DNA of 51,275 bases, taken from the NCBI GenBank assembly GCA_020693165.1, contig JAIMJQ010000007.1, positions 1 to 51,275 on the forward strand, given 5' to 3'. Shown here one piece after another: positions 1 to 51,275 of this stretch. Made by a program: the position numbers and the translations under genes. How positions within the stretch are numbered: the stretch's first letter is position 1; the number at the start of each line of letters is the position of its first letter. Source of the stretch: Xanthomonas sp. Its GTDB lineage: Bacteria; Pseudomonadota; Gammaproteobacteria; Xanthomonadales; SZUA-5. Under the pieces are notes generated by a model. The model was not told where the DNA came from. It was given only the letters and a program-made list of their open reading frames with translations, and did no database searches.

Positions 1-690
1 GAAGTTTCGGCGCGCAGATCGGAAATCAACTTCGCTCAACTCCACTTGGTACTCTCATTACGAGCGTCGTTAGAAGGAGGAAATGAAACTATGTTAGACC
101 AAGCAAAGGCATTGGGTGAGGACATAAACGATCCAACAGTGGTCTCCAAGCTAAAGAAAAAGGCAAATAAGAGTTTTTCTTGCAAAAGCAAGAATGGCGT
201 TCGGGATCTCTACTTGGTTTGCTTCTACCTTGACCTTTTTGACAGGCCAGGGGCAAGTGACGCGATACATTTGCTGACGAAGTGTGGCTTTAGCGGAAAT
301 TTCGATACCTGGAGCTTCATTGAGGCAGGGCTCGCGCTGTCTGCAAGAAGAGAAAGACTTCGCAATAATCCCATCGCTAGAGAGATCGCAATGCAGAGAA
401 TATCGATGGTGGGATTCGTCGATGAACGACTTCAGGGGGTCTTACTACCGAATATTGAGCGGAATCTGGTTAATGCACAACAGGGGAGGCTTGAATCAAC
501 GGATAAGAAAGTAGTGCAGGCTTGTCGGATTTCGGAGATGGGCTGGCGGGAACGGCTTGGTATGGAGTTGAATTTTATTATTGAGCACCTTGTTGGGAAA
601 TCGGATACATCTTCACTCGAAGAAAAACTATCGGAGAACTTAAGCGCGCTCCGATCTCTTTGTGAAACTACGGAAAAGAATGCCGCGTAA
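1..690 (+). CDS. hypothetical protein, 5'-partial, AT-rich foreign-looking gene
   Basis: Frame 1 is open from nt 1 to the TAA at 688-690. The track start at 46 is a TTG, so the gene probably begins left of the window. The sequence is visibly AT-rich with Lys/Glu/Ser-rich codon usage, unlike the rest of the window. No family recognised by eye. Confidence 0.5.
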   Translation, partial: EVSARRSEINFAQLHLVLSLRASLEGGNETMLDQAKALGEDINDPTVVSKLKKKANKSFSCKSKNGVRDLYLVCFYLDLFDRPGASDAIHLLTKCGFSGNFDTWSFIEAGLALSARRERLRNNPIAREIAMQRISMVGFVDERLQGVLLPNIERNLVNAQQGRLESTDKKVVQACRISEMGWRERLGMELNFIIEHLVGKSDTSSLEEKLSENLSALRSLCETTEKNAA

Positions 691-760
691 GGCGAGATTT
701 GTTAGTGCGCAAATCGCGTAAGGCGTATTCCCAGCGAATGCGGAAAGACAGGACACCCTT

Positions 761-801
761 GAATCAGAATTTTCCTACAACTGTCCGGGCACTTTTCCGA
801 C
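761..801 (+). repeat. Junction copy of two repeat modules that elsewhere flank the RAYT gene
   Basis: GAATCAGAATTTTCCTACA (761-779) is identical to 3548-3566. GGGCACTTTTCCGAC (787-801) matches GGGCACGCTTTTCCGAC at 4757-4773 and GGCACTTTTCTGAC at 4783-4796. Confidence 0.7.
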
Positions 802-1596
802 TGCCGACGGCCGCCTGAGCTGCCGATGCTGTGCCCCATGACCTACGCCAGCCGACGAAGTCAAGTCGAAGTCGGGGACACCCACTTTCTGCCCCGTCAA
901 TCCCGGTCGCGCCGGTGAGGCGCGCGCGGCACGGGTGCTGACCGAAGCCAAGGTGTCAGCCCGCGCGCAATCGGCGAGCTTCCAGATGGCGAGGCAAGCC
1001 ATGGATGGCGCGCAGGAAGCGCAGCGTAGCGCAGCGCGCAGGGACAGCCGGTGATTGCGCCGCAGGAGCGGCGCGCATAAGCAAGCGCAAGGATGCGCTG
1101 GCGGCCAGTTGTACATAACGCGGGTTACGCGGGCGCGGCGATTTGAGCGCGGCATGGATGCCGCGCGCCGCGCCGTACAGGCAGGAAGCCTGCGAGTAAC
1201 AACGCGTTATGTCATTGGCCGCCGATAGCCCCGTGAGCCGCCGCCGCTGGCGCGATGCGAAGCGCGAGGTGCCGCGGCGACACGGGGATGGGGGCTTGCA
1301 TACTTTGATCGGAGCCGCAGGCACGCAGGGTGCGCGGCTTGCGCACGCTGCGCGCCTGCTGTCCGGCCTCGTGCACGCGCGGAGCGTGTGCACGCCAACG
1401 CGAGGCAGGACGCCGAGCGTGTTCGGTCGGAGCGTGTGGTTCAACGGAGACGGGCAGGACAGCCCGGAGGCAGCCGGCGCGGCGCTTGCCGCGTAGCGGA
1501 GCGTAGCCGCTGAACGCGGCGCAGTGGAGCGCAGCCTTGCAAGCGCCGTGACGGCGGTGAGGGCGGAGACAGGCGTCGGGTGTCTCGCCACCGCGC

Positions 1597-2382
1597 TTAT
1601 CCGGTCTCGTTTGCTGCCAACACCCTGCCCGCAAACTCTGCGAACAAGTTGCGCATGCTGGTCGCCGCCGACAGCGGTCGACACGTCTCGGTGCCGGCTA
1701 CGCTCAGTTCGAGCGCTGCCGCGCTGTACAGGCGCCGCTCGACCAGGCGCTCGCACAGGAGTTGGTAGCGACGCGCATAGGAGGCGCCGTTGAACTCGGG
1801 GAACACGGGGAAGTGCGGTTCGGCGCAGCGGACGGGTGTCAGTGAGCGCAGGTTTTCTTCGAGCAGCATCAGCCAGCCGACGAACGGCGGTCGTGGGTCG
1901 GCCTGGTAGATCGGGTTGAGCAGCGCGGGCGAGCCTTCGCCGATGTCGTTGCGTGGCGCTGGTCGGTGGCCATAGGCGCCCTGGTGATGCGCGACCCAGA
2001 GGTCGGCAGCGGAGCCGATGACTTCTTCGCTGCGGTTGTTGAAGTTGTTGCCGAACGATCCGACCTGCGACTTGAACTCGAACACGCCGAGCAGGCGTTG
2101 CTTGTGGATGACCACCGCGTCCCAGTCCTTGGTCGCCCGGAAGAACCCCGGCAGCGCCACTTTGGACTTCTTGCGATGGACCGCATCGGTCGGCAGTCCG
2201 CAGTGCGCTGCGACCTGGTCGACCAGGTCAATGAACCCGTTCATGTTCTGGCCGCCGACGACGCCGTCACGCGTTCCGCCTTGTTTGCGCTCGATGGGGG
2301 TTCCCGACCGGCCGGTCCAGAACGTCCGCACGGCAGCGTTCACCCGCTCGTCAAAATCCTCCGGCAACAAGCTCAGCGTCAT
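1597..2382 (-). CDS. type II restriction endonuclease, PaeR7I/XhoI-like (PD-(D/E)xK)
   Basis: 261 aa. Motifs [20 protein letters not shown] and [29 protein letters not shown] match my recollection of the PaeR7I-family REase signature. The ATG overlaps the stop of the upstream methyltransferase ORF (ATGA at 2379-2382). Confidence 0.6.
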
Positions 2383-3458
2383 TCGCGTCGGTTCCTGCGC
2401 TTGGCAGTCACTTGTGCCTCTGCCGCCATCTGGCGCGTGCGTTCGGCATCGTCGGCGGACAGGCCGTAGAGCCGAAACACCGGCTCATCGATAGCCTGCT
2501 GATCCTTGGCGCAGGCGACTTGCGTCAGTTCATCGCGCAATGCCGGCGGCACATCGTGCCAGCGCGGGATGCGGATGCGCCGCAGGTACTGGGCCTGGAA
2601 CCGCAGGAACCCGCCGGACATGCGCGTGCAGTAGGTGGCGACCAGCAGCACGGTCACCGACGAACGCAGCACCGCCTGCAGCGCGCGCAGATCCCATTGC
2701 GTCGAGGTCACGTAATAGAGGTTGTGGTGCGGGTAGAAGTGACCCTCGTCGAGCACGAACGTGGCTTCGCCCTTGATGTCCGGCACCAAGAGCTTCGGCT
2801 GCTGCTGCAGTTCGGGATAAATGCGATCGATGGTGCGATACCAGGCGTCGCCGTTCTTGGTTGCCACGTGACGACCGGCCACGGCCTCATAGTGCTGGTA
2901 GAGATAGGTCGACAGCTTCGGGTAGTCGGCCAGATCGACGACGCCGCCTTCCGCCATAAACGGGTTGACCACACCCTTGCCGCCCCAGCGGATCTGCCCG
3001 TCGACCAGATCGCGCGCCATCACCAGCGGCAGCTTGCGGCTGGCCTCGACCGGCAGCTCGCCGAGTTCGCCGATGTACACGCGATCGCAGCCGGTGGCGA
3101 CGCCGATCCCGACCTTGCAGCCGACCTGTTCCAGCGTCGGGAACTGCTGTTCCAGGCGGCGCACCAGATCCAGGCGCGTCAGATCATCGAGGAGCCAGGG
3201 CGTCTCGCCCGATCCCGCCAGCGAGATCTCGCCGACGATGGCCGCGTCGGCATGCGCGGCGAGCATCGCCGCCACCAACTGCGGCAACCCATGTTCATCG
3301 GTGATGACGCCGGGACGAGCGACCCGCGTGGACGCGGCGGCATCGGTGCTGCCCGCCGCTCGCTGGATCACGGTGATCGCGGGATAGGCGATGACCTCGG
3401 AGTGGAAGGCGTCGATGCCTTCCATGTCGATGTAGTGCTGCAGCGCAAACCCGCGCAC
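2379..3458 (-). pseudogene. N6-adenine DNA methyltransferase, 5'-truncated (only the TaqI_C/Eco57I-like target-recognition half remains)
   Basis: 359 aa with hallmarks of the C-terminal half of gamma-class N6A methyltransferases ([62 protein letters not shown]). No FxGxG or NPPY/F catalytic motifs. The frame hits a stop at 3498-3500, and homology-like sequence stops at about 3480, exactly where a tandem-repeat array begins. The track start is a GTG. Confidence 0.65.
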
Positions 3459-3480
3459 GATCTTGCCGCGCAGTGGGCCA

Positions 3481-3566
3481 CGAACAACAACGGACAGTCA
3501 AGAATCGAACAACAACGGACGAACAACGAACAACAACGGACAGTGAAGAATCAGAATTTTCCTACA
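3481..3566 (+). repeat. Tandem array (CGAACAACAACGGAC-type units, 25-nt unit CGAACAACAACGGACAGTSAAGAAT x2) plus the GAATCAGAATTTTCCTACA module
   Basis: Read directly: 3481-3505 and 3528-3551 are near-identical, with partial units in between. The 19-mer at 3548-3566 repeats 761-779. Confidence 0.8.
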
Positions 3567-3622
3567 TGCCATTGGGCTGATCCCTAACTGCGCCAAAGCG
3601 CCGAAGCGCCGATGCTTCTCCC

Positions 3623-4651
3623 ATGGCTTACGCCCGCTCGATCCTCGTTCCGCCCGGCTTGCCCGGCACCTACCATTGCGTGTCGCGCTGTGTGCGCCGC
3701 GCGTGGCTGTGTGGCGAGGATCGCGGCAGCGGCCGTTCCTACGAGCACAGACGGCAATGGGTCGAAGACAGGATCGGCGAACTCACCGGGATCTTCGCGG
3801 TCGCCGTCTGGGGGTACGCGGTGATGAGCAACCATTTGCATGTGGTGGTGCAGGTGATCCCGCAAGCGGCCGCCGCTTGGTCGACTGAGGACGTGGCCGC
3901 GAGATGGTGTCGCCTGTATCCGCGTCGGGATCAAGACGCCAGCATGCGGGCCGAGGCGCTGGCCGGAAACGAAGGACGGATCAAAGAGCTGCGAGGGCGC
4001 TTGTGCGATTTGTCCTGGTTCATGCGCTGCCTGGCCGAACCGATCGCTCGACGCGCAAACCGCGAGGACGGTTGCAAGGGGCATTTCTGGGAGGCGCGCT
4101 TCAAGTGCCAGGCTCTGCTTGACGAGATGGCAGTGTTGTCGGCGATGACCTACGTCGACCTCAATCCGGTTCGAGCCAGGATCTGCGACAGCCTCGAGGA
4201 GTCTGCGCACACGTCAGCCAGGGTTCGCCTCGACGTGATCGAGAAGGATCGACAGCAGATCGATCAGCCCTTGGCCCCGGTCTTGGGCTTGCGGGGATTC
4301 GGTGTGCTGACGCTCAAGCAGCGCGACTACCTGGAACTCGTCGACTACACGGGTCGCCAGATTCACCCTGGCAAGCGCGGCGCCATTTCCGGCCCGCCGC
4401 CGGCTGCGCTGGCGCGGATCGGTTACACGAAGGATCAGTGGCAACGCCAGGTACTTGCGGTCGGCGCGGGATACTTCCGGGCGATCGGTGCTGCTGACGT
4501 TCTGATCGAGAAAGCGCAGGAAATCGATCAGGCGTGGCTTCGGGGCAACGGCATCGCACGGCAGCTCAAGCTCCGGAGCCGCATGCACGGAACCGCATGG
4601 AATAGAATACTCGACTGTCCGGAGCCCGAAGACCCGATTGTCCGGAGCTGA
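3623..4651 (+). CDS. REP-associated tyrosine transposase (RAYT; IS200/IS605-like Y1 HUH transposase, COG1943-type)
   Basis: 342 aa. HUH motif in AVMSNHLHVVVQV and catalytic-Tyr motif MTYVDLNPVRARI. ATG at 3623. Confidence 0.85.
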   Translation: MAYARSILVPPGLPGTYHCVSRCVRRAWLCGEDRGSGRSYEHRRQWVEDRIGELTGIFAVAVWGYAVMSNHLHVVVQVIPQAAAAWSTEDVAARWCRLYPRRDQDASMRAEALAGNEGRIKELRGRLCDLSWFMRCLAEPIARRANREDGCKGHFWEARFKCQALLDEMAVLSAMTYVDLNPVRARICDSLEESAHTSARVRLDVIEKDRQQIDQPLAPVLGLRGFGVLTLKQRDYLELVDYTGRQIHPGKRGAISGPPPAALARIGYTKDQWQRQVLAVGAGYFRAIGAADVLIEKAQEIDQAWLRGNGIARQLKLRSRMHGTAWNRILDCPEPEDPIVRS

Positions 4652-4796
4652 AGACCAAGAGCCGAAGACCAAGAGCCGAAGACCTACTTCGAAGACCTGC
4701 TTCAAGATGTTCGATGCGCGAATACGCGCAACGACAGGGCGACCGGGACTCCTGCAGGGCACGCTTTTCCGACACCACGCATGGCACTTTTCTGAC
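4627..4796 (+). repeat. Tandem array (GAAGACCAAGAGCC x2 plus GAAGACC partials), conserved TGTTCG core (4707-4752) and GGGCACGCTTTTCCGAC module
   Basis: The array overlaps the RAYT stop codon (4649-4651). The core ATGTTCGATGCGCGAATACGCGCAACGACAGGGCGACCGGGACTCC aligns with 9022-9072 and with the reverse complement of 14369-14426. Confidence 0.8.
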
Positions 4797-4854
4797 AGAC
4801 ACGCCGCGCCGCCGCGAGCATGCTGATTCCACCGTTTCGGGCTACCTGCAAGCA

Positions 4855-6810
4855 ATGACCAACGATCTGCAACGCCAGCTCACCGAGCACTTTGGATTCG
4901 ACGAGTTCCAGCCTGGACAGCGCGAGGTGATCGACAGTCTGCTGGCTGGACGCTCGGCGGCTGCGGTGTTTCCGACCGGGGGCGGCAAGTCGTTGTGTTA
5001 TCAACTGCCGGCGCTGTTGCTGCCCGGCGTGACTCTGGTGGTGTCGCCGTTGATCGCGCTGATGAAGGATCAGATCGATGCGCTCACGCGGCGCGGAATT
5101 GCCGCGCGTCGGCTGGATTCCTCCCTCGATGCAGAGGCCTACCGCGAGGTCATGTCGCAGTTGCGCAGCGGCAGTTTGCGCCTGCTGTATGTGGCGCCGG
5201 AGCGCTTCAACAACGAACGCTTTCGCGCGGCAATGGCGGACGTGCGCATCAGTCTGTTCGCCATCGACGAGGCTCATTGCATCTCCGAGTGGGGACACAA
5301 TTTTCGCCCCGATTACCTGAAGCTGGCCGGGATCGCGCGGGCGCTGAAGGTCGAGCGCGTGCTCGCGCTGACAGCGACGGCGACGCCGCCGGTGCTTGCC
5401 GACATCTGCCGGGTGTTCGAGATCGCGCCCGCAGACGCCGTGCGCACCGGTTTCCATCGCGCAAACTTGCACTTGCTGACTGCCGTGGTCGGCGCGCACG
5501 AACGCGATGCGCGACTGGTCGATGCATTGACGCGCTGTCCGGCGGGCCCCGGCATCGTCTACGTCACCCGCCAGCAGACTGCGGAAGCGCTCAGCGCCAG
5601 GCTGGTCGCGGCCGGGCTGCCGGCACGCGCGTACCACGCAGGGCTGGATGCGTCGCTGCGCAGCGAGGTGCAGGAGTGGTTCCTGGCTTCGCCGAGTGCG
5701 CTGGTGGTGGCGACCATCGCTTTCGGCATGGGTATCGACAAGGCTGATATCCGCACGGTGGTTCATTACAACCCGCCGAAATCGCTGGAGAACTATGCGC
5801 AGGAGATTGGCCGCGCCGGGCGCGACGGACTGCCGTCGGTGTGCCAGATCCTCTACTGCAGCGACGATCTCAATGTGCTTGAGAATTTCGTCTATGGCGA
5901 CACGCCGGACGCCGACGCCGTGCTGGCGCTGGTCGACTCGCTGTTTTCCAGCGGCGAGTCTTTTGATCTGGCGTTGTACGATACGGCCAATCGCTTCGAC
6001 ATCCGCCCGCTGGTGCTGCGCACTCTGCTGACCTATCTCGAGCTCGATGGCTACCTCGAGGAAGGCACGCCGTTCTACGCCGACTACAGCTTTCAGCCGA
6101 TCGTGAGCTCGGCCGACATCCTGGCGCGCTTCGAAGGTGAGCGCCGGCAGTTTCTGGCGCGTCTGCTGGCGCAGGCGAGCAAGCGCCGCACCTGGTTCAG
6201 CATCAATCTCGAAGACAGTGCCCGCCATCTCGGATGCGCACGCGAGCGCATCGTCAAGGCACTCGACTGGCTCGGCGAGCAGCAACTGCTGAAGGTCGAA
6301 GTCGCCGGCGTGCGCAACTGCTTCAAGCGGCTGCGCGAACTCGTCGATCGCGCCGCGCTCGCGGCTGAACTGCACGGACGCTTGCTCAATCGCGAACGCG
6401 CGGAACTCGCCCGGCTCACGCAGGTGCTGGATCTGATCGGCAGCCCGGCGTGCCGCAGCCGGCAGCTCAGCGAACACTTTGGCGAGACCCTGCCGCAGGA
6501 CTGCGGCAGCTGCAGCGCTTGTCTGGGTGAATCTCAGGCTCTGCCGCAACGCGCTGCGCCGTCCATCGATCCTGAGCTTGCCACGCGGCTCGCTCCACTG
6601 CTGCAATCGGCTGGCAAGACACTTGGCAATCCGCGCAGCCTGACGCGCTTCCTGTGCGGTTGCAGCTCCCCCGCACTGACCCGCGCGCGCCTGGCAAAGC
6701 ACGCCCTGTTCGGCGAACTCTGCGATGTGCCGTTTGCGCAAGTACTGGCATGGTCTGAGGTTGTGCTGACGAGCGGTACTTGCGAAGTCCGCGCGCACCA
6801 AGTCTCCTGA
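4855..6810 (+). CDS. recQ: ATP-dependent DNA helicase, RecQ family
   Basis: Motifs FGFDEFQPGQREVI, PTGGGKSLCYQLPALL, FAIDEAHCISEWGHNFRPDY and a C-terminal CGSCSAC. The start is set at the internal ATG at 4855 (MTNDLQ...). The track ORF from 4714 runs through the repeat element. Confidence 0.85.
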   Translation: MTNDLQRQLTEHFGFDEFQPGQREVIDSLLAGRSAAAVFPTGGGKSLCYQLPALLLPGVTLVVSPLIALMKDQIDALTRRGIAARRLDSSLDAEAYREVMSQLRSGSLRLLYVAPERFNNERFRAAMADVRISLFAIDEAHCISEWGHNFRPDYLKLAGIARALKVERVLALTATATPPVLADICRVFEIAPADAVRTGFHRANLHLLTAVVGAHERDARLVDALTRCPAGPGIVYVTRQQTAEALSARLVAAGLPARAYHAGLDASLRSEVQEWFLASPSALVVATIAFGMGIDKADIRTVVHYNPPKSLENYAQEIGRAGRDGLPSVCQILYCSDDLNVLENFVYGDTPDADAVLALVDSLFSSGESFDLALYDTANRFDIRPLVLRTLLTYLELDGYLEEGTPFYADYSFQPIVSSADILARFEGERRQFLARLLAQASKRRTWFSINLEDSARHLGCARERIVKALDWLGEQQLLKVEVAGVRNCFKRLRELVDRAALAAELHGRLLNRERAELARLTQVLDLIGSPACRSRQLSEHFGETLPQDCGSCSACLGESQALPQRAAPSIDPELATRLAPLLQSAGKTLGNPRSLTRFLCGCSSPALTRARLAKHALFGELCDVPFAQVLAWSEVVLTSGTCEVRAHQVS

Positions 6811-6949
6811 ATCGTCTTTCCCGCGAAGGAAATTCGTGCCTGACACGCCTCCCCGGCGGAGACGGCGTCATCGCCAGGCGCAAGCCGCGGAGCGTGCTGG
6901 CCGCAGCTTCGTCCAACGGTGCCGGCTGTAGCGGCTGGCCAAAGAGCGC

Positions 6950-8041
6950 TTACAAGCGGTCGAGGAAGCGCGAGATCACCGGCGCGAACCGCGGGATGTC
7001 GACCAGAAATGCGTCATGCCCCTGGATGGAAGGCAGCGACTGGAAGTCGACATAGGCACCGGCAGCACCGAGGGCTTCGGCGAGTTCCTCCTGTTGCTCC
7101 ACCGGGAACAGGATATCGGTGGCGACGCCGATCACCAGCGCATGCTCGACGGCCATCAACCGACATGCCGCCTCGACGCTGTCGCCGTAGTCGGCAAGGT
7201 CGAACCAGTCCATCGCTCGCGACAGATAGAGATAGCTCAGTGGATCGAAGCCGCCAGCCCAGCGCCGGGCGTGGGCGTCGAGGTAGGACTCGATCTGGAA
7301 CTCGCTGGCGAAGGGATCGTCGTTGTGCTCGGCGAGGCGCTCGCGGCCGAAGCGCTCGCGCCATTCCTGCGGCGAGCGATAGGTGGCGACGCCGAGCTTG
7401 CGCGCCAGGCCCATGCCGCTGGCGACATCGATCGCATGGGCATAGTTGCCGTCGGCGAAACCGGGGTCGGCGCGCACAATCTGTCGCTGCAGCGAGCGCA
7501 GCGCGATGGCGAACGCCGACGAGCGCGCCGCGCACGACATCAGCATCAGGTTCGGACACAGCGATTGGTGGCGCAGCGCCATCGCCTGCGCGGTCATGCC
7601 GCCCATGCTCGGTCCGATGACCGCCAGCAGCCGGTCGATACCGAGGGCGCGAGCGACCGCTGCGGCGCCGTCGGCGACATCCTCGATGCTGATCGACGGA
7701 AACCGCAGCCGGTACGGCAGCTGGTCGTCCGGATGCGGTGACGCGGGTCCGGTCGAACCCTTGCAACTGCCGAGCGAATTGACGCAAATGATGAAATAGC
7801 GCTCGGTGTCGAGACTGCGATTGCGCCCGATCATCGGCTCCCACCAACCGGGTGTCGGGTCGTAGGGGCCGGATGCCGCATGGGCGCTCGGCGACATGCC
7901 GGTGACGATCAGGATGGCGTTGTCGCGCCCTGGCGACAGCTTGCCCCAGGTCTCGTAGGCGATTACCCCTTCGCGCAATTCGCCGCCTCGATGCAGGCGC
8001 ATCGGCGAGGGCAGGGCGGTGAAGCGGGTGGCGCCGGTCAT
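6950..8041 (-). CDS. metX: homoserine O-acyltransferase (MetX family; acetyl- or succinyl-transferring)
   Basis: Alpha/beta-hydrolase with nucleophile elbow GPSMGGM. Motifs CVNSLGSCKGSTGP and QGHDAFLVD. Start at the ATG at 8041 (MTGATRFTALPSP), matching the usual MetX N-terminus. The track ORF is extended to 8224. Confidence 0.85.
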   Translation of the reverse strand: MTGATRFTALPSPMRLHRGGELREGVIAYETWGKLSPGRDNAILIVTGMSPSAHAASGPYDPTPGWWEPMIGRNRSLDTERYFIICVNSLGSCKGSTGPASPHPDDQLPYRLRFPSISIEDVADGAAAVARALGIDRLLAVIGPSMGGMTAQAMALRHQSLCPNLMLMSCAARSSAFAIALRSLQRQIVRADPGFADGNYAHAIDVASGMGLARKLGVATYRSPQEWRERFGRERLAEHNDDPFASEFQIESYLDAHARRWAGGFDPLSYLYLSRAMDWFDLADYGDSVEAACRLMAVEHALVIGVATDILFPVEQQEELAEALGAAGAYVDFQSLPSIQGHDAFLVDIPRFAPVISRFLDRL

Positions 8042-8056
8042 GCTCTGCAAACCCGG

Positions 8057-8797
8057 ATGTGGGCGCGCATCATAACCAGAACCGCGGTCGCGTCGAGAAA
8101 TCCCATCCAAGCCAACTCGCCCGCCATCGAGAGTGCGCAGGATCGTCCGCACCGGCGGCTGCTCGAATGCGTCGATCGGCATCGCCGGCACCACTGGCGC
8201 CAGCCGATCGCTGCGCATTCGCATGCGGCTTTCGGGCAGCTGCAGTCATGGCTGTGCGAGCGCGCGGCGTTGCCGCTGGTGCTCGATAGCGGCTGTGGCA
8301 CCGGCGCCAGCACGGCAGCACTCGCGGCGGCGCATCCTGGCTGTGCGGTGGTCGGCGTCGACCAATCGTTGGCGCGGCTGTCGCGGCACGTCGAGATCGC
8401 GGGCGACCTGGCGCTGATCGCCGCGAATGCCGCGCTGCTGCGCGCGCCGTTGCAAGATGTCTGGCGCCTGCTGCTTGCCGATGACCGGCGCCTTGAGCGG
8501 CACTTGCTCTGGTATCCGAATCCGTGGCCGAAGCCCGAGCACCTCGGGCGCCGCTGGCATGCGCACCCGGTGTTTCCTGCGTTGCTTGCCCTCGGCGGCA
8601 AGATCGAGCTGCGCAGCAATTGGCGCGTTTACGTCGACGAGTTCGCACTGGCGCTGCTTGCGCATGGATGGCCGAGCACGATCGCCGCGGTTGGCGCATT
8701 CGACGATCCGGTGACGCCGTTCGAGCGCAAGTACCGGGATTCCGGGCACCCGCTGTGGTGCCTTTCGACTGCGCCACCCGCGAATCGCGGTGCGTGA
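8057..8797 (+). CDS. SAM-dependent methyltransferase, TrmB (tRNA m7G46)-like
   Basis: SAM motif LDSGCGTGAS and LLWYPNPWPKPEH, typical of the TrmB family. The start is uncertain: 8057 is the first in-frame ATG and lies only 15 nt from the divergent metX start. Confidence 0.55.
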   Translation: MWARIITRTAVASRNPIQANSPAIESAQDRPHRRLLECVDRHRRHHWRQPIAAHSHAAFGQLQSWLCERAALPLVLDSGCGTGASTAALAAAHPGCAVVGVDQSLARLSRHVEIAGDLALIAANAALLRAPLQDVWRLLLADDRRLERHLLWYPNPWPKPEHLGRRWHAHPVFPALLALGGKIELRSNWRVYVDEFALALLAHGWPSTIAAVGAFDDPVTPFERKYRDSGHPLWCLSTAPPANRGA

Positions 8798-8800
8798 ATC

Positions 8801-8818
8801 GGGACTCTCACCGAACAT
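8801..8818 (+). repeat. Isolated terminal segment of the TGTTCG core (GGGACTCTCACCGAACAT)
   Basis: Identical to the reverse complement of 14370-14387. Lies 3 nt after the TrmB-like stop codon. Confidence 0.7.
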
Positions 8819-8859
8819 AACGTAAGCAATTGATTTGAGTGGATTAAAAGTTCATCACT

Positions 8860-9008
8860 CCGTTCACTCTGAGCAAAGCGTCCGACGCTTTATCGGTACG
8901 CACAATCGATTGCCCTGAGCCTGTCGAAGGGCGAAGGGTGGCGCGCACCGTCACCCTTCGACGGCGCGTCCCGGTGCAGCTCCGGGACGCTCTGCTCAGG
9001 GCGAACGG
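8860..9008. repeat. MITE-like element bounded by 24-nt imperfect terminal inverted repeats, with a nested heptamer-armed hairpin
   Basis: Left arm CCGTTCACTCTGAGCAAAGCGTCC (8860-8883). The right arm (8985-9008) reads CCGTTCGCCCTGAGCAGAGCGTCC on the other strand. Inner hairpin at 8923-8962: GTCGAAGGG CGAAGGG TG..CACCCTTCGAC. The same TIR family occurs at 44359-44574. Confidence 0.75.
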
Positions 9009-9021
9009 TGGGGAAGTGAGC

Positions 9022-9072
9022 CAGTTCGATGCGCCAATAGGCGCACCGGCCAAGGGCGGCCGGGACTTTCAC
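9022..9072 (+). repeat. Conserved TGTTCG core copy
   Basis: CAGTTCGATGCGCCAATAGGCGCACCGGCCAAGGGCGGCCGGGACTTTCAC aligns with 4707-4752 and with the reverse complement of 14369-14426. Its end overlaps the GNAT stop codon (9069-9071). Confidence 0.75.
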
Positions 9073-9551
9073 AAATCCAGCAAATAGAACCGGTTGCAGC
9101 CAAAATGTCCGGTGTTGCCGAGTGCCGCCGGGATGCGCTGGAAGCCGACGTGCTCATACAGTCTCTGGGCAAGGTCCATGCCGGTCAGCGTTTCCAGATA
9201 GCACTGGGCATAGCCCGCTTCGCGCGCGAAGGCGAGGCACTGGCGCATCAGCGCGCTGCCGGCACCGATCCCGCGCAGGCCGGGCAGGATGTACATCTTG
9301 CGCAACTCGCAGATCCGGCTGTCGCCTGCGGTCAGCGGCGCGATGCCGCCGCCGCCCTCGATGCGACCTTCGCGTTCGATGACGAAATAGCGGTGGCCAG
9401 CGGCCGCGTAGGCCTGGCTCATCGCCTCCACTTCCGGATCGTGGATCGCGAAGCCGGGACCGTCGGCGCCGAACTCGGGCATCACACTGCGGATGATTGC
9501 CGCCATCGCGGCGTCGTCGGCCGCCTCGATCGGGCGAATGCGAAAGCTCAT
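9069..9551 (-). CDS. GNAT family N-acetyltransferase
   Basis: 160 aa from MSFRIRPIEA. Acetyl-CoA motif LRGIGAGSALM. The ATG overlaps the cyanophycinase stop (ATGA at 9549-9553). The 350-aa track ORF is an out-of-frame read-through into cphE. Confidence 0.8.
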   Translation of the reverse strand: MSFRIRPIEAADDAAMAAIIRSVMPEFGADGPGFAIHDPEVEAMSQAYAAAGHRYFVIEREGRIEGGGGIAPLTAGDSRICELRKMYILPGLRGIGAGSALMRQCLAFAREAGYAQCYLETLTGMDLAQRLYEHVGFQRIPAALGNTGHFGCNRFYLLDL

Positions 9552-10363
9552 CAGTCGAGTACCTTGCGATCGTCGATGTCGTAGCGCATCCCGGGCGTCA
9601 GGATGTGCAAGCGCACGTTGGTGATGCTGACGGCTTCGCCATGACTGGCGTCGGCCAGTGACGAGTGGCGCACGTCGGAGGGGTCCAGTACCAGGATCGT
9701 GCTGCTGCCGACAACCTCGATGACGTTGTCCGGGCCGATGAAGGCTGCAGTGTCCTCGTCGATGCCGAGCGCCAGCGCGAACGGGTTCAGCGCCAGCGCC
9801 GTCAACAGGCGGCCGATGCGGTCGCGCTGGCGGAAATGCTGGTCGATCATGATCTTGTTCGACAAGCCGAGGCCAGGCGCCAGGCTGACCATGCCGGCGC
9901 GCGGCGTCGCACCTTCCTCCCCGCCCGCGATCATGTGCGCCGGCATGATCGCCGCGCCGGCCGACGTTCCGGCGATCGGCATGCCGTTGGCGTGGCGCCG
10001 TCGCAACATGCGCGCCACCGGCGTGCCGCCGATGGTGGTCGATAGCCGCAGTTGGTTGCCTCCGGTGATGAACACACCGTCGCACTGGCTCAAAAAACTG
10101 AGCGCAGCCTCGCTTTCGCAATCTTCGCGGCGGCCGAACTGCAACACCTGGGTGTCGCTGGCATCGAAGTCCGAAAAGATGTCCTGATAGACGCGTCCGG
10201 CATCGTCACGTCGCGAAGCGGTAGGAATGATCGCGATCGACGGCTTTCGGCCGCAAAGTTTCACGAACCGCTTGAGAATCTTGACATCGCCGATCTTGTC
10301 CTCGGCGCCGCCAATGGGGATCAGAAAGCCGCGAACACGATCTGGCTGGCTGTGAGCCGGCAC
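9551..10363 (-). CDS. cphE: cyanophycinase (peptidase S51)
   Basis: 270 aa. Motifs IPIGGAEDK, FITGGNQLRL and the catalytic-Ser motif IAGTSAGAAIM. Confidence 0.8.
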   Translation of the reverse strand: MPAHSQPDRVRGFLIPIGGAEDKIGDVKILKRFVKLCGRKPSIAIIPTASRRDDAGRVYQDIFSDFDASDTQVLQFGRREDCESEAALSFLSQCDGVFITGGNQLRLSTTIGGTPVARMLRRRHANGMPIAGTSAGAAIMPAHMIAGGEEGATPRAGMVSLAPGLGLSNKIMIDQHFRQRDRIGRLLTALALNPFALALGIDEDTAAFIGPDNVIEVVGSSTILVLDPSDVRHSSLADASHGEAVSITNVRLHILTPGMRYDIDDRKVLD

Positions 10364-10503
10364 GGAACCTCCAGGGGGGTGCAGTAGCAGCTCAGTATAG
10401 CGGGATGTGTTGGGCTGCTCTGAATGGTTGGTCCGGGTGGGGGTGTGGGTTGTCGGGCTTCTGGGCTGGGGCGGGCGGCAACCTCGCGAGAACCTGGATC
10501 TTG

Positions 10504-10567
10504 GTGGGTCCAGACTTGTCTGGACCTACCAGAAGGAGCAGCAGCGTCCAGACAAGTCTGGACCCAC
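10504..10567. repeat. REPIN-like doublet: two perfect 22-nt inverted copies of a self-palindromic REP
   Basis: GTGGGTCCAGACTTGTCTGGAC (10504-10525) and GTCCAGACAAGTCTGGACCCAC (10546-10567) are exact reverse complements, separated by 20 nt. A related single copy is at 22626-22648. Confidence 0.85.
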
Positions 10568-10619
10568 AAAAGCCGCTGCGTGGCCGATCTCGTCGACCGG
10601 CAACCCGAAACCAAAGAAC

Positions 10620-13295
10620 CTACTGCCGTTCCCGGGCGTAGCGCTCGAAGTCCGCCGCCGGCATCGGTCGCGCGAAAAAATAGCCTTGCGCGTAGCGGGC
10701 GCCGAGTTCGATCAGGTAATCGCGCTGCTCGGCGGTCTCGACGCCCTCGGCGACCACTGACAGGTTGAGGGCGCGCGCCATCTGCAGGATGGCTTCGCAC
10801 AGCTTGGCATCGGTCGCATTTCCCGGAATACCCTGCATGAAGTGGTGGCTGATCTTGATGCCGGCGATCGGCAGCCGGCGCAAGTAGCCGAGTGCACTGT
10901 AGCCCTCGCCGAAATCGTCGATGCTGATCGCGACGCCGAGTTCCCGCAGTCTGGACAGCGTGTGCTCGGTGGCGGGCGCGTCCTCGATCAGGGCGCGTTC
11001 GGTCATCTCCAGTTCCAATGCCTGCGGCGGCAGTCCGGTCACGCGCAAGGTCTCGCGCACGGTTCGCTCGAAGTTTTCGCCGAGGAACTGCCGGAACGAA
11101 ACGTTGACTGCGACATGGCCGATGTCGAGGCCGGACGAGTGCCAGTCACGCAGTTGCAGACACGCCTGCTCGAGCACGTAGGCGCCGATGCGGACGATGT
11201 CGCCCGAGGTCTCGGCGATCGGGATGAAGGTGTCGGGCGCGAGGTCGCCAAGCACGCGACTGCGCCAGCGCAACAGTGCTTCGGCACCGACCACCTTGCC
11301 GTCGAGCAGGTCGATTTTCGGCTGGTAAACGAGGTGAAACTCCTCGTTCTCGATCGCCCGGCGCAACTGGGTCTCGATCAGCAGCCGTTCCTTCAACTGC
11401 AGTGCCAGCGCCGGCGAGAACATCTGCCAGTTGTTGCGACCGCGGCGCTTTGCCTCGGACATCGCCACGTCGGCGTGATTGAGCAACTGCTGCGCATTCA
11501 GGCCGTCGTTGGGGTAGCGCGCAATGCCGATCGACGGCGTGATCACGAAGTCCTCTCCGGCGTGCTGGAAGGCCTCGGAGAAGGCAGTGCGGATATGCTC
11601 GGCCAGGTGCCAGACCGACTCGTCGGTCGGCGCATCGGGCACCAGCGCCAGGAACTCGTCGCCACCGAAACGGGCGATCTGCACCGGCGAGGGCAGGGCA
11701 CTGGACAGCCGTCGCGCGGCCGCTACCAGCAGGCGGTCGCCGGCATTGTGCCCGAGCAGATCGTTGACCACCTTGAAACGGTCGAGGTCGATGTAGAGCA
11801 GGGCCGGCCCGGGGTGACCGTCGGTCGTCGCCAGTGCCGCAGCCAGGCTGGCAAGGATGGTGTCGCGGTTGAGCAGGCCAGTCAGCGCGTCGGTCTGTGC
11901 CTGGCGCCGCAAGCGGTCTTCTTCCAGCTTGCGCGACGTGATTTCCTGGATCGTTCCAGTCAATTGGTAGGGTACGCCACGGCGGCTCTGGGCGTGGCCA
12001 AGCACCCGCACCCACATGGTGCGGTTCGATGGATGGGCGACACGCACTTCGATGTCCAGCGGCGTGCCATCGCGCGCGGTACGCCCGACTGCGGCGTCGA
12101 GACGCGAGCGATCGCCCGCGATCAGCAGCGGCGCCAGGCCCTCGGTGCCAATCGGGTCGGCAGGGTCGCGTCCCAACAGGCGGTAAAGGGCCTCGGTCCA
12201 GTAAACCGTCCGCTGGCGCAGATCGAAGGTCCAGCCGCCGATGCGTGCGAGCGACTGCACCTCATCGAACAGTTCGGCGGCGCGCTTGAGCTCGGTGACG
12301 TCGCTGAACAGCGAAATCAGCTGGAACGGGCGTGGATCGCCGTTGCGGAACTGCGGCACCACGCTGATCGATACCCAACGGCCGATGCCGCTGTCGCGGT
12401 CCACCAGTCCGAGCACGGTCGACTCGATGCGTTCGCCGCTGCGCACCGCACGCAGCACCGGATTGTCGCCCCATTCGATCGCCTGTCCATCGTCGTCGTA
12501 GAGGTCCCATCCGGTGAGCCGGGCGCGGGCGTCGGTGGTTTCGGCGTCGATCCCGAGGATGCGTTCTGCCGCGGCATTCATCGACAGCACGCGGCCATTG
12601 CCGTCGTGAACGATGACCCCTTTGTCGACGGCGCCGAGCAGCGCTTGATAGCGCTCTTCGCTGGCGCGCAGTTCGCGTTCTGACCGCAGGCGTTCGGTGA
12701 TGTCGCGTGCGATCGCCACCACCAGTTTCTGGCTGTCCTCGACGTAAGCGCGCGAATGCACTTCGACCGGGATGATCTCGCCGCTGCTGCGCATGTTGGT
12801 GGTCTCGATGGTGGTGCTCTGGCCGACATCGAGGTCGTCCCAAACCTTCTCCATGTGGTCGGGCGGCAGGCCCGGGTTGAGGTCGAATACAGTGCGCGTG
12901 CGCAAGTCGTCGCGCGAGCGGCCGAACAAGCGTTCGGCTGCCTGGTTGGCATCGACGATCTTGCCCTCGCGGTTGATCAGCGTGATCGCGTCCGGAGCCG
13001 CATCGAAAATGCCCCCGTAGCGCGACATCGCAGATCGCCCGAGGCGCAACAGGTCACCGATGCGGCGGGCAATCTCGCTGAGGTCGGTATTGTCGAGCCC
13101 GCTGGAGCCGGCCTTGTCCTTGAGTTGGGTCAGCCACTCGAGCAGCTCGCGGGCAATGCTGTCGACCGCAGTCCGGCGCGAAATCGAGGGTGCCTGCCGG
13201 TTCAAGGACGGCGGGTCCGCGGCGTGCAACGGCTTGCGGTCGGGCCGGCCGCGGTCGCGCGCATTCGGTAGTTGTGAGGTGCCATCCAGGTCCAC
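10620..13295 (-). CDS. PAS-domain sensor with GGDEF diguanylate cyclase and EAL phosphodiesterase domains
   Basis: Multiple PAS-like segments, RFGGDEFL (GGDEF), EALLRW and DDFGEGYS (EAL). The track start at 13295 is a GTG, so the true start is uncertain. Confidence 0.85.
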   Translation of the reverse strand: MDLDGTSQLPNARDRGRPDRKPLHAADPPSLNRQAPSISRRTAVDSIARELLEWLTQLKDKAGSSGLDNTDLSEIARRIGDLLRLGRSAMSRYGGIFDAAPDAITLINREGKIVDANQAAERLFGRSRDDLRTRTVFDLNPGLPPDHMEKVWDDLDVGQSTTIETTNMRSSGEIIPVEVHSRAYVEDSQKLVVAIARDITERLRSERELRASEERYQALLGAVDKGVIVHDGNGRVLSMNAAAERILGIDAETTDARARLTGWDLYDDDGQAIEWGDNPVLRAVRSGERIESTVLGLVDRDSGIGRWVSISVVPQFRNGDPRPFQLISLFSDVTELKRAAELFDEVQSLARIGGWTFDLRQRTVYWTEALYRLLGRDPADPIGTEGLAPLLIAGDRSRLDAAVGRTARDGTPLDIEVRVAHPSNRTMWVRVLGHAQSRRGVPYQLTGTIQEITSRKLEEDRLRRQAQTDALTGLLNRDTILASLAAALATTDGHPGPALLYIDLDRFKVVNDLLGHNAGDRLLVAAARRLSSALPSPVQIARFGGDEFLALVPDAPTDESVWHLAEHIRTAFSEAFQHAGEDFVITPSIGIARYPNDGLNAQQLLNHADVAMSEAKRRGRNNWQMFSPALALQLKERLLIETQLRRAIENEEFHLVYQPKIDLLDGKVVGAEALLRWRSRVLGDLAPDTFIPIAETSGDIVRIGAYVLEQACLQLRDWHSSGLDIGHVAVNVSFRQFLGENFERTVRETLRVTGLPPQALELEMTERALIEDAPATEHTLSRLRELGVAISIDDFGEGYSALGYLRRLPIAGIKISHHFMQGIPGNATDAKLCEAILQMARALNLSVVAEGVETAEQRDYLIELGARYAQGYFFARPMPAADFERYARERQ

Positions 13296-13386
13296 CGGCC
13301 GGTCGCTCGGAGCATTCGCTTAGGTTAGCAGGCAGCGCCGACTTTCGGGACGCAGACGATGCACTCGCTATCCCCTCGGCGTCTGC

Positions 13387-14280
13387 TCAGGCCTTGAAGG
13401 CGCGGCCGACCTTGCTGCCGTTGTCGCGCTGCAACTGCGCGCTGATCCAGCGGCCGGTCGCAACCAGTGCCGGCAGGTCGATCCCGCTGCGCAGGCCGAG
13501 GCCGTGCAGCAGGTAGACCACATCCTCGCTGGCCACGTTGCCACTGGCGCCGGCGGCATACGGGCATCCGCCGAGGCCGGCGACCGAGGCATCGACGACG
13601 CGCACGCCGAGCTCCACGCAGGCCAGCGTGTTGGCGAGCGCCTGCCCATAGGTGTCGTGGAAGTGCACTGCCAGCGCGCACATCGGGACTTCGGCCGCGA
13701 CTGCCTGCAGCATCTGCCGCGCTCGCCCGGCAGTGCCGACGCCGATGGTGTCGCCGAGGGAAATCTCGTAGCAGCCCAGTTCGTGCAGACGGCGGGCGAC
13801 GCGCACCACATCGGCGATTGCCACCTCGCCCTGGTAAGGGCAGCCGAGGACCGTCGAGACGTAGCCGCGCACGCGCACGCCGTCATTGCGGGCGTGCTCG
13901 AACACCGGTTGGAAGCGCTCCAGGGACTGCTCGATGGTGGCGTTGATGTTGCGCAGGCTGAAGGCCTCGGAGGCCGCCGCGAACATCGCAATCTCGTTCA
14001 CGCCGACGCTGCGCGCACGCTGATAACCCTGCAGATTTGGCACCAGCACCGGATAGGCGACCCCCGCGCGCTTGCGAATGCCGCTGTAGACCTCGGCTGC
14101 ATCGGCCATCTGCGGGACCCACTTCGGGCTGACGAAACTGGTCGCCTCGACGCTGCGATGGCCGGCGTCGACCAGCCGTTCGATCAGTTCGATCTTGGTG
14201 GCGGTGGCGACCGGCGCAGCCTCGTTCTGCAGACCGTCGCGCGGACCCACTTCCACCAGGCGGATGTCGTTGTCGCTCAT
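13387..14280 (-). CDS. hydroxymethylglutaryl-CoA lyase
   Basis: 297 aa from the ATG at 14280 (MSDNDIRLVEVGPRDGLQNE). TIM-barrel HMGL-like motifs, including HFHDTYGQALAN. The track ORF is extended through the repeat region. Confidence 0.85.
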   Translation of the reverse strand: MSDNDIRLVEVGPRDGLQNEAAPVATATKIELIERLVDAGHRSVEATSFVSPKWVPQMADAAEVYSGIRKRAGVAYPVLVPNLQGYQRARSVGVNEIAMFAAASEAFSLRNINATIEQSLERFQPVFEHARNDGVRVRGYVSTVLGCPYQGEVAIADVVRVARRLHELGCYEISLGDTIGVGTAGRARQMLQAVAAEVPMCALAVHFHDTYGQALANTLACVELGVRVVDASVAGLGGCPYAAGASGNVASEDVVYLLHGLGLRSGIDLPALVATGRWISAQLQRDNGSKVGRAFKA

Positions 14281-14368
14281 GATCAACCCTGTGCTGCTGC
14301 CGATCGGGCTGATGCTGGCGGCGTTGAAGGCGGCAATCAAGGGTTGCAGCCAAGGCATCTGGTTTCGG

Positions 14369-14426
14369 CATGTTCGGTGAGAGTCCCGGTCGCCCCTGAC
14401 GGTGCGCCTATTCGCGCATCGAACAG
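14369..14426 (-). repeat. Conserved TGTTCG core, most complete copy (58 nt, inverted termini TGTTCGGTGAG / TGCGCATCGAACA-type)
   Basis: The minus strand reads CTGTTCGATGCGCGAATAGGCGCACCGTCAGGGGCGACCGGGACTCTCACCGAACATG. Confidence 0.8.
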
Positions 14427-14432
14427 TGGAGC

Positions 14433-14512
14433 GCACGAGGGCACGAGGGCACGAGGGCACGCAAAGGAAGATTCGGAGCAAGCTTCAGCTCATTCGTGCC
14501 CTCGTGCCCTCG
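14433..14512. repeat. Hairpin with tandem-octamer arms: (GCACGAGG)x3 ... (CCTCGTGC)x2
   Basis: Units at 14433-14456, complementary units at 14495-14512, about 38-nt spacer. Immediately adjacent to the core at 14369-14426. Confidence 0.8.
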
Positions 14513-14542
14513 AAGTTTGTGCCATACAATTCAATGATCTAT

Positions 14543-14576
14543 GGCATGTTCGGTGAGGGTGTCTGGCGCACATGCC
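14543..14576 (+). repeat. Partial core-like hairpin GGCATGTTCGGTGAGGGTGTCTGGCGCACATGCC
   Basis: Shares ATGTTCGGTGAG with the core start. GGCATGT and ACATGCC form a stem. Confidence 0.55.
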
Positions 14577-14690
14577 AGATTGCCGCCCCGGCGCGCGCTG
14601 GCAATTGTGCATCGGCTCCGGAGGGAGGGTTGACGGGCCTCACGGGCGCATCTATGCTCCCTTCCAATGTACTAACGCGCTATTACACAA

Positions 14691-15014
14691 ATGAAACGCC
14701 GGGCGTTGCAACCAGAAGCTACCGAAGTGACGCCCCTGGATTTTCTGTGCGAGGGTCTGCTGGCTTTACGCAGCGTCGACGAAATGCGTGCTTTTCTGCG
14801 CGATTTGACGACGCCGGCCGAGCTGGAGGCGCTTACCGACCGCTGGCGCGTGGTGCCTTACCTGATGCAGGAAGTCGCCTACCGCGAGATCCACGATCGC
14901 ACCGCGGTCAGTGTGACCACCATCGGCCGGGTGGCGCGCTTCCTGGGTGGTGAACATGGCGGCTACGCGCTGGCCGCCGGCCGGCTGAAACGCAAGGGGC
15001 GCTGGCCGTTGTAG
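14691..15014 (+). CDS. TrpR-related YerC/YecD family DNA-binding protein
   Basis: 107 aa. TPAELEALTDRWRV and YREIHDRTAVSVTTIGRVARFL (HTH) resemble the YerC/YecD family. Sits directly upstream of hisG. Confidence 0.7.
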   Translation: MKRRALQPEATEVTPLDFLCEGLLALRSVDEMRAFLRDLTTPAELEALTDRWRVVPYLMQEVAYREIHDRTAVSVTTIGRVARFLGGEHGGYALAAGRLKRKGRWPL

Positions 15015-15102
15015 AGGACGCCGTCGCCGACTGCCGAGTTGAGCAGGTAACAGGACGGGCGCTGCGCTGGTGGCAGCGGGCTTCGCCCGCAATGCTGCTT
15101 GA
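15011..15102 (+). repeat. REP-like structured segment beginning with GTAG that contains the yerC-like stop codon
   Basis: GTAGAGGACGCC...GCGCTGCGCTGGTGGCAGCGGGCTTCGCCCGCAATGCTGCT has nested short stems (CGCTGC/GCAGCG, GCGGGC/GCCCGC). The TAG at 15012-15014 lies inside GTAG. Confidence 0.55.
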
Positions 15103-15207
15103 CCAGCAACCAGCAACCAGCAACCAACATCCATCAACCAACAACCAACAACCAACAACCAACAACCAACATCCAACAACCGACAACCGACAACCGACAA
15201 CCATCAA
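15103..15207 (+). repeat. CA-rich microsatellite-like array: (CAGCAA/CAACCA/CAACAA)n then (CAACCGA)x3
   Basis: About 105 nt of 6- and 7-nt units ending 10 nt before the hisG ATG (15217). No Shine-Dalgarno sequence in between. Confidence 0.85.
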
Positions 15208-15216
15208 TCGCCCCCA

Positions 15217-16116
15217 ATGACCAAGCCCAGAGACAGACTTCGCATCGCCGTGCAGAAATCCGGTCGACTTTCCGAGTCGTCGCAGGACCTGCTGGCGCGC
15301 TGCGGACTGAAGTTCCGCCAGAGTCGCGACAAGCTGTTCTGCTTCGGCGAGAGTCTGCCGATCGACCTGCTGCTGGTGCGCGACGACGACATTCCCGGGC
15401 TGATTGCGCAGGGCGTGTGTGAGCTCGGCATCGTCGGCCGCAATGTCGCCAGTGAGCAGAGTATTGGCGCTGGCGCCGAAGGAGCGGCAGCCTTCGTCGA
15501 ACTGCGGGAACTCGGGTTCGGCCGTTGCCGGCTGTCGATCGCAGTGCCGCAGGAAGATGCGTATGTCGGGCCCGAGGATCTCGCGGGTCTCCGCATCGCG
15601 ACCAGCTACCCGCACCTGCTGGGCGAGTTCTTGCGCAGCAACGGAGTCGATGCCGAGATCGTCGTCCTCAACGGCTCGGTCGAGATTGCGCCGCGCCTCG
15701 GTACTGCGGATGTGATCTGCGATCTGGTGCAGTCCGGCGGAACCTTGGTCGCCAACCAGCTGCGCGAGGTCGTTTCCATTCTCGACAGCGAAGCGGTTCT
15801 GATCGGAGCGCGCCAGGACTATGCCGACGAGCGCGCGGATCTGCGCGATTTGCTGTTGCGACGTATCGACGGTGTCATCCGCGTGCGCGAATCCAAGCTG
15901 GTGTTGTTCCAGGTCGATGCGGCGCGCCTGGCGGATGTCCTGGCGGTGCTGCCCAAGGGCGATCCAGCTGCAGTCAGCCGACTGCAAACCCCGCTGAGCA
16001 CGCTGTCGGTACAGGCGGTCTGCCACGAGGCCATCACCTGGCAGCACCTTGAAGACCTGAAGCGCGCCGGCGCTGCCCACCTGCTGGTGGTACCGGTGGA
16101 GAAAATGCTGGCATGA
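15217..16116 (+). CDS. hisG: ATP phosphoribosyltransferase (long form)
   Basis: 299 aa. N-terminus LRIAVQKSGRLSE with a C-terminal regulatory domain. First gene of the his cluster. Confidence 0.9.
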   Translation: MTKPRDRLRIAVQKSGRLSESSQDLLARCGLKFRQSRDKLFCFGESLPIDLLLVRDDDIPGLIAQGVCELGIVGRNVASEQSIGAGAEGAAAFVELRELGFGRCRLSIAVPQEDAYVGPEDLAGLRIATSYPHLLGEFLRSNGVDAEIVVLNGSVEIAPRLGTADVICDLVQSGGTLVANQLREVVSILDSEAVLIGARQDYADERADLRDLLLRRIDGVIRVRESKLVLFQVDAARLADVLAVLPKGDPAAVSRLQTPLSTLSVQAVCHEAITWQHLEDLKRAGAAHLLVVPVEKMLA

Positions 16117-17453
16117 GCACGAATTTCCAGTTTTCCGAATTGCGGCGCATACGCTGGGCGCAGGCGACGCCCGAGCAGCGTGCCGACGCACTGGCGCGGC
16201 CGGCGAGCAGCAGCAGCGAGGAGCTGCTGGGCCGCGTGCGGCGCATCCTCGATCAGGTGCGCGCCGATGGCGACAGTGCGTTGCGCGCGCTCACACGGCG
16301 TTTCGACCAGTGCGAACTGGTCGAGTTCGCGGTCGGCGCCGACGAATTTGCCAGCGCTGCTGAGCAATTGAGTGCCGAACTCAAGCAGGCGATTGACGAC
16401 TCGCGGCGTCGCATCGAGCGCTTTCACCGTGAGACCCGGCCGCAACCGATCGCCTTGTCGACGGCTCCCGGCGTGATGTGTGAACGCTTGCCGCTGCCGA
16501 TCGTCAACGTCGGTCTGTACGTGCCCGCCGGCAGTGCGCCGCTGCCGTCGACGGCGTTGATGCTGTGTATTCCAGCGCGCCTGGCCGGCTGCCGCGAGAT
16601 CGTGCTGTGTACGCCGCCGCGCGCCGACGGCAGCGCCGATCCCGCGGTGCTTTACGCCGCACAGGCGTGCGGCGTCACCCGCGTCTACAAGCTGGGTGGC
16701 GTCCAGGCGATCGGCGCGATGGCCTACGGTTGCGAGAGCGTGCCGCGCTGCGACAAGATTTTCGGGCCCGGCAACGCCTACGTCACAGCGGCCAAGCTGC
16801 TGGTGTCGCAGGAGACGGGAGGGGTGGCGATCGACATGCCGGCCGGACCCTCGGAAGTGCTGGTAGTCGCCGACGCCATGGCCGAACCGGAGTTCGTCGC
16901 CGCCGACCTGCTGTCGCAGGCCGAGCACGGCCCCGATTCGCAGACGCTGCTGGTGACCGACAACCCGACTCTGGTGGAAGCCGTCGATGAGGCGCTGGCG
17001 ATGCTGTTGCGCGATCTGCCGCGCGCCGACCAGGCGTGCAGGGCGCTCGCACACAGTCGAGCCGTCATCGTCGACGACCTCGACCAGGCCATCAAGGTGT
17101 CCAACGCCTACGCGCCCGAGCACCTGATCCTCAATGTCGCCGATCCGCGCCGATTGCTGCTGTCGGTCGAGAACGCCGGCTCGGTGTTCCTCGGACGCTA
17201 CACGCCGGAGTCGCTCGGCGATTACACCAGCGGCACCAACCACGTGCTTCCGACCTACGGCCACGCGCGCACGCTCAGCGGATTGTCGGTGCAGAGCTTC
17301 CAGAAGCTGGTCACGGTACAGGAGGCCAGCGCTGAAGGGCTGAAGGCGATCGGCCCGACTGCGATCACGCTGGCGCATGCCGAGGGCCTGCATGCGCACG
17401 CGCTGGCAGTGCAACTGCGTCTGCGCGCGATCGCCAGCGAGGGTCGCCCATGA
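16113..17453 (+). CDS. hisD: histidinol dehydrogenase
   Basis: 446 aa. Motifs AGPSEVLVVAD, SQAEHGPDSQ and YAPEHL. ATGA overlap with hisG. Confidence 0.95.
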   Translation: MSTNFQFSELRRIRWAQATPEQRADALARPASSSSEELLGRVRRILDQVRADGDSALRALTRRFDQCELVEFAVGADEFASAAEQLSAELKQAIDDSRRRIERFHRETRPQPIALSTAPGVMCERLPLPIVNVGLYVPAGSAPLPSTALMLCIPARLAGCREIVLCTPPRADGSADPAVLYAAQACGVTRVYKLGGVQAIGAMAYGCESVPRCDKIFGPGNAYVTAAKLLVSQETGGVAIDMPAGPSEVLVVADAMAEPEFVAADLLSQAEHGPDSQTLLVTDNPTLVEAVDEALAMLLRDLPRADQACRALAHSRAVIVDDLDQAIKVSNAYAPEHLILNVADPRRLLLSVENAGSVFLGRYTPESLGDYTSGTNHVLPTYGHARTLSGLSVQSFQKLVTVQEASAEGLKAIGPTAITLAHAEGLHAHALAVQLRLRAIASEGRP

Positions 17454-18505
17454 GCGTGCTCGATCTCGCGCGTCCGGAATTGTTGGCGCTGAAACCCTAC
17501 AGCTCGGCGCGCATGGAGGCCGGGCACGCCGCGGTGATGCTGAATGCCAACGAGTCGCCGTACCCGCCGTTCGCCGGCGATACCCTGGAGTTGAACCGCT
17601 ATCCCGATCCGCAGCCGGCGGCACTGCTTGACCGGCTGGCGCAGACTTATGGCGTCAGTGCAGCGCAGATCTTCGTTGGTCGCGGCAGCGACGAGGCGAT
17701 CGACCTGCTGGTGCGTGCTTTTTGCCGTGCCGGGCGCGATGCGCTGCTGATCTCGCCGCCGACCTTCGGCATGTATGCGGTGGCGGCCGGTGTTCAGGGT
17801 GCCGACGTCATCTCGGTGCCACTCAAACCCGATCGCCACTTCGAGCTGGATGCCGATGCGCTGCTGGCGGCAGCCGACAGCCAACCGGTCAAGCTGGTCT
17901 TCGTGTGCACGCCAAACAACCCGACCGGCGGTAGCGTCCCGGCTGAGCGCGTTCGCGGGCTGGCAACGGCGCTCGTCGGTCGTGCGTTGGTGGTCGTCGA
18001 CGAGGCTTACGCCGAATTTTCTGAAAGCCCGTCGTTGGCCCTGAGCGTTGCTGAATTTCCCAACCTGGTGGTCCTGCGCACCCTGTCGAAGGCTTACGGA
18101 CTTGCCGGTGCGCGCCTTGGCGTATTGATTGCCAGTTCCGAAATCATTGGTCTGATCCGCCGGATCATGGCGCCGTACCCGGTGCCGACGCCGTGCCTGG
18201 CGGCAGCGCTGGCGGCGTTTGCACCCGAAGCCAGCGCGGCGCGCGCCGAGCACCTGGCGGCCACTTGCGCCGAGCGAGTGCGCCTGGCTGCAGCGTTGAG
18301 TGCGCATCCAGGCGTGCGCCATGTGTGGCCGAGCGATGCCAATTTCGTGGCTTTTCGCGTCGACGATGCCCGCGCAACATGGCGCCGCCTGCTAGATGCC
18401 GGCGTGATCGTACGCGATGTCAGTCATTACCTCGGGCTGGCCAACTGCCTGCGCGTCAGCATCGGCACGCCGGCCGAAAATGACGCGTTCCTCGCTGCGT
18501 TGTAG
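17450..18505 (+). CDS. hisC: histidinol-phosphate aminotransferase
   Basis: 351 aa. Motifs NANESPY and RTLSKAYGLAGARLG (PLP lysine). Overlaps the hisD stop. Confidence 0.9.
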   Translation: MSVLDLARPELLALKPYSSARMEAGHAAVMLNANESPYPPFAGDTLELNRYPDPQPAALLDRLAQTYGVSAAQIFVGRGSDEAIDLLVRAFCRAGRDALLISPPTFGMYAVAAGVQGADVISVPLKPDRHFELDADALLAAADSQPVKLVFVCTPNNPTGGSVPAERVRGLATALVGRALVVVDEAYAEFSESPSLALSVAEFPNLVVLRTLSKAYGLAGARLGVLIASSEIIGLIRRIMAPYPVPTPCLAAALAAFAPEASAARAEHLAATCAERVRLAAALSAHPGVRHVWPSDANFVAFRVDDARATWRRLLDAGVIVRDVSHYLGLANCLRVSIGTPAENDAFLAAL

Positions 18506-18569
18506 GAGCGACGTGTACGCCGCGACCATCGCACGACAGGACCCCCGGTCGCGACGTACACGTCGCTCC
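18502..18569 (+). repeat. REP hairpin with 23-nt arms starting at GTAG, overlapping the hisC stop codon
   Basis: GGAGCGACGTGTACGCCGCGACC (18505-18527) pairs with GGTCGCGACGTACACGTCGCTCC (18547-18569), one mismatch and a 19-nt loop. A related single copy is at 34811-34832. Confidence 0.85.
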
Positions 18570-18599
18570 AACACCAACAACTGACACCATAACCACCCC

Positions 18600-19661
18600 A
18601 TGCGCAAGATCCTCTTCATCGACCGCGACGGCACGCTGATCGAAGAACCTGCCGACGAGCAGATCGATTCTTTCGACAAGCTGCGCCTGTTGCCTGACGT
18701 CATCGTGCCGCTCCGGCGCCTTGCCGACGCCGGCTATGAGCTGGTCATGGTGACCAATCAGGATGGACTTGGGACCGCGAGCTTCCCGGAGCTATCGTTC
18801 TGGCCGGCGCACAACCTGCTGCTGCACATCCTCGAGTCGCAGGGGATCGGCTTTGCGGCGATCCGCATCGACCGGCATTTTCCGCACGAGGCCAGTGATA
18901 CGCGCAAGCCGAAGGTCGGGCTGATGCTCGATTACCTTGCCGACCCGGGTTGGGATCGCAGCCGCAGCGCGGTGATCGGCGATCGCGATACCGATCTGGA
19001 GTTCGCGAAGAACCTCGGCGTTGCCGGAATCCGCTGTGGTCCCAAGGGTCTGTCGTGGCCGCAGATCGCGCGGCAACTGCTGGATGCGCCGCGGATCGCG
19101 CAGATCGTGCGCGCTACCAGGGAAACCCGGATCGAAGTTTGCGTCGATCTCGACGCGGAGACTGCGCCGGAAATCAGTACCGGTCTGGGATTCTTCGATC
19201 ACATGCTGGAGCAACTCGGCAAGCACGGCGGTTTCGGCCTGAAGCTGAAATGCGTTGGCGACCTGCATATCGACGAGCACCACACCGTCGAGGACTCGGC
19301 GCTGGCGCTCGGGCAGGCGCTGAAGCAGGCGCTCGGGGACAAGCGCGGCATCGGTCGTTATGGCTTCACGTTGCCGATGGACGAGACGCTGGCGCAGGCG
19401 GCGCTCGATCTGTCCGGGCGGGCCTGGCTGGAGTTCGACGGCAAGTTCCCGCGCGAGCGCGTCGGCGAGTTGCCGACTGAACTGGTGCCGCATTTCTTCC
19501 GTTCCCTGTGTGACACGCTGGGCGCCAACCTGCATCTGACGGTGCGCGGCGACAACGCCCATCACATGGTCGAAGCCTGCTTCAAGGTGGTCGCACGCAC
19601 CTTCAGGCAGGCGTTCAGGCGCGACGGCGATGTGTTGCCGAGCACCAAGGGCGTGCTGTGA
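18600..19661 (+). CDS. hisB: bifunctional histidinol-phosphatase / imidazoleglycerol-phosphate dehydratase
   Basis: 353 aa. HAD motif [12 protein letters not shown], then IGPD motifs [14 protein letters not shown] and [11 protein letters not shown]. Confidence 0.95.
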
Positions 19662-20443
19662 GTACCGTCGTCGTCGATTCCGGCGTTGCCAACGTCGGCT
19701 CGGTGGTTGCGGCGCTGGAGCGGTTGCAGGCGAAAGTCATCATCAGTCGCGATTGGGAGGTGATCCGTCAGGCTGCTCGTGTCTTGCTCCCCGGCGTTGG
19801 CGCCGCGGCGGCGGCCATGCGTGAACTCGATCGGCTGGGGCTTGTCGAGCGGCTGCCGACGCTGACGCAACCGGTGCTCGGCGTGTGCCTGGGGATGCAG
19901 TTGATGTTCGAGGGGTCGGAGGAGGGCGGGGAGCTCGAAGCCGGGACTCGGGACTCGGGACTCGGGACTCGGGACTCGGCTGTTCAGAGTGAGAATGCAT
20001 CCCGGCTCGTGCGTGTGAATCTGCCGGATCATCGCGGCAGACTCCCCACTGGCCACCAACCCGAGTCCCGAGTCCCGAGTCCCGAGTCCCGGCGGTTGGC
20101 CGTCCCCTGCCTCGGTATCCTCCCCGGCCACGTTCGCCGCCTTCCCGAATCCCCCGGCGTACGCATCCCGCACATGGGCTGGAACGCGCTGATCCCGCGT
20201 CGACCGCATGCGCTGGTCGCCGGCCTTGGCGAGCGCGACTACGCCTATTTCGTGCACAGCTTTGGCGCCGCCGAGAGCGAGCTGACGCTGATGGCTTGCG
20301 AGCACGGCAGCACCTTCTCGGCGGTCGTCGCGCGTGGCAATTTCATGGGTGCGCAGTTCCATCCGGAGCGCTCGGCTGCTGTCGGGGCGCGCCTGCTCGA
20401 CAACTTCCTCAATCTCGATCTGGAGGCGCTCGGGCGATGTTGA
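19658..20443 (+). CDS. hisH: imidazole glycerol phosphate synthase, glutaminase subunit, with an in-frame insertion of about 57 aa
   Basis: 261 aa against about 200 aa typical. GVCLGMQL (catalytic Cys) and QFHPERS are present. Residues about 92-148 are encoded by a palindromic repeat element. GTG start overlapping the hisB stop. Confidence 0.85.
19943..20090. repeat. Intragenic palindromic element: (GGGACTC)x5, core, (GAGTCCC)x4
   Basis: Five perfect heptamers at 19943-19977 and four complementary heptamers at 20063-20090. The 85-nt centre starts CTGTTCAGAGTGAGAATGCATCCCGG, related to the TGTTCG core start. Confidence 0.85.
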
Positions 20444-21168
20444 TCTATCCCGCAATCGATCTTCGCGGCGGGCGCGTCGTGCGCCTGCAGAAGGGCGACT
20501 ACGATCGCGAGCAGCGCTATGAACTTGATCCGCTGGAGCTGGCGCGATCGTATGCCGATGCTGGCGCGACCTGGCTGCACGTGGTCGACCTCGATGGTGC
20601 ACGCTCCGGCGACAGCGCCAATCTCGCCGCGATCGAAGCGATCGCCACGCAGGTGTCGATGCACGTGCAGGCGGGCGGTGGCGTGCGCAGCGAAGATGAC
20701 TTCAAGCGCTTCATCGACGCCGGTGTCTCGCGCGTGGTCATCGGTAGCCTCGCGGTGCGCGAGCCGGATCGGGTCGGGGCGCTGCGCTGGCGCCATGGCA
20801 GCGACAGCCTGACGCTGGCGCTGGACGCGCGCGCCGACGCCGAGGGCGTCTTTCGCGTCGCAACTGCAGGCTGGAAGACCATCGAGAGCGTCGCGCTGAG
20901 TGCGCTGCTGGTGCAGTTTGCCGCACAGGGCTTCGAGCATTTTCTGGTGACCGACATCGATCGCGACGGCATGCTCGCGGGCCCCAATGTGGGACTCTAC
21001 CGGGCGCTGCGCGAACTGGCGCCGCAGGCGGAAATTCAAGCTTCGGGTGGCGTACAGGGGCTCGAAGACCTGTCAGCGCTGCGCACTCTGGGTGTCGCCG
21101 GCGTGGTCATCGGCAAGGCCTTGCTCGATGGACGCTTTTCGCTACCAGAGGCGCTGCAGAACTCATGA
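20437..21168 (+). CDS. hisA: 1-(5-phosphoribosyl)-5-[(5-phosphoribosylamino)methylideneamino]imidazole-4-carboxamide isomerase
   Basis: 243 aa from the ATG at 20437 ([17 protein letters not shown]), overlapping the hisH stop. Confidence 0.9.
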
Positions 21169-21932
21169 TCGCCCGCCGCATCATTCCATGCCTCGACGTA
21201 CGCGACGGCCAGGTCGTCAAAGGCGTGCGTTTCCGCGATCACGTGGTGATGGGCGAGATCATCGACCTGGCCCTGCGTTATCGCGACGCGGGCGCCGACG
21301 AACTGGTGTTCTACGACATCACCGCCAGTCCGCAGGGACGCAGCGTCGACCGCGACTGGGTGCAGCGGGTGGCGCGCGCCATCGACATTCCGTTTTGCGT
21401 CGCCGGCGGTATCCGCAGTGTAGTCGATGCCCGCGCCGTGCTCTACGCCGGTGCCGACAAGATCTCGGTGAACTCGCCGGCGCTGGAGAATCCCGACCTG
21501 ATCGATGCCCTGGCAACCGAGTTCGGCACCCAGTGCATCGTCGTCGGCATCGACAGCCGCGAGTTTGCGGGCGAGTACCGCGTCAACCAGTACACCGGCG
21601 ACCCGGAGAAGTCGCGCGAACTGGCGCGACGCACGCTCGACTGGGTTCCAGAGGTGCAGCAGCGCGGCGCTGGAGAGATCGTGCTCAATTGCATGAATGT
21701 CGACGGCGTGCGCCGGGGCTTCGATATCCGGCAGTTGCAGGCCGTGCGGCAGATCTGCAAGGTGCCGCTGATTGCATCCGGTGGCGCCGGCACGATCGAG
21801 CACTTTGCGCAGGTGTTCGAGCAGGCCGATGTCGATGGCGCGCTGGCGGCCAGTGTGTTCCATTCTGGCGAAATCGCCATTCCCGACCTGAAGCGGGCAT
21901 TGATCGGACGCGGCATTGCGATCCGTGCGTGA
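21165..21932 (+). CDS. hisF: imidazole glycerol phosphate synthase, cyclase subunit
   Basis: 255 aa. Motifs [16 protein letters not shown] and IASGGAG. Confidence 0.95.
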
Positions 21933-22005
21933 ATAACGGTCCTCGCAGACCGCGGCTGCCGGGACGGTGGCCTTCCACCACAAATTACGACCACGGGGCT
22001 GATCG

Positions 22006-22614
22006 ATGACCGCACTTCCCAACCCTGCCGATATCGATTGGTCCAAGGGCCTGCTTCCGGCGATTGTCCAGGATGTCGACAGCGGCCTGGTGCTGATGCT
22101 CGGCTACATGAACGCCGAGGCGCTGGCGGCGACCATCGCGAGTGGGCATGTGACCTTCTACAGCCGCAGCAAGCAGCGCCTGTGGACCAAGGGCGAAACC
22201 AGCGGCAACGTGCTGGAGTTGCGCTCGATGGCGCTGGATTGCGATGGCGACACCTTGCTGCTGCTGGCGCGACCGCACGGGCCGACCTGCCACCAGGGCA
22301 CGACCACTTGTTTCGGCGATTTCCCGGGACCCGAGTCCGCCTTCCTCGGTCAACTCGGCCGTTTGGTCGAACAGCGCCACACGGATCGCCCGGCGGGCAG
22401 TTACACCACCAGATTGTTCGAATCCGGCACTCGGCGCATCGCCCAGAAGGTCGGCGAGGAGGGAGTCGAAACCGCGCTGGCCGCAGTCGCCCAAGGTCGC
22501 GACGACCTGCTCGCCGAGGCCTCCGATCTGCTCTATCACCTGTTGGTGCTGTTGCGTGACCGCGGGCTCGGCCTCGATGACCTCGCCCGCACGCTGCGAG
22601 CACGGATCAAGTAG
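22006..22614 (+). CDS. hisI: bifunctional phosphoribosyl-AMP cyclohydrolase / phosphoribosyl-ATP pyrophosphatase
   Basis: 202 aa. LLPAIVQD and [16 protein letters not shown] (HisI), then a C-terminal HisE-like helix bundle. Confidence 0.9.
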
Positions 22615-22648
22615 CCGTTGCCTGGGTGGGTCCGGACCTGGTCCGGAC
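22611..22648 (+). repeat. GTAG-initiated REP after hisIE (GTGGGTCCGGACCTGGTCCGGAC)
   Basis: The stop TAG at 22612-22614 lies within GTAG. 22626-22648 is the same self-palindromic REP family as 10504-10525. May double as the his operon terminator hairpin. Confidence 0.65.
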
Positions 22649-22733
22649 GCTCTCCCGGGCACTTTGTGGAGATTCCAAGGAATCGTCCGGCTGACGCTGT
22701 TGCGAACGAAGCCGACGCGCTAACGTCCGCGCC

Positions 22734-24188
22734 ATGCTCCGCATCAAGCTTTGGCATCGGGTGTTCGTGGTGACCGCGCTGGCCACACTGCTGGCGGTGG
22801 CGACCATGCTTGTCGTCCAGCAGCAGACCTTCCGCGATGGCCTGCTCGATTACGTCAACCAGATCGATCGCGAGCATGCGCAGGGAGTGGTTCCCGCTTT
22901 TGCGAACGAGTACCGCGAAGCGGGCGACTGGACCCGTTTGCGCGCCAATCCGATGCGCTTTCGCTGGTTGCTGGAACAGACCAACGGCGTTGGTCGTGGC
23001 TTCGGTCGACCGCCGCCGGAGATGCGCGCTGATGGTCGTGGGCCTTTCCCGGGTGCTGGCCCGCCGCCCCGGCCCGGCGCGTTCGCGCCACCCGGCGAAG
23101 GCGAGGGCGATGGGCGGCGACGAAGGTACGCGATCTACGATGTCGACGGCCAACCGGTGATCGGCCCGCCGCAACCCTGGCCGAATGCGGTATCGCTGCC
23201 GATCGTCGTCGACAGTCGCACCGTCGGCAACCTGCTGGTGCAGCCACTCCCGCGCCTCGAGAGCAGCTTCGATCTCGACTTTGCGCGATCGCAGTTGACC
23301 CGCGGCGTGGTCACCGCGCTGGTGGTGCTGGTCCTGGCAATCGTCGCGTCGATCGTGTTCGCGCGCCGTCTGGTGGCGCCGTTGAGATGGATGGCTGACC
23401 GCGCCAAGCGCATCGCCAGCGGCGACTATGCGGCGCGCGTGGCGAGCCAGCGCAGCGACGAAATTGGCGAACTGGGTCGTGAGTTCGATGCGATGGCTGA
23501 GGCGTTGCAGCGCAATCTCGATGCGCGCCAGCGCTGGACGGCGGAGATCAGCCACGAACTGCGCACGCCGATCGCGGTCATGCGTGCAGAGCTGGATGCG
23601 CTGGAAGACGGCGTGCGCAAGTTCGATGACGCGGCGCTGCGTTCGCTGAGTGCCGAAGCCCATCGCCTTACGCGGCTGGTCGAGGATCTCTACCAGCTGT
23701 CGCTGGCCGATGCCGGCGCTTTGGCCTACCGTTTCGAGGACATCGATCTGGCCGGGTTGCTTCGCGAGGTCATCCAGACGCAGGCACCAGCGTTTGCCAG
23801 GGCCGGCCTGCAGGTCGCGACCGATCTGCCAGCGTCGGCGATGGTGCGCGCCGATGGTGGACGGGCGCTGCAGTTGTTCGCCAACCTCGCCGCCAACAGC
23901 TGCCGCTACACCGACGCCGGTGGGGAGGTCAGGCTGTCGTTGCGCGATCATGGAAGCTGCTGGCGGATTTGCTGGGAAGATTCCGCTCCGGGTGTGCCGG
24001 CCGCTGCGCTGGCGCGGCTGTTCGACCCGCTGTTTCGGGTCGATACCTCGCGCAGTCGTGCGGCCGGTGGCGCCGGACTTGGTCTCGCCATCGCCCGGCG
24101 CATCGCCGAGGCGCACGCTGCGAGCATCGTCGCCGAGGCTTCCACGCTGGGCGGTCTTCGAATCCTGATCGACTGGCCGAAAGCATGA
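22734..24188 (+). CDS. two-component sensor histidine kinase (HAMP-HisKA-HATPase, BaeS/CpxA-like)
   Basis: 484 aa with an N-terminal TM segment and a Pro/Gly-rich periplasmic segment. H-box EISHELRTP and G-box [10 protein letters not shown]. Confidence 0.85.
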
Positions 24189-24883
24189 GTCAGATCCGCG
24201 GCAAGCGCGTCATGATCGTCGAAGACGAGCGCAAGCTCGCCGAGGTGCTGCGCGACTACCTGATCGCCGATGGCGCATGGGTCGAACTGGTTCACCACGG
24301 CAACGATGCGCTGCCCGCTTTTCGCGCAGCACCCCCGGATCTGCTGCTGCTCGACCTGATGTTGCCGGGCACTGATGGACTGACCATCTGCCGCGAAGTT
24401 CGGCGCTCGTCGACGCTGCCGATCATCATGGTGACCGCGCGCGTCGAGGAGATCGACCGTCTGCTCGGACTGGAGCTGGGTGCCGACGACTACATCTGCA
24501 AACCGTTCAGTCCGCGCGAGGTGGTGGCGCGGGTGCGCGCGTTGTTGCGCCGCGCATGCCAGTGGCAGGGGGAAACCGCGCGCGCGCCGGGCGCCGAACT
24601 GGAACTGGACGAGGAACGCTTCGAGGCGCGCTGGCGCAGTCACGAGCTCGACCTGACGGTGGTCGAATTTCGCCTGCTGAAGGCATTGGCGCACCGACCC
24701 GGCCACGTGCTGTCGCGCACGCAGCTGATGGAGCAACTGTATGTCGACCACCGCATCGTCTCCGACCGCACCGTCGACAGCCACATCAAGAATCTGCGCC
24801 GCAAGTTCGAGGACGTCGCCGCCGGCAGCGACCCGATCCGTTCGATCTACGGGGTGGGGTACAAGTTCGAGCCTTCAGATTGA
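24185..24883 (+). CDS. OmpR-family response regulator
   Basis: 232 aa from the ATG at 24185 (ATGA overlap with the kinase stop). Receiver motifs [16 protein letters not shown] and KPF, with a winged-helix C-terminus. Confidence 0.9.
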
Positions 24884-24977
24884 TGCGTTGCAGGTACGTA
24901 GCGGTTCGTGGGTCACGTAGCCCCTCGGGCAACCTGACCTGCCGAAAGAGTGACCGGAATGCCCATAGAAGAGCGGA

Positions 24978-25550
24978 TCAACTTCCGCCAAGTGCACCCA
25001 TGAATTGCCGGTAGTGGCGAAGTTCCGCAATCGAATCGCGGATATCCGCCAGCGCCAGATGCGCGCCGTCCTTCTTCAGGCTCGCCAGCACCTGCGGTGC
25101 CCAGCGCCGGGCCAGTTCCTTGACCGTGCTGACATCCAGATTGCGGTAATGGAAGTAACTCTCCAGCGCCGGCATTTGCCGGTGCAGGAAGCGCCGGTCC
25201 TGGCAGATCGAGTTGCCGCAGATCGGAGAGGCGCGCTCAGGGACCCACTGGCGCAGAAACGCGAGCGTTTGCGCCTCGGCGTCGGCGAGAGATACCGTCG
25301 ACGCCAGACAGCGCTGCCACAGTCCGCTCTTGCCGTGCTGGTTGCGGTTCCAGTCGTCCATGGCCTGCAGCCGCGCAAGTGGCGTCGCGATCGCCAGCAT
25401 CGGGCCCTCGGCCAGCTCGTTCAGGTACTTGTCGGTCACCAGCGTCGCGATTTCGATGATCGAATCGTTGTCGGTATCGAGGCCCGTCATCTCCAGGTCG
25501 ATCCAGATCAGGCGCTCGGCCGAATCGGTGTTGCTCGTTGACTCAGTCAC
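24978..25550 (-). CDS. orn: oligoribonuclease
   Basis: DEDDh motifs [24 protein letters not shown] and [14 protein letters not shown]. There is no in-frame ATG near the conserved N-terminus, so the GTG at 25550 was chosen ([16 protein letters not shown]). Overlaps tadA by 8 nt. Confidence 0.8.
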
Positions 25551-26022
25551 CGTTCCTGCGCTCCTTCTCTTGCGCCCGTTTCGATCTGAAGAATGCCCGC
25601 AATCGCTCGCCGGATTCCAGCGCCATGACGCCGCGTACCACCTCGACGCGATGGTTGTGACGCGGGTCGGCGAGCACGTCGAACACGCTGCCGACGGCGC
25701 CGGTCTTGGGATCATCTGCCGCGAATACCAGTCGCTCCAGTCGCGCATGAACCATGGCACCGGCACACATGAGGCAGGGCTCCAGTGTGCAGTAGAGCGT
25801 CGCCCCGACCAGCCGATGATTGTCGACTGCACGGCCCGCGGCGCGCAGCGCAACGATCTCCGCATGCGCGCTCGGATCGCGGTCGATGATGTTGCGGTTG
25901 TAGCCACGGCCGATGATCTGGTCGTCGAGCACTACCAGCGCCGCCACCGGCACCTCGCCCAGTTCCTCCGCCGCAGCGGCGAGGGTCAGGGTTTCGCGCA
26001 TCCAGTCGAGGTGGGTGGGCAT
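25543..26022 (-). CDS. tadA: tRNA adenosine(34) deaminase
   Basis: 159 aa. Zinc motifs HAEIVALR and EPCLMCAGA. Confidence 0.9.
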
Positions 26023-26183
26023 GAATCAGGAAAAAGGAAAAGTCAGGAAAAAGGAAAACGGGGAAGCGGTGTGCGCCAGGTTCCGGGGTAGCTCGCATCG
26101 AACGCTGTGAAGGGCAGAACGGCAGAGGATGCTCGGGCAACCGCTGTTGCCTTCCCCCTTTTCCATTTTCCCTTTTTCCGGCT
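26023..26183. repeat. Palindromic element filling the whole guaA-tadA intergenic region: GGAAAA-rich tandem arms around a divergent core
   Basis: The left arm GAATCAGGAAAAAGGAAAAGTCAGGAAAAAGGAAAACGGGGAAGCGG (26023-26069) is imperfectly complementary to CCGCTGTTGCCTTCCCCCTTTTCCATTTTCCCTTTTTCCGGCTTC (26141-26185). The centre contains CGCATCGAAC, as in the core. Confidence 0.7.
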
Positions 26184-27752
26184 TCATTCCCACTCAATCG
26201 TCGCCGGCGGCTTGCCGGAGATGTCGTAGACCACGCGAGACACGCCGCGCACCTCGTTGACGATGCGATTGGCGACATGGCCGAGGAACTCATGGGGCAG
26301 GTGCGCCCAGTGCGCGGTCATGAAGTCGATGGTCTCGACGGCACGCAGCGCGATCACCGGTTCGTAGGCGCGGGCATCGCCGACGACGCCGACCGAGCGC
26401 ACCGGCAGGTACACGGCGAAAGCCTGGCTGACCTGGTCGTAGAGCGCGTGCTTGCGCAGTTCCTCGATGAAGATGTGGTCGGCGCGCTGCAGCACGTCGA
26501 CCGCCGCGGGCGTGACTTCGCCGAGCACGCGCACCCCGAGGCCGGGGCCGGGGAAGGGATGGCGGTAGACCATTTCGCGCGGCAGGCCGAGGGCGACGCC
26601 GAGGCGCCGGACTTCGTCCTTGAACAGTTCGCGCAGCGGTTCCACCAACTTCATCTGCATGCGCGCGGGCAAGCCGCCGACGTTGTGGTGCGACTTGATC
26701 ACATGCGCCTTGCCGGTTCTCGACCCGGCCGACTCGATCACATCGGGATAGATGGTGCCTTGCGCCAGCCAGCGCGCATTGCCATGGCGCTTGGCTTCTT
26801 CCTCGAAAACCTCGATGAACAGCCGCCCGATCACCTTGCGCTTGGCCTCGGGATCGTCGACCCCAACAAGCGCACCGAGAAAGCGGTCGCGGGCATCGAC
26901 GCGGATCACGTTCAGGTGCATGTGTTCGGCAAACAACGCCATCACCTGGTCGCCTTCCTGGTAGCGCAGCAGGCCGGTGTCGACAAAGATGCACAGCAGT
27001 TGCTGGTCGATCGCGCGATGCAGCAGCGCCGCCACTACCGAGGAGTCGACGCCACCGGACAAGCCGAGCAGCACGTTGTCGCTGCCAACCTGTTCGCGCA
27101 CGCGGGCGATGCCGTCGTCGATGATCCGCTCGGCGGTCCACAGGGTGGCGCAACCGCAAACATCGACGATGAATCGGCGCAGGATGGCCTCGCCATGGCG
27201 GGTGTGGGTGACTTCGGGGTGGAACTGCAGCCCGTACCAGTGGCGCACCTCGTCGGCCATGGCGACGATCGGCACCGTCTGTGTCGATGCCACGCCCTTG
27301 AAGCCCGGTGGGACGCTGACGACGCGGTCGCCGTGACTCATCCACACGTCCAGTGCCGGCTCTTCGTTGTCGCCGGGCAGACCGTCCAGCAATGCGCAGG
27401 AATGGGTCGGCAGCACTGCGGCATGGCCGAACTCGCGCTCGTCGCCGGGGACCACTTCACCGCCGAGCTGCGCTGCCATCGTCTGCATGCCGTAGCAGAT
27501 GCCGAGGATCGGTACGCCAAGGTCGAACACCGCCTGCGGTGCGAGCGGCGAATCGGCCACCGTTACCGATTCCGGGCCGCCCGACAGGATGATGCCGCGC
27601 GGTGCGAAGCCGGCGATCTCGGACGGGTCGTGGTCCCAGGCCCAGATCTCGCAATAAACGCCGATCTCGCGGATGCGGCGCGCGATCAGCTGCGTGTACT
27701 GCGAGCCGAAATCGAGGATCAGGATACGGTTCTGGTGGATGTTGAGGGTCAT
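26184..27752 (-). CDS. guaA: GMP synthase (glutamine-hydrolysing)
   Basis: 522 aa from the ATG at 27752 ([26 protein letters not shown]). PP-loop SGGVDSSV and C-terminal IEWE. Confidence 0.95.
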
Positions 27753-28261
27753 GAACGTCGATCCTTGAAGCGGGTGCCGAAACAGCTTGAGAGAAAGAAC
27801 GCCAGCGGCAGCGCCAGGCGCGAATCGGGACTCAGCGTGAAACGACCCTGTTCGCCGCCGCGGAACAGCCATTCGAGCTGGATGCCGGCAGACGAGGGCG
27901 ACAGCGCAACGCTGGTCACCGCGTCGGTCGGAAAGCGCGCCAACAGCTTCGGCACGATGCGCGGCGCAAAGCACATCAGCATATCGCCGCGCAGCAGCAT
28001 CAGCGGCAGCGGTCGGCGTCGGCGCCACCAGGTCGCAGCAAGGCTGCCGATACCGGATCCTGCGATCAGCGCCAGCGAGGTCTGCATGCGCTGCTGCAGC
28101 GACATCGGCAGCAACGCGATCAGGCCTACGCCGACCATGCAGATGGCGACCATCAGCCACTGCTCGGAGCGCCGCTCCCGCGTGTAGACGCCGTCCGCGT
28201 CGGCAACGTACGGACCCGATTCCACCGACTGCGGCCCCGCATCGGGAGCGTCCTGTGACAT
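27749..28261 (-). CDS. hypothetical small membrane protein between guaB and guaA
   Basis: 170 aa from the ATG at 28261 (MSQDAPD...). Two hydrophobic segments ([35 protein letters not shown]). Its stop overlaps the guaA ATG (ATGA), and its start is 2 nt after the guaB stop. No family recognised. Confidence 0.5.
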
Positions 28262-28262
28262 C

Positions 28263-29720
28263 TCAGTCGAGCCGGTAGTTGGGCGCTTCCTTGGTGATCT
28301 GCACGTCATGGACGTGGCTCTCGCGGACGCCGGCATTGGTCACGCGCACGAAGCTCGGTTCGGTGCGCATCGCCTCGATGGTGGCGCAGCCGACATAACC
28401 CATGGAGGCGCGCAGTCCGCCGATCAACTGGTGGACGATGTTGCGCAGCGGGCCGCGATAGGGCACGCGTCCCTCAATGCCTTCGGGCACCAGCTTGTCG
28501 GCGTCCGAGTCTTCCTGGAAATAGCGGTCCTTGGAGCCGCGCTGCATGGCGCCGAGCGAGCCCATGCCGCGGTAGGACTTGTAACTGCGGCCCTGATACA
28601 GCTCGACTTCGCCGGGCGCTTCTTCGGTACCGCCGAACAAGCCGCCGATCATCACGCAGTGCGCGCCGGCGACCAGCGCCTTGGCCACGTCGCCCGAGTA
28701 GCGGATGCCGCCATCGGCAATGATTGCCGCGCCGGTGTCGCCGATCGCCTTGGCGACCATCGATACCGCGGTGATCTGCGGCACGCCGACGCCGGCGATG
28801 ATGCGTGTGGTGCAGATCGATCCGGGACCGACGCCAACCTTGACGCCGTCGGCGCCGACATCGACCAGCGCGCGCGCCGCGTCTCCGGTGGTGATGTTGC
28901 CGCCGACCACCTGGATCTGCGGAAAGCTGCGCTTGACCCATTGCACGCGGTCGATCACGCCCTGCGAGTGGCCGTGAGCGGTGTCGACGACCAGCACGTC
29001 GACGCCGGCTTCCACCAGCGCCGCGACGCGGGCCTCGGTGTCGCCGCCGACGCCAACCGCAGCGCCGACGCGCAGGCGCTCCTGCGCATCCTTGCAGGCA
29101 TTCGGGTTGTCGCGAGCCTTCTGGATATCCTTCACCGTGATCATGCCGCGCAACTGGAACTGGTCGTTGACCACCAGCACCTTCTCGATGCGGTACTCGT
29201 GCAGCAGCGCCAGTACTTCGTCGTCGCTGGCGCCTTCGCGCACGGTGATCAGGCGCTCTTTCGGCGTCATGATCAGGCGCACCGGCTCGTCGAGACGCGT
29301 CTCGAAGCGCAAATCGCGGCTGGTGACGATGCCGACCAGATCCGGGCCGTCGACCACCGGGACGCCGGAGATCTGCAGCTTGCGCGTCAGTTGCATGACC
29401 TCGCGGATGCTGGTCTCAGGCCGTACCGTGATCGGGTCGCGGATGACGCCGGCTTCGTATTTCTTGACGTTGCGCACCTCGGCGACCTGCTGGTCGATGC
29501 TCATGTTCTTGTGCACGATGCCGAGGCCGCCCATCTGCGCCATGGCGATCGCCAGGCGCGACTCGGTGACCGTGTCCATCGCCGCCGAGACGATCGGGAT
29601 GTTGAGCTTCAGCTGGCTGGCGAAGCGCGTGGCGAGACTGACGTCGCGCGGCAGCACGTTGGAATAAGCCGGAACCAGCGAGACGTCATCGAAAGTGAGC
29701 GCCTCAGCCACAATACGCAT
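28263..29720 (-). CDS. guaB: IMP dehydrogenase
   Basis: 485 aa from the ATG at 29720 ([17 protein letters not shown]). CBS pair, catalytic loop [11 protein letters not shown] and GGIRYSGD. Confidence 0.95.
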
Positions 29721-29833
29721 GGGGAATGCCTCAGGTGTCGCGAGGCGCGCCATTATAGCTGCTGTCGAGGCGGCGCTTTTGCGGGCGGATGGACGCGCTA
29801 TCCTTTGCGCACATGCGCCAGCAGCCACGCCCC

Positions 29834-30403
29834 ATGGCCGACCAGGCAAGCAAGACCCAGTTGAGTATCGACGCCTACCTCGACGGCGAGCGAACAAGCC
29901 CGATCAAGCACGAATACGCAGCCGGCCATGTGTTCGCGATCGCCGGCGCCAGCGAGCGGCATAACAAGATTGCCGGGAATCTCTAAGCGCACCTGCACCG
30001 TGCCACCCGCAAGTCCGAATGCGTTGCCTTCATCAGCGACATGAGCGTACGCATCGATCAGGTCGTCTACTACCCCGATCTGATGGCTTGTTGCGACCCG
30101 GCCGACAACGATCCTTACCTGAAGCACTCGCCGTGCCTGGTCATCGAAGTGCTCAGCGAGTCCACCGAACGCATCGATCGCGGCGAGAAACTGCACAACT
30201 ATCGCCAGATCTGCAGTCTGCAGGCCTACGTTCTGGTCGCCCAGGACACCCGACGGATCGAAATCTACCGACGCACCAGCGGCCCGCACTGGCAGTTCGA
30301 AAGCTGCAGCGCTGCCGACGACCCGATCGACCTTCCGTGCGCATCCAGCCAGATCACGCTGGCGGAAATCTACGAGCGCATCGAGTTTCCGGCTGGCATG
30401 TAG
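29834..30403 (+). pseudogene. Uma2-family (DUF820) putative endonuclease interrupted by one in-frame TAA
   Basis: Track ORFs 29789..29986 and 30041..30403 are in the same frame and are separated only by the TAA at 29984-29986. Joined, they give about 189 aa with Uma2-like features (KHEYAAGHVFAIAGASERHNKIAGNL / YYPDLMACC...VIEVLSEST). Confidence 0.65.
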
Positions 30404-30460
30404 CTGGGATCCGAGTTGTCAAACCGCCCCCAGCGCTCTAACATGCGCGGCTCTCTACGT

Positions 30461-30536
<76 letters not shown>

Positions 30537-30561
30537 ATGGAAACAAAGACCTGGAACACAC

Positions 30562-30586
30562 AGACGGCCGTCTAGACGGCCGTTTG
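30562..30586 (+). terminator. Hairpin after tRNA-Thr (ACGGCCGT-CTAG-ACGGCCGT followed by TTG)
   Basis: 8-bp GC-rich stem (30564-30571 / 30576-30583), 4-nt loop, short T tract. Confidence 0.45.
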
Positions 30587-31058
30587 CTGATGGCGGGTCG
30601 GCAATAGGTCGGTGGCCCGCTGCATTTGACCCCCGCGTCGACAGCGAGACCTGCTCGCTGCGGTGCCATCGATACGAAGACTTGAACTCCGTGCCCGCTG
30701 GAATGGTGGCGATGCCTTCACCAACGCCTCCGCGAGTTTCAGCGCAGCGTCGGATTGCGGGTGGAAGATTGGATCAGCGGGAAACTGTGAACCAGGACGT
30801 CGCGCCTGGCTTCGTCGCCCTTGCGGGGCGCCGAAAATTCGGCCGGCGCGAGGGGCAGCTTCGCCCGCGCTGCGCGGGCTGACTCGTGGCGGACCGGCAA
30901 CGCCGGGAATCCGCGCGCCACAACAATGTTCTCACCGCACCGCGATGTGGTCCTCACTTCAATGAAGACGACCACGACGCCATTGCGACGTCGCGTCCAT
31001 GCGCGCAGGCGCAACTTTGCTCCGACAGCGCAATACCGCGCTTTGATCGGAGTACGAG

Positions 31059-31550
31059 ATGAACAAGTTGGCTCTCTTCTGTGCGGCGGCGTTGGCTTTT
31101 TCGCCGATCACGTTTGCTGCACATCACGAGGAAAAGGCGACTCAAAATGTGGTTGAGATCGCCGCGAGCAACCCGGATTTTTCCACCCTGGTGACGGCCG
31201 TCAAAGCCGCTGGCCTGGCGCAGACCCTGAGCGGCACCGGTCCGTTCACGGTGTTCGCACCGACCAATGCCGCCTTCGCCAAGCTGCCGGCGGGAACGGT
31301 CGAGAATCTGCTGAAACCGGAAAACAAGGACCAGCTGGTCAGCATCCTGACCTATCACGTGGTGGCGGCGAAGGTGACTGCGGCGGACGTCGTCAAGCTC
31401 GACACCGCGACCACGGTCCAGGGCGGCGTAGCCGACATTACCGTGAGCGGCGACAAGGTGATGATCGACAATGCGAATGTGGTCAAGACCGACATCATGG
31501 GTAGCAACGGCGTCATCCATGTCATCGACACGGTGCTCATGCCGAAGTAA
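31059..31550 (+). CDS. secreted fasciclin (FAS1) domain protein
   Basis: 163 aa with a signal peptide (MNKLALFCAAALAFSPITFA). FAS1 motifs FTVFAPTNAAF and NGVIHVIDTVLMP. Confidence 0.85.
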   Translation: MNKLALFCAAALAFSPITFAAHHEEKATQNVVEIAASNPDFSTLVTAVKAAGLAQTLSGTGPFTVFAPTNAAFAKLPAGTVENLLKPENKDQLVSILTYHVVAAKVTAADVVKLDTATTVQGGVADITVSGDKVMIDNANVVKTDIMGSNGVIHVIDTVLMPK

Positions 31551-31564
31551 TCGGTAGTAGCGAG

Positions 31565-31591
31565 CGCGCGGCGGCGCAAGGCCGTCGCGCG
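31565..31591. terminator. Possible bidirectional terminator hairpin between the convergent fasciclin and DUF4124-like genes
   Basis: CGCGCGGCGGC-GCAAG-GCCGTCGCGCG: an 11-bp stem with one mismatch and no clear U tract. Confidence 0.3.
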
Positions 31592-31628
31592 ATTCGTGTC
31601 TGGCGTGCCGAGCACGCCGCTTTCGCGC

Positions 31629-32276
31629 CTATCGTTCTTCGGGCACGCTGTCCTGCTCGAGCTCCGCCTTCGCCTTGTCAGCTGCCGCGCGCTCCGCTGC
31701 AGCCTTCTCTGCCGCCGCTTTCTCTGCGGCTGCTTCCTCCGCGGCGCGCTTCGCCTCCGCGCGCTGGGTCCCGGCTTCGGCTTGGCGCTTTTCCTCAGCT
31801 TCGATCTCGACCTGGCAGCGTTCGCGAGCGACGGCCGATTCATCGCTCTGCGCCGCCTCCAGCTTCACGCGTTCTTGTTCCAGCGCCGGGATGCGGCGCC
31901 GCAGGTCGGTGTCGTAGGTCGATCCGCGGACCCGATAGTCCACGCCTCTGATCTGTTCCTCGACGCGCGCAATCTGGTCCGCAATGCGGCGATATTGCGC
32001 AGCGTAGTCGTTCTCGATGGCGTTGATGCGCGCGTCGCAGCGGCGACGCACATCATTCATCCGCACGAACTCGCTCTGCTCGGCCAGCGCATCGCGGGAT
32101 CCGGCGGTATCAGCGCCGGTCGTGATGAGGGTTTCGATCTTCTCCGGGTCAGTCGAGCAGGGTTGCTCCGAGTAGACGATGGTCCCGCTGGCATCGACGC
32201 ATTTGTAGACGGTCTGCGCCGCCAACAGGGCAGGCGCCGCCAGCGGGCAAAGCAGCAGGTAGGCAAGCTTGCGCAT
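31629..32276 (-). CDS. DUF4124-like secreted protein with an Ala/Glu/Lys-rich coiled C-terminus
   Basis: 215 aa from the ATG at 32276 (MRKLAYLLLCPLAAPALLAAQTVYKCVDASGTIVYSEQPC, typical of the DUF4124 start). C-terminal AEKAAAEKAAAERAAADKAKAE. Confidence 0.6.
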   Translation of the reverse strand: MRKLAYLLLCPLAAPALLAAQTVYKCVDASGTIVYSEQPCSTDPEKIETLITTGADTAGSRDALAEQSEFVRMNDVRRRCDARINAIENDYAAQYRRIADQIARVEEQIRGVDYRVRGSTYDTDLRRRIPALEQERVKLEAAQSDESAVARERCQVEIEAEEKRQAEAGTQRAEAKRAAEEAAAEKAAAEKAAAERAAADKAKAELEQDSVPEER

Positions 32277-32403
32277 GAACGTCGCCCTCAATTGGCTACC
32301 ACCGATTTTCGCATCATCGGCTCGCCAGAGATATCGGTAGCCGGGCCCGGTTTGCGGCCATGGCCCGGCGGTCGACGCCCGGACGTGCACGTTGTCGCGG
32401 CGA

Positions 32404-34614
32404 TCATTCCGATTCGCCGGGCCCCGGCAGTATGTCGTCGTTGGGGAAGGCGCGATCCCTGAGCAGCGCGTCGATCTTCGCGTCGCGACCGCGAAAGGCG
32501 CGGTAAGCCTCGGCGGGATCGACCTTGTTGCGCGCCGCGAAAAGGTTGTCGACCATGCTTCTGGCGAGTTCCTTGTCATAGAAGCCGCCCGGCGCCTCGG
32601 CGAAGGCTTCGGTTGCGTCGGCGGTCAGCACCTCCGCCCACAGATAGCCGTAGTAGCCGGCGGCGTAGCCTTCGCCCGAGAACACGTGGGAGAAATGCGG
32701 TGTGCGATGACGCATCACGACCTCAGATGGCATGCCCATCGCCGCCAGTGTGTCGCGTTCGAAGGCATCCGGATCGAGGCCCTTCGGATCGACCATGTGC
32801 AGCTTGAGGTCGATCATCGCGCTGGCGAGATACTCGGTGGTGCCGAAGCCCTGGTTGAAACTCGCCGACTGCTTGAGTTTGTCGATCAGTTCGGCCGGCA
32901 TCGGCTCGCCGGTTTCGACGTGGCGGAAGAACTTGCCGACCACCGGTTCGGTGAACAGCCAGCGCTCCAGCAGTTGCGACTGGAACTCGGTGTAGTCACG
33001 CACACCCCAGTTCTGGCTCGGGTACTCGACGGTCGACGACAGCGAGTGCAGCGCGTGGCCGAACTCGTGGAAGAAGGTAGTGGCGTCGTCCCACGACACC
33101 AGCACCGGCTCGCCGGGCGCGCCCTTGATGAAGTTCGAGTTGTTGCTGGAGAGCACGCTCGGTTCGCCATGCAGCAGATCGTGATTGCGATAGCTCGATG
33201 CCCATGCGCCGGAGCGCTTGCCGGGACGTGCGAACGGGTCGAGGTACCAAAGGCCGACCCGCTTGCCGTTGCTGCGGCGCTTGACCTCCCAGACCTTCAC
33301 GTCGGGGTGGAACACCGGCACGCTGCCCTCGGGCACCGGGGTGAAGTCGAAGTCGAACAGTTCGCCGGCCACAAAGAACATCGCCAGCGTCAGCTGGTCG
33401 AGATTGAGGTACTTCTTGACCGCCTCGCTGTCGTAGGCGTAGCGCGCGGTGCGCACCTTCTCGGCGTAGTAGCGATAGTCCCACGGCTCGATCTTGATGC
33501 CGGCGCCCTCGGCGTCGGCGATCTTCTGCATGTCGGCGACCTCTTCCTTGACGCGCGCGATCGCCGCCGGCCACACCGACTCCATCAGCGCGAAAGCCGC
33601 CTCGGGGGTCTTCGCCATGCGGTCCTGCAGGCGCCAGGCGGCATAGTTGTCATAGCCGAGCAGGCGCGAGCGCTCATGGCGCAATTCCAGAATCTGGGTG
33701 ATCAGCGCGTTGTTGTCGCGGGCGTCGCCGTTGTCGCCGCGGCTGTAATAGGTGCGCCAGACCTTCTCGCGCAGATCCCTCTCGGTCGAGTAGGTCAGGA
33801 ACGGGTCCATCGACGAGCGCGTGTTCAGTACCGCGTACTTGCCGGGCTGGTCCTTGCTTGCGGCCAGTGCGGCTGCGGCTTTGGTGAAGGACGCTGGCAG
33901 GCCACCGAGCTGGGTTTCGTCGAGATAGGTGACATAGCCCTCCTCGTCGGCCAACACGTTGTTGGAATACGTGGTGTAGAGGCCGGCCAGCTCCTTGTTG
34001 ATCGCCGCGTAGCGTGCGCGGGCGTCACCGGTCAGTTGGGCGCCATTGCTGCGGAAAAAGTCGTAGGTGACCTGCACCAGGCGCTGCTGGTCCGGGCGCA
34101 GCGTGGCGAACTCGGCGCCGTTGCGTACCGCCTCGATGCGCGCGAACAGTTTCTCGTTCTGCATCATCCTGGTCTGGTAATCGGCGTACATCGGCGTGAC
34201 TTCGCCCTGGACTGCGCGGAACTCCTCGTTCGAGAGGTTGCCGACGTAGATGCCGAAAAAGACCTGCGCGCGGTAGACCAGATCACCGGAGCGCTCCATC
34301 GCGACCAGCGTGTTCTCGAAAGTTGCGGGTTCATTCTGGTTGGCGATGTCATCGAGCTGCTTCAGGTGCGCAGCCATCGCAGATTCCATCGCCGGCTTGA
34401 TCAGGTTGACCTGCATCTGGTCAAACGGCGGAACGCCGCCGTAGGGACCGCTCCACGGCGCCAACAGCGGGTTCTCGGCGGTCGCGGCAGCGGTCGTCGG
34501 GTCGGCTGCGGCGGGTTCGCGTGCCGCAGCCGTATCGGGCGATGAGCGCTCGGCGCAGCCCGTCAGAGCGGTCAGCGCAAACGCTAGTGCGGTGGGTAGC
34601 AGGGCAGGGCGCAT
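32404..34614 (-). CDS. dcp: peptidyl-dipeptidase Dcp (M3 family zinc metallopeptidase), lipoprotein-type signal
   Basis: 736 aa from the ATG at 34614 (MRPALLPTALAFALTALTGC). Zinc motif FHEFGHALH. Confidence 0.85.
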   Translation of the reverse strand: MRPALLPTALAFALTALTGCAERSSPDTAAAREPAAADPTTAAATAENPLLAPWSGPYGGVPPFDQMQVNLIKPAMESAMAAHLKQLDDIANQNEPATFENTLVAMERSGDLVYRAQVFFGIYVGNLSNEEFRAVQGEVTPMYADYQTRMMQNEKLFARIEAVRNGAEFATLRPDQQRLVQVTYDFFRSNGAQLTGDARARYAAINKELAGLYTTYSNNVLADEEGYVTYLDETQLGGLPASFTKAAAALAASKDQPGKYAVLNTRSSMDPFLTYSTERDLREKVWRTYYSRGDNGDARDNNALITQILELRHERSRLLGYDNYAAWRLQDRMAKTPEAAFALMESVWPAAIARVKEEVADMQKIADAEGAGIKIEPWDYRYYAEKVRTARYAYDSEAVKKYLNLDQLTLAMFFVAGELFDFDFTPVPEGSVPVFHPDVKVWEVKRRSNGKRVGLWYLDPFARPGKRSGAWASSYRNHDLLHGEPSVLSSNNSNFIKGAPGEPVLVSWDDATTFFHEFGHALHSLSSTVEYPSQNWGVRDYTEFQSQLLERWLFTEPVVGKFFRHVETGEPMPAELIDKLKQSASFNQGFGTTEYLASAMIDLKLHMVDPKGLDPDAFERDTLAAMGMPSEVVMRHRTPHFSHVFSGEGYAAGYYGYLWAEVLTADATEAFAEAPGGFYDKELARSMVDNLFAARNKVDPAEAYRAFRGRDAKIDALLRDRAFPNDDILPGPGESE

Positions 34615-34810
34615 CGTGGGGACCTCGAAGTGGCGATCAGGATGGCGACGATGGCTGCGTCGCCCGGGAAGGGAGGCGACGTTAGCGATTGTTCCTGCCA
34701 ATTCAAGGGCCAAAGGTCACGGGGTTGCCGGCCCCAGTTCAATGGACGTATGCGGCAAGTCGCTCATTTTGCTAATGATTGCGCCGCGAACGTCAGGCCG
34801 GTGCGTCATT

Positions 34811-34832
34811 GGTCGCGACTGCACGTCGCTCC
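34811..34832. repeat. Single REP of the GGAGCGACGTG..CGCGACC family downstream of pilE
   Basis: GGTCGCGACTGCACGTCGCTCC resembles the right arm at 18547-18569. The pilE stop TAG (34858-34860) is in a GTAG context on the minus strand. Confidence 0.6.
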
Positions 34833-34857
34833 TGCGAACTCGTGGCGGGGCCGGCAA

Positions 34858-35274
34858 CTACCAGCAGCTGCCGTTGGTGGACGCTCCCGAGTAGCTGCGG
34901 CTGCCAACGTTGTTGACGACCAGATTCGCGCACTCGTCGCTTGCTTGCGGGCCCTGCGGGGTCGCGGTCAAGGTGTAGGTCTGTCCATCGGCGGCAACCG
35001 CAACGGCGATGTTGTAGTAGCCGCCCTCAGACAAGGTGGTGCCGAGACCGAGCCCGGCGGCGGTGGTGAGGTCGTCGGAATAGCGATTGCGGTTCGTATA
35101 GAAGCGTTCCTGCGCGGCTGCGATTCGCTGCAGCATCTCGCGAGCATCCGCCCTGCGGCCACGCATCACGTAGTCGCCGTAGGCCGGGTACGCCACGCCA
35201 GCCAGAATGGCGATGATGGCAACCACGATCATCAGTTCGATCAGGGAAAATCCGGCTGCTTTGTTCCGCTTCAT
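34858..35274 (-). CDS. pilE: type IV pilin PilE-like (minor pilin)
   Basis: 138 aa from the ATG at 35274. Prepilin motif [21 protein letters not shown] and C-terminal Cys pair. Confidence 0.8.
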
Positions 35275-35349
35275 CGATAACCCCTCGCAACAATCCATTG
35301 ACGCTTTGTTCAACGCCGCGGCGGTCGCCCGACCGCCGCGGCTGTCGAC

Positions 35350-38300
35350 TTACATTCGATCCAGCAGTTCGCGCCAGGATGCACGCGCCCAGATCGAATC
35401 TGCGTTGCTGGTAGCGTTCGCGATGGCCTGGTTTGCATTCGCACCAGGATTCGCCGGGTCGCAGACCGTGTTCGGCGGGCACGGCGGGACGCCCGGGATC
35501 AGCACCTGACCGCCGCCGCGAATCGTTACCGGGTCACCCGGTGGCGTCTGGCTTCTGACAATACCGCCGACAATGCGCGAAGGACTGGACTGGTTCGGAT
35601 CCACGTTGGCCTGGCCGTTGGCGGCATTGACCACCATCAAACCATAGCTCGCACCCGGATCGCAGGGGTCGGTACCCTTCGGGATGACCGAGCGCAGCAG
35701 AATCTGGTTGGACGAGTAGAACGGGAAGCCCGGTCCCCCGGAACGCTCACCCGGTTCGCCCGGAATGGCCAATGGAATGCGCCAACCGCGCTTGGTATCC
35801 GGCACCAGATTGGTCGTGGTGATCCGACGGACGAAGTTCGTATCCTCGGTCAAGGTCTGCGAGACCAGCTGGTCCACCGTGATCGGATACTTGGAACAGG
35901 CATCCGTATTGCTGGCGCTGCAGGTGCCGTAGTCGCGAATGCCGTAGAAGTTCTGGGTCGGTATCGCCGGAGACCGATCCGGCGCGCCGATGAACTTGCC
36001 GGATCCGAACACGTGGATGGGTCCACCGGTAACCGGGTCGGCCATCGGGATCGGTGCGGAAGCGATCGGTTCGTCGCCCGCCGCCGCTGCGCCGCCATTG
36101 CCGTAGGTGCGGAAGATCAGATCGACTTTCCAGTCGTTCGGATCGGCACTGGAAATATCGAAGCGCCACAGGTTTCCGGCCAGATCGCCGGCCAGCGCGA
36201 TGTCGTTGATCTGGTCGAGGCCGTAGTCATAGACGATCGGCTGCGACAAGCCGAAGGATCGGGTCGCCGTTTGCGGGGCGGTCGAGGTCCGCAGTTCCTT
36301 GATCAGCGTTCCGGTATTCAGGTCAATGACCAGCAGGGAGGTGCGCGACGCCGCCGTTTCACGACTCGCCGGATCAAGCGGATCGATCGGGAAGTAGCCG
36401 CTGGAGACCAGGGCAACCCACTTGTTCTGGTAGCGGATGCGCGCGAGATTGACGGATTCATAGGTGTAGCCCAACGAAGAGCAGAAGCGCGCCCCCGGCT
36501 GGCAGTCAGTGCCGCCGCCGGATGCCGGAGCCGCATTCGAGAATTCCCACAGTGCCGCGGTGGATGCGGCAGCTTCATTGATTACAACGGGATTGGTCAC
36601 ATCCAGCGCATAGATGCCGCGGCCGCCGAGTCGCAGCGAGCCGACCAGCAGCGTACGCCAGCGACCGTTGACGAAGGCATCGTAGACCAGCGGCTTGTCG
36701 TCAACCGTCGGCGTCAGCCCGGATTCCGCCTGGGTGGACTTGGTCAGGCGATAGTTGTCGATGATGGTATTGGGGATGTAGGCGAAACGCTCGGTACCGT
36801 CGCGGGCGTCGAAGGCATGCAGCATGCCGTCATTGGCCGCGACATAAAGCGTGGGTGAGCGGGCAATCCAGGTGTTCTGAAACACTTCATAGCCGGCATC
36901 GGCCTCCGCTGCGACCCGCTCGGGAGAACCCACCGGGAAGGCGTCGCGATGGCCGGAGTTGGGTGAGGACACATAGACCGGCTGGCCGCGGATCACGGCG
37001 CCCATCACCGAGCCGCGTGCGCGCAGCCGCGGATTCAGCGTGGTTTCGTGGTCGCGACTGCCGCGCACGTACTCCACCCGTTGCTCGCCGTAGCTGTCGG
37101 ACGTGAATGACGTCGGGCTGATATCCAGCCGCAGCGTCGCCGGGGACACATTCAGGCGCGATTGGTGCCGTGAGGTCAAATAATCCCATCGGAAGGGCGT
37201 GCCGCTGCCGGGAACGCCACTCGACGTGAAAATCGCGCGTGAGTCGGGGGCGCGCACCGGGAGACCGGACTGCCCAGTACTGGTACATGTGCCCCCATTG
37301 AGTTTGCAGCCCGCATCCCACAACACTTCGAGCGGCTGCGCGGTGTTCGGATCGAGGCGGTTGCGGGTGACGAAGCCCGACCAGTCGGCCGAGTCGTAAC
37401 CCGCCGAGTAACCCGTGGTGCCGTCGGTGATGATCGGCAAAGAAACCGACACCGCTGTGGAAGCGCCGCGTCGCGCCAGGATGCTGGACACGACTTCCGA
37501 CATCGCGGCGATCAGTTCATCCGGATTGGACGCAGTGAACGCCTGCCCGCGACTGTTGATCGCGGCGTGCCACATGTCATCCACATTGGGCGTGGTGTTT
37601 GCCTGGGTCCGCGGCCATTGCAGAGTGCCGAGGCGCAGGTTGCGGTAGTTGGCGTCGGTCTTGGGGATGCGGCCGTCGACGCCAAAGCTGATCATGAAAT
37701 TGACCATGTGCTGCCAGGTGGCCGGATTGTTGGCCGGGTTCCAGTAGATTTCCTTGTCGTCCAACGGGTTGAGGCTCGGCGTAATCGGGGCAAACAAATT
37801 GGTCGAGCGGTCCGGCAGGAATGGCGGCACCCGGTCGGCGAGATTTCGCAGATCGTTGGCCCAATAGTGCCAGGCGATGTCCGCCAGGGTAGTGCTCGCC
37901 GTGTGATTCTCATTCCACATGATCTTGCTTTCGGCATCGCCGACATTGAACGCCTTGCCGTCCGGCAGCGTCTGCGTGGTGTGGTCGTTCTTCGCCGGCA
38001 TTCCCGGGGGCGTCTGGTTCCAGAAGCCGTCGGTCGTCAGAAAATGAAAGTTCTGGCGACAGCTGAGCTCTATGCCGAGGTCTGCCTCATAATAGGGATT
38101 GGTGGTTGCCAGACCGGTGCTTCGCGAATAGAACTTGCCAACTCGGTCTGTCGAGTCCAGCGTTGGCGTGCCGCCGCCGACCGGTGAACCAAACAAACGT
38201 TTGTAGAAATTCGTGCGAACCGTACCGACGAATTTGTTGATCGTCGTTGAGCCGACAATTTTGTTCGTATTCATATTCTGGAACGCGATGCGCACGGTTT

Positions 38301-39258
38301 CATCGAAGGGCGCAAACGCGCGCGACATCGACGTGACCAATGTCAAATATCGCGTGTGATAGTAAGACCACCAGATTGCGAAGTTGACTTGCTGATCCGC
38401 TGGCAGTGGCACCCATTCCCAATTACTCTCAAGATAGAGATCATTCGGATTGGTGATCTTGTTCTGCGCATCGACTGTGAGTTCTGGAGCGCTGCTTTTG
38501 TACTTGAAGTAGCCCGCGCCGGTTTGTCCGCAGAAGTTGGCGGTCGCGAGATTGCGACTGGCATTGGTCGTCTTCGCGGGGCAGGGACATTCAGGGTCTC
38601 GGTCGCTATCCCGGTCGGAAAATGGACACCGGGGGAGGCCAGGGCTGGTGCCGTCGCATAGTTCTGGGGCAAGCGCGTCCGCGCCAGTCCCGGTAGGTGA
38701 GTCCGGACGATTACGCGCGATGCCATTGTTCCAGGCATTAGTGAAACGAGGTGTCGGAAATGGTGTGATACCGTCGTTCTTCAGCGGCACCTTGTAGGTA
38801 ATATTTGGATTATAGTAGACCCCATTGATCGAAAATGATCGCGGGTTCGTCGGGTTCGTGACGCCGGGGTCGATCACCGCGGCGCACAAGTATGGAATAG
38901 GCCGGCGCGGGCTTAAATTATAAGCGCGCGTATAATCATTGTTTGCATGAGTGCTTTGATCGTTGCGAACCCCAAGTCCGGTGACGCCGCCTCGGGTATC
39001 GTGCCAGCGCCGGTTGTAGTACGGCACTTCGTCGGGCATGAAGTGAAAGCCCATCGATCCGGAGTCGTCGAAAGTCACGACGATATTGGGAGAGACGCTC
39101 GCGGTGATCTCCGGCGGCGTTGGCAGCAGGTCGACGGTGCCGTCAGCGGCTTGCGCCAGTGCGCCCGCGGAGTAGCCAGCGATTCCCGCGACAACCAGTG
39201 CAACCGCGGCCAGGCGGCGAAGACCGGTGCGCAGGGGCTCTGCAGAATGAGTGTTCAT
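35350..39258 (-). CDS. pilY1: type IV pilus tip-associated protein PilY1 (PilC family)
   Basis: 1302 aa with a signal peptide. N-terminal vWA-like MIDAS motif (VVTFDDSGSM) and a large C-terminal beta-propeller-like region. Position between pilX and pilE. Confidence 0.85.
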   Translation of the reverse strand: MNTHSAEPLRTGLRRLAAVALVVAGIAGYSAGALAQAADGTVDLLPTPPEITASVSPNIVVTFDDSGSMGFHFMPDEVPYYNRRWHDTRGGVTGLGVRNDQSTHANNDYTRAYNLSPRRPIPYLCAAVIDPGVTNPTNPRSFSINGVYYNPNITYKVPLKNDGITPFPTPRFTNAWNNGIARNRPDSPTGTGADALAPELCDGTSPGLPRCPFSDRDSDRDPECPCPAKTTNASRNLATANFCGQTGAGYFKYKSSAPELTVDAQNKITNPNDLYLESNWEWVPLPADQQVNFAIWWSYYHTRYLTLVTSMSRAFAPFDETVRIAFQNMNTNKIVGSTTINKFVGTVRTNFYKRLFGSPVGGGTPTLDSTDRVGKFYSRSTGLATTNPYYEADLGIELSCRQNFHFLTTDGFWNQTPPGMPAKNDHTTQTLPDGKAFNVGDAESKIMWNENHTASTTLADIAWHYWANDLRNLADRVPPFLPDRSTNLFAPITPSLNPLDDKEIYWNPANNPATWQHMVNFMISFGVDGRIPKTDANYRNLRLGTLQWPRTQANTTPNVDDMWHAAINSRGQAFTASNPDELIAAMSEVVSSILARRGASTAVSVSLPIITDGTTGYSAGYDSADWSGFVTRNRLDPNTAQPLEVLWDAGCKLNGGTCTSTGQSGLPVRAPDSRAIFTSSGVPGSGTPFRWDYLTSRHQSRLNVSPATLRLDISPTSFTSDSYGEQRVEYVRGSRDHETTLNPRLRARGSVMGAVIRGQPVYVSSPNSGHRDAFPVGSPERVAAEADAGYEVFQNTWIARSPTLYVAANDGMLHAFDARDGTERFAYIPNTIIDNYRLTKSTQAESGLTPTVDDKPLVYDAFVNGRWRTLLVGSLRLGGRGIYALDVTNPVVINEAAASTAALWEFSNAAPASGGGTDCQPGARFCSSLGYTYESVNLARIRYQNKWVALVSSGYFPIDPLDPASRETAASRTSLLVIDLNTGTLIKELRTSTAPQTATRSFGLSQPIVYDYGLDQINDIALAGDLAGNLWRFDISSADPNDWKVDLIFRTYGNGGAAAAGDEPIASAPIPMADPVTGGPIHVFGSGKFIGAPDRSPAIPTQNFYGIRDYGTCSASNTDACSKYPITVDQLVSQTLTEDTNFVRRITTTNLVPDTKRGWRIPLAIPGEPGERSGGPGFPFYSSNQILLRSVIPKGTDPCDPGASYGLMVVNAANGQANVDPNQSSPSRIVGGIVRSQTPPGDPVTIRGGGQVLIPGVPPCPPNTVCDPANPGANANQAIANATSNADSIWARASWRELLDRM

Positions 39259-39284
39259 GGTTGTGTCCTCTGCGAACAGCAGTA

Positions 39285-39962
39285 TCAGGGTGCGCCAGGT
39301 GCGCCGGGATTGAAGCCCGCGTTGGTCAGGTTCAGCGAAGAGTAGACGCTCTCCGCGACGCGTATCACGTTGCCGCTGCCGCCCTGACTGCGGGCGGTGA
39401 TGCGGTAAAAATGGCGCGTGGTCAGGCCGCCGCCGCCGACCGGAAGCACGCCGCCACCGGTGCCGCCGCTCGATGGCGGCAAATCCGGGCCGAGATACTC
39501 GACCAGGAAGCGCGGCTGTTCCGCGAGGTTGGCGGTGATTCCGGACCCGGTCAGCGCGTCGAGGCTGCGATCATAAGCGCGCGCGCCGTCGCTGGCGGGT
39601 TCCAGCCAGGTTGTCGCGCTGCGGAATGTCTGCACGTTCGGGCGCACCAGACCCGCGGGGGTGCTCGTGTACACGCAATTGGTTGTGGAAGACCCACCAC
39701 ACGGTGGAAGTGGATTGGCACCGCCATTGAAATTGAGCATCCACAGCATTTCTTCGCCGCCGCGGAGCGCGGTCTCGGCGCCCATCAGCCCAAGCTGGCT
39801 GTTGCGCAGGGCGCCGGTCATGCGTTCCTGCATGATCGAGCTGCTCGACGCGGTGAGTGCCAGGATCGTCAGCAATACCAGGAAGATCATCGCCAGAAAC
39901 AGCACGGCGCCGGTTTGGTACTTCGGATTGCGGGGGTGATTCATGGGCGTGGCTCGCTTCAT
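39285..39962 (-). CDS. pilX: type IV pilus minor pilin PilX
   Basis: 225 aa. PilX N-terminal domain (GAVLFLAMIFLVLLTILALTASSSSIMQERM). ATGA overlap with pilW. Confidence 0.75.
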   Translation of the reverse strand: MKRATPMNHPRNPKYQTGAVLFLAMIFLVLLTILALTASSSSIMQERMTGALRNSQLGLMGAETALRGGEEMLWMLNFNGGANPLPPCGGSSTTNCVYTSTPAGLVRPNVQTFRSATTWLEPASDGARAYDRSLDALTGSGITANLAEQPRFLVEYLGPDLPPSSGGTGGGVLPVGGGGLTTRHFYRITARSQGGSGNVIRVAESVYSSLNLTNAGFNPGAPGAP

Positions 39963-41326
39963 GGCATTTTGTTGCGACCGGTGGACTGGGCGATAAACTC
40001 ACGGCGCAGGAAATTGCCAGCGAGAATGCCGGACGGCAGCGCGGAGTTAGCGGTTGGGTTGTAGCTGCTGGACTGATAGCGGTAGCTGCGACCGATCGCA
40101 TCCAGGGTCGCCAGTTCATCAACCGAATTGACCAGAATGGATGCTTCGATTCGGCGCACCGAGCGCCACAGGCAGCCCGGCTCGCTGGCTGCCGGCAAAT
40201 CGGGCGACGGACTCACGCCAATCGGTTTGAGCGGACAAGTGATTGCCCCTCCATTGCGCGTTTCGACCTGTGCGGCATTGAGGAAACGCATGCTGCCGCC
40301 GCTATCAAGCACCCCATAGACGAAATCGAGGCGGTCGACGCCGCGAACCAGTTCCTGCTCGACGCCATTCTCGCGGCGGATCAATACCGGTGTCAGCCGC
40401 AAACCGCCGGCATTGGGAGTTGCGTCCGGGTTGTCGTTCGCCCTGAAGGCAAGGTAGTAGGTGACCGTCACGAAGTCACGGGTGAAGTTGAATACTCGAA
40501 CATCCCGGGCGCCGCTGGCTGCGCAACTCGCGGCCACACTGTCAATTGCCGAGGAGCCTCCGGCAAGCACATTCCCGAAGGTCAATTGATTACCGGCGAC
40601 ATTCGCGACGGGAAAGATACTGGGCGTTTGGCAATCTGAAAGGAATGCCAATTGAGGCGTTGCGGCCGCGAAGTTCACCGGGTCATCGCCGACTTGCGGT
40701 GCGATAGTCAGTGTACCTCCGGTCTCACAGTTGCCGGTGCCGTCGATTGGCCACCCGGTTCCACGCAAGTAACGCACCGTCAGCACGTCGGCATCGGGTA
40801 CGCGACGTCCGGCGACCAGTCCCGCTGCTGGCAATCCGCCAGGCACGTTGGGCGTACACGTTGACCCGATGCAATTGTGCCCCTGGATGAAAAAGCGAGT
40901 GCTCAGCGAATAGGGCGCAGTGGCGTCAGCGGTCGTCATCTGGCCGGCCGCCGAAATGCTGTGCATGCTGCTGCCGCCGGTATCCGGCAGCGCCAGATTG
41001 GCAGCGAACACGCGGGGCGCGCGGTCCTGCCAAAGCGGCACCAAGGAACTGACGAGTCGATTTCCGGTGCGATTGCTGCAGTACTGGGCGCCCTGCATGC
41101 GCAAATCGGCCTCCATCCGCAGAGCGGCATAGCGGCCGTTTTCCTGAACGCGCGCGAGCGCGTCCTGGTGCTGATTGCTGCGACTGGTTGCGCCGAACAG
41201 GCTGACGATGCCGATCGACAAGATCAGCGCGATGGCGAGGGAGATCATCACCTCGACCAGCGTGAACCCGACGCTTCGGCAAATCCCTGATGCAGTACGC
41301 ATTGGTGATCTCACTGTTCCGGGCAT
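39959..41326 (-). CDS. pilW: type IV pilus minor pilin PilW
   Basis: Prepilin motif GFTLVEVMISLAIALILS, then QENGRYAL. The ATG at 41326 overlaps the pilV stop (ATGA). An alternative ATG at 41302 would give a shorter leader. Confidence 0.8.
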   Translation of the reverse strand: MPGTVRSPMRTASGICRSVGFTLVEVMISLAIALILSIGIVSLFGATSRSNQHQDALARVQENGRYAALRMEADLRMQGAQYCSNRTGNRLVSSLVPLWQDRAPRVFAANLALPDTGGSSMHSISAAGQMTTADATAPYSLSTRFFIQGHNCIGSTCTPNVPGGLPAAGLVAGRRVPDADVLTVRYLRGTGWPIDGTGNCETGGTLTIAPQVGDDPVNFAAATPQLAFLSDCQTPSIFPVANVAGNQLTFGNVLAGGSSAIDSVAASCAASGARDVRVFNFTRDFVTVTYYLAFRANDNPDATPNAGGLRLTPVLIRRENGVEQELVRGVDRLDFVYGVLDSGGSMRFLNAAQVETRNGGAITCPLKPIGVSPSPDLPAASEPGCLWRSVRRIEASILVNSVDELATLDAIGRSYRYQSSSYNPTANSALPSGILAGNFLRREFIAQSTGRNKMP

Positions 41327-41853
41327 CACGGTTGAAAGACCCAGGCGAAGGTTTGCGGCACAGCGCTGGCCGCGACGGCAGTTCCACCCTGGGTGCCCCT
41401 CAGCAGCGAGCTTTCGTCCCATTGGATGAGCAGCGTGCACAAACCGCCATACGGGGCAGCGCCGGCCTGGATAGGGGTACCCAAGGCGCCGCCGTCGCAG
41501 GCGATGGTGGCCGTTGCGTTGGGCAGGGAATCCACCAGTTGCTGGCTCCAGGTCGCGCGGTCGCGAACGACCAGTTGCGCCGGTGTGCAGGCTGCGCCAT
41601 TGGGGCAAGGGTCGGTGCCAATGGTCGAACTCGAATAGTCTCCGACGTAAGCGCTGATCTGACCCATGTTGGCGCGCATGCGATCGGCCATCGATTGCGC
41701 GAGAAAACTCGCCTGGGTTCGCAGGAAGGCGCTGTGGTTGGTCTTGACCGAGACCACCATGAGCCCGGCCATTCCCAGCAGGCCCAGGCTGAAAATCAGC
41801 ACGGCCACCAGCACTTCGATCAGAGTGAATCCGCGGTTTTTCTTGAGTTTCAT
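41326..41853 (-). CDS. pilV: type IV pilus minor pilin PilV
   Basis: 175 aa from the ATG at 41853 (MKLKKNRGFTLIEVLVAVLIFSLGLLGMAGL). Confidence 0.8.
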   Translation of the reverse strand: MKLKKNRGFTLIEVLVAVLIFSLGLLGMAGLMVVSVKTNHSAFLRTQASFLAQSMADRMRANMGQISAYVGDYSSSTIGTDPCPNGAACTPAQLVVRDRATWSQQLVDSLPNATATIACDGGALGTPIQAGAAPYGGLCTLLIQWDESSLLRGTQGGTAVAASAVPQTFAWVFQP

Positions 41854-41866
41854 GCGAGGTGAGCTC

Positions 41867-42412
41867 TCAACTGCAAGCTGCTGCCGGCGAGCCGGTGGTG
41901 TCTCGACGCGAGCGAATCGCACCCGCGCCGCTGATGATCACTCGTCGGGAGTGCGTGGCGCTGGGGCTGTCGCTCGGACGACAGACGTTGAAGTCGAACC
42001 CGGTTGCTGTCACCAGCGCGCCGGTGCTGTTGAACTGGAGGGTGGTGTTGGCGCCGCCGCCAGTCGATGCGGCGGTAATCCGGTAGTTCTGCGGCAGTGC
42101 AGCGCGTTGCAGAAGAATCTCCGCGGTGTCGGCTTCCTGCACGCTCCAGCCATTGTTCCAGTTGCCGCTCTCGGCAACGATGGAGACGTTTCTGCCGCGC
42201 TTGACGGCTTCGGCGCGGGCCATGTTCAGCGCGACGATCAGTTCGTTGGTGGTCGCGGTGACGGTCGTGCGGATCTGAAACTCGCGCATCGCTGGAATCG
42301 CGAATGCAGCCAGAACGGCAACCACGGCAATGGTCACGATCAACTCGAACAGCGTAAATCCCGAGTTCGATCGGGGCTGGCCTTGCTGCAACTTCAGGGC
42401 TCCGGTCTTCAT
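41867..42412 (-). CDS. fimT: GspH/FimT-family minor pilin (FimT or FimU)
   Basis: 181 aa. GFTLFELIVTIAVVAVLAAFAIP, then a GspH-like domain. First gene of the minor-pilin operon. Confidence 0.7.
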   Translation of the reverse strand: MKTGALKLQQGQPRSNSGFTLFELIVTIAVVAVLAAFAIPAMREFQIRTTVTATTNELIVALNMARAEAVKRGRNVSIVAESGNWNNGWSVQEADTAEILLQRAALPQNYRITAASTGGGANTTLQFNSTGALVTATGFDFNVCRPSDSPSATHSRRVIISGAGAIRSRRDTTGSPAAACS

Positions 42413-42583
42413 GGGGCGTTTTTGCTCGGGTTCAGGCCTGAGCGAAGGCTATGCGCAGCGCTGATCCGCTTCAAGGATGCGCTGGTGTAAGGTATCGAAC
42501 TGCGGACAAGCGGCATTGGCAAGCGCCGGAGCACGCAAAAGCGGCGCTTTGCGGTCGGTCAAGGAGCCGTGGGACGAGTCAAT

Positions 42584-42668
42584 GAGCCTTGATTCCGTGA
42601 GCCTTGATTCCGTTCATGGTTCGACAGGCTCACCACGAACGGAATCAAGTCTTCGAGCGGAATCGAGG
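42584..42668. repeat. Palindromic element with 15-nt tandem arms (GAGCCTTGATTCCGT x2) around a mini TGTTCG-type core
   Basis: Units at 42584-42613. Centre TCATGGTTCGACAGGCTCACCACGAAC (stem GTTCG/CGAAC). The partly complementary arm GGAATCAAGTCTTCGAGCGGAATCGAGG ends 1 nt before the bpt stop. Confidence 0.7.
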
Positions 42669-42669
42669 T

Positions 42670-43377
42670 TCATTGGCGCTGCAGCGGTATCCAGGTGCCG
42701 CCGACGCGCACTTCGGCGGGCCCGAACTGGTGCTTGTAGTGCATCTTCGGATGCTGGTCGATCCAGAAGCCGAGGTACAGGTGCTGCAACCCGAGCGCGC
42801 GGCATTGCTCGATCTGCTTCAGGATGGCGAGCGTGCCGAGCGATCGGCTCGCTTCGTCCGGGCTGAAATAGGTGTAGATGGCAGAGGCGGCGGCGTCGAC
42901 CTGGTCGGTCACCGCCGCTGCCAGCAACTCGCCGTCGCGGCGCAGTTCGAGGAACCAGGTGCTGGCCCAGCGACTGAGCAGGAAGCGGCTGTAGTCCTCG
43001 GGCGTCGGCTGTTGCATGCCGCCGTCGGCGTGGCGGCTGTCGATGTAGCGCCGATAAAGCTGGTAGTGCTCGTCCGACTCCGCAGCCCGACGCCAGTCGG
43101 TCTGGATGTCATGATTGCGCGCCAGTACGCGTCGCTGCGCCCGATTGGGGGTGAAGCCCGCGACTGGCAGGCGGTAGGCGGTGCAGGCGCTGCAGTTGGC
43201 GCAGTGCGGTCGATAGACGATATCGCCGGCGCGCCGAAAACCATGCGCAAGGGCGCGCCCGAAGAACTCGGCCAGATCCGGCGATTCCGGGTCGAGCACC
43301 TGATTGGTCGATTCGCGGTCGGCGTAGTAGCCGCAGGTGTGCGCCGCCGTGCGGTAGAGACGGATGCTGTCGGCCAT
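42670..43377 (-). CDS. bpt: arginyl/aspartate-glutamate leucyltransferase (Bpt, N-end rule)
   Basis: 235 aa from the ATG at 43377 (MADSIRLYRTAAHTCGYY). Motifs GFRRAGDIVYRPHCANCSAC and HLYLGFWI. Confidence 0.85.
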   Translation of the reverse strand: MADSIRLYRTAAHTCGYYADRESTNQVLDPESPDLAEFFGRALAHGFRRAGDIVYRPHCANCSACTAYRLPVAGFTPNRAQRRVLARNHDIQTDWRRAAESDEHYQLYRRYIDSRHADGGMQQPTPEDYSRFLLSRWASTWFLELRRDGELLAAAVTDQVDAAASAIYTYFSPDEASRSLGTLAILKQIEQCRALGLQHLYLGFWIDQHPKMHYKHQFGPAEVRVGGTWIPLQRQ

Positions 43378-43379
43378 GG

Positions 43380-44252
43380 TCAGGCGGCGGGTTGCGCCAG
43401 CAGCCGCATCAGGCCTTCCTGCGCAGTGGAAGCCACCAGACGGCCCTGGCGGTCGTAGATCATCCCGCGCGACAGGCCGCGCGCGCCCTGCGACGTCGGA
43501 CTGTCGCAGGAATACAGCAGCCACTCATCGACACGGAACCCGCGGTGGAACCACATCGCGTGATCGAGGCTCGCCATCTGCACATTGCCCTGCAGGTAAC
43601 TGATGCCGTGCGGCAGCGTCGCGGTGCCGATCAGGTGGAAGTCCGAGGCATAGGCGAGCAGTGCGCGATGCAGCAGCTGGTCGTCCGGGATGCGGTCGAC
43701 CAGGCGGAACCAGACGTGCTGGAACGGCGGCCGCTTCGGCGGCTTGAGCTCGTCGCGCGGATAGACGTGGCGGAATTCGAATGGCCCGCGGCTCATGACC
43801 CAACGCTGCAGCTTCGGCGGAATTTTTGCCAGCGTCTCCGCAGTCAGCGGTTCGCGCTCGGCGAGGTCCTCCGGCGGCGGCACGTCGGGCATCGACAGCT
43901 GGTGGGTCAGGCCGTCCTCGGGCTCCTGGAACGACGCCGCCATGTTCAGGATCGGCTGGCCATGCTGGATGGCGACCACGCGCCGGGAACTGAAGCTCTT
44001 GCCGTCGCGACTGCGGTCGACCTCATAGACGATCGGCGCCTCGACATCGCCAGCGCGCAGGAAATAGGCGTGCAGCGAATGCACGTCGCGACTCTCGACG
44101 GTACGCTGCGCCGCCGCCAGCGCCTGTCCCAGCACCTGACCACCGAAGACGAAGCGCGTGCCGATATCGCGGCTCTGGCCGCGAAACAGGTTCTCCTCGA
44201 TGCGTTCGAGCTGCAGCAGGTCGATCAGTTCGGTAACGATGGCGTGGGGCAT
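43380..44252 (-). CDS. tesB: acyl-CoA thioesterase II
   Basis: 290 aa from the ATG at 44252. LLQLERIEENLFRGQS, FGGQVLGQAL and a double hot-dog layout. Confidence 0.85.
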   Translation of the reverse strand: MPHAIVTELIDLLQLERIEENLFRGQSRDIGTRFVFGGQVLGQALAAAQRTVESRDVHSLHAYFLRAGDVEAPIVYEVDRSRDGKSFSSRRVVAIQHGQPILNMAASFQEPEDGLTHQLSMPDVPPPEDLAEREPLTAETLAKIPPKLQRWVMSRGPFEFRHVYPRDELKPPKRPPFQHVWFRLVDRIPDDQLLHRALLAYASDFHLIGTATLPHGISYLQGNVQMASLDHAMWFHRGFRVDEWLLYSCDSPTSQGARGLSRGMIYDRQGRLVASTAQEGLMRLLAQPAA

Positions 44253-44358
44253 GGGGTCGGCTGCAGCGAGGTTGCGGTGAGCATAGCGAAGCGCGGTCGC
44301 GATGATGTCGTACGAGTCCGCAAACGGGCAGGGCCCAGCCCGGATCCAGCGCAAACCT

Positions 44359-44574
44359 CCGTTCGGTCTGAGCGTTTCCCGCGGGCCTGCGAGCGGGAGA
44401 TGGTCGAAGTACGCCCGCCGCGCAAGCGCGTGGCTCGCGCTTACGATGAGTAGTGATCTCCCAGGCCGCAAACGCGCAGGCTGCGCTACTTGCCGCTGGC
44501 ATCGAGCCCGGCCAGTTCGCGTCCTTCGACTGTTTCCCCCGGAACGGCACGGGGGAAACGCTCAGGACGAACGG
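44359..44574. repeat. MITE-like element (216 nt) bounded by 22-nt terminal inverted repeats of the CCGTTC..CTGAGC family
   Basis: CCGTTCGGTCTGAGCGTTTCCC (44359-44380) against the reverse complement of 44553-44574, CCGTTCGTCCTGAGCGTTTCCC (2 mismatches). Same TIR family as 8860-9008. Confidence 0.7.
44532..44559 (-). terminator. Perfect 10-bp GC-rich hairpin downstream of trmJ
   Basis: GTTTCCCCCG-gaacggca-CGGGGGAAAC. No U tract, and it overlaps the right TIR of the MITE-like element. Confidence 0.35.
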
Positions 44575-44622
44575 TGTCGCGACGGGGTCACCGAAGAGTC
44601 GCGAGCCACGCGCACGGCGCGC

Positions 44623-45402
44623 CTACACGCCGCGCGGTTTGCGGCCGCGTACGGCGAACTCGGTCTCGCTGAGGATGCCGCGCAGGATCTGCAATTCGCG
44701 CTCGTCGGGCATGCCGCGCTGGTACAACCGACGCACGCGCCGCATGATCTTGGTCGAGCTGCGATCGCCGAAGAAGCCGATCAGTTCGAGCACCTGTTCG
44801 AGATGCACGAAATAGCGCTCCAGTTGCTCGTTCGGCGCCGGCACGTGGCTGTCGATCGGCGTCGTCGTGGCAACGCGACTGAGTGCCTCGCAGCGCAGCT
44901 CGTAGGACAGCACCTGCACCGCGCTGGCGAGATTCAGCGAGCTGTAGTGCGGATTGGCGGGGATGGTCACCAGGTACTGGCAGAGTTCCAGCTCCTCGTT
45001 GGTCAGACCGGTGCGCTCGGTCCCGTAGAGCACGGCGACCGGACCGGTGGCGGCGGCGTCGAGGGCCAGGCGGGCGAACTCGCGCGGTTCGACTTCGAGC
45101 ATGCGAATGCCGCGGCGACGGTCGCTGCTGCCGAAGACCACGCGGGCGTCGGCCAGCGCCTGCTGCAGCGAAGCGTGGACCGCGGCTTGTTCGAGCAGAT
45201 CCTCGGCGCCGGATGCCAGCGCGTTGGCCTCGGGATCGGGAAAGCGCAACGGCGACACCAGCCGCAGCTGCGTCAGGCCCATGGTTTTCAGGGCGCGCGC
45301 CGTCGACCCGATATTGCCGGGATGCGAGGTCTGCATCAGCACCGTGGCGATCGGCTGCAGCAGCGATTCCGCGCGGGTTGCGGGCTCTGCCAGCGCAGTC
45401 AT
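44623..45402 (-). CDS. trmJ: SpoU-family tRNA (cytidine/uridine-2'-O)-methyltransferase TrmJ-like
   Basis: 259 aa from the ATG at 45402. Motifs HPGNIGSTARALKTMG, VLYGTERTGL and IPANPHYSSLNLASAVQV. Confidence 0.8.
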   Translation of the reverse strand: MTALAEPATRAESLLQPIATVLMQTSHPGNIGSTARALKTMGLTQLRLVSPLRFPDPEANALASGAEDLLEQAAVHASLQQALADARVVFGSSDRRRGIRMLEVEPREFARLALDAAATGPVAVLYGTERTGLTNEELELCQYLVTIPANPHYSSLNLASAVQVLSYELRCEALSRVATTTPIDSHVPAPNEQLERYFVHLEQVLELIGFFGDRSSTKIMRRVRRLYQRGMPDERELQILRGILSETEFAVRGRKPRGV

Positions 45403-46772
45403 GGTGCCAGCACGGGGATGCGTTCGGCCGCCAGCCGCGCGGCGGCATCGAGGTCGATCTCCGCCAGCGACTGTCGGCCCGCGGTCAGCTCGCGCAGCAG
45501 GGCGCGCTGCAGTTCGCCGCGCTCGCGCGCCACGGCATACGCAATCGTGGTGAACATGACCATCGTGTAGCGAGGAATGAAGTGCCCCGGCAGGCGCTGC
45601 GCCAGTTCCAACTCCAGTTGCCGTTGCAGCTGGAACCCCGGATCGGCCACGGCATCGCGCATTTCGATGTAATTCTCCAGGGCCATCTCGGCGATCGCGT
45701 GCGCGTTCGGCCGGCGTGCGGCCTCGAACTGCGCGAATACCGTCGACCAGTCGATCTGACTGGCCTGGCGCGCCTGTTCGATCAGATCGAGCAGGGCGAC
45801 GCAATCCTCGAATGCGCAATTCATGCCCTGGCCGTGGAACGGCACGATCGCGTGCGCGGCGTCGCCGATCAGCAGCGCGCGGTCGCCGCGATGCCAGCGC
45901 GGACAACGCAGGGTTCCCAGCGGGCCGACCGGGTGCGCCTGGTATTGCTGGTCGAAGTCCGGAATCAGCGCCAGCGCATCGGCGAAGTCGCGTTCGAACA
46001 AGGCGCGGGCGGCCGCGGCATCCTGGTGGACGGCGAAACTGTCGGCGCCGGCGTGCGGCAGGAACAGGGTGCAGGTGAAGCTGTGGTCGGGGTTGGGCAG
46101 TGCGATCAACATGTAGCCGCCGCGTGGCCAGATGTGCAGCGCGGCCGGGTCCAGCGCCGGCGTGCCGTCGGGCCGCGGCGGGATGGTCAGTTCCTTGTAG
46201 CCGTGGTCGAGGAAATCGGTGTGCTGTCCGAGCGGCTGCTCGGATTCCATCGCCGCGCGCACCGCCGAGCCGGCGCCATCGGCACCAATCAGCACCGAGA
46301 AATCGACATCCAGTTGGCGCTGGTCGCGATCGTCGACGAAGTGCGCCCGCCGCGCGTCGAAATCGACACGGTCCAGGCGCGCATGGAAGTTGAGGCTGGC
46401 GCCGGCATTGGCGGCGACATCGATCAGCGTCTGGTTGAGCCGGCCGCGATGCACCGACCAGATCACCTCATCGGCCTCCAGCCCATAGGTCTGGAACTGG
46501 GTCTGGCCGCAGCGGTCGTGCAACATGCGGCCGCGCATCGGCAGCGCGTAGTCGAGCACCTCGGCGATCGCATCGGCGCGCCGCAGGCCTTCCCAGCCGC
46601 GTCGCGCCAGTGCCAGATTGATCGACCGCCCGGCGGCGACCTGTTCGCGGCGCAGATCGCCGCGGCGCTCGAAGATCGCGACCCGATGGCCGTGGTGCGT
46701 GAGCTGCGCAGCCAGCAGGGCACCGGCGAGACCGGCGCCGGCGATGACGATCGGGGCGGGCTGGGCATTCAT
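45399..46772 (-). CDS. kmo: kynurenine 3-monooxygenase
   Basis: 457 aa from the ATG at 46772. FAD motif IVIAGAGLAGALLA, plus GRSINLALARRG and LIGDAAHAIVPFHGQGMN. Confidence 0.9.
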   Translation of the reverse strand: MNAQPAPIVIAGAGLAGALLAAQLTHHGHRVAIFERRGDLRREQVAAGRSINLALARRGWEGLRRADAIAEVLDYALPMRGRMLHDRCGQTQFQTYGLEADEVIWSVHRGRLNQTLIDVAANAGASLNFHARLDRVDFDARRAHFVDDRDQRQLDVDFSVLIGADGAGSAVRAAMESEQPLGQHTDFLDHGYKELTIPPRPDGTPALDPAALHIWPRGGYMLIALPNPDHSFTCTLFLPHAGADSFAVHQDAAAARALFERDFADALALIPDFDQQYQAHPVGPLGTLRCPRWHRGDRALLIGDAAHAIVPFHGQGMNCAFEDCVALLDLIEQARQASQIDWSTVFAQFEAARRPNAHAIAEMALENYIEMRDAVADPGFQLQRQLELELAQRLPGHFIPRYTMVMFTTIAYAVARERGELQRALLRELTAGRQSLAEIDLDAAARLAAERIPVLAP

Positions 46773-48094
46773 CGCGTTCTCCGGAAGTAGTCGCCCAGGC
46801 TCGCGAGCAGTCGTTGGCAGTCGGCGAATTGATTGTAAAGCGGCGTCGGCGACGCGCGGATCACGTCCGGCTCGCGCCAATCGCAGACGATGCCGGCACG
46901 CGCGAGGTGCTCGAAAGCCTGGCGACCGGCGTCGCGGCCGGCGCGCACGCGCAGCGACAACTGGCAGCCGCGCTGCTCCGGGTCTGCCGGGGTGACGATC
47001 TCGATATGTTCGGCGAAGTCGGCGTTGAGCGCGTCGGCCAGCCAGGCGGTCATCGCCATCGACTTGCGGCGCAGCGCCGGCAGTCCGGCGCGGTCGAAAA
47101 TCTCCAGCGACACGCGCAGCGGCGCCAGCGACAGGATCGACGGATTCGACAGTTGCCAGCCTTCGGCACCGGCGGTCGGCACGAATTCCGGTCCCATGCG
47201 GAAGCGGGTCGCGGCGTCGTGACCCCACCACCCGGCGAAGCGTGGCAAGCCGGCGTGCGCGTGGCGTTCGTGAACGAAGCAGCCGGCGATCGCGCCGGGC
47301 CCGGCGTTGAGGTACTTGTAGCTGCACCACACGGCGAAGTCGGCGCCGCTCGTGTTGAGGTCGAGCGGCACGTTGCCGATCGCATGGGCAAGGTCGAAGC
47401 CGACGCAGCAGCCATGGCGCGCGCCGAGCGCGCTGATCGCGGCGAGGTCGAAGCGCTGTCCGGTGGCGTACTGCACGCCCGGCCACAGGATCAGCGCGAT
47501 GCGCTCACCCTCGCGATCCAGCACGTCGGCAATCTGTTCGAGGTCGATGGTGCTGCGCCCCGGCAGCGGCGCCAGTTCGATCAGGTCGGTGGTCGCATCG
47601 CCGCCGTGGAACTCGATCTGCGAAGCCAGCGCATGGCGATCCGACGGAAATGCGCGCGCCTCCATCAGGATCTTGCGGCGGGCCGGTGTCGGTCGGTAGA
47701 AGCTGACCAGCATCAGATGCAGATTGGTCGTCAGCGTGTTCATCGCGACCACTTCCAGCGGCTTGGCGCCGACGATTCGCGCCAGGCCGTCGCGCACCAG
47801 TTCGTGGTAGGACATCCAGGCGTCGGCGTCGGTGAAGTGTGCCTCGACCGCATGCTGGCGCCACTGCGCGAGCACGCGATCGAGTGCCGCTGGCGTGGCC
47901 CGCGGCATCAGCCCGAGCGAATTGCCACAAAAATAGGCAACGTCGCCGTCGGCGTGCGGCGGCAGCGCGAACTCGCTGCGAAATGCGCGCAGCGGATCGT
48001 TGGCGTCGAGCGTTGTCGGATCTGAGATCACCGGTATGCCCGTGGAATCGCGGAAGATCCGCGATGCTACGCGGAGTCGGCGATGCGCGGACAT
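46769..48094 (-). CDS. kynU: kynureninase
   Basis: PLP enzyme with FCGNSLGLMP and WCSYKYLNAGPG. The start is uncertain (ATG at 48094 chosen; 48133 is also possible). Its stop overlaps the kmo ATG. Confidence 0.85.
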   Translation of the reverse strand: MSAHRRLRVASRIFRDSTGIPVISDPTTLDANDPLRAFRSEFALPPHADGDVAYFCGNSLGLMPRATPAALDRVLAQWRQHAVEAHFTDADAWMSYHELVRDGLARIVGAKPLEVVAMNTLTTNLHLMLVSFYRPTPARRKILMEARAFPSDRHALASQIEFHGGDATTDLIELAPLPGRSTIDLEQIADVLDREGERIALILWPGVQYATGQRFDLAAISALGARHGCCVGFDLAHAIGNVPLDLNTSGADFAVWCSYKYLNAGPGAIAGCFVHERHAHAGLPRFAGWWGHDAATRFRMGPEFVPTAGAEGWQLSNPSILSLAPLRVSLEIFDRAGLPALRRKSMAMTAWLADALNADFAEHIEIVTPADPEQRGCQLSLRVRAGRDAGRQAFEHLARAGIVCDWREPDVIRASPTPLYNQFADCQRLLASLGDYFRRTR

Positions 48095-48180
48095 GCTTGC
48101 GTCCACGGTGGTTGATTCAACGCGCGACGACATTCGCCGTGCGATCCTACGGAGATGCGAATGGAGCACGCGAAACTTCG

Positions 48181-50598
48181 ATGAAGATTGCCTTGCTGCA
48201 GGCGGGTACGGCCAGCGCCATGCTGCTGTTGCGATCCCTGGTTGTCGGCGCGCTGATCCACGGCGTCGCCGTCGCGCAGCCGGTGCAGCTGGTCACTACC
48301 GCGCTGCCGACACCGGTTGCTGGCGACGGATTTTCCGGCGACAACTTCGGAATCGCCAGCGCGATCGCCGGCGACGTGGCGGTGATTGGCGCCTACGGTG
48401 ACACCCTGGTTGCCACCGGGTTCACCTTTGGCATCGCCGCCGGTTCGGCCTACATCTTTGAGCGGGTCGCTGGCGAGTGGCAGCCACTGCAGAAGCTTTC
48501 GCCGCAGCCGGTGGGGACTGATGGCGACAATTACGGCGTCAGCGTCGCGATCCATGGCGCCACCATTGCGATCGGCGCGCCGCGGCGCGACCCCGACCAG
48601 CGTTTCCAGGCGGGCAGCGTGTTCATCTACGGACGTGCGGCGGACGGCTATTTGCTGCAGCAGATCCTCGCACCCGGGGACCCCGCGCCGGAGCAGCGGT
48701 TCGGTAGTACCGTCGCGCTCTGGCAGGATTACCTCGCGGTCGGCGTGCCGGCGGCAGGCGCCGGTCGCGTCGACCTCTACCGGCGCGTTGGCGTCGGCCC
48801 CTACGAATTCGATCGCAGCCTGTTTCCGCTGCCCGACGGCGCCGGGCGTTTTGGCGCTGCGCTGGCGATGGCCGACGCCGAGTTGCTGATCGGAGCGCCG
48901 CAGGCGGACAGCGGCGGCGCGGTCTATCGCAGCACGCTCGGGTCCACCGGCTGGGCTGCGGCGCAGCCACTGGCGCTGGTCGCCGCGGCCGGCGAGGAGC
49001 TCGGATCCGCGCTGGCGCTGGACGGCGCACTGGCGCTGGTGGGGGCGCCTGGCGTCGCGGTCGGGAATGTGCGGGTGCTCGAGCTGGCGGCCGGAAGCTG
49101 GAGTCAGACCGGTGTCATTACTGCCCCGGGTGGCAGCGTCGGCGACCACTTTGGCAGCGCACTGGCGCTTGCTGCCGGAAGCGCCGCGGTGGCTGCCGTC
49201 GATGCGCTCGGCAGTCAGGGCAGGGTGTACCTCTTCGACCGCGCTGGCGCGAACCTGAGCGCCGTCGGGCAGGTCGACATTGCCGACGACGGCCCGGCCA
49301 AGCGCTTCGGCGCGTCGCTGGCGCTGGCTGCCGATGGCGTCCTGATCGGCGCCGATCTCGATCGCGTCGGCCCCAATCGGGGCCAGGGCTCGGCGCGCTG
49401 GTTCCAACCCGGGCCGGGCGGATATGTCGAGACCGCGCAACTCGACAGCGGCAACGGTGCCATGTTCGACCGCTATGGCACGGCGGTCGCCGTGGATGAC
49501 GGCATCGCGCTGGTCGGCGCTTACCTCGAAGACACCGACAGCGGCGCTGACGCCGGCGCCGCGCACTGGTTCGAGCGCATCGCTGGAGACTGGCAATACG
49601 GCGGCCAGATCACCGCGCCCGATGGCGCCATCGAGGATCGCTTCGGGATTGCCGTCGACGTCGATGGCGAGCGCATGGCGGTGGGCGCCTTCTGGGACGT
49701 GGTGGGTAGCAATGTCGATCAGGGTTCGGTCTATATCTTCCGTCGCGAGGGCCCCGACTGGGTGTTCGAAGTCAAGTTGACCGCCAGCGACGGTCGACCG
49801 CGCGACTATTTCGGCTTCGCCGTGGCGCTTGAGGGTGATCGCCTGCTGGTGGGTGCGCGCGGCGCCTCGGTGCCGTTTCTCGAGCAGGGTGTCGCCTATG
49901 TGTTCGAACGCGGCGTCGGCGGTTGGCAGCAACAGGCGCGTCTGGATTTGCCGTTCGCGAACGCTTTCGCCTACTTCGGCGCCAGCGTCGCATGGTCAGG
50001 CGAGCTGGCTCTGGTCGGTGCGCCGGGCGTTACCCTGGCTGCGGGTCCCGAGAGTGCCGGCGCGGCTTACGCGTTCAGGTCGCGTGGTGGCGTGTGGGCG
50101 CTGGCGGCGGCGCTGCAGGCGCCGCAGCCGCAGGCCGGTTCAGGTTTCGGATTTTCGCTGGCGGCGGATGCCGATCACTTGCTGGTGGGTGCGTTCCAGG
50201 AGGGTTTCGCCGGGCAGGGCGCTGCCTATGTTTACCGGTCCCTGGATCTGGGACTCGACGGCGAACTGCGAGCGGCAGCGGCGCAGCCGGGGGAGGCGCT
50301 GGGTATCGCCGTCGCGCTGGGAAATGGCACGGCACTGCTGGGGGCCTCGGGCTACGACCTCGGACAGCAGTTCAACCGCGGCACAGTGCGCGCGTTCAAG
50401 CGTACGGCGGGCGGCTGGACCGAGACAGCGCAGTGGTTCGCCATCGACGGCGCCGGCGGCGATGCCTTTGGTCGCGCCGTGGCGTTCGATGGACGCGATG
50501 CGGTCATCGGAGCGCCGCTCCGTGGCGTCGACAATCCGCTGGAAGGGCATGCCTACATAGCCACTGTCGACCCGTTATTCGCCGACGGCTTCGAATGA
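48181..50598 (+). CDS. secreted FG-GAP (integrin-alpha-like) repeat protein, 14 blades
   Basis: 805 aa from the ATG at 48181, with a signal-like N-terminus. 14 recurrences of the x[FY]G.S[VL]A..G....[VI]GAP motif at a period of about 55 aa. Confidence 0.75.
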   Translation: MKIALLQAGTASAMLLLRSLVVGALIHGVAVAQPVQLVTTALPTPVAGDGFSGDNFGIASAIAGDVAVIGAYGDTLVATGFTFGIAAGSAYIFERVAGEWQPLQKLSPQPVGTDGDNYGVSVAIHGATIAIGAPRRDPDQRFQAGSVFIYGRAADGYLLQQILAPGDPAPEQRFGSTVALWQDYLAVGVPAAGAGRVDLYRRVGVGPYEFDRSLFPLPDGAGRFGAALAMADAELLIGAPQADSGGAVYRSTLGSTGWAAAQPLALVAAAGEELGSALALDGALALVGAPGVAVGNVRVLELAAGSWSQTGVITAPGGSVGDHFGSALALAAGSAAVAAVDALGSQGRVYLFDRAGANLSAVGQVDIADDGPAKRFGASLALAADGVLIGADLDRVGPNRGQGSARWFQPGPGGYVETAQLDSGNGAMFDRYGTAVAVDDGIALVGAYLEDTDSGADAGAAHWFERIAGDWQYGGQITAPDGAIEDRFGIAVDVDGERMAVGAFWDVVGSNVDQGSVYIFRREGPDWVFEVKLTASDGRPRDYFGFAVALEGDRLLVGARGASVPFLEQGVAYVFERGVGGWQQQARLDLPFANAFAYFGASVAWSGELALVGAPGVTLAAGPESAGAAYAFRSRGGVWALAAALQAPQPQAGSGFGFSLAADADHLLVGAFQEGFAGQGAAYVYRSLDLGLDGELRAAAAQPGEALGIAVALGNGTALLGASGYDLGQQFNRGTVRAFKRTAGGWTETAQWFAIDGAGGDAFGRAVAFDGRDAVIGAPLRGVDNPLEGHAYIATVDPLFADGFE

Positions 50599-50611
50599 TG
50601 GCGCGGCGATT

Positions 50612-51061
50612 GCCCGGGAAGGCGTCGGCGTAGTTCCCAAGCAGGTCATCGTTGACCTGGGCTACCGCGGCGTGGATCGCGACAACCCTGGCGTCCAGAT
50701 CATCCACCGCGGCAAGTACAAGCCACTGAGCGCCCAGAAAGGGCGCTGGCTGAAGCGTCGCCAGGCGGTGGAGCCGGCCATTGGCCACCTGAAGGCCGAT
50801 CACCGCATGAATCGGTGTTGGTTGGCGGGCGCGACTGGTGATGCCATTCATGCGGTGCTGTGCGCGGTCGGCTACAACCTGCGCTGGCTGCTGCGGGCGA
50901 TCGTCGAGCGCGGCATCAAGCCGCTGTTTTTGCGCCTGTGTGCATGGTGGCGTCAGCAGCTGACTACCGCGGCTGCAAGGCTATTGCACCGACGTCTTGG
51001 AATCGAACTGTCCCGAGGCAGCCGGTGGCGATTGGCCATCGCCCATGCGGTCGCCGAGTGA
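50612..51061 (+). mobile_element. IS5-family transposase gene remnant (C-terminal third only)
   Basis: The frame reads VVPKQVIVDLGYRGVDRDNPGVQIIHRGKYK...AIGHLKADHRMNRCWLAGATGDAIHAVLCAVGYNLRWLL, the typical C-terminus of IS5/DDE_Tnp_1 transposases. No N-terminal part is present, and the track start is a GTG. Confidence 0.75.
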
Positions 51062-51071
51062 ATTTTGCAGG

Positions 51072-51275
51072 GCCGACTACGACGGCAAGGAGGCGTGGAC
51101 GATCAATCCGTTCCAGGGGCGGCGCGATCCCGAGCGCATGAGTGCGGAAGATTCCAAGGGGCTCGAAGTGCAGTCCGATATCGACGGTCCGCTGGTCGAC
51201 TGGAAGCAAAAGGGGCATCAGGTCGAATACCTCGGCACCGAGGACATGGACGGCACCGAAGCGCACAAGCTCAAG
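51072..51275 (+). CDS. gene fragment, open to the window end and apparently 5'-truncated at the IS remnant (possibly LolA-like / lipoprotein-sorting-like)
   Basis: The frame reads ADYDGKEAWTINPFQGRRDPERMSAEDSKGLEVQSDIDGPLVDWKQKGHQVEYLGTEDMDGTEAHKLK without a stop and with good codon bias. There is no start codon, and it begins right after the IS remnant. Confidence 0.35.

What the first reader, a model, noticed from the sequence alone, without database searches (positions are those of the whole stretch)
3481..4796. RAYT gene embedded between repeat modules that are directly joined at a second site (761-801)
- The 19-mer GAATCAGAATTTTCCTACA ends 56 nt upstream of the RAYT ATG (3548-3566) and is identical to 761-779.
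- The module GGGCACGCTTTTCCGAC (4757-4773; second copy GGCACTTTTCTGAC at 4783-4796) lies about 100 nt downstream of the RAYT stop and matches 787-801.
- Around the RAYT the two modules are about 1.19 kb apart. At 761-801 they are 7 nt apart.

This is the pattern expected for an autonomous element and its gene-less derivative, or for an empty-site-like junction. RAYTs are generally regarded as domesticated, immobile single-copy genes. Here the two same-orientation 19-mers also bracket the decayed restriction-modification locus (780-3547), so recombination between copies may have shaped that region.
Basis: partly seen in the sequence, partly recalled or inferred. Interest (0 to 1): 0.62.

Follow-up and report, generated by a model that had tools for sequence, protein, structure and literature searches.

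The report
Mobile Y1 transposase element with leftover ends
The "two repeat modules" are neighbouring blocks of one conserved ~100-base left end that precedes every gene of a multicopy, mobile RAYT-like (Y1/HUH) transposase family, so the second site is a broken-off copy of that end and not an empty site; this is an ordinary insertion-sequence story, though this family's ends had not been described.

Summary
The sequence facts hold. The 19-mer is identical at 761-779 and 3548-3566, and GGCAC..TTTTCYGAC motifs lie at 787-801, 4757-4773 and 4783-4796.

The reading does not hold:
- In every close homologue, the 19-mer, a 7-nt spacer and the GGGCnnTTTTCYGAC block sit together about 35 nt upstream of the transposase ATG. 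They form one ~100-nt left end (LE).
- A profile built only from relatives' LEs hits the window three times: 742-843 (E 8e-21), 3529-3625 (E 5e-14) and 4765-4830 (E 5e-5).
- So 742-850 is a solo LE plus four codons of a second copy from a different sub-lineage, cut off at its 3' side.
- 4765-4830 is a third LE fragment.
- The intact gene carries its own diverged module at 3574-3590.

The gene (3623-4651) belongs to TnpA-Y1 subclass 2.3, a TIRYT-like group that is multicopy in many genomes. The element spans about 3481-4707. It is bounded by inverted CGGACAGTC cores that sit in tandem arrays of nested partial end copies.

A 92%-identical metagenomic relative keeps the methyltransferase gene intact without the element. 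In the window, homology to that gene stops exactly at base 3481.

The parts
742..850 (+). LE#1: a solo left end/leader of a second, 3'-truncated element copy. It holds the TIR core GGACACCC (751-758), the 19-mer (761-779), the GGGCACTTTTCCGAC block (787-801), CGATGCT, and ATGACCTACGCC (836-847, start plus 3 codons). Homology then ends.
   Evidence: nhmmer with a profile of relatives' leaders gives 742-843, E 8e-21, full model length. Identity is 82-83% to the leaders of L003, L012 and L017 and 69% to the resident copy's leader. Alignment.
856..1020 (+). A short tandem repeat (CGAAGT)n followed by a ~145-nt repeat unit that starts with the TIR-like core GGGGACACCCACTTTCT. This unit abuts and truncates LE#1.
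   Evidence: TRF reports 856-874. The unit is about 75% identical over ~145 nt to a unit lying directly upstream of the element in L012, from another genome.
1042..1364 (+). A segment bounded by inverted TIR-like cores (GGACAGCCGG ... CCTGCTGTCC). It may be a small non-autonomous relative. A further core lies at 1457.
   Evidence: Core scan. Inverted pairs I23 and I1. This is weak evidence: the arms are 10 nt.
2379..3480 (-). The 3' half of an Eco57I/TaqI-type methyltransferase gene. It is truncated at its 5' side exactly where the element's left array begins. The XhoI-family endonuclease gene (1597-2382) lies downstream of it.
   Evidence: Pfam finds TaqI_C only, plus XhoI for the endonuclease. 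The 92%-identical relative L209 has a 677-aa M protein with Eco57I/N6_Mtase domains and an R gene. Nucleotide homology runs from about 1600 to 3480 and stops at 3481. The reading frame runs on into the array without a start codon.
3481..3552 (+). Left terminal array: three nested partial copies of the element's left terminus, with unit CGAACAACAACGGACAGT(C/G)AAGAAT. TIR-L cores lie at 3491-3505 and 3537-3551.
   Evidence: TRF gives period 25, 3.0 copies, score 98. Direct repeat family D1 and inverted pairs I3 and I5. Homologous arrays lie upstream of all relatives.
3529..3622 (+). LE#2: the left end/leader of the intact copy. It holds the 19-mer (3548-3566), the diverged second block GGGCTGATCCCTAACTG (3574-3590), and CGATGCT before the ATG.
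   Evidence: nhmmer gives 3529-3625, E 4.7e-14. Identity is 79-82% to the leaders of L176, L016 and L014, which share the GATCCCTGAC or GATTTCTGAC variants.
3623..4651 (+). Y1/HUH transposase gene of TnpA-Y1 subclass 2.3 (RAYT-like, TIRYT-like), 342 aa. Motifs are HUH (SNHLHVV), FWEARF and YVDLNPVRA. The 3' end reads through TIR-R because a ~250-nt deletion removed the normal stop codon; relatives are 318-324 aa.
   Evidence: NCBIfam REP_Tyr_transpos 34 bits (cutoff 80) and Pfam Y1_Tnp 16 bits (cutoff 23). Invariant residues are kept. AF2 model pLDDT 77; best fold matches are 4ER8 (TnpA-REP), then IS608 and ISDra2 TnpA. 3'-end comparison.
4605..4707 (+). Right terminal arrays. TIR-R is ATACTCGACTGTCCG (4607-4621), with a degenerate second copy at 4628-4648. 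These are followed by 14-nt and 13-nt tandem units (GAGCCGAAGACCAA)n.
   Evidence: Inverted repeat 3491-3505 / 4607-4621, 15 nt, 87% complementary. TRF reports 4605-4656, 4645-4684 and 4677-4707. Relatives carry GTGGGTGTCC or CGACTGTCC cores with arrays downstream of the gene.
4707..4752 (+). One copy of a different dispersed palindromic repeat (TGTTCGATGCGCGAATACGCGCA...GGGACTC). It lies between the element and LE#3 and is not part of the element.
Evidence: Inverted and direct matches to 9024-9048 and 14394-14425.
4765..4830 (+). LE#3: an internal fragment of a third left end (TTTTCCGACA, 8 nt, GGCACTTTTCTGAC, about 22 nt, ATGCTGAT).
   Evidence: nhmmer gives E 4.7e-5 over model positions 31-97. 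Local alignment scores are 31-39 against 16 +/- 2.2 in shuffles, with 0 of 300 shuffles reaching them.

Best explanation
Identity of the element (shown). The window holds one essentially intact insertion-sequence-like element, about 3481-4707. It belongs to the family whose transposase is TnpA-Y1 subclass 2.3, a long RAYT-like / TIRYT-like HUH tyrosine transposase. The window also holds two fossil pieces of further copies.

Layout of the mobile unit (shown by comparing copies):
- a left array of nested partial end copies;
- the TIR-L core GGACA(C/G)(C/T)C;
- a ~100-nt left end (LE) that also serves as the gene's leader;
- tnpA;
- a 3' untranslated stretch;
- the TIR-R core in inverted orientation;
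- a right array.

The 19-mer and the GGCAC..TTTTCYGAC module are the two best-conserved blocks of the LE. They are direct repeats of TTTTCC(T/G)AC spaced 23 nt apart. They always lie side by side, about 35 nt upstream of the ATG.

The three LE copies in the window (shown):
- 742-850 is a solo LE plus four codons of a copy from another sub-lineage. It is cut off by the next TIR-led repeat.
- 3529-3622 is the LE of the intact copy.
- 4765-4830 is a third LE fragment in front of the recQ-like gene.
The exact 19/19 identity reflects strong constraint on that block, not recent duplication.

Mechanism (inferred):
- The HUH/Tyr enzyme nicks and rejoins DNA at the TIR cores, as its structural relatives TnpA-REP and IS608 TnpA do on single-stranded DNA.
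- The LE blocks are protein-binding and/or promoter sites, not hairpins.
- Repeated abortive end processing builds the arrays.
- Insertion, followed by deletion or recombination between copies, removed the 5' half of the methyltransferase gene.
For: 1. One LE. In 18 of 18 close homologues the order is TIR core, 19-mer-like block, 7 nt, GGGCnnTTTTCYGACTG, about 20 nt, CGATGCT, ATGACCTACGCC. A profile that excludes the window's own copies finds exactly three places in the 51-kb window.
2. Different sub-lineages. LE#1 is 69% identical to LE#2 but 82-83% identical to the LEs of L003, L012 and L017.
3. Protein. The HUH, WE and YVDLNP motifs, a typical length of about 320 aa and a helical insertion match subclass 2.3 of PMC6006769. 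The best fold match is 4ER8, followed by IS608 and ISDra2 TnpA.
4. Mobility.
   - More than 5,900 homologues score E<=1e-60, mostly on short contigs.
   - 15 loci come from one Endozoicomonas chromosome. 12 of them were aligned: they are on average 94% (5') and 88% (3') identical inside sharp boundaries and about 20% identical outside.
   - Identical proteins sit in two different contexts (P0004; P0026).
   - The closest relatives sit at other loci.
   - The intact M gene in L209 has no 19-mer within 13 kb, and its homology to the window ends exactly at 3481.
5. Ends. A 15-nt inverted repeat joins 3491-3505 and 4607-4621. Arrays are reported. The two P0026 copies share the same array units at both sites, with different copy numbers.
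6. Truncated and stacked copies recur elsewhere: L001 (codon 60, plus a solo LE), L016 (LE plus 5 codons, then two full copies) and L191.
7. The assembly graph of the source samples breaks inside the gene. A variant about 90% identical is present at higher depth.
Against: - No transposition event is observed directly. The contigs of the three source runs show no joint that skips the element and no circle junction.
- The window's copy has a 3' deletion and an altered C-terminal tail, so it may be inactive.
- The cleavage sites, the strand used and the target preference are unknown.
- No conserved hairpin was found in the LE, so the IS608/REP recognition mode may not apply.
- About 13 matches to the two-block LE motif lie in other Proteobacteria with no TIR core before them and no transposase gene after them. 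Part of the LE may therefore be a general regulatory motif.
Confidence: 0.82

Rival explanations
1. The 19-mer is the element's left boundary and the GGCAC..CCGAC module is its right boundary. On this view 761-801 is an empty site, or a gene-less derivative in which the left and right ends are joined.
For: The two motifs are 7 nt apart at 761-801. Copies of them bracket the gene at 3548 and 4757.
Against: - The joined arrangement lies upstream of the ATG in all full-length relatives.
- The intact copy has its own second block at 3574-3590.
- 742-850 continues through CGATGCT and ATGACCTACGCC.
- The real right end is the inverted core at 4607-4621.
- Boundaries of identical copies at different sites confirm TIR-to-TIR units.
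- The downstream modules lie outside the right arrays and form part of a third LE fragment.
Confidence: 0.03
2. The conserved two-block segment is mainly a portable promoter or operator used by a host factor. The three copies in the window are then regulatory cassettes, one of which now drives the recQ-like gene, and not remnants of transposition.
For: - The blocks are conserved in sequence and form no common structure.
- LE#3 lies 25 nt upstream of the recQ-like ATG, in the same orientation.
- The same motif pair, without a TIR or a transposase gene, lies upstream of an acyl-CoA ligase gene in both Azonexus and Dechloromonas, and in about 11 other Proteobacteria.
Against: - No sigma-70-like promoter is detected.
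- LE#1 carries the transposase start codon plus three more codons and a TIR core, which marks it as a truncated element copy.
- Several of the matches without a transposase gene are in AT-rich DNA, where chance matches are expected. About 3 matches were my own estimate for random sequence.
- A promoter function and an IS end are not mutually exclusive.
Confidence: 0.1
3. A classical domesticated single-copy RAYT. Its cognate REP would be the palindromic repeat at 4707-4752 (also at about 9024 and 14394). The leader copies would then be chance or local duplications.
For: A hairpin-forming dispersed repeat lies immediately 3' of the element. NCBIfam's best match is the REP-associated tyrosine transposase model.
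Against: - The NCBIfam score is 34 bits against a cutoff of 80.
- The palindrome is on one side only and is absent from the flanks of relatives.
- The family is multicopy with sharp TIR boundaries.
- The subclass is described as lacking REPs.
- The leader copies are highly significant.
Confidence: 0.04

Closest known systems
TnpA-Y1 subclass 2.3 (Quentin, Siguier, Chandler & Fichant 2018, PMC6006769)
   Same: - Protein length of about 320-325 aa.
- HUH motif of the NHxH type, the WE motif, and the YVDLNP tyrosine motif.
- A conserved insertion between the HUH strand and the W motif, and a long C-terminal tail.
- Several copies per genome.
- No REP hairpins beside the gene.
   Different: - The paper reports the subclass mainly in Chromatiales and Alteromonadales and found no IS-type ends.
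- Here the family is in Rhodanobacteraceae/Lysobacterales.
- Clear ends are visible: inverted GGACA-type cores, a conserved ~100-nt left end, and terminal arrays.
- The HUH motif here is NHLH, where the paper gives NHYH.
TIRYT / TIRtron (Di Nocera, De Gregorio & Rocco 2013, PMC3733652)
   Same: - A RAYT-like tyrosine transposase gene flanked by terminal inverted repeats in place of REPs.
- The TIR motif GGGGWSAS is matched exactly by GGGGACAC at 873-880, and in 6 of 8 positions by the TIR cores of the three element copies.
- TIRs also occur as solo or clustered repeats.
   Different: - Most described TIRYTs belong to subclass 2.1, which is shorter and has DnaA_C/HTH-like tails.
- They are single-copy or low-copy.
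- The tandem arrays of nested partial ends and the conserved two-block leader are not mentioned in the passages read.
RAYT / TnpA-REP with REP and REPIN repeats (E. coli 4ER8; Pseudomonas REPINs)
   Same: - HUH/Y1 fold; 4ER8 is the best structural match.
- The YxxxNP class-2 signature.
- The gene is flanked by inverted copies of a short repeat that also occurs elsewhere.
   Different: - The classical proteins are about 150-190 aa, single-copy and vertically inherited, with hairpin REPs carrying GTAG.
- Here the protein is 320-342 aa, the family is multicopy and moves as a whole, and the ends are not hairpins.
IS200/IS605 family (IS608, ISDra2)
   Same: A Y1 HUH transposase as the only enzyme, and a copy-number pattern typical of an insertion sequence. 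The likely chemistry is nicking and joining through a 5'-phosphotyrosine link; this is an inference from the fold.
   Different: - No subterminal hairpins and no tnpB.
- The tyrosine motif is Y...NP, not Y...Q.
- The protein is twice as long.
- Inverted terminal cores are present.

Membership tests
RAYT / TnpA-REP (REPtron) | HUH motif and a catalytic tyrosine in a Y1 transposase fold, with the class-2 signature Y...NP | tested here: met
   SNHLHVV (res. 69-75) and YVDLNPVRA (res. 177-185) are invariant in 26 homologues. The best Foldseek hit is 4ER8 (prob 1.00, TM 0.55 on the target).
RAYT / TnpA-REP (REPtron) | Curated family score (NCBIfam NF047646 REP_Tyr_transpos; Pfam Y1_Tnp) | tested here: not met
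   34.3 bits against a cutoff of 80. 16.4 bits against a cutoff of 23.
RAYT / TnpA-REP (REPtron) | Gene flanked by REP hairpins (palindromes, usually GTAG-tagged) in inverted orientation | tested here: not met
   The flanks are 15-nt inverted cores within tandem arrays. 18 aligned leaders show no conserved pairing. The only palindrome (4707-4752) is on one side and is absent from relatives.
RAYT / TnpA-REP (REPtron) | Single copy per genome and vertical inheritance | tested here: not met
   This was tested for the family, not for the window's own genome. There are 15 loci on one Endozoicomonas chromosome and 2-5 in several Rhodanobacteraceae MAGs. Identical proteins lie in different contexts. 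The window's own genome could not be searched.
TnpA-Y1 subclass 2.3 | Key motifs NHYH / WE / YVDLNP and a median length of about 325 aa | tested here: met
   NHLH (L in place of Y; distant members have NHYH), FWEARF and YVDLNP are present. Relatives are 318-324 aa. The window's copy is 342 aa through read-through.
TnpA-Y1 subclass 2.3 | A conserved ~55-aa insertion between beta3 and alphaC, and a two-part C-terminal tail | tested here: met
   The model has helices at 80-149 between the HUH strand (71-78) and the W-motif strand (161-165), and a helical tail at 198-300. Both are conserved in the alignment. The subclass HMMs of the paper were not available.
TnpA-Y1 subclass 2.3 | Several copies per genome and no REP-like structures beside the gene | tested here: met
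TIRYT / TIRtron | Tyrosine transposase gene bracketed by terminal inverted repeats | tested here: met
   3491-3505 and 3537-3551 against 4607-4621. The same holds in relatives and in the identical-copy pairs.
TIRYT / TIRtron | TIR motif GGGGWSAS | tested here: inconclusive
   An exact match (GGGGACAC) occurs only at 873-880. The cores of the element copies match 6 of 8 positions (CAGGACAC, ACGGACAG).
IS200/IS605 | Subterminal hairpins at both ends, a ~150-aa TnpA with a Y...Q motif, often with tnpB | tested here: not met
   No hairpins. The tyrosine motif is Y...NP and the protein is 320-342 aa. No tnpB lies in the flanks.

The most novel reading that the evidence does not exclude
Subclass-2.3 Y1 transposases may be active insertion sequences with an end architecture not yet described. 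The ends would be non-hairpin inverted GGACA-type cores, each embedded in a self-made tandem array of nested partial end copies, plus a two-block left end.

The same end-processing activity could also seed the dispersed 'core plus tandem-oligomer' repeats and the convergent heptamer arrays. These are seen in this genome (about 14430-14512 and 19930-20100) and were reported without explanation in Xanthomonas.

Solo left ends might in addition act as portable promoters, as LE#3 may do in front of the recQ-like gene.
Probability: 0.2. Interest if true: 0.6.

Novelty: new member of a known kind. Interest (0 to 1): 0.36.

Why it matters
For this locus the result is mostly a correction. There is no empty site. 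What looked like an element/derivative pair is one intact IS-like element plus two fossil left ends. The element's arrival, or recombination between copies, explains why the restriction-modification system has lost the catalytic half of its methyltransferase.

More generally, this long RAYT-like subclass was published as multicopy but 'without IS features'. The comparisons here give it concrete ends: TIR cores, a conserved left end and terminal arrays. That makes its mobility and its unknown DNA-recognition mode testable at the bench. It also warns against calling every 'RayT' annotation a domesticated gene.

Tried and rejected
No count of LE, TIR or tnpA copies in the window's own genome (GCA_017973955.1) was possible.
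- Synteny through the recQ-like gene failed. Its best relatives are only 63% identical and come from unrelated phyla. The upstream region of the best one is unrelated.
- Rfam gave only a sub-threshold RsmY hit at 1001-1074 (22.9 bits against 57), which I dismissed.
- RNAalifold on 18 leaders predicted 0 pairs. I therefore rejected a hairpin or riboswitch-like reading of the LE.
- The sigma-70 promoter scan found 0 sites in 650-4950. By eye, sigma-54, sigma-E, PhoB, DnaA-box and IHF consensus sequences did not fit convincingly; this is my own judgement and was not tested.
- Contigs of the three aquifer runs show no joint across the element or between the two 19-mers. Contigs cannot exclude rare forms.
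- A profile search of PDB sequences gave nothing significant. The fold search was needed.
- A regex test for TIR-like cores (GAC[AT]C[CT]C..AC) across the window found 5 against 3.0 +/- 1.6 in shuffles. This is not enriched, so the link to the other repeat families stays speculative.
- Only L001, L094, L170 and L200 were laid as locus files in the Python box. Other locus sequences were brought in through alignments.
Full report
**Observation**

The 19-mer GAATCAGAATTTTCCTACA is present exactly twice in the 51-kb window, at 761-779 and 3548-3566, both on the + strand. No further match appears even at 3 mismatches, and none is expected by chance. GGCACTTTTCYGAC lies at 788-801 and 4783-4796, and GGCACGCTTTTCCGAC lies at 4758-4773. 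Taken alone, these short modules are not significant: 13-16 of 100 shuffles give two or more matches. The ORF at 3623-4651 (342 aa) is a weak match to Y1_Tnp (16 bits, cutoff 23) and to NCBIfam REP_Tyr_transpos (34 bits, cutoff 80).

**What the two modules are**

I fetched homologues of the protein with their flanks and the other genomic places that carry the exact 19-mer. The result was the same in all of them:
- The 19-mer, a 7-nt spacer and GGGCnnTTTTCYGACTG lie side by side.
- About 20 variable bases, CGATGCT and the start ATGACCTACGCC follow.
- A core GGACA(C/G)(C/T)C and short tandem repeats lie immediately upstream.

The two 'modules' are therefore adjacent blocks of one ~100-nt left end (LE) that also serves as the gene's leader.

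An nhmmer profile built only from the relatives' LEs, with both window copies excluded, finds exactly three places in the window:

| Place | E-value | Extent of match |
|---|---|---|
| 742-843 | 8e-21 | full length |
| 3529-3625 | 4.7e-14 | full length |
| 4765-4830 | 4.7e-5 | model positions 31-97 |

What each place is:
It runs on into the start codon and three more codons (836-847), and there homology stops.
- The intact copy has its own version of the second block, GGGCTGATCCCTAACTG (3574-3590). Its closest relatives share this variant.
- The modules downstream of the gene belong to a third, internal LE fragment just upstream of the recQ-like ATG at 4855.

LE#1 is only 69% identical to LE#2. 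It is 82-83% identical to the LEs of L003, L012 and L017, whose proteins are 64-70% identical to the window's protein. LE#2 is closest (79-82%) to the LEs of the relatives whose proteins are 85-90% identical. The two copies therefore come from different sub-lineages. The perfect 19-mer reflects constraint on that block, which is also exact in four other genomes. It does not reflect recent duplication.

**The element**

The window's intact copy has the following ends:
- Inverted 15-nt cores join 3491-3505 and 3537-3551 (CGGACAGT[C/G]AAGAAT) to 4607-4621.
- The left cores sit in a 3-copy array of period 25 (3481-3552).
- The right core sits in a 2.3-copy array of period 23 (4605-4656), followed by 14-nt and 13-nt tandem units up to 4707.

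The same plan recurs in all relatives: cores such as GGACACCCAC upstream, GTGGGTGTCC downstream, and arrays specific to each copy.

Two sets of near-identical copies fix the boundaries of the mobile unit:
- **Endozoicomonas sp. ALC020.** Twelve aligned copies are on average 94% (5' part) and 88% (3' part) identical inside the unit. The unit runs from AAAAAGACACCCATAAATTT to TTTATGGGTGTCTTATTTTT. Outside it the copies are about 20% identical. One to four tandem core copies lie at the ends.
- **Protein P0026.** This identical protein occurs in two different gene contexts. The shared DNA begins at GGAATACGAGGACAGTCGG. It ends after TTTTTCGACTGTCC plus 3-4 units of GCGTTTCAACTnTCC. The same array units occur at both sites, with different copy numbers.

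The arrays therefore belong to the element. They consist of nested partial copies of its termini.

The window's copy lacks about 250 nt between the normal stop codon and TIR-R. As a result its ORF reads through the right core: it is 342 aa, where relatives are 318-324 aa. All invariant residues are kept.

**The protein**

The motifs SNHLHVV, FWEARF and YVDLNPVRA, the length, the conserved helical insertion (residues 80-149 of the model) and the long tail match TnpA-Y1 subclass 2.3 of Quentin et al. (PMC6006769). That paper describes the subclass as multicopy, recently spreading and without REPs, and it was not placed in any of the Bertels RAYT groups. The AlphaFold model (pLDDT 77) is most similar to E. 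coli TnpA-REP (4ER8) and next to IS608 and ISDra2 TnpA. The inverted cores resemble the GGGGWSAS motif of TIRYT/TIRtron elements (PMC3733652).

**Mobility and the neighbourhood**

Evidence that the family moves:
- More than 5,900 homologues score E<=1e-60, most of them on 1-3-kb contigs.
- P0004 (90% identical to the window's protein) lies next to a beta-lactamase gene in one assembly and next to an acetyltransferase gene in another.
- The 88% and 85% relatives L014 and L016 sit at unrelated loci. L016 has an LE plus 5 codons, followed by two full tandem copies.
- L001 shows a copy cut at codon 60 by the next LE, and then a solo LE.
- Of the roughly 18 TIR-led LEs recovered by pattern search, about 5 are solo or truncated.

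Evidence from the source samples: the unitigs of the aquifer metagenomes break inside the gene and carry a variant about 90% identical at higher depth. They show no joint that skips the element.

A metagenomic relative of the adjacent R-M cassette (L209, 92% identical) has an intact 677-aa methyltransferase plus the XhoI-family endonuclease, and it has no 19-mer within 13 kb. Its homology to the window runs from about 1600 to 3480 and stops exactly at the first base of the left array. So the element, or a deletion or recombination between copies, removed the 5' half of the M gene. The 0.9 kb at 691-1596, which holds LE#1 and further core-led repeats, has no counterpart in L209.

**How it probably works**

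Shown: the anatomy, the conservation, the multicopy state, the insertion polymorphism and the fold.

Inferred:
- The HUH/Tyr enzyme nicks and joins DNA at the cores through a phosphotyrosine link, as its structural relatives do.
- The two TTTTCC(T/G)AC direct repeats, 23 nt apart, are sites for the transposase's extra domains and/or for the promoter. I infer this because they are conserved in sequence but form no common structure.
- Abortive or repeated end processing creates the nested arrays.
- Truncated, stacked copies arise by insertion into, or recombination at, existing left ends.

**Unexplained**

About 13 matches to the two-block motif lie in other Proteobacteria with no TIR core before them and no transposase gene after them. 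One orthologous pair lies upstream of an acyl-CoA ligase gene in Azonexus and Dechloromonas. These may be exapted solo ends, a host regulatory motif, or partly chance.

**Verdict**

- There is no empty site and no left-end/right-end derivative.
- There is a mobile, TIR-bounded Y1 transposase element, with one solo left end and one left-end fragment nearby.
- It is a new member of a known, poorly characterised kind. The definition of its ends is the only modestly new point.

Noticed in passing
window 2379-3480 (- strand) and L209 5047-7859: The methyltransferase of the XhoI-type R-M pair is cut exactly at the element's left array (3481), while the endonuclease gene looks intact. A 92%-identical metagenomic cassette has a full 677-aa M protein. 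An intact R gene beside a dead M gene needs explaining: the R may be inactive, or another methylase may protect the DNA.
   Followed up: partly
window 876-1020 and L012 6590-6735: A ~145-nt unit starts with GGACACCCACTTTCT and ends with GGCAAGCCATGGATGGCGCGCAGGAAG. It is about 75% identical between two genomes and lies next to an element left end in both. It may be a non-autonomous partner repeat.
   Followed up: partly
window 4707-4752, 9022-9072, 14369-14426, 8800-8818, 14549-14566: A separate dispersed palindromic repeat ends in GGGACTCTCACCGAACAT or GACACCCTCACCGAACAT. This ending loosely resembles the element's GGACACCCAC-GAAT terminus. The link was not statistically supported in this window.
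   Followed up: partly
L016 2800-5200 (JBFWOF010000007.1): The layout is an LE plus 5 codons, then two full element copies head to tail, with no right-end core between them. This suggests one-ended or rolling-circle-like duplication, or unequal crossing-over.
   Followed up: no
L007 5540-5620 (Azonexus) and L179 2124-2158 (Dechloromonas): The exact 19-mer (Azonexus) or a near copy (Dechloromonas), followed by a TTTTCYG(A/G)C block, lies about 70 nt upstream of the same acyl-CoA ligase gene. There is no TIR core and no transposase gene.
   Followed up: partly
L201 1250-1440: Upstream of one P0026 copy lies an array of a different core type (ACGAGGACACGCACGTAACGACCGGCG, three copies). Arrays of different element lineages seem to accumulate at the same places.
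   Followed up: no
window 1-690 and 4855-6810: The AT-rich DUF6707 ORF and the recQ-like helicase look like foreign island cargo. The helicase's best relatives are 58-63% identical and mostly from Planctomycetota. The whole stretch 1-6900 appears to be a variable region.
   Followed up: partly
window 3623-4651, protein residues 18-30 and 151: Invariant H18, C23, C30 and C151 and nearly invariant C19 suggest a metal-binding cluster in the N-terminal part of this subclass. I did not see this mentioned in the papers read.
   Followed up: no

Follow-up and report, generated by a model that had tools for sequence, protein, structure and literature searches.

The window analysed here, the whole stretch of 51,275 nucleotides, has a GC content of 65%, and its nearest sequenced relatives are Rhodanobacteraceae/Lysobacterales MAGs. 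Near its start, at 1597-3458 on the minus strand, a gene for an XhoI-like restriction endonuclease (PF04555) and a methyltransferase-like ORF that has a TaqI_C specificity domain share 4 nt. Next to this pair is a RAYT-like Y1/HUH gene (3480-4651; 342 aa, with HLH and YVDLNPV motifs). This gene has inverted flanks, CGGACAGTCAAGAATC upstream and GACTGTCCGGAG downstream, together with a conserved leader of about 100 nt that is common to its homologues in Lysobacterales MAGs. In Endozoicomonas genomes the RAYT-like family is multicopy, and in this it resembles an IS more than a single-copy RAYT. Further along lie recQ; a convergent pair of methyltransferase and GNAT genes; genes for HMG-CoA lyase, HisG, and HisH; and a tRNA (30461-30533). 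In an Rfam scan of the window, tRNA alone scored at the gathering threshold.

Two short sequences recur in the window, each far above chance. The longer one, of about 52 nt, has three copies (4708-4756, 9023-9075, and 14374-14425); the other, a box of about 30 nt, has two (8805-8836 and 14528-14557). A 24-nt consensus of the core, allowed up to three mismatches, matches exactly three sites (4709, 9024, and, on the minus strand, 14401), against 0.00 expected by shuffling. Profile HMMs find the long copies (box R) with E = 4e-18, 6e-14, and 1e-13, and the two copies of the second box (box L) with E = 1e-8 and 2e-6. The first-pass annotation of this DNA had reported the three long copies, and the consensus scan and the profile HMM agree on where they lie. 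Both inverted repeats that it described, an internal TGCGC-N6-GCGCA and an 8-nt pair (GTTCGATG / CACCGAAC), were also found.

When box R is read as the left-end (LE) box and box L as the right-end (RE) box of an IS, a reading for which the evidence follows, the window contains the complete miniature elements A and B, a left-end box that stands alone, and the remnant of a right end. Miniature element A (8805..9072; 268 nt; IS orientation minus) consists of an RE box (8805-8836; CTCTCACCGAACATAACGTAAGCAATTGATTT), a long-palindrome cargo (8837-9021), and an LE box (9022-9072). It is defined by box HMM matches, by the inverted repeats of its cargo, and by a flanking 12-nt direct repeat (CGGGACTCTCAC / CGGGACTTTCAC). 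The element occupies the whole gap between the convergent stops of the methyltransferase and GNAT genes (TCA at 9069-9071). Miniature element B (14374..14557; about 184 nt; IS orientation plus; box HMM E = 4e-18 and 2e-6) consists of an LE box (14374-14425), a cargo hairpin (14426-14527), and an RE box (14528-14557), and the HMG-CoA lyase gene lies downstream. Its cargo arms, (GAGGGCAC)n and (GTGCCCTC)n, are perfectly inverted over 19 nt and belong to a class common to about 15 units elsewhere. The RE box of element B terminates (14551-14557) in GTGAGGG, not GTGAGAG; its core AG may be mutated and the element immobile.

The solo LE box (4708..4756; IS orientation minus; nhmmer E = 6e-14) reads GTTCGATGCGCGAATACGCGCAAC...CCGGGACTCCTGCA on the plus strand and sits between the RAYT-like gene and recQ. 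Its terminal CTCCTGC is the reverse complement of GCAGGAG, a target-type 7-mer. Neither the box HMM nor a search for inverted arms found a partner for it, be it an RE box or an inverted cargo arm: there is no L box upstream, and a 14-nt tandem repeat is without inverted partner. The right-end remnant (14366..14383, plus strand; CGGCATGTTCGGTGAGAG) is 18 nt long and matches model positions 1-18 of the L-box HMM (E = 1e-4). Together with the LE box of element B it mimics an RE-LE junction, as of a circle or a tandem, and R/L junctions identical to this one occur in 26-30 tandem arrays elsewhere. The "complete" 57-nt palindrome of the annotation, with its TGTTCG...CGAACA ends, is this junction (14366-14426): a 52-nt R box plus the abutting 18-nt L-box remnant, the latter having been read as the palindrome's 3' end. 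The same annotation listed six fragments of the core. Two of these (8801-8818, and 14543-14576, where the box itself spans 14528-14557) are real, as copies of box L and not as pieces of the core; an exact 19-nt match to the 3' end of the core lies at 8800-8818. With the remaining four (26068-26105, 19979-20010, 42614-42640, and 899-920) the box HMMs give E > 1 or nothing, and these are chance matches or members of other palindromic repeats.

A pool of repeats was gathered with an exact-pattern scan for core 22-mers, which yielded 69 metagenome contigs and 26 stretches from MAG contigs. The early description of a dispersed, structured, mobile-type module holds good. Pool copies were ascertained by the core 22-mer, which spans the hairpin of box R; most have A at two loop positions, and a genome scan pattern with S at those positions matched nothing. 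The repeat was absent from the 1.9 Mb of sequence that surrounds homologues of the RAYT or HMG-CoA-lyase genes; the family is narrow. Many of the core matches in the pool fall at contig ends, from which it follows that the boxes break assemblies.

Box R, of about 52 nt, has the consensus GTTCGATGCGCGAATAAGCGCACCGnCAGGGGCGACCGGGACTCYYRC; box L reads CTCTCACCGAACAT, followed by nnCGnAAGnnnnnTGAwww (about 18 nt). Profile HMMs detected 117 R boxes and 82 L boxes in the non-redundant pool. These form 65 units in the order box L, variable long hairpin, box R, and it is this arrangement of 117-368 nt, instead of the 57-nt palindrome, that is the true unit. About eight recurrent kinds of long palindrome serve as cargo. 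Units stand head to tail in arrays, with the 7-mer CTCTCAC shared between neighbours. On the left, conservation sets in sharply with CTCTCAC; on the right, it runs to the end of GGGACTCYYRC. Of the two edge 7-mers, the left is near invariant and the right varies at positions 4-6, and CTC/GAG is invariant at both edges. The variable part of box L co-varies with the class of cargo, and near-identical units are found at different loci in different flanks, which together indicate that units spread as wholes. In the left flanks of solitary units hardly anything is conserved apart from C(G/A), which amounts to less target information than is used by IS621. Cargo palindromes also occur at other loci without boxes, and a comparison of cargo with IS-internal sequence revealed no similarity.

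What the boxes belong to is visible at two loci (L237 and L231, with 1.69 kb of common sequence), where the 1.6 kb that separates L from R contains an ORF on the opposite strand. Its product matches Pfam PF01548 (DEDD_Tnp_IS110) and PF02371 (Transposase_20); NCBIfam NF033542, "IS110 family RNA-guided transposase" (243 bits; cutoff 140); and, weakly, the PDB entry for IS621 (8wt6; E = 3.5e-7 over about 80 aa). Box R lies about 225-229 nt upstream of the transposase ATG and box L about 13 nt past the stop (both as reverse complement), at different loci. This placement was seen in about 10 full-length relatives with both ends visible and 67-100% aa identity, some of which duplicate one another or run off a contig end. 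Copies with boxes at fixed distances include L257, L258, L259, L260, L261, and L208, and the diverged L273-L277; aa identity is 74-94% for L258, L259, L261, and L208, and 67-85% for L273-L277. The fixed placement of R and L around the transposase gene identifies them as the left and right ends of the IS.

The full element, of about 1.66 kb, comprises the LE box; about 225 nt of non-coding sequence; the gene for a 447-aa DEDD transposase; about 13 nt; and the RE box. The non-coding LE (about 277 nt) is much longer than the RE (about 45 nt), and the only inverted repeat is the 8-nt subterminal pair. A long LE and a short RE are the layout of an IS110 subgroup (PMC11208160). A DEDD + Tnp gene between the ends, the hallmark of the IS110 family, is present at related loci; the window is without such a gene, and tblastn with the IS110 transposase against a pooled database that includes the window gave no match in its 51 kb. 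Here and at many other loci are non-autonomous, MITE-like IS110 derivatives: both end boxes are kept, and the transposase gene is absent. The pair CATCAAAC/GTTTGGTG is found in full-length copies and the pair CATCGAAC/GTTCGGTG in most miniatures, a compensated change in the 8-nt subterminal inverted repeat. Given this difference, the sampled ISs may not be the exact mobilisers of the miniatures.

Several contigs with IS or boxes (L258, L259, L236, L239, and L250) are binned as Bifidobacteriaceae, Verrucomicrobia, Gemmatimonadales, Rhodocyclaceae, and Burkholderiales MAGs. The two that carry a full-length IS are short (1.7 and 3.6 kb), and mis-binning of the repeat is therefore likelier than a wide host range.

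Read in IS orientation, the element has GTGAGAG at either boundary, with an invariant AG suffix, and the LE contains two further 7-mers. In the LE of L257 both are GTGAGAG; two extra occurrences of this 7-mer were reached in 5 of 100,000 shuffles. Guide (i), in the context CCCGC-N7-TTTGG, equals the left flanking 7-mer in diverged copies: guide and flank are GTGAGAG and GTGAGAG in L257 and L259, GTGGGAG and GTGGGAG in L273, and GTAGGAG and GTAGGAG in L276, and in L277 a TTCAGAG guide accompanies a visible ..AGAG. Guide (ii), in the context CCTCGY-N7-AYTGA, equals the terminal 7-mer of the RE, the two being identical as GTGAGAG, as ATGAGAG (L273), and as GCAAGAG (L277). Left target and left donor guides thus match exactly, with three different 7-mers each, in a covariation that comprises few independent changes from about six lineages. 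In IS621, likewise, the left target guide and the left donor guide stand in a sense relation to target and donor, core included (PMC11208160).

All copies whose guide (i) is GTGAGAG (L257, L259, L260, and L261) sit directly after another RE box. Arrays form, on this logic, because the RE end of a resident copy is itself a target when target guide equals donor guide, and the left-edge 7-mer is constant because it is donor-derived. By the same logic, the right-edge 7-mers CTCCCAC, CTCCTAC, CTCCTGC, and CTCTCAC are the reverse complements of REP-head-like targets. Among the conserved stems of the LE fold, six show compensatory pairs when diverged copies are included; covariation was absent among five near-identical LEs. 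Complementarity searches gave no convincing assignment of the right-side guides (RTG and RDG), although a GGAACC match in L277, noticed by eye, is suggestive.

With a probability of roughly 0.88, then, the core is the outermost 52 bp or so of the non-coding LE of an unnamed IS110-family IS, box L is the RE of that IS, and the copies in the window are its miniatures. The annotation's judgement that the repeat is "not an IS" is overturned, since the core is the terminal box of an IS110-family IS and of its transposase-less miniatures. The host of the IS is uncultured Rhodanobacteraceae/Lysobacterales. All that the window holds is non-autonomous miniatures, with one of about eight kinds of long palindrome in place of the RNA and transposase genes. 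The scan covered the 51-kb window, which has no transposase gene, and an autonomous partner in the same genome is therefore unproven.

We infer the RNA itself, the circles, and mobilisation in trans, which would fit together as follows. The LE transcript would be a bridge RNA, its guides pairing with target and donor, and the recombinase would exchange strands at the AG core (CT on the strand of the original finding). Since miniatures retain the donor halves, they would be substrates for excision and insertion in trans. With GUGAGAG as both target guide and donor guide, new copies would land at the RE end of residents to give head-to-tail arrays; variant guides GUGGGAG or GUAGGAG would instead hit REP-head-like sites and produce the CTCCCAC, CTCCTAC, and CTCCTGC right edges.

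Site comparisons bear on this scheme. At the junction occupied by element A, a 93%-identical relative (L264:2977-3225) carries a (GCAAAGGAC)n-cargo element of another class. The junction is empty in two relatives at 84-86% (L267 and L270), with an unrelated spacer of 60-94 nt. Two different elements at one GNAT/methyltransferase junction, in L264 and in the window, suggest either precise excision and re-insertion or exchange at a single site. No clean filled/empty pair was found at >95% identity; L267 and L268 were considered as such a pair and dropped, both being occupied or degenerate. The genomic R/L junctions are consistent with, rather than proof of, excision as a double-stranded circle.

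Other explanations were weighed against an IS110-family origin. The stop codon of the RAYT-like ORF (3623-4651) lies 56 nt from the copy at 4708, and the ORF matches NCBIfam REP_Tyr_transpos with 34 bits (cutoff 80) and Pfam Y1_Tnp weakly, and has HxH and YxxxNPV motifs; the repeats could accordingly be REP/REPIN-type palindromes mobilised by this Y1 (HUH) transposase. However, RAYT-like homologues with 83-88% aa identity (L001-L003 and L019) have neither an R nor an L box, and others from Lysobacterales/Rhodanobacteraceae (60-71%; among L004-L018) are boxless even in MAGs that contain the repeat. The gene has conserved flanks of its own (GGACAGTCAAGAATC upstream and inverted downstream, and inverted GGACAGTC motifs), and one small fragment is all that matches its protein among the 69 core-pattern metagenome contigs. 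The repeat also lacks a GTAG head, and its boxes bound IS110 genes instead, in keeping with the original remark that it is not a classical 20-35-nt REP. The flanks of the homologues leave mobilisation by the RAYT-like protein a next to negligible chance; it is rejected, and the adjacency at 4708 is coincidental. Very unlikely, too, is a structured non-coding or cis-regulatory RNA (sRNA, leader, or terminator) with a host function independent of transposition. Such an RNA would suit the internal hairpin, with its G..C versus C..G difference between window copies, and the two of six folds with z of about -3; moreover, it is quite plausible that the IS non-coding RNA has the box, in transcribed form, as its 5' portion. 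But most core folds are no better than shuffles, and the core is absent from Rfam, a comparison that the annotation had proposed: no family matches at gathering or E-value thresholds, and E-value mode gave nothing credible for element A or the IS LE. Copies occur in either orientation and in varied settings (ahead of genes, in gaps flanked by convergent stops, and at the ends of contigs), and the sharp edges at a shared 7-mer, the tandem arrays, and the transposase linkage are features of mobile DNA.

Alternatively, L and R might not be IS ends at all: an IS110 element could have inserted into pre-existing L-hairpin-R repeats, or BIME-like mosaics could have been built in some other way. Members of the IS110 family do target repeats, often REP-like palindromes (PMC11208160, PMC12288879); several full-length copies here lie within arrays; and cargo palindromes are found boxless too. 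Yet no halves of a cargo flank the transposase gene, the spacing between box and gene is constant at different loci across 67-100% aa identity, and the match between L variable part and cargo class bespeaks units that spread whole. The RE terminal 7-mer, furthermore, covaries with the internal LE 7-mer, which makes the box terminus a donor end specified by the element. We regard this alternative as extremely unlikely. Three other models were discarded. The PATE of IS200/IS605, with a subterminal hairpin and a fixed left-flank motif, was dropped because the gene between the boxes is of IS110 type. An integron attC/Xer-type array would have the opposite organisation, for here the "cassette" part is conserved and the palindrome variable. 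A classical MITE would have terminal inverted repeats and a target-site duplication of variable sequence, whereas here the two ends are different boxes and the flanking 7-mer is fixed.

Enterobacterial REP/BIME mosaics and the BOX elements of Streptococcus pneumoniae are intergenic and modular, with conserved end modules, variable middles, and tandem clusters. BIMEs are linked to RAYT Y1 transposases; for BOX elements we know of no transposase. The present repeats share the intergenic modular layout and the tandem clusters, but neither BIME nor BOX is bounded by IS110 end boxes or by a fixed core dinucleotide.

An IS110-family origin has a closer precedent in ISPpu9 and MITEPpu9 of Pseudomonas putida KT2440 (Pares-Guillen et al., NAR 2025, PMC12288879). 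ISPpu9 has a 43-bp A box with an inverted repeat, a 16-bp B box, and a terminal AG; there are a transposase-less MITEPpu9, tandem arrangements, and minicircles (PMC12288879). Common to both systems are a long left box with a short inverted repeat; a short right box; an invariant AG at both boundaries; REP-like targets; and a transposase-less derivative with near-identical boxes, which in the case of MITEPpu9 is often in tandem with the IS. The box sequences, in contrast, are unrelated (transposases were not part of the comparison). MITEPpu9 carries one sRNA gene as cargo, whereas about eight classes of long palindromes are found here, and the miniatures far outnumber full-length copies (65 units versus a handful) and form multi-miniature arrays. 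Circles and trans-mobilisation are in the present case presumed. MITEs similar to an ISfinder entry labelled ISNme5_IS110 are also on record (PMC11602168). The repeat therefore belongs to a described kind, IS110 end boxes and their MITE-like derivatives, but not to a described sequence family; a literature search for the box sequences themselves returned nothing relevant.

IS621 (Durrant et al. 2024, PMC11208160; Hiraizumi et al. 2024, PMC11208158) offers the mechanistic parallel. It shares the DEDD + Tnp recombinase; an LE much longer than the RE; two LE segments of 7-9 nt that are sense-identical to target-left plus core and donor-left plus core (the LTG and LDG logic); a dinucleotide core; and short subterminal inverted repeats around the donor. 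Differences are the core, AG and not CT in IS orientation; a distant protein relationship; and a predicted RNA with differently placed guides and a closing stem around both guide domains. We know of no described counterpart in IS621 of the outer LE box of about 52 nt.

The IS is new and unnamed but of an already known type, and no new mechanism is involved. What sets it apart is how many and how diverse the miniatures are, that their cargo is palindromic, and that the variation of guides and targets is readable. A puzzling intergenic repeat of uncultured wastewater Rhodanobacteraceae finds its explanation in a bridge-RNA-type IS and the miniatures of that IS, whose ends it forms. The resulting natural data set on bridge recombinases comprises about 65 units, about eight cargo classes, and several guide variants; changes in the target guide (GUGAGAG, GUGGGAG, GUAGGAG, and UUCAGAG) can be compared with the sites of insertion, and the set lends itself to work on trans-mobilisation and on how arrays are built. 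A more speculative possibility, which we rate as doubtful, is that the family represents a large radiation of natural bridge-recombinase "mini-donors", in which host palindromes are captured, trans-mobilised, and self-arraying, with sister ISs retargeted to REP heads by single-base guide changes. The cargo would then be REPIN-like and tandem-repeat hairpins that transposase-less, RNA-less derivatives have captured repeatedly, a suggestion just as tentative. On this view the invariable hairpin shape of the cargo, lengthened by the 8-nt subterminal inverted pair, could itself be a requirement, perhaps for drawing the two ends together during excision. On a practical note, annotators are advised to mask the boxes, which can overlap stop codons or fall within promoter regions.

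Several other repeats in the window were noted in passing. A long imperfect palindrome at 44359-44574 (see also 42600-42660) has 56-nt arms that are 75% complementary, starts with CCGTTCGGTCTGAGC, and ends with GCTCAGGACGAACGG. By eye its termini are of the type seen in the cargo of element A, and it is without IS110 end boxes; cargo-type palindromes found boxless at other loci imply that they also exist as independent repeats. The hisH ORF (19658-20443) contains an in-frame insert of about 60 aa (19911-20108), located after a motif of 17 residues. This insert is encoded by a 198-nt palindrome with arms of (CGGGACT)n heptamers, and the HisH profile matches on either side of it. Finally, a (CAACCAR)n heptamer array (15088-15227) reaches the hisG ATG and 11 nt beyond, and in several metagenome contigs (L165, L182, L184, and L186 among them) arrays of the CAACCAA type adjoin the edges of elements.

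Follow-up and report, generated by a model that had tools for sequence, protein, structure and literature searches.

The 84-base hairpin at positions 14429-14512 of the window, the 51,275-nt stretch of contig JAIMJQ010000007.1 (GCA_020693165.1) that was analyzed, is a member of a family of dispersed palindromic repeats in which both arms are made of short tandem arrays. It represents the hairpin module of a BIME-like mosaic repeat of the Rhodanobacteraceae. The complementary tandem arms described for 14433-14512 in an earlier, sequence-only reading are therefore real. Arrays were located by TRF and arms by an inverted-repeat search, and folds as DNA were scored against 200 shuffles. The left arm (14429-14461) consists of 4.1 copies of the 8-nt unit GAGGGCAC, which defines family (d), and the right arm (14494-14512) consists of 2.4 copies of TCGTGCCC and is the perfect complement of the left. 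A loop of about 33 nt (14462-14493) lies between them. The arms are 100% complementary over 19 nt at a separation of 39 nt, and the fold has a dG of -29.3 kcal/mol and a z-score of -6.4, which 0 of 200 shuffles equaled. The hairpin is located between divergent genes, upstream of a conserved trpR-type promoter, and the element is missing from the orthologous site in L040, L041 and L124 (L-numbers denote loci sampled from relatives). Moreover, its loop is homologous (z 6.2) to the one in L024, a non-orthologous copy, and unrelated to the one in the orthologous copy, L038. At one and the same boundary, the whole unit differs between the sister taxa L037 and L038.

The only Rfam match above threshold in the window is a tRNA, and around the hairpin there are only generic, sub-threshold matches to microRNA precursors, so that no known RNA family fits. 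An intrinsic terminator was also considered and rejected, as a consensus scan of 14250-14750 gave no terminator-like site.

The repeat unit had been thought to be specific to each locus. Instead, units are specific to families and recur at unrelated loci and in other genomes, and they appear to differ by locus in the window because each family occurs there once. Hairpins built from GAGGGCAC are present in the window, L038, L024, L027, L014 and L122, at least four times in the last, while hairpins built from GGACGCAAA are present at 12 or more loci. Several genomes of the Rhodanobacteraceae contain (GAGGGCAC)n and (GGACGCAAA)n hairpins at many loci unrelated to one another, as an exchangeable module. 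L122 contains a chain of five units that alternate d, c, d, c, d, with the core and left module between them, and chained mosaic units are also found in L011. The evidence on spacer inversion, a hallmark of template switching, is ambiguous. Among six family (d) loops, compared in either orientation, two clear pairs emerge in the same orientation, the window with L024 and L027 with L122, and none of the inverted pairs is convincing.

The mosaic unit runs from a left module (CTCACCGAACATGCC..ATTGATT) through the hairpin to a conserved linker, the "core" of the sequence-only reading. At the hairpin under study, both flanking modules are on the minus strand, the linker (GTTCGATGCGCGAATAGGCGCACCG..GGGGCGACCGGGACTCTCACCGAACATGCC) at 14367-14424 and the left module (CCCTCACCGAACATGCCATAGATCATTGAATT..) at 14513-14559. 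The sequence GGCATGTTCGGTGAG is present twice in direct orientation, at 14367-14381 and 14544-14558. Direct repeats of CTCACCGAACATG(CC), slightly different at the two ends, bound the mosaic unit and look like part of the element. No clear target-site duplication was found for the unit and no mobilizing enzyme was identified for it; the hairpin arms behave as inverted repeats. Further matches on the plus strand include core copies at 9024-9072 and, just downstream of a Y1 element, at 4709-4752, as well as a left-module copy (CGGGACTCTCACCGAACATAACGTAAGCAATTGATTT) at 8797-8840 that begins at the trmB stop codon. A Y-shaped hairpin module at 8913-9001 on the same strand (family f, fold z -5.7) was also found in L010 and L026. 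The duplicated CGAAGGG reported at 8923-8962 lies within it, at 8925-8938, but the duplication is confined to one arm. Within the left module, only 11 of 74 relaxed matches satisfy a strict IHF-like consensus, always at a fixed offset, which is a lead rather than a claim.

Tandem arrays are not a property of the core. The statement that almost every copy carries tandem repeats was too broad, since the window holds only three full cores, and clearly tandem arms were found in about 9 of some 33 genuine core copies from relatives, the rest being ordinary REP pairs or other hairpins. Similarly, the arrays had been placed next to the cores, but in 188 kb of DNA not chosen for cores a core adjoins only about 5 of the 17-19 robust paired arrays. 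Most paired arrays lie away from cores, within hisH or bracketing the gaps between co-directional genes. The proposal that the hisH unit is part of the core terminus is borne out, as CCGGGACTC occurs four times in the window (in two cores and both hisH arms) against 0.67 expected.

The best-paired example is an in-frame palindromic insertion in hisH (19940-20093, plus strand), composed of (GGGACTC)5, a spacer of 80-86 nt and (GAGTCCC)4, as had been recognized from the letters. TRF delimits the arrays at 19942-19979 (CGGGACT, 5.4 copies) and 20060-20091 (CCCGAGT, 4.6 copies). The arms are perfect over 34 nt and the fold z-score is -8.9. In the structural model, the insertion falls in a loop with predicted disorder (residues 95-137, pLDDT below 50), and the core of the enzyme is confidently modeled. 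Related species carry four different insertion types at this site, which are missing from sister taxa and incongruent with the HisH tree. The units include GGGACTC, GGGACCC and GGGGCTG, and the arms are usually complementary. In the type II alleles of three species, however, each arm is homogeneous and mismatched to the other once per unit, and the mismatch in every unit is C-C rather than a wobble pair. The persistence of this mismatch in three species indicates that arm-to-arm correction is not efficient and is weak at best. The hisH insertion was also considered as a degenerate mosaic unit or Y1 element, and this was rejected because its loops have no significant similarity to the linker or to the left end of the element.

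Two intergenic sites behave in the same way. In the guaA gap, the unit is GGAAAAA, AGTGAGT, GGTGAGT or GTGAAAC depending on the species, with complementarity usually retained, and in the S51 peptidase gap it is TGTTGGT or TGGTTGC, with complementarity retained. At all three orthologous sites the unit varies by species while the arms remain complementary, so some structure-preserving or copying process is needed. To that extent, the earlier suggestion of selection on structure or templating is supported. Units per arm number about 4 at orthologous sites. The left and right unit counts are 4.1/2.4 in the window, 4.1/5.4 in L038, 11.4/2.8 in L037 and 10.1/4.1 in L041, and three paralogous (d) copies in L122 have 5, 2 and 2 units on the left and 4, 4 and 4 on the right. 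The median difference between arms is 0.6 units, and the correlation of copy numbers is not significant (rho 0.31, p 0.23, n = 17), so that coupling between arms is neither proven nor excluded. Turnover between species is accompanied by stability between near-identical strains. While unit sequence and copy number differ between species, no indel was found in any array between near-identical DNA (the window versus L001/L002 and L038 versus L039, 99.97-99.99% identity). The 11 nt by which L002 seems to differ are Ns that fill an assembly gap, not a change in unit number.

The remaining arrays in the window are more varied. The hairpin reported at 42584-42668 is confirmed at 42583-42672, with two units of about 15-17 nt per arm and a fold z-score of -6.65, and lies right at the stop codon of the arginyl/leucyl-transferase gene (42670-43524, minus strand). 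The arms reported at 26023-26185 are complementary, but imperfectly so. Specifically, (GGAAAAA/GGAAAAG..) at 26029-26066 and (..TTTTCC) at 26151-26179 are about 80-83% complementary (fold z -2.6), and the element they form, 26029-26179, encloses the entire gap from the guaA stop to the start of a deaminase gene. By comparison, the z-scores of the main hairpins range from -5.7 to -8.9. The one-sided arrays previously noted at 3481-3551, 4650-4677 and 15103-15207 also exist, at 3481-3552, 4605-4707 and 15102-15207, and are unstructured. The last, (ACCAACA) x15 on the plus strand, is immediately 5' of the hisG start, and relatives have a CA-rich array at the same position.

Two of the one-sided arrays flank a TIR-bounded, RAYT-like or TIRYT-like Y1 element (3538-4620, plus strand), with a left end of GGACAGTGAAGAATCAGAATTTTCCTACA and a right end of ..CTCGACTGTCC. 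The gene is bounded by its own inverted repeats (GGACAGT..ACTGTCC; GGGACAGTC type, fitting GGGGWSAS), not by hairpins or cores. Its ORF (3623-4651), for which homology to relatives stops near 4570, encodes, by its motifs and predicted fold, a RAYT-like Y1 HUH protein, in agreement with its initial annotation as a RAYT. The motifs NHLHVVV, which includes HLH, and YVDLNPVRA are invariant in alignments of homologs. Scores against Pfam Y1_Tnp (16.4 bits, cut-off 23) and NCBIfam REP_Tyr_transpos (34.3 bits, cut-off 80) are below threshold, some homologs carry a precomputed PF01797 match, and homologs are named RayT in one source. Sequence and profile searches against the PDB returned nothing, and structure comparison alone produced matches. 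With an AF2 model (pLDDT 76, pTM 0.79), the top Foldseek match was 4ER8, a RAYT bound to REP (probability 1.00, E 4e-3, TM 0.55 on target), followed by the IS608, ISDra2 and IS200 transposases; all of the E-values are modest. The homologs are about 320 aa in length, and a metagenome scan contained more than 497 relatives. In these features, and in the signature NHLH/WE/YVDLNP, the protein resembles the TIRYT/TIRtron enzymes (PMC3733652) and those of class 2, subclass 2.3 (Quentin, 2018; PMC6006769). That subclass has the signature NHYH/WE/YVDLNP, a length of about 325 aa, multiple copies and no REPs (PMC6006769), and the assignment, with NHLH one residue off NHYH, is by signature and not by tree.

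The arrays outside both ends of this element, in the window and in many relatives, have units composed of local flank plus element tip. On the left, (CGAACAACAAC GGAC[AGTCAAGAATC])n occupies 3481-3552, with CAACAACGGACAGT an example of the flank/tip junction, and on the right, (GGAGCCCGAAGACC)(..)(AAGAGCCGAAGACC)x2(TACTTCGAAGACC) follows the tip GTCC at 4621-4706 (both plus strand). An 8-nt flank plus tip is repeated within 130 nt at 25 of 53 distinct left ends, compared to 36 of 789 control GGAC sites (4.6%). Each unit includes between 3 and about 60 nt of the element end. Such end arrays are not mentioned in PMC3733652, PMC6006769 or PMC3116915. They constitute a separate observation on a widespread gene, for which no description was found, and may reveal how enzymes of this class process DNA ends. 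The core as a repeat mobilized by the Y1 gene is not supported. Beside the 80 relatives of the gene examined there are no flanking cores, only three weak partial matches, and the sampled core-bearing and orthologous loci contain no Y1 gene.

The explanation judged somewhat likelier than all others together is that palindromic repeats undergo slippage within each arm and, occasionally, template switching from one arm to the other or wholesale replacement of the unit. The arms would be complementary because the element is an inverted duplication. Unit number would then shift by replication slippage in each arm independently and settle near 4 units, and unit variants would spread along an arm through contraction and re-expansion. 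At times complementarity could be renewed through the quasi-palindrome mechanism, in which the template switches within a strand from one arm to the other, or else by another family member that replaces the whole unit through the conserved flanking modules. It is proposed that the hairpins require no dedicated enzyme. The unequal arm counts, the one-arm duplication at 8925-8938 and the mismatched type II arms all indicate independent dynamics of the arms. The whole-unit difference between L037 and L038 and the incongruence of hisH insertion types with the tree are counted as replacement. In addition, 99 arrays scoring 40 or more compared to 7 in shuffled sequence, with 28 of the 99 having a period of 7, suggest that the lineage has a propensity to slippage. 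Template switching is known to homogenize and lengthen the arms of inverted repeats without selection (PMC8794818, PMC7202029, PMC8604942, PMC13100816). While the repeats resemble quasi-palindrome mutagenesis in a mechanism that equalizes and extends arms, they differ in that mismatched arms persist in one lineage, and switching is deduced here rather than seen directly. Against the slippage model, no event was caught in the act between near-identical strains.

The proximity of the paired arrays could, in principle, reflect chance among low-complexity microsatellites. The genome is rich in short arrays, and some weak pairs of 6-mers x2 in coding DNA are clearly due to chance. However, of the 331 tandem arrays in 372 kb of the genome under study and its relatives, 46 are accompanied within 400 nt by a reverse-complement partner, compared to 7 and 9 in the two controls, reversed and complemented sequence. 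Partners are thus 5-6 times more frequent than in the controls, which upholds the view that complementarity exceeds that expected of low-complexity sequence. The arms are also perfect over 19-34 nt, no shuffle folds as well, and several species have the same pairs at orthologous sites, so chance has almost no likelihood as a general explanation. Alternatively, the arrays may be maintained as a selected structure in mRNA or DNA, either the long stem or a G-quadruplex in the G-rich arms. A stem between a stop codon and the next start would loop out the spacer and any REPs within it and could couple translation or stabilize or process the transcript, with selection keeping complementarity while the unit drifts. 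Such an explanation is rather unlikely overall. In its favor, the arms directly adjoin the stop of guaA and the start of the gene that follows it, both in the window and in L040, L041, L122 and L123 (the genes overlap in L037), and the layout is the same in the S51 peptidase gap and the hisF/hisIE gap of L123, where the CA-rich arm is directly 5' of the start codon. It would also account for complementarity retained across species as the unit changes and for the approximately 4 units in both arms, and the Xanthomonas repeats are placed alike and mostly transcribed (PMC4692102). In contrast, the best-paired example is within the coding sequence of hisH, where a 34-bp stem has no obvious use and the types turn over and are absent from sister taxa, and the 14429-14512 hairpin is flanked by divergent genes, is upstream of a promoter and is missing from the orthologous site in three relatives. 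Type II arms with a C-C mismatch in each unit, and the report that Rehm et al. found no regulatory role (PMC4692102), also argue against it. A quadruplex cannot be general, since GGTGAGT, GGTTGTT, TGGTTGC and GGACGCAAA lack a G3 tract and are also near 3-4 units. By sequence count there are five G3 tracts in the hisH arm, three in the left arm of the hairpin (14429-14461) and none in many paired units, and with only three the quadruplex reading does not cover that arm. A purely mutational model has no need of selection, yet the conserved position of arrays at stop and start codons hints at it. Any cellular role of the hairpins is a candidate only and unproven.

A further possibility is that the arrays are footprints of the Y1 HUH enzyme, in which repeated site-specific nicking and repair synthesis or rejoining duplicates the segment spanning the nick. 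Since the site would be present on both strands of a palindrome, each arm would gain an array complementary to the other. The idea is improbable for the arrays as a whole. In its favor, flank-plus-tip arrays lie directly outside both inverted-repeat ends, in the window and in relatives, at the frequencies given above for left ends and controls, and the variable length of element end per unit is as expected of end-anchored events. Additionally, two hisH units, GGGACTC and GGGACCC, and the core tip CCGGGACTC contain the tip GGGAC, and GACCGGGAC is common to the core and several left-end junctions. However, the tip is missing from the units of the hairpin under study and from most paired arrays (GAGGGCAC, GGTGAGT, GGTTGTT, GGAAAAA), and the similarity of the core and left module to the left end is weak (z 2.4), with none for the hisH loops. 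The relatives of the gene without adjoining cores, and the sampled loci without a Y1 gene, also tell against it. Moreover, the end arrays have periods of 8-25 nt compared to the dominant 7 nt, and heptamer arrays and mobile elements were not associated in the study of Rehm et al. (PMC4692102). RAYT nicking, as first suggested, thus gains indirect support for the one-sided arrays at the gene ends only. The stronger proposal, that the enzyme makes tandem arrays by repeated nicking at a fixed junction and, acting on both strands of a palindrome, seeds complementary arrays, is more doubtful still. If true, Y1 nicking could explain the abundance of 7-9-nt repeats and inverted repeat pairs in the Xanthomonadales. 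The hisH loop and the gaps at guaA and the S51 peptidase provide natural experiments that can distinguish the preferred reading, slippage with template switching, from selection on RNA structure.

Although it was initially believed that nothing alike had been described, inverted pairs of heptamer arrays of the GGGAATC/GGGANTN type had been reported in Xanthomonas, 70-75 of them per genome (Rehm et al., 2015; PMC4692102). These have a mode of 4 units, change in length between Xcc and Xac while preserving the repeat type, and, with four G3 tracts, can form quadruplexes by CD spectroscopy (PMC4692102). The hairpin at 14429-14512 is a curious variant of the same class and not a new class. As in Xanthomonas, two convergent arrays lie close together and are capable of forming a stem-loop, and arrays that vary in length and sequence from species to species keep their position. 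Of the hisH units, GGGACTC matches GGGANTN and the one in type II is identical to GGGAATC; the 8-nt unit GAGGGCAC falls outside this definition of two or more heptamer units (Rehm et al., 2015). The Xanthomonas arrays lie within about 50 bp of a stop on the coding strand or of a start on the other, mostly between co-directional genes (PMC4692102). The arrays at 26029-26179 and 42583-42672 and those in the orthologous gaps fit this placement, but the divergent 14429-14512 and the intragenic hisH arrays do not. The repeats described here also differ in having units without G3 (GGTGAGT, GGTTGTT, GGAAAAA) and units of 8, 9 and 15 nt (GAGGGCAC, GGACGCAAA). Furthermore, some arrays are modules of mosaics or dispersed families with conserved arms, and one is in frame in hisH. 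The Xanthomonas pairs are abundant and have had no explanation beyond their quadruplex potential. The present results extend the phenomenon to units unable to form quadruplexes and indicate that arrays can be mosaic modules.

The mosaic repeat also resembles the enterobacterial REP/BIME elements, with intergenic palindromic units, conserved linkers, clusters (the chain of five in L122, and L011) and an IHF-like consensus at a fixed offset in the linker of some copies. In contrast to those elements, the hairpins are 70-150 nt in length, have tandem arms and variable loops and are all in one orientation. The 84-nt hairpin lacks a GTAG/CGTC tag, compared to REP palindromes of 20-40 nt, and shows no association with a RAYT. 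Ordinary GTAG/GTGG REPs occur elsewhere in the window, at 18501-18573 and 10501-10570. REPIN-RAYT systems (Bertels and Rainey, 2011; PMC3116915) are similar in having two inverted arms and a spacer, and the window contains a RAYT-like Y1 gene, but that gene is not flanked by hairpins or cores.

More distant parallels are found outside this group. In Drosophila, the Foldback (FB) transposons and Galileo have long inverted arms of tandem short repeats, with variable arm lengths and heterogeneous loops. These are eukaryotic elements of kilobase scale, some with a known transposase; the resemblance is of form only and homology is not expected. The RPE of Rickettsia are palindromic insertions inside genes, and the hisH palindrome is like them in being read in frame. 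The same likeness extends to intragenic REPs (PMC3733652) and to coding palindromes in nematomorph mitochondria (PMC6649704). The hisH insertion differs from all of these in that its arms are heptamer arrays and four insertion types occupy one site.

The hairpin at 14429-14512 is real and non-random, and it is a palindromic module, of family d, within a mosaic repeat. Tandem Repeats Finder resolved its left arm (14429-14461) as (GAGGGCAC) x4.1 and its right arm (14494-14512) as (TCGTGCCC) x2.4; the arms, 19 nt each, are 100% complementary and 39 nt apart. Folded as single-stranded DNA, the target reaches -29.3 kcal/mol (z -6.4), and 0 of 200 shuffles did equally well. The other hairpins listed in the sequence-only reading are likewise present in the window, as are its three one-sided arrays, which are unstructured. 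The arms in hisH (34 nt) pair perfectly, with a fold z of -8.9, and the hairpin at 42583-42672 has a fold z of -6.65. The region 8913-9001 adopts a Y-shaped fold (z -5.7), with the CGAAGGG duplication confined to one arm, while the arms at 26029-26179 pair imperfectly (z -2.6).

Pairing was compared with chance in 372 kb, comprising the window and non-redundant related loci, for arrays of period 6-20. At a mismatch of at most 15% and a distance of up to 400 nt, 46 of the 331 arrays had a reverse-complement partner, compared with 7 in the reversed and 9 in the complemented control. The lineage is rich in tandem arrays, with 99 scoring at least 40 in 188 kb vs. 7 in shuffled sequence, and the commonest period is 7 (28 of the 99). 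Ordinary GTAG-/GTGG-tagged REP pairs are also found at 18501-18573 and 10501-10570 (27-nt arms, 93%, and 25-nt arms, 96% complementarity, respectively). A long imperfect inverted repeat at 44359-44574 has 56-nt arms, 75% complementary and 104 nt apart, and its outer sequence, CCGTTCGGTCTGAGCG, is like that of the outer stem in the Y-shaped hairpin at 8913-9001. A tRNA gene (30461-30533) is the sole above-threshold Rfam match in the window.

Three full copies of the core, the conserved repeat segment beside some hairpins, lie in the window, at 4709-4752 (+), 9024-9072 (+) and 14367-14424 (-). A core-pattern scan of one genome per species returned 34 loci, and the genuine ones come mostly from three Rhodanobacteraceae/Lysobacterales assemblies, with a few on contigs binned elsewhere. 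The same mosaic units and hairpin families also turn up on contigs assigned to Gemmatimonadales, Rhodocyclaceae and Burkholderiales (loci L008, L012 and L027), probably through mis-binning of Rhodanobacteraceae DNA and not through transfer. Alignment of the flanks of core copies revealed a mosaic unit of three modules: a left module (CTCTCACCGAACATGCCGTAAGTnATTGATT..), a hairpin whose kind varies between copies, and the core itself, TTCGATGCGCGAATAAGCGCACCG..GGGGCGACCGGGACTC, which in chained units joins the following left module directly. One related locus, L122, carries a chain of five units whose hairpins alternate in the order d, c, d, c, d. This architecture is that of bacterial interspersed mosaic elements and the core is the linker of the mosaic element. 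Read as its reverse complement, the left module fits the IHF consensus WATCAANNNNTTR in 11 of 74 relaxed hits, each time at one fixed offset and against a background of 0.15%, for example at L010:6278, in L014, L035, and L122, and at 8815-8835 in the window. This match is reminiscent of the IHF site in the BIME-1/RIP elements of enterobacteria.

The hairpin families comprise REP pairs of the ordinary GTGG/GTAG kind, hairpins of a GTAGGTCACG type, family c with arms (GGACGCAAA)n/(TTTGCGTCC)n, family d with arms (GAGGGCAC)n/(GTGCCCTC)n, to which the target belongs, a G-rich type in one genome, and a Y-shaped type that includes 8913-9001. It had been claimed that almost every element copy carries tandem repeats and that their units are specific to each locus. 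Neither generalization holds: of the roughly 33 genuine core copies, only some 9 have arms that are clearly tandem, family d is found in the window, L038, L024, L027, L014, and L122 (at least four copies), and family c recurs in at least 12 loci. Both families also occur free of the core (L014:58-202, L007:1588-1697, and L025). Among family copies the arms are conserved and the loops split into subtypes; the target loop has its match (z 6.2) in L024, a copy at a non-orthologous site, and shows no relation to the loop of its own ortholog, in L038. In 17 robust pairs the median arm was 4.1 units and the median left-right difference 0.6, with no significant correlation between left and right unit counts.

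The window carries a his operon on a GC-rich chromosome segment, with hisG at 15217-16116 followed by hisD, hisC, hisB, hisH (19658-20443), and onward. The closest HisH homologs and the genomes sharing the repeats are labeled Rhodanobacteraceae, Lysobacterales, or Xanthomonadales. Contig JAIMKH010000004.1 (GCA_020692745.1) matches positions 4691-25012 at 99.995% identity. No array indels at all were found between near-identical strains, indicating that the arrays are not hypervariable on that scale.

The his regions of seven relatives were obtained through HisH homologs. The HMGL/trpR gap holds a family d unit in the window, L038, and L122; unit counts from Tandem Repeats Finder were 4.1/2.4 in the window and 4.1/5.4 in L038, and the L122 copy beside the trpR-like gene has, in core orientation, 5 left and 4 right units. 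L037, the sister of L038, shares its flank and element boundary and here holds a unit of family c, expanded on one side only, to 11.4 units, and no element occurs in this gap of L040, L041, or L124. All relatives keep two elements upstream of the Trp-repressor-like gene (14630-14690 in the window): a promoter-like TTGACG-17-TATGCT and, after it, a partly palindromic GTACTAACGCGCTATTACA, which is probably the operator of that gene.

In hisH, the closest relatives carry in-frame insertions of variable length, all at one loop, after SEEG. The insertion site (19940-20093 in the window, and homologs P0002-P0023) shows palindromic insertions of four types: GGGACTC in the window, GGGACCC in L037 and L040, GGGAATC (type II) in L038, L041, and L124, and GGGGCTG in L123. 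The site is empty in L122, and the distribution of insertion types disagrees with the HisH tree. Types I, III, and IV have complementary arm units (unit mismatch 0), and type II has homogeneous arms that differ from each other by one base in every unit, in each of its three species. The HisH model is confident across the enzyme core and predicts the insertion as disordered. An additional palindromic insertion is present at a second HisH site in P0044 and P0046. The unit of the window's hisH arms also forms a one-sided (CCCGAGT)x13 array, without a partner, immediately upstream of a gene start at L033:1780-1880.

In the interval from the guaA stop to the following start codon, the arms directly adjoin both genes, with units that vary from species to species (GGAAAAA-type, AGTGAGT, GGTGAGT/GGTAAGT, and GTGAAAC-type). 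In L040 and L041 the loop contains REP pairs, and in L037 guaA and the next gene overlap. A similar bracketing of the gap is seen before the S51 peptidase gene (L037, L038) and at hisF/hisIE of L123; loops of tandem-armed brackets in L040, L041, and L123 contain REP pairs. CA-rich arrays of 6-7-nt units lie directly 5' of the hisG, hisB, hisIE, and S51 peptidase start codons, without an obvious Shine-Dalgarno sequence (15102-15207 and 18573-18599 in the window; same positions in L037, L038, L040, L041, L123, and L124). In several of these gaps the upstream stop codon is followed by a complementary GU-rich array, and before hisG of L122 (TTTTACN)n takes the place of the CA-rich array.

There is a precedent in Xanthomonas, where GGGAATC/GGGANTN arrays number 186 in X. 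campestris and 183 in X. axonopodis, with a mode of four units and with 70 and 75 convergent pairs, respectively, able to form stem-loops (Rehm et al., 2015, PMC4692102). Array positions are conserved between the two species and lengths have changed; the arrays were read as quadruplex-forming repeats, with no function found (PMC4692102). The hisH arrays of the window fit this heptamer consensus, which places the paired arrays described here in an already known class that lacks an explanation. To that class are added units without a G3 tract, likewise of about 3-4 units, unit lengths of 8, 9, and 15 nt, membership in a mosaic repeat, and data on cross-species turnover.

In the mechanism proposed here, which the data fit, the two arms would change length independently of each other and unit variants would spread within an arm. 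Arm complementarity may be renewed occasionally, either through replacement of whole units or through intra-strand template switching, which is a documented process (PMC7202029, PMC8794818, PMC8604942, PMC13100816). Selection on RNA or DNA structure is a serious rival explanation for the paired arrays because their placement at gene boundaries is conserved. A weaker rival is nicking by the product of the Y1 gene, the RAYT-like ORF at 3623-4651, to which the sequence-only reading had turned. The tip, or terminal bases, of the Y1 element is absent from the target and from most paired arrays, which argues against nicking for these hairpins. Similarity between the core and the Y1-element end is limited to GACCGGGAC (z 2.4). 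For the arrays at Y1-element ends, nicking is the best current idea, with indirect support.

The Y1 ORF contains HUH (NHLHVVV) and Tyr (YVDLNPVRA) motifs, and its matches to Pfam Y1_Tnp and NCBIfam REP_Tyr_transpos are sub-threshold. Its homologs are named RayT by one source, and its predicted fold best matches PDB entry 4ER8, a REP-associated tyrosine transposase, followed by the IS608, ISDra2, and IS200 transposases. In signature and length it matches subclass 2.3, a multi-copy group without REPs (Quentin et al., 2018, PMC6006769). A metagenome scan yielded more than 497 relatives, and in a check of 80 relatives for adjoining cores only 3 weak partial hits appeared. The gene has inverted repeats of its own at its two ends, GGGACAGTC(A/G)AGAATC...CTCGACTGTCC(C), which fit the GGGGWSAS motif of TIR-flanked RAYT-like genes (Di Nocera et al., 2013, PMC3733652).

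Tandem arrays lie immediately outside both Y1-element ends, each unit joining local flank to part of the tip (GGAC/GGGAC left, GTCC right), and the amount of end included differs from unit to unit. In the window these are the one-sided arrays at 3481-3552 and 4621-4706. An 8-nt flank plus tip is repeated within 130 nt at 25 of 53 distinct left ends vs. 36 of 789 control sites (4.6%), which indirectly supports enzyme-driven reiteration at these ends. No earlier description of such arrays was found. They also occur in L043, L046, L047, L049, L054, L061, L063, L065, L068, L076, L085, L090, L104, and others. At 745-880 a second left end stands alone; it comes from a related Y1 element (GGACACCC type) and includes the opening codons of the gene, then (CGAAGT)x3 and a further tip-like GGGGACACCCAC, and it looks like a deletion derivative. 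Nested insertions, in which Y1-gene copies are interrupted by the left end of a same-family element, are present at L042:2789, L077:321, and L097:2506.

Follow-up and report, generated by a model that had tools for sequence, protein, structure and literature searches.

The whole stretch of DNA that was analysed, 51,275 nt long and called the window here, carries the histidine biosynthesis genes in the order hisG-D-C-B-H-A-F-IE, and hisH lies in the middle of this operon, where the adjoining order is hisBHAF. Within hisH, two tandem heptamer arrays face each other across a short unique centre, and both lie inside an extra segment that is translated as part of the protein (Table 1). The initial annotation had described this repeat anatomy (a 261-aa HisH, a fivefold array, an 85-nt centre and a fourfold array), and every one of its sequence statements checks out. 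Equally borne out is its account of the insert as in frame, free of stop codons, capable of forming a hairpin, and situated in mid-operon between the codons of the catalytic Cys and the His/Glu pair of a hisH gene that is otherwise intact.

Table 1. Features of hisH in the window, and forms of the insert at the same loop in relatives (named by L and P numbers).
Feature	Position	Strand	Description and basis
hisH CDS	19658..20443	+	GTG start, 261 aa; list of open reading frames
hisH identity			glutaminase subunit of imidazole glycerol phosphate synthase; TIGR01855, matches to HisH structures in the PDB, operon context
Cys77 codon	19886..19888	+	catalytic nucleophile, GVCLGMQ motif; invariant column, codon read from the sequence
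Whole extra segment	19925..20107	+	codons 90-150, 183 nt, relative to insert-free HisH; alignments with orthologues and solved structures
5' arm	19943..19977	+	(GGGACTC)x5; pattern search, TRF, inverted-repeat search
Centre	19978..20062	+	unique, 85 nt; blastn-short
Inner hairpin	20017..20044	+	small, within the centre, GAATCTGCCG / CGGCAGACTC; inverted repeat I10
3' arm	20063..20090	+	(GAGTCCC)x4, reverse complement of the 5' arm, encodes ESRVPSPES
His235-Pro236-Glu237 codons	20360..20368	+	His and Glu of the glutaminase triad; invariant columns, codons read from the sequence
Window allele			(GGGACTC)5 / (GAGTCCC)4
L082, L085 alleles			(GGGACCC)4 / (GGGTCCC)3-4
L083, L086, L088, L092 alleles			(GGGAATC)n / (G or C)ATTCCC
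L087, L089 alleles			(GGGGCTG)3 / (CAGCCCC)3
Partial forms			L093, right arm only; P0040, centre with almost no arms; P0006, arms without centre
Insert-free alleles			L091, L157

The protein scores 194.4 bits against the NCBIfam equivalog TIGR01855 and thus passes the cut-off of 105.4 bits. The match falls into two stretches, of which the reported one (residues 148-252) begins at profile position 93, and the match to solved HisH structures stops at residue 92 and picks up at residue 149. HisH has both the class I glutamine amidotransferase fold and the hisA/hisF neighbourhood. Its triad residues C77, H235 and E237 are invariant alignment columns, with the insert between Cys77 and His235/Glu237. 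The insert starts about 6 residues past another invariant residue, Glu89, which we take to correspond to the glutamine-binding Glu96 of Thermotoga HisH. The initial annotation had raised the possibility that the extra residues form a surface loop, and modelling points to a tolerant loop at this site: in the AF2 model the core has pLDDT values above 90 and approximately residues 91-148 have values of 40-62 and are mostly coil, while the best Foldseek match for the model is V. cholerae HisH (4gud), with a target-normalised TM-score of 0.94 for the core.

At the nucleotide level the arrays are unusually clean. Both consist of 100% matches according to TRF, and the arms are perfectly complementary for 34 nt (19940-19973 with 20060-20093). 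A doubled GGGACTC unit matches seven times in the 51 kb, always at the hisH arrays, where 0.02 matches are expected. The arrays span codons 96-145 of the 261 codons, placing them in mid-gene as opposed to an intergenic position near the end of an ORF. The length of the 183-nt segment is a multiple of three and its reading frame holds no stop, whereas each of the other forward frames contains one stop, reached in the centre in both cases; the translated segment is a loop rich in R, G, S, L and P. Folding of the insert region is predicted to be very stable as RNA (-126 kcal/mol, z = -8.9 versus shuffles) and as DNA (-67.6 kcal/mol, z = -8.2), and the inner stem of the centre, 20020-20026 with 20035-20041, is present in RNA and DNA folds alike. 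The insert flanks GGAGGAGGGCG and GCCTC.CCATCC are paired in every fold. A motif scan also picked up the quadruplex sequence motif G3N4 x4, as motif alone, on the sense strand in the 5' arm and on the antisense strand in the 3' arm. No terminator or promoter signal was found at the hairpin, an Rfam scan of the window returned only a tRNA and nothing at the insert, and the GC content of the insert is the same as that of its surroundings, giving no sign of foreign composition. We considered a native-loop hairpin as the seed of the insert and rejected it, since the z-scores of 78 insert-free hisH loops, taken against codon-position shuffles, average 0.02.

Inserts occur at the same hisH loop across a clade of uncultured Rhodanobacteraceae that includes the window, and at least four types can be distinguished by their units (GGGACTC, GGGACCC, GGGAATC and GGGGCTG). 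The possibility of a strain-specific insert, left open in the initial annotation, is therefore set aside by relatives that carry inserts at this very loop and whose taxonomy labels read Rhodanobacteraceae, Lysobacterales or Xanthomonadales. Whatever the type, the 5' arm is matched by its reverse complement on the 3' side. The clade's inserts are analogous, yet most of them do not align with one another, their centres cannot be aligned between types, the peptides of the four types are unrelated sequences, and array copy number varies. Genomes about 9% apart across the operon carry three unalignable insert types, while orthologues of each type are found in genomes further away. In L091, L093, P0006, P0012 and P0016 the operon is otherwise normal, but the insert has been lost or survives in fragments. 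Similar pairs stand at other his junctions, namely hisC-hisB in L083, hisB-hisH in L090 and hisF-hisI in L087. A second in-frame hisH insert follows MGWNALIP in L090, P0044, P0046 and P0052 and consists of (GAGGGCAC)4 plus a palindrome that is REP-like by eye.

Outside the clade HisH measures about 196-213 aa and has 3-12 residues at the insert loop, so that the homologous segment of about 57 aa in unrelated taxa that would have pointed to a lineage-typical domain was not found there. The length of this loop is naturally variable in other bacteria and is greater in Aeromonas. A genome-contig scan with the HisH alignment yielded, among the matches listed, only relatives of 36-46% identity, none with an insert, and these were used as controls only. 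A metagenome-contig scan with the FEGSEEG codon pattern yielded, among the matches listed, one close relative, which is insert-free. All orthologues were gathered through full-length protein matches, and their uniform in-frame state is therefore partly an ascertainment effect.

Comparisons of orthologues reveal two regimes within the one gene. Differences in the core fall on codon positions 1/2/3 as 8/5/35, 13/2/36 and 2/3/20, while those in the insert are flat at 9/7/10, 6/11/7 and 8/9/11. The core of hisH is under purifying selection and the inserted peptide is not. Because the core differences are mainly at third positions and those of the insert are spread equally over all three, in a region modelled as low-confidence coil, the gene looks functional, judging from its sequence, and the inserted peptide unselected. 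The DNA of the insert is a different matter, as it diverges by 15-21% versus 30-40% at synonymous sites, and L083 and L088 agree completely in one 47-nt C-rich arm with its flank. Slow divergence and an identical arm are more readily explained by constraint on the nucleotides or by recent exchange than by pure neutrality. An old balanced polymorphism was rejected as a further candidate, since divergence is not raised next to the insert.

Pairing between the arms has been maintained as the units changed. Pairing holds in 97% of cells when consensus units are compared, both arms have changed at four of the seven positions with pairing kept, the covariation score was reached by none of 500 shuffles, and structures slid by 1-3 columns gave no paired changes. 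The GGGAATC-type alleles have a regular C-C mismatch every 7 nt in several lineages (CATTCCC opposite GGGAATC), and the persistence of this periodic mismatch indicates that arm homogenisation is inefficient in those alleles.

Taken together, the insert best fits a convergent heptamer pair in mid-gene, an unusual placement for this repeat class. We think it probable that it is a convergent inverted heptamer-microsatellite pair of the Xanthomonas kind, tolerated in a HisH loop, with arms kept by template switching and types spread by recombination. The G-rich array precedes the one that is its reverse complement, with a short unique centre between them, and the pair lies inside the codons of what is probably a surface loop. 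At the protein level the insert would be a tolerated passenger, and only in-frame, stop-free variants would survive; if an arm grew or shrank by a single 7-nt unit, translation should run into a stop in the centre. Near inverted repeats may copy each other through intramolecular template switching during replication (quasipalindrome correction), which would keep the arms complementary; a further contribution may come from selection favouring a stable hairpin in the his mRNA. Template switching is documented to make and repair hairpin stems and to homogenise inverted arms, coding DNA included (PMC8794818, PMC8604942, PMC7202029). The insert types, in turn, may have spread among lineages by homologous recombination via the conserved hisH flanks. 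For recombination to have done so, a breakpoint would have to lie no more than about 60 nt from the insert on each side. No trace of a donor sequence was seen in the insert flanks.

Two other readings take the DNA or RNA structure as the object of a dedicated process, and we regard both as unlikely. The first holds that the hisH loop houses a multi-allelic, self-complementary hairpin cassette that is swapped precisely at its borders by an undescribed directional DNA process at fixed sites. Three unalignable types at about 9% genome difference, combined with a G-rich-first polarity, would indicate a process that builds, renews or swaps the cassette directionally; candidates include a break whose two ends both receive repeats before being joined, and a recombination or templating activity dedicated to the task. 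Ordinary slippage plus drift could serve instead of such a process. The second holds that the hairpin is a selected RNA element of the his operon, for instance a site where the mRNA is processed or stabilised, or one where translation pauses and thereby tunes HisH yield against that of the upstream genes; on this view the protein loop is a by-product. Its appeal lies in the very stable predicted RNA fold, the compensatory unit changes between types, the insert DNA that evolves more slowly than synonymous sites with one arm perfectly conserved, and the similar pairs at other his junctions in L083, L090 and L087. Against it, the insert is lost or reduced in five relatives whose operon is normal, centres are unalignable between types, terminator and promoter signals were not found at the hairpin, the GGGAATC alleles tolerate periodic mismatches, and template switching by itself can yield the same covariation.

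That a mobile REP/REPIN or MITE copy moved into hisH by transposition and by chance preserved the frame, as the initial annotation proposed, we judge to be improbable. REP-like palindromes are common in the clade genomes and several are central to intergenic array pairs (L085 16812-17032, L087 4065-4260), and the second hisH insert of four relatives includes a palindrome of REP-like appearance. Against this, no other copy of unit or centre was found in the window or the fetched loci, and blastn-short with the 85-nt centre against both returned only the centre itself and its twin assembly. No direct repeat was seen by eye flanking the inverted repeat, and the sequences just outside the 34-nt arms, CTCGAA and GGTTGG, are not direct repeats and so provide no target-site duplication. 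Every locus in the clade uses a unit of its own, as would not be expected of a transposing family, and the composition is not foreign. The claim that the insert belongs to the same family as the intergenic elements likewise found no support: neither the window nor about 1 Mb of fetched loci contains a significant match to the centre, and the proposed resemblance to a 'TGTTCG' core proved to be at chance level, with 5% of shuffles and 11% of genomic 85-mers drawn at random doing as well as the centre in gapped similarity to the ATGTTCGGTGAG element.

A contingency (phase-variable) locus, in which 7-nt slippage toggles hisH by frameshift, is very unlikely. A unit length that is not a multiple of three, perfect arrays of five and four copies, a stop in the centre for both shifted frames and a copy number that differs among relatives are all what such a locus would display. 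Yet no frameshifted allele occurs among the DNA loci examined, a sample biased to intact proteins, the two arrays do not differ between two independent assemblies, and switching off an essential biosynthetic enzyme offers no evident gain. A protein search with the N-terminal 89 residues, aimed at frameshifted products, returned only five distant fragments and missed even the known relatives.

More improbable still is a lineage-specific functional HisH loop or domain selected at the amino-acid level. Many clade members do have an insert at the same position, but its differences show no codon-position bias, the four types encode unrelated peptides, model confidence is low with mostly coil, some lineages have lost it, and the peptide is a mere three-phase translation of the heptamer repeat. 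Finally, although repeats and hairpins are prone to error in metagenome assemblies and the 1.7-kb contig of one relative (L092) contains a strange internal duplication, the assembly or sequencing artefact allowed for in the initial annotation has a negligible probability, as a second public assembly, GCA_020692745.1, has the same structure over the same 6.8 kb with identical arrays and a single base difference (at 20027, the first loop base of the inner hairpin), and analogous hisH inserts are present on contigs from NCBI, JGI, ENA and Logan.

A tolerated heptamer pair in hisH has several implications. A conserved enzyme would tolerate about 60 residues derived from a microsatellite hairpin only about 6 residues past an invariant Glu, if the modelled loop is a guide. 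The coding sequence can act as a neutral reporter in which the frame filters the surviving repeat variants and the flanks serve as a clock, making the insert a natural system for the origin, arm complementarity and turnover of inverted microsatellite arrays. Template switching rather than selection on RNA structure could be the source of the base-pair covariation, a point that bears on covariation-based RNA discovery. The discordance between insert type and genome relatedness, together with the polarity of the pairs, presents concrete and testable puzzles for a repeat class that, to our knowledge, has had no accepted function or origin since its first description.

Among known systems the closest are the xanthomonad heptamers. 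Rehm et al. (PLoS One 2015, PMC4692102) counted 183-186 GGGNATC-type arrays per Xanthomonas genome, including 70-75 convergent inverted pairs, with 89-93% of arrays intergenic, usually less than 50 nt from the end of an ORF, and 7-11% overlapping ORFs. The hisH arrays are of the (GGGANTN)n type, with at least two units of the 7-nt motif and a convergent partner on the opposite strand 85 nt downstream. They share with those repeats a GGG-initial 7-nt unit, tandem arrays of about 4-5 units arranged convergently with one G-rich array per strand, the order Xanthomonadales, a conserved position with variable copy number and the quadruplex sequence motif. They differ in that the hisH pair is translated in the middle of an essential gene and in that its unit is GGGACTC and varies between orthologues; the operational screen demanded at least one exact GGGAATC unit (PMC4692102), and the hisH allele has none. 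The clade also has non-G4 units of the same build (GGTTGTT, CGCAAAGGA and AGTGAGT). Such repeats are strongly enriched in the close clade: we counted 46 arrays over 228 kb, 25 having an inverted partner, compared with 12 arrays over 498 kb, one having a partner, in more distant relatives. Across the 17 clade pairs examined the G-rich arm is 5' or the arms tie, and none is reversed. A search with the translated (GGGACTC)n peptide matched short hypothetical ORFs, mostly of Xanthomonas translucens, and no other domain protein with such an array.

Other systems resemble the insert in part. Rickettsial-style precedent for in-frame insertion comes from RPEs, which are hairpin-capable palindromes of about 150 nt found in frame in housekeeping genes with fold and function apparently spared (PMC10969869). 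The hisH segment is likewise in frame in a housekeeping gene without disrupting it, but RPEs are homologous families with a conserved peptide at many loci (PMC10969869), whereas the hisH insert is unique to its locus, built from microsatellite arrays and present at its one site in several unrelated versions. REP/REPIN elements, which RAYT transposases mobilise, are similar as short palindromes that are abundant in the clade genomes and in some cases nested between array pairs, but the hisH insert has neither near-identical copies in the window and fetched loci nor a conserved head motif, and its arms are tandem units. The heptanucleotide repeats of filamentous cyanobacteria and the TAACTGA repeats of Beggiatoaceae (cited in PMC4692102; PMC4679880) are also genome-wide heptamer arrays, mostly intergenic and of unknown function; they belong to other phyla, have other units and are reported to form mainly direct arrays in place of intragenic inverted pairs. 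Template-switch (quasipalindrome) mutation accounts for multi-base compensatory change and arm homogenisation, coding DNA included; it differs from all of these in being a mechanism and not an element family, and at hisH the pattern alone suggests its action.

The extra segment of hisH contains a G-rich heptamer array, a centre of 85 nt, and a reverse-complement array. Coordinates, a repeat scan, and a frame check all agree with the initial annotation that these arrays form an in-frame, stop-free insert between the catalytic Cys and the His/Glu pair. The segment has no in-frame stop, each of the other forward frames has one, and the invariant Cys77 lies on one side with His235 and Glu237 on the other. 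The doubled GGGACTC unit has seven matches in the window, all at the hisH arrays, against 0.02 expected. The arms are perfectly complementary across 34 nt (19940-19973 pairs with 20060-20093), and the region folds far more stably than its shuffles, at -126 kcal/mol (z = -8.9) for RNA and with z = -8.2 for DNA. The insert is not an assembly artefact, since an independent public assembly, GCA_020692745.1, carries the identical structure and differs from the window over 6.8 kb at one base only. That base, 20027 (G in the window, T in the twin, giving Asp or Tyr), sits within the insert, in the loop of a small hairpin inside its centre.

Features of the hisH insert and neighbouring repeats in the window
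Feature	Position	Strand	Details
hisH	19658-20443	+	ORF, 261 aa, within hisG-D-C-B-H-A-F-IE operon
Whole extra segment	19925-20107	+	183 nt, codons 90-150, from comparison with other HisH proteins
5' arm	19943-19977	+	(GGGACTC)x5, TRF 100% matches
3' arm	20063-20090	+	(GAGTCCC)x4, reverse complement of 5' unit, TRF 100% matches
Inverted pair	26026-26179		GGAAAAAG-type ... CTTTTCC-type, exactly filling guaA/dCMP-deaminase-like gene gap
Heptamer array	15102-15212		111 nt, about 15 ACCAACA-type units, ending 6 nt before hisG start codon
Inverted octamer pair	14429-14512		(GAGGGCAC)x4 ... (TCGTGCCC)x2, between HMGL-like and Trp-repressor-like genes
Repeated element, about 58 nt	14369-14427; 4707-4765 (inverted); 8800-8818; 14546-14560		ATGTTCGGTGAGAGTCCCGG...GCGCATCGAACAG, holding a single GGGACTC
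REP-like palindrome	18507-18570		headed by GTAGGAGCGACGTGTACG, in hisC-hisB gap
REP-like doublet	10490-10570		GTGGGTCCAGACTTGTCTGGACC...GTCCAGACAAGTCTGGACCCAC, between decayed GGTTGT/AACC arrays in Peptidase_S51/PAS-GGDEF-EAL gap
Complex tandem arrays	3481-3552; 4605-4707		23-25 nt and 14 nt periods, common motif ACTGTCCGG(AGCC)

The remainder of the protein retains the features of HisH. It passes the TIGR01855 equivalog (scoring 194 bits, cut-off 105) with a match that falls into two stretches, of which the reported one (residues 148-252) starts from profile position 93, and its sequence match to solved HisH structures ends at residue 92 and restarts at 149. An AlphaFold2 model built on an 85-sequence alignment has pLDDT above 90 in most of the core, and its closest structural match is V. 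cholerae HisH (target-normalised TM-score 0.94). Roughly residues 91-148 score 40-62 and are mostly coil, so the loop with the insert is predicted to be disordered. The insert begins about six residues past the invariant Glu89, which we take to be the counterpart of the glutamine-binding Glu96 in Thermotoga HisH.

Alignment with orthologues showed that the insert is not confined to this strain: clade relatives carry inserts at the same loop. The nearest public HisH proteins, from uncultured Rhodanobacteraceae/Lysobacterales, are between 207 and 279 aa long, with all of the length variation confined to this loop. Insert DNA was read for eleven of the nearest HisH relatives, and the inserts have a common architecture with differing units (types T1-T4 below; L and P handles denote relatives' DNA loci and HisH proteins). 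Two loci, L091 and L157, have no insert. Outside the clade the same loop measures 3-12 residues, longest in Aeromonas, which indicates that the site tolerates length changes. In the longest insert, 81 aa (L092 343-650), a block is duplicated in tandem that runs from the centre through the C-rich arm into about 35 nt of the native hisH codons downstream, read in a different frame; this duplication, on a contig of just 1.7 kb, may be a misassembly. A neighbouring lineage has a second in-frame hisH insertion site, after MGWNALIP (L090 10430-10600, with P0044, P0046, and P0052), where (GAGGGCAC)x4 is followed by a palindrome, REP-like by eye, encoding '...PLPSRERGWGEGA...' and about 60 residues are extra.

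Insert types at the hisH loop
Type	5' unit	3' unit	Centre	Carriers
T1	GGGACTC	GAGTCCC	85 nt	window
T2	GGGACCC	GGGTCCC	about 90 nt	L082, L085
T3	GGGAATC	GATTCCC or CATTCCC	about 30 nt	L083, L086, L088, L092
T4	GGGGCTG	CAGCCCC	variable, about 60-85 nt	L087, L089
Decayed				L093 (right arm only); P0040 (centre, almost armless); P0006 (arms without centre)

The units of the four types differ by one or two substitutions, and the 3' arm has the complementary change in every type. In a hand-made alignment of the unit consensuses, pairing holds in 97% of cells and both sides change at four of the seven positions; the observed covariation score was reached by 0 of 500 shuffles, and structures slid by 1-3 columns had no compensatory changes. 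The coupling is imperfect in that T3 alleles of several lineages keep CATTCCC against GGGAATC, with a C-C mismatch every seven bases. Substitutions within the enzyme core fall mainly at third positions (positions 1/2/3: 8/5/35 and 15/11/33 for L082/L085; 6/7/23 and 2/3/20 for window/L082) and are flat over the insert (9/7/10, 6/11/7, 8/9/11, and 15/15/11). By this codon-position pattern the core is shown to be under purifying selection and the gene looks functional, while the insert peptide looks unconstrained.

A hairpin-capable inverted microsatellite pair persists in codons of a disordered HisH loop. We infer that it is a passenger which the enzyme tolerates: gaining or losing a unit in one arm would shift the frame onto a stop in the centre, so only variants that keep the frame without stops would survive. 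Arm complementarity would be kept mainly by intramolecular template switching between the closely spaced inverted repeats, a process for which the creation and repair of stems and the homogenisation of arms are documented in coding DNA, and insert types may have spread across lineages through recombination in the conserved flanks. Selection on an mRNA hairpin is a possible additional factor. The insert diverges by 15-21%, below the 30-40% of synonymous sites, and one 47-nt arm together with flank is identical between L083 and L088, which leaves room for either nucleotide-level constraint or recent exchange and hence for the rival reading of a regulatory RNA in the his operon.

Two features of the insert are puzzling. 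The window (T1), L082 (T2), and L083 (T3) have operon DNA only about 5-12% apart, with 1-7 differences per 60 nt right to the insert borders, and yet their inserts are unalignable. The T2 inserts of L082 and L085 are homologous (15-16% on a background of about 17%), as are the T3 inserts of L083 and L088 (about 20% on about 18%), and P0003 and P0007 have 90% core and 91% insert identity despite the unconstrained peptide. This distribution needs very narrow recombination tracts, a polymorphism of long standing whose flanks recombine freely, or site-specific replacement; chimeras from metagenome assembly are a possible confounder, but the alleles turn up again in independent samples. The guaA/dCMP-deaminase gap likewise holds different units at one site among relatives. 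The second feature is polarity: the G-rich arm is 5' on both strands in all 17 inverted pairs examined (15 strict, 2 ties, 0 reversed), in agreement with the "always convergent" rule for Xanthomonas arrays (Rehm et al. 2015, PMC4692102), and is not predicted by the hairpin alone. If allele discordance and polarity reflect a specific DNA process, the insert gains interest beyond moderate.

The initial annotation was right about a hairpin-capable in-frame insert, and its reading of a REP/MITE copy found no support: a search with the centre gave no significant hit elsewhere in the window or in about 1 Mb of retrieved loci, inspection of the inverted-repeat output by eye showed no direct repeats on either side of the arms, and the insert has no compositional anomaly, Rfam family, or promoter or terminator signal. 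The proposed kinship with the window's intergenic ATGTTCGGTGAG elements is unsupported as well, since 5% of shuffled sequences and 11% of random 85-mers of genomic sequence resemble such an element as closely as the centre does.

Other repeats occur in the window and in its relatives. The orthologous guaA gaps of L085, L086, and L087 hold AGTGAGT or GGTGAGT with ACTCACT, with a REP-like palindrome in the centre in L085 and L086. No obvious Shine-Dalgarno was seen near the hisG start after the ACCAACA-type array; relatives likewise have C/A-rich arrays of this sort ahead of hisG, hisB, or hisI (L082 5328, L083 5233, L085 5396, L086 5340, L088 5379, L087 4220), and at other places this unit forms the C-rich side of GGTTGTT/AACAACC pairs. 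The GAGGGCAC unit recurs at the matching site in L083 (4440-4547) and L091 (4183-4260) and within the L090 hisH. The ATGTTCGGTGAGAGTCCCGG...GCGCATCGAACAG element, whose copy at 14369 adjoins the probable start of the minus-strand HMGL-like gene, also occurs in L083 (about 4410-4440) and L091 (4290-4350) and has no significant kinship with the hisH insert. The ACTGTCCGG(AGCC) motif resembles a GCGCAGTCCGG core in the centres of relatives' GGGAATC- and GGGGCTG-type inserts. Two MAG contigs have long poly-G runs (L085 11533-11558; L086 4351-4400 and 4770-4798), probably introduced during assembly or polishing; one of the runs lies close to where an over-long hisA call (293 aa) ends at its 3' side.

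Xanthomonas genomes each contain 183-186 GGGNATC-type heptamer arrays, including 70-75 convergent pairs; 89-93% of the arrays are intergenic and 7-11% overlap ORFs, with position conserved across species and copy number variable (Rehm et al. 2015, PMC4692102). Such structures are strongly enriched in the clade of the window: the close clade has 46 arrays in 228 kb, 25 with an inverted partner, and more distant relatives have 12 in 498 kb, one with a partner. Clade units are many (GGTTGTT, CGCAAAGGA, GAGGGCAC, AGTGAGT, and GGAAAAAG), and the other clade pairs checked against gene tables all lie in intergenic gaps, including other his junctions. Long translated (GGGACTC)n elsewhere in public data occurs only in short hypothetical ORFs, mostly of Xanthomonas translucens, with no known-domain protein among the matches; the class is therefore known and the mid-gene translated site unusual. 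Functionally, the closest parallel is the Rickettsia palindromic element, which behaves alike as an in-frame coding palindrome, but its copies make up a repeated family in which the peptide is conserved, as is not the case for the hisH insert. In structure the insert matches the convergent arrays of Xanthomonas, which are mostly intergenic, whereas the hisH copy is mid-gene and translated. It is a variant of the Xanthomonadales class of convergent heptamer arrays, found at an unusual site, and belongs neither to the Rickettsia palindromic elements nor to REP/MITE families.
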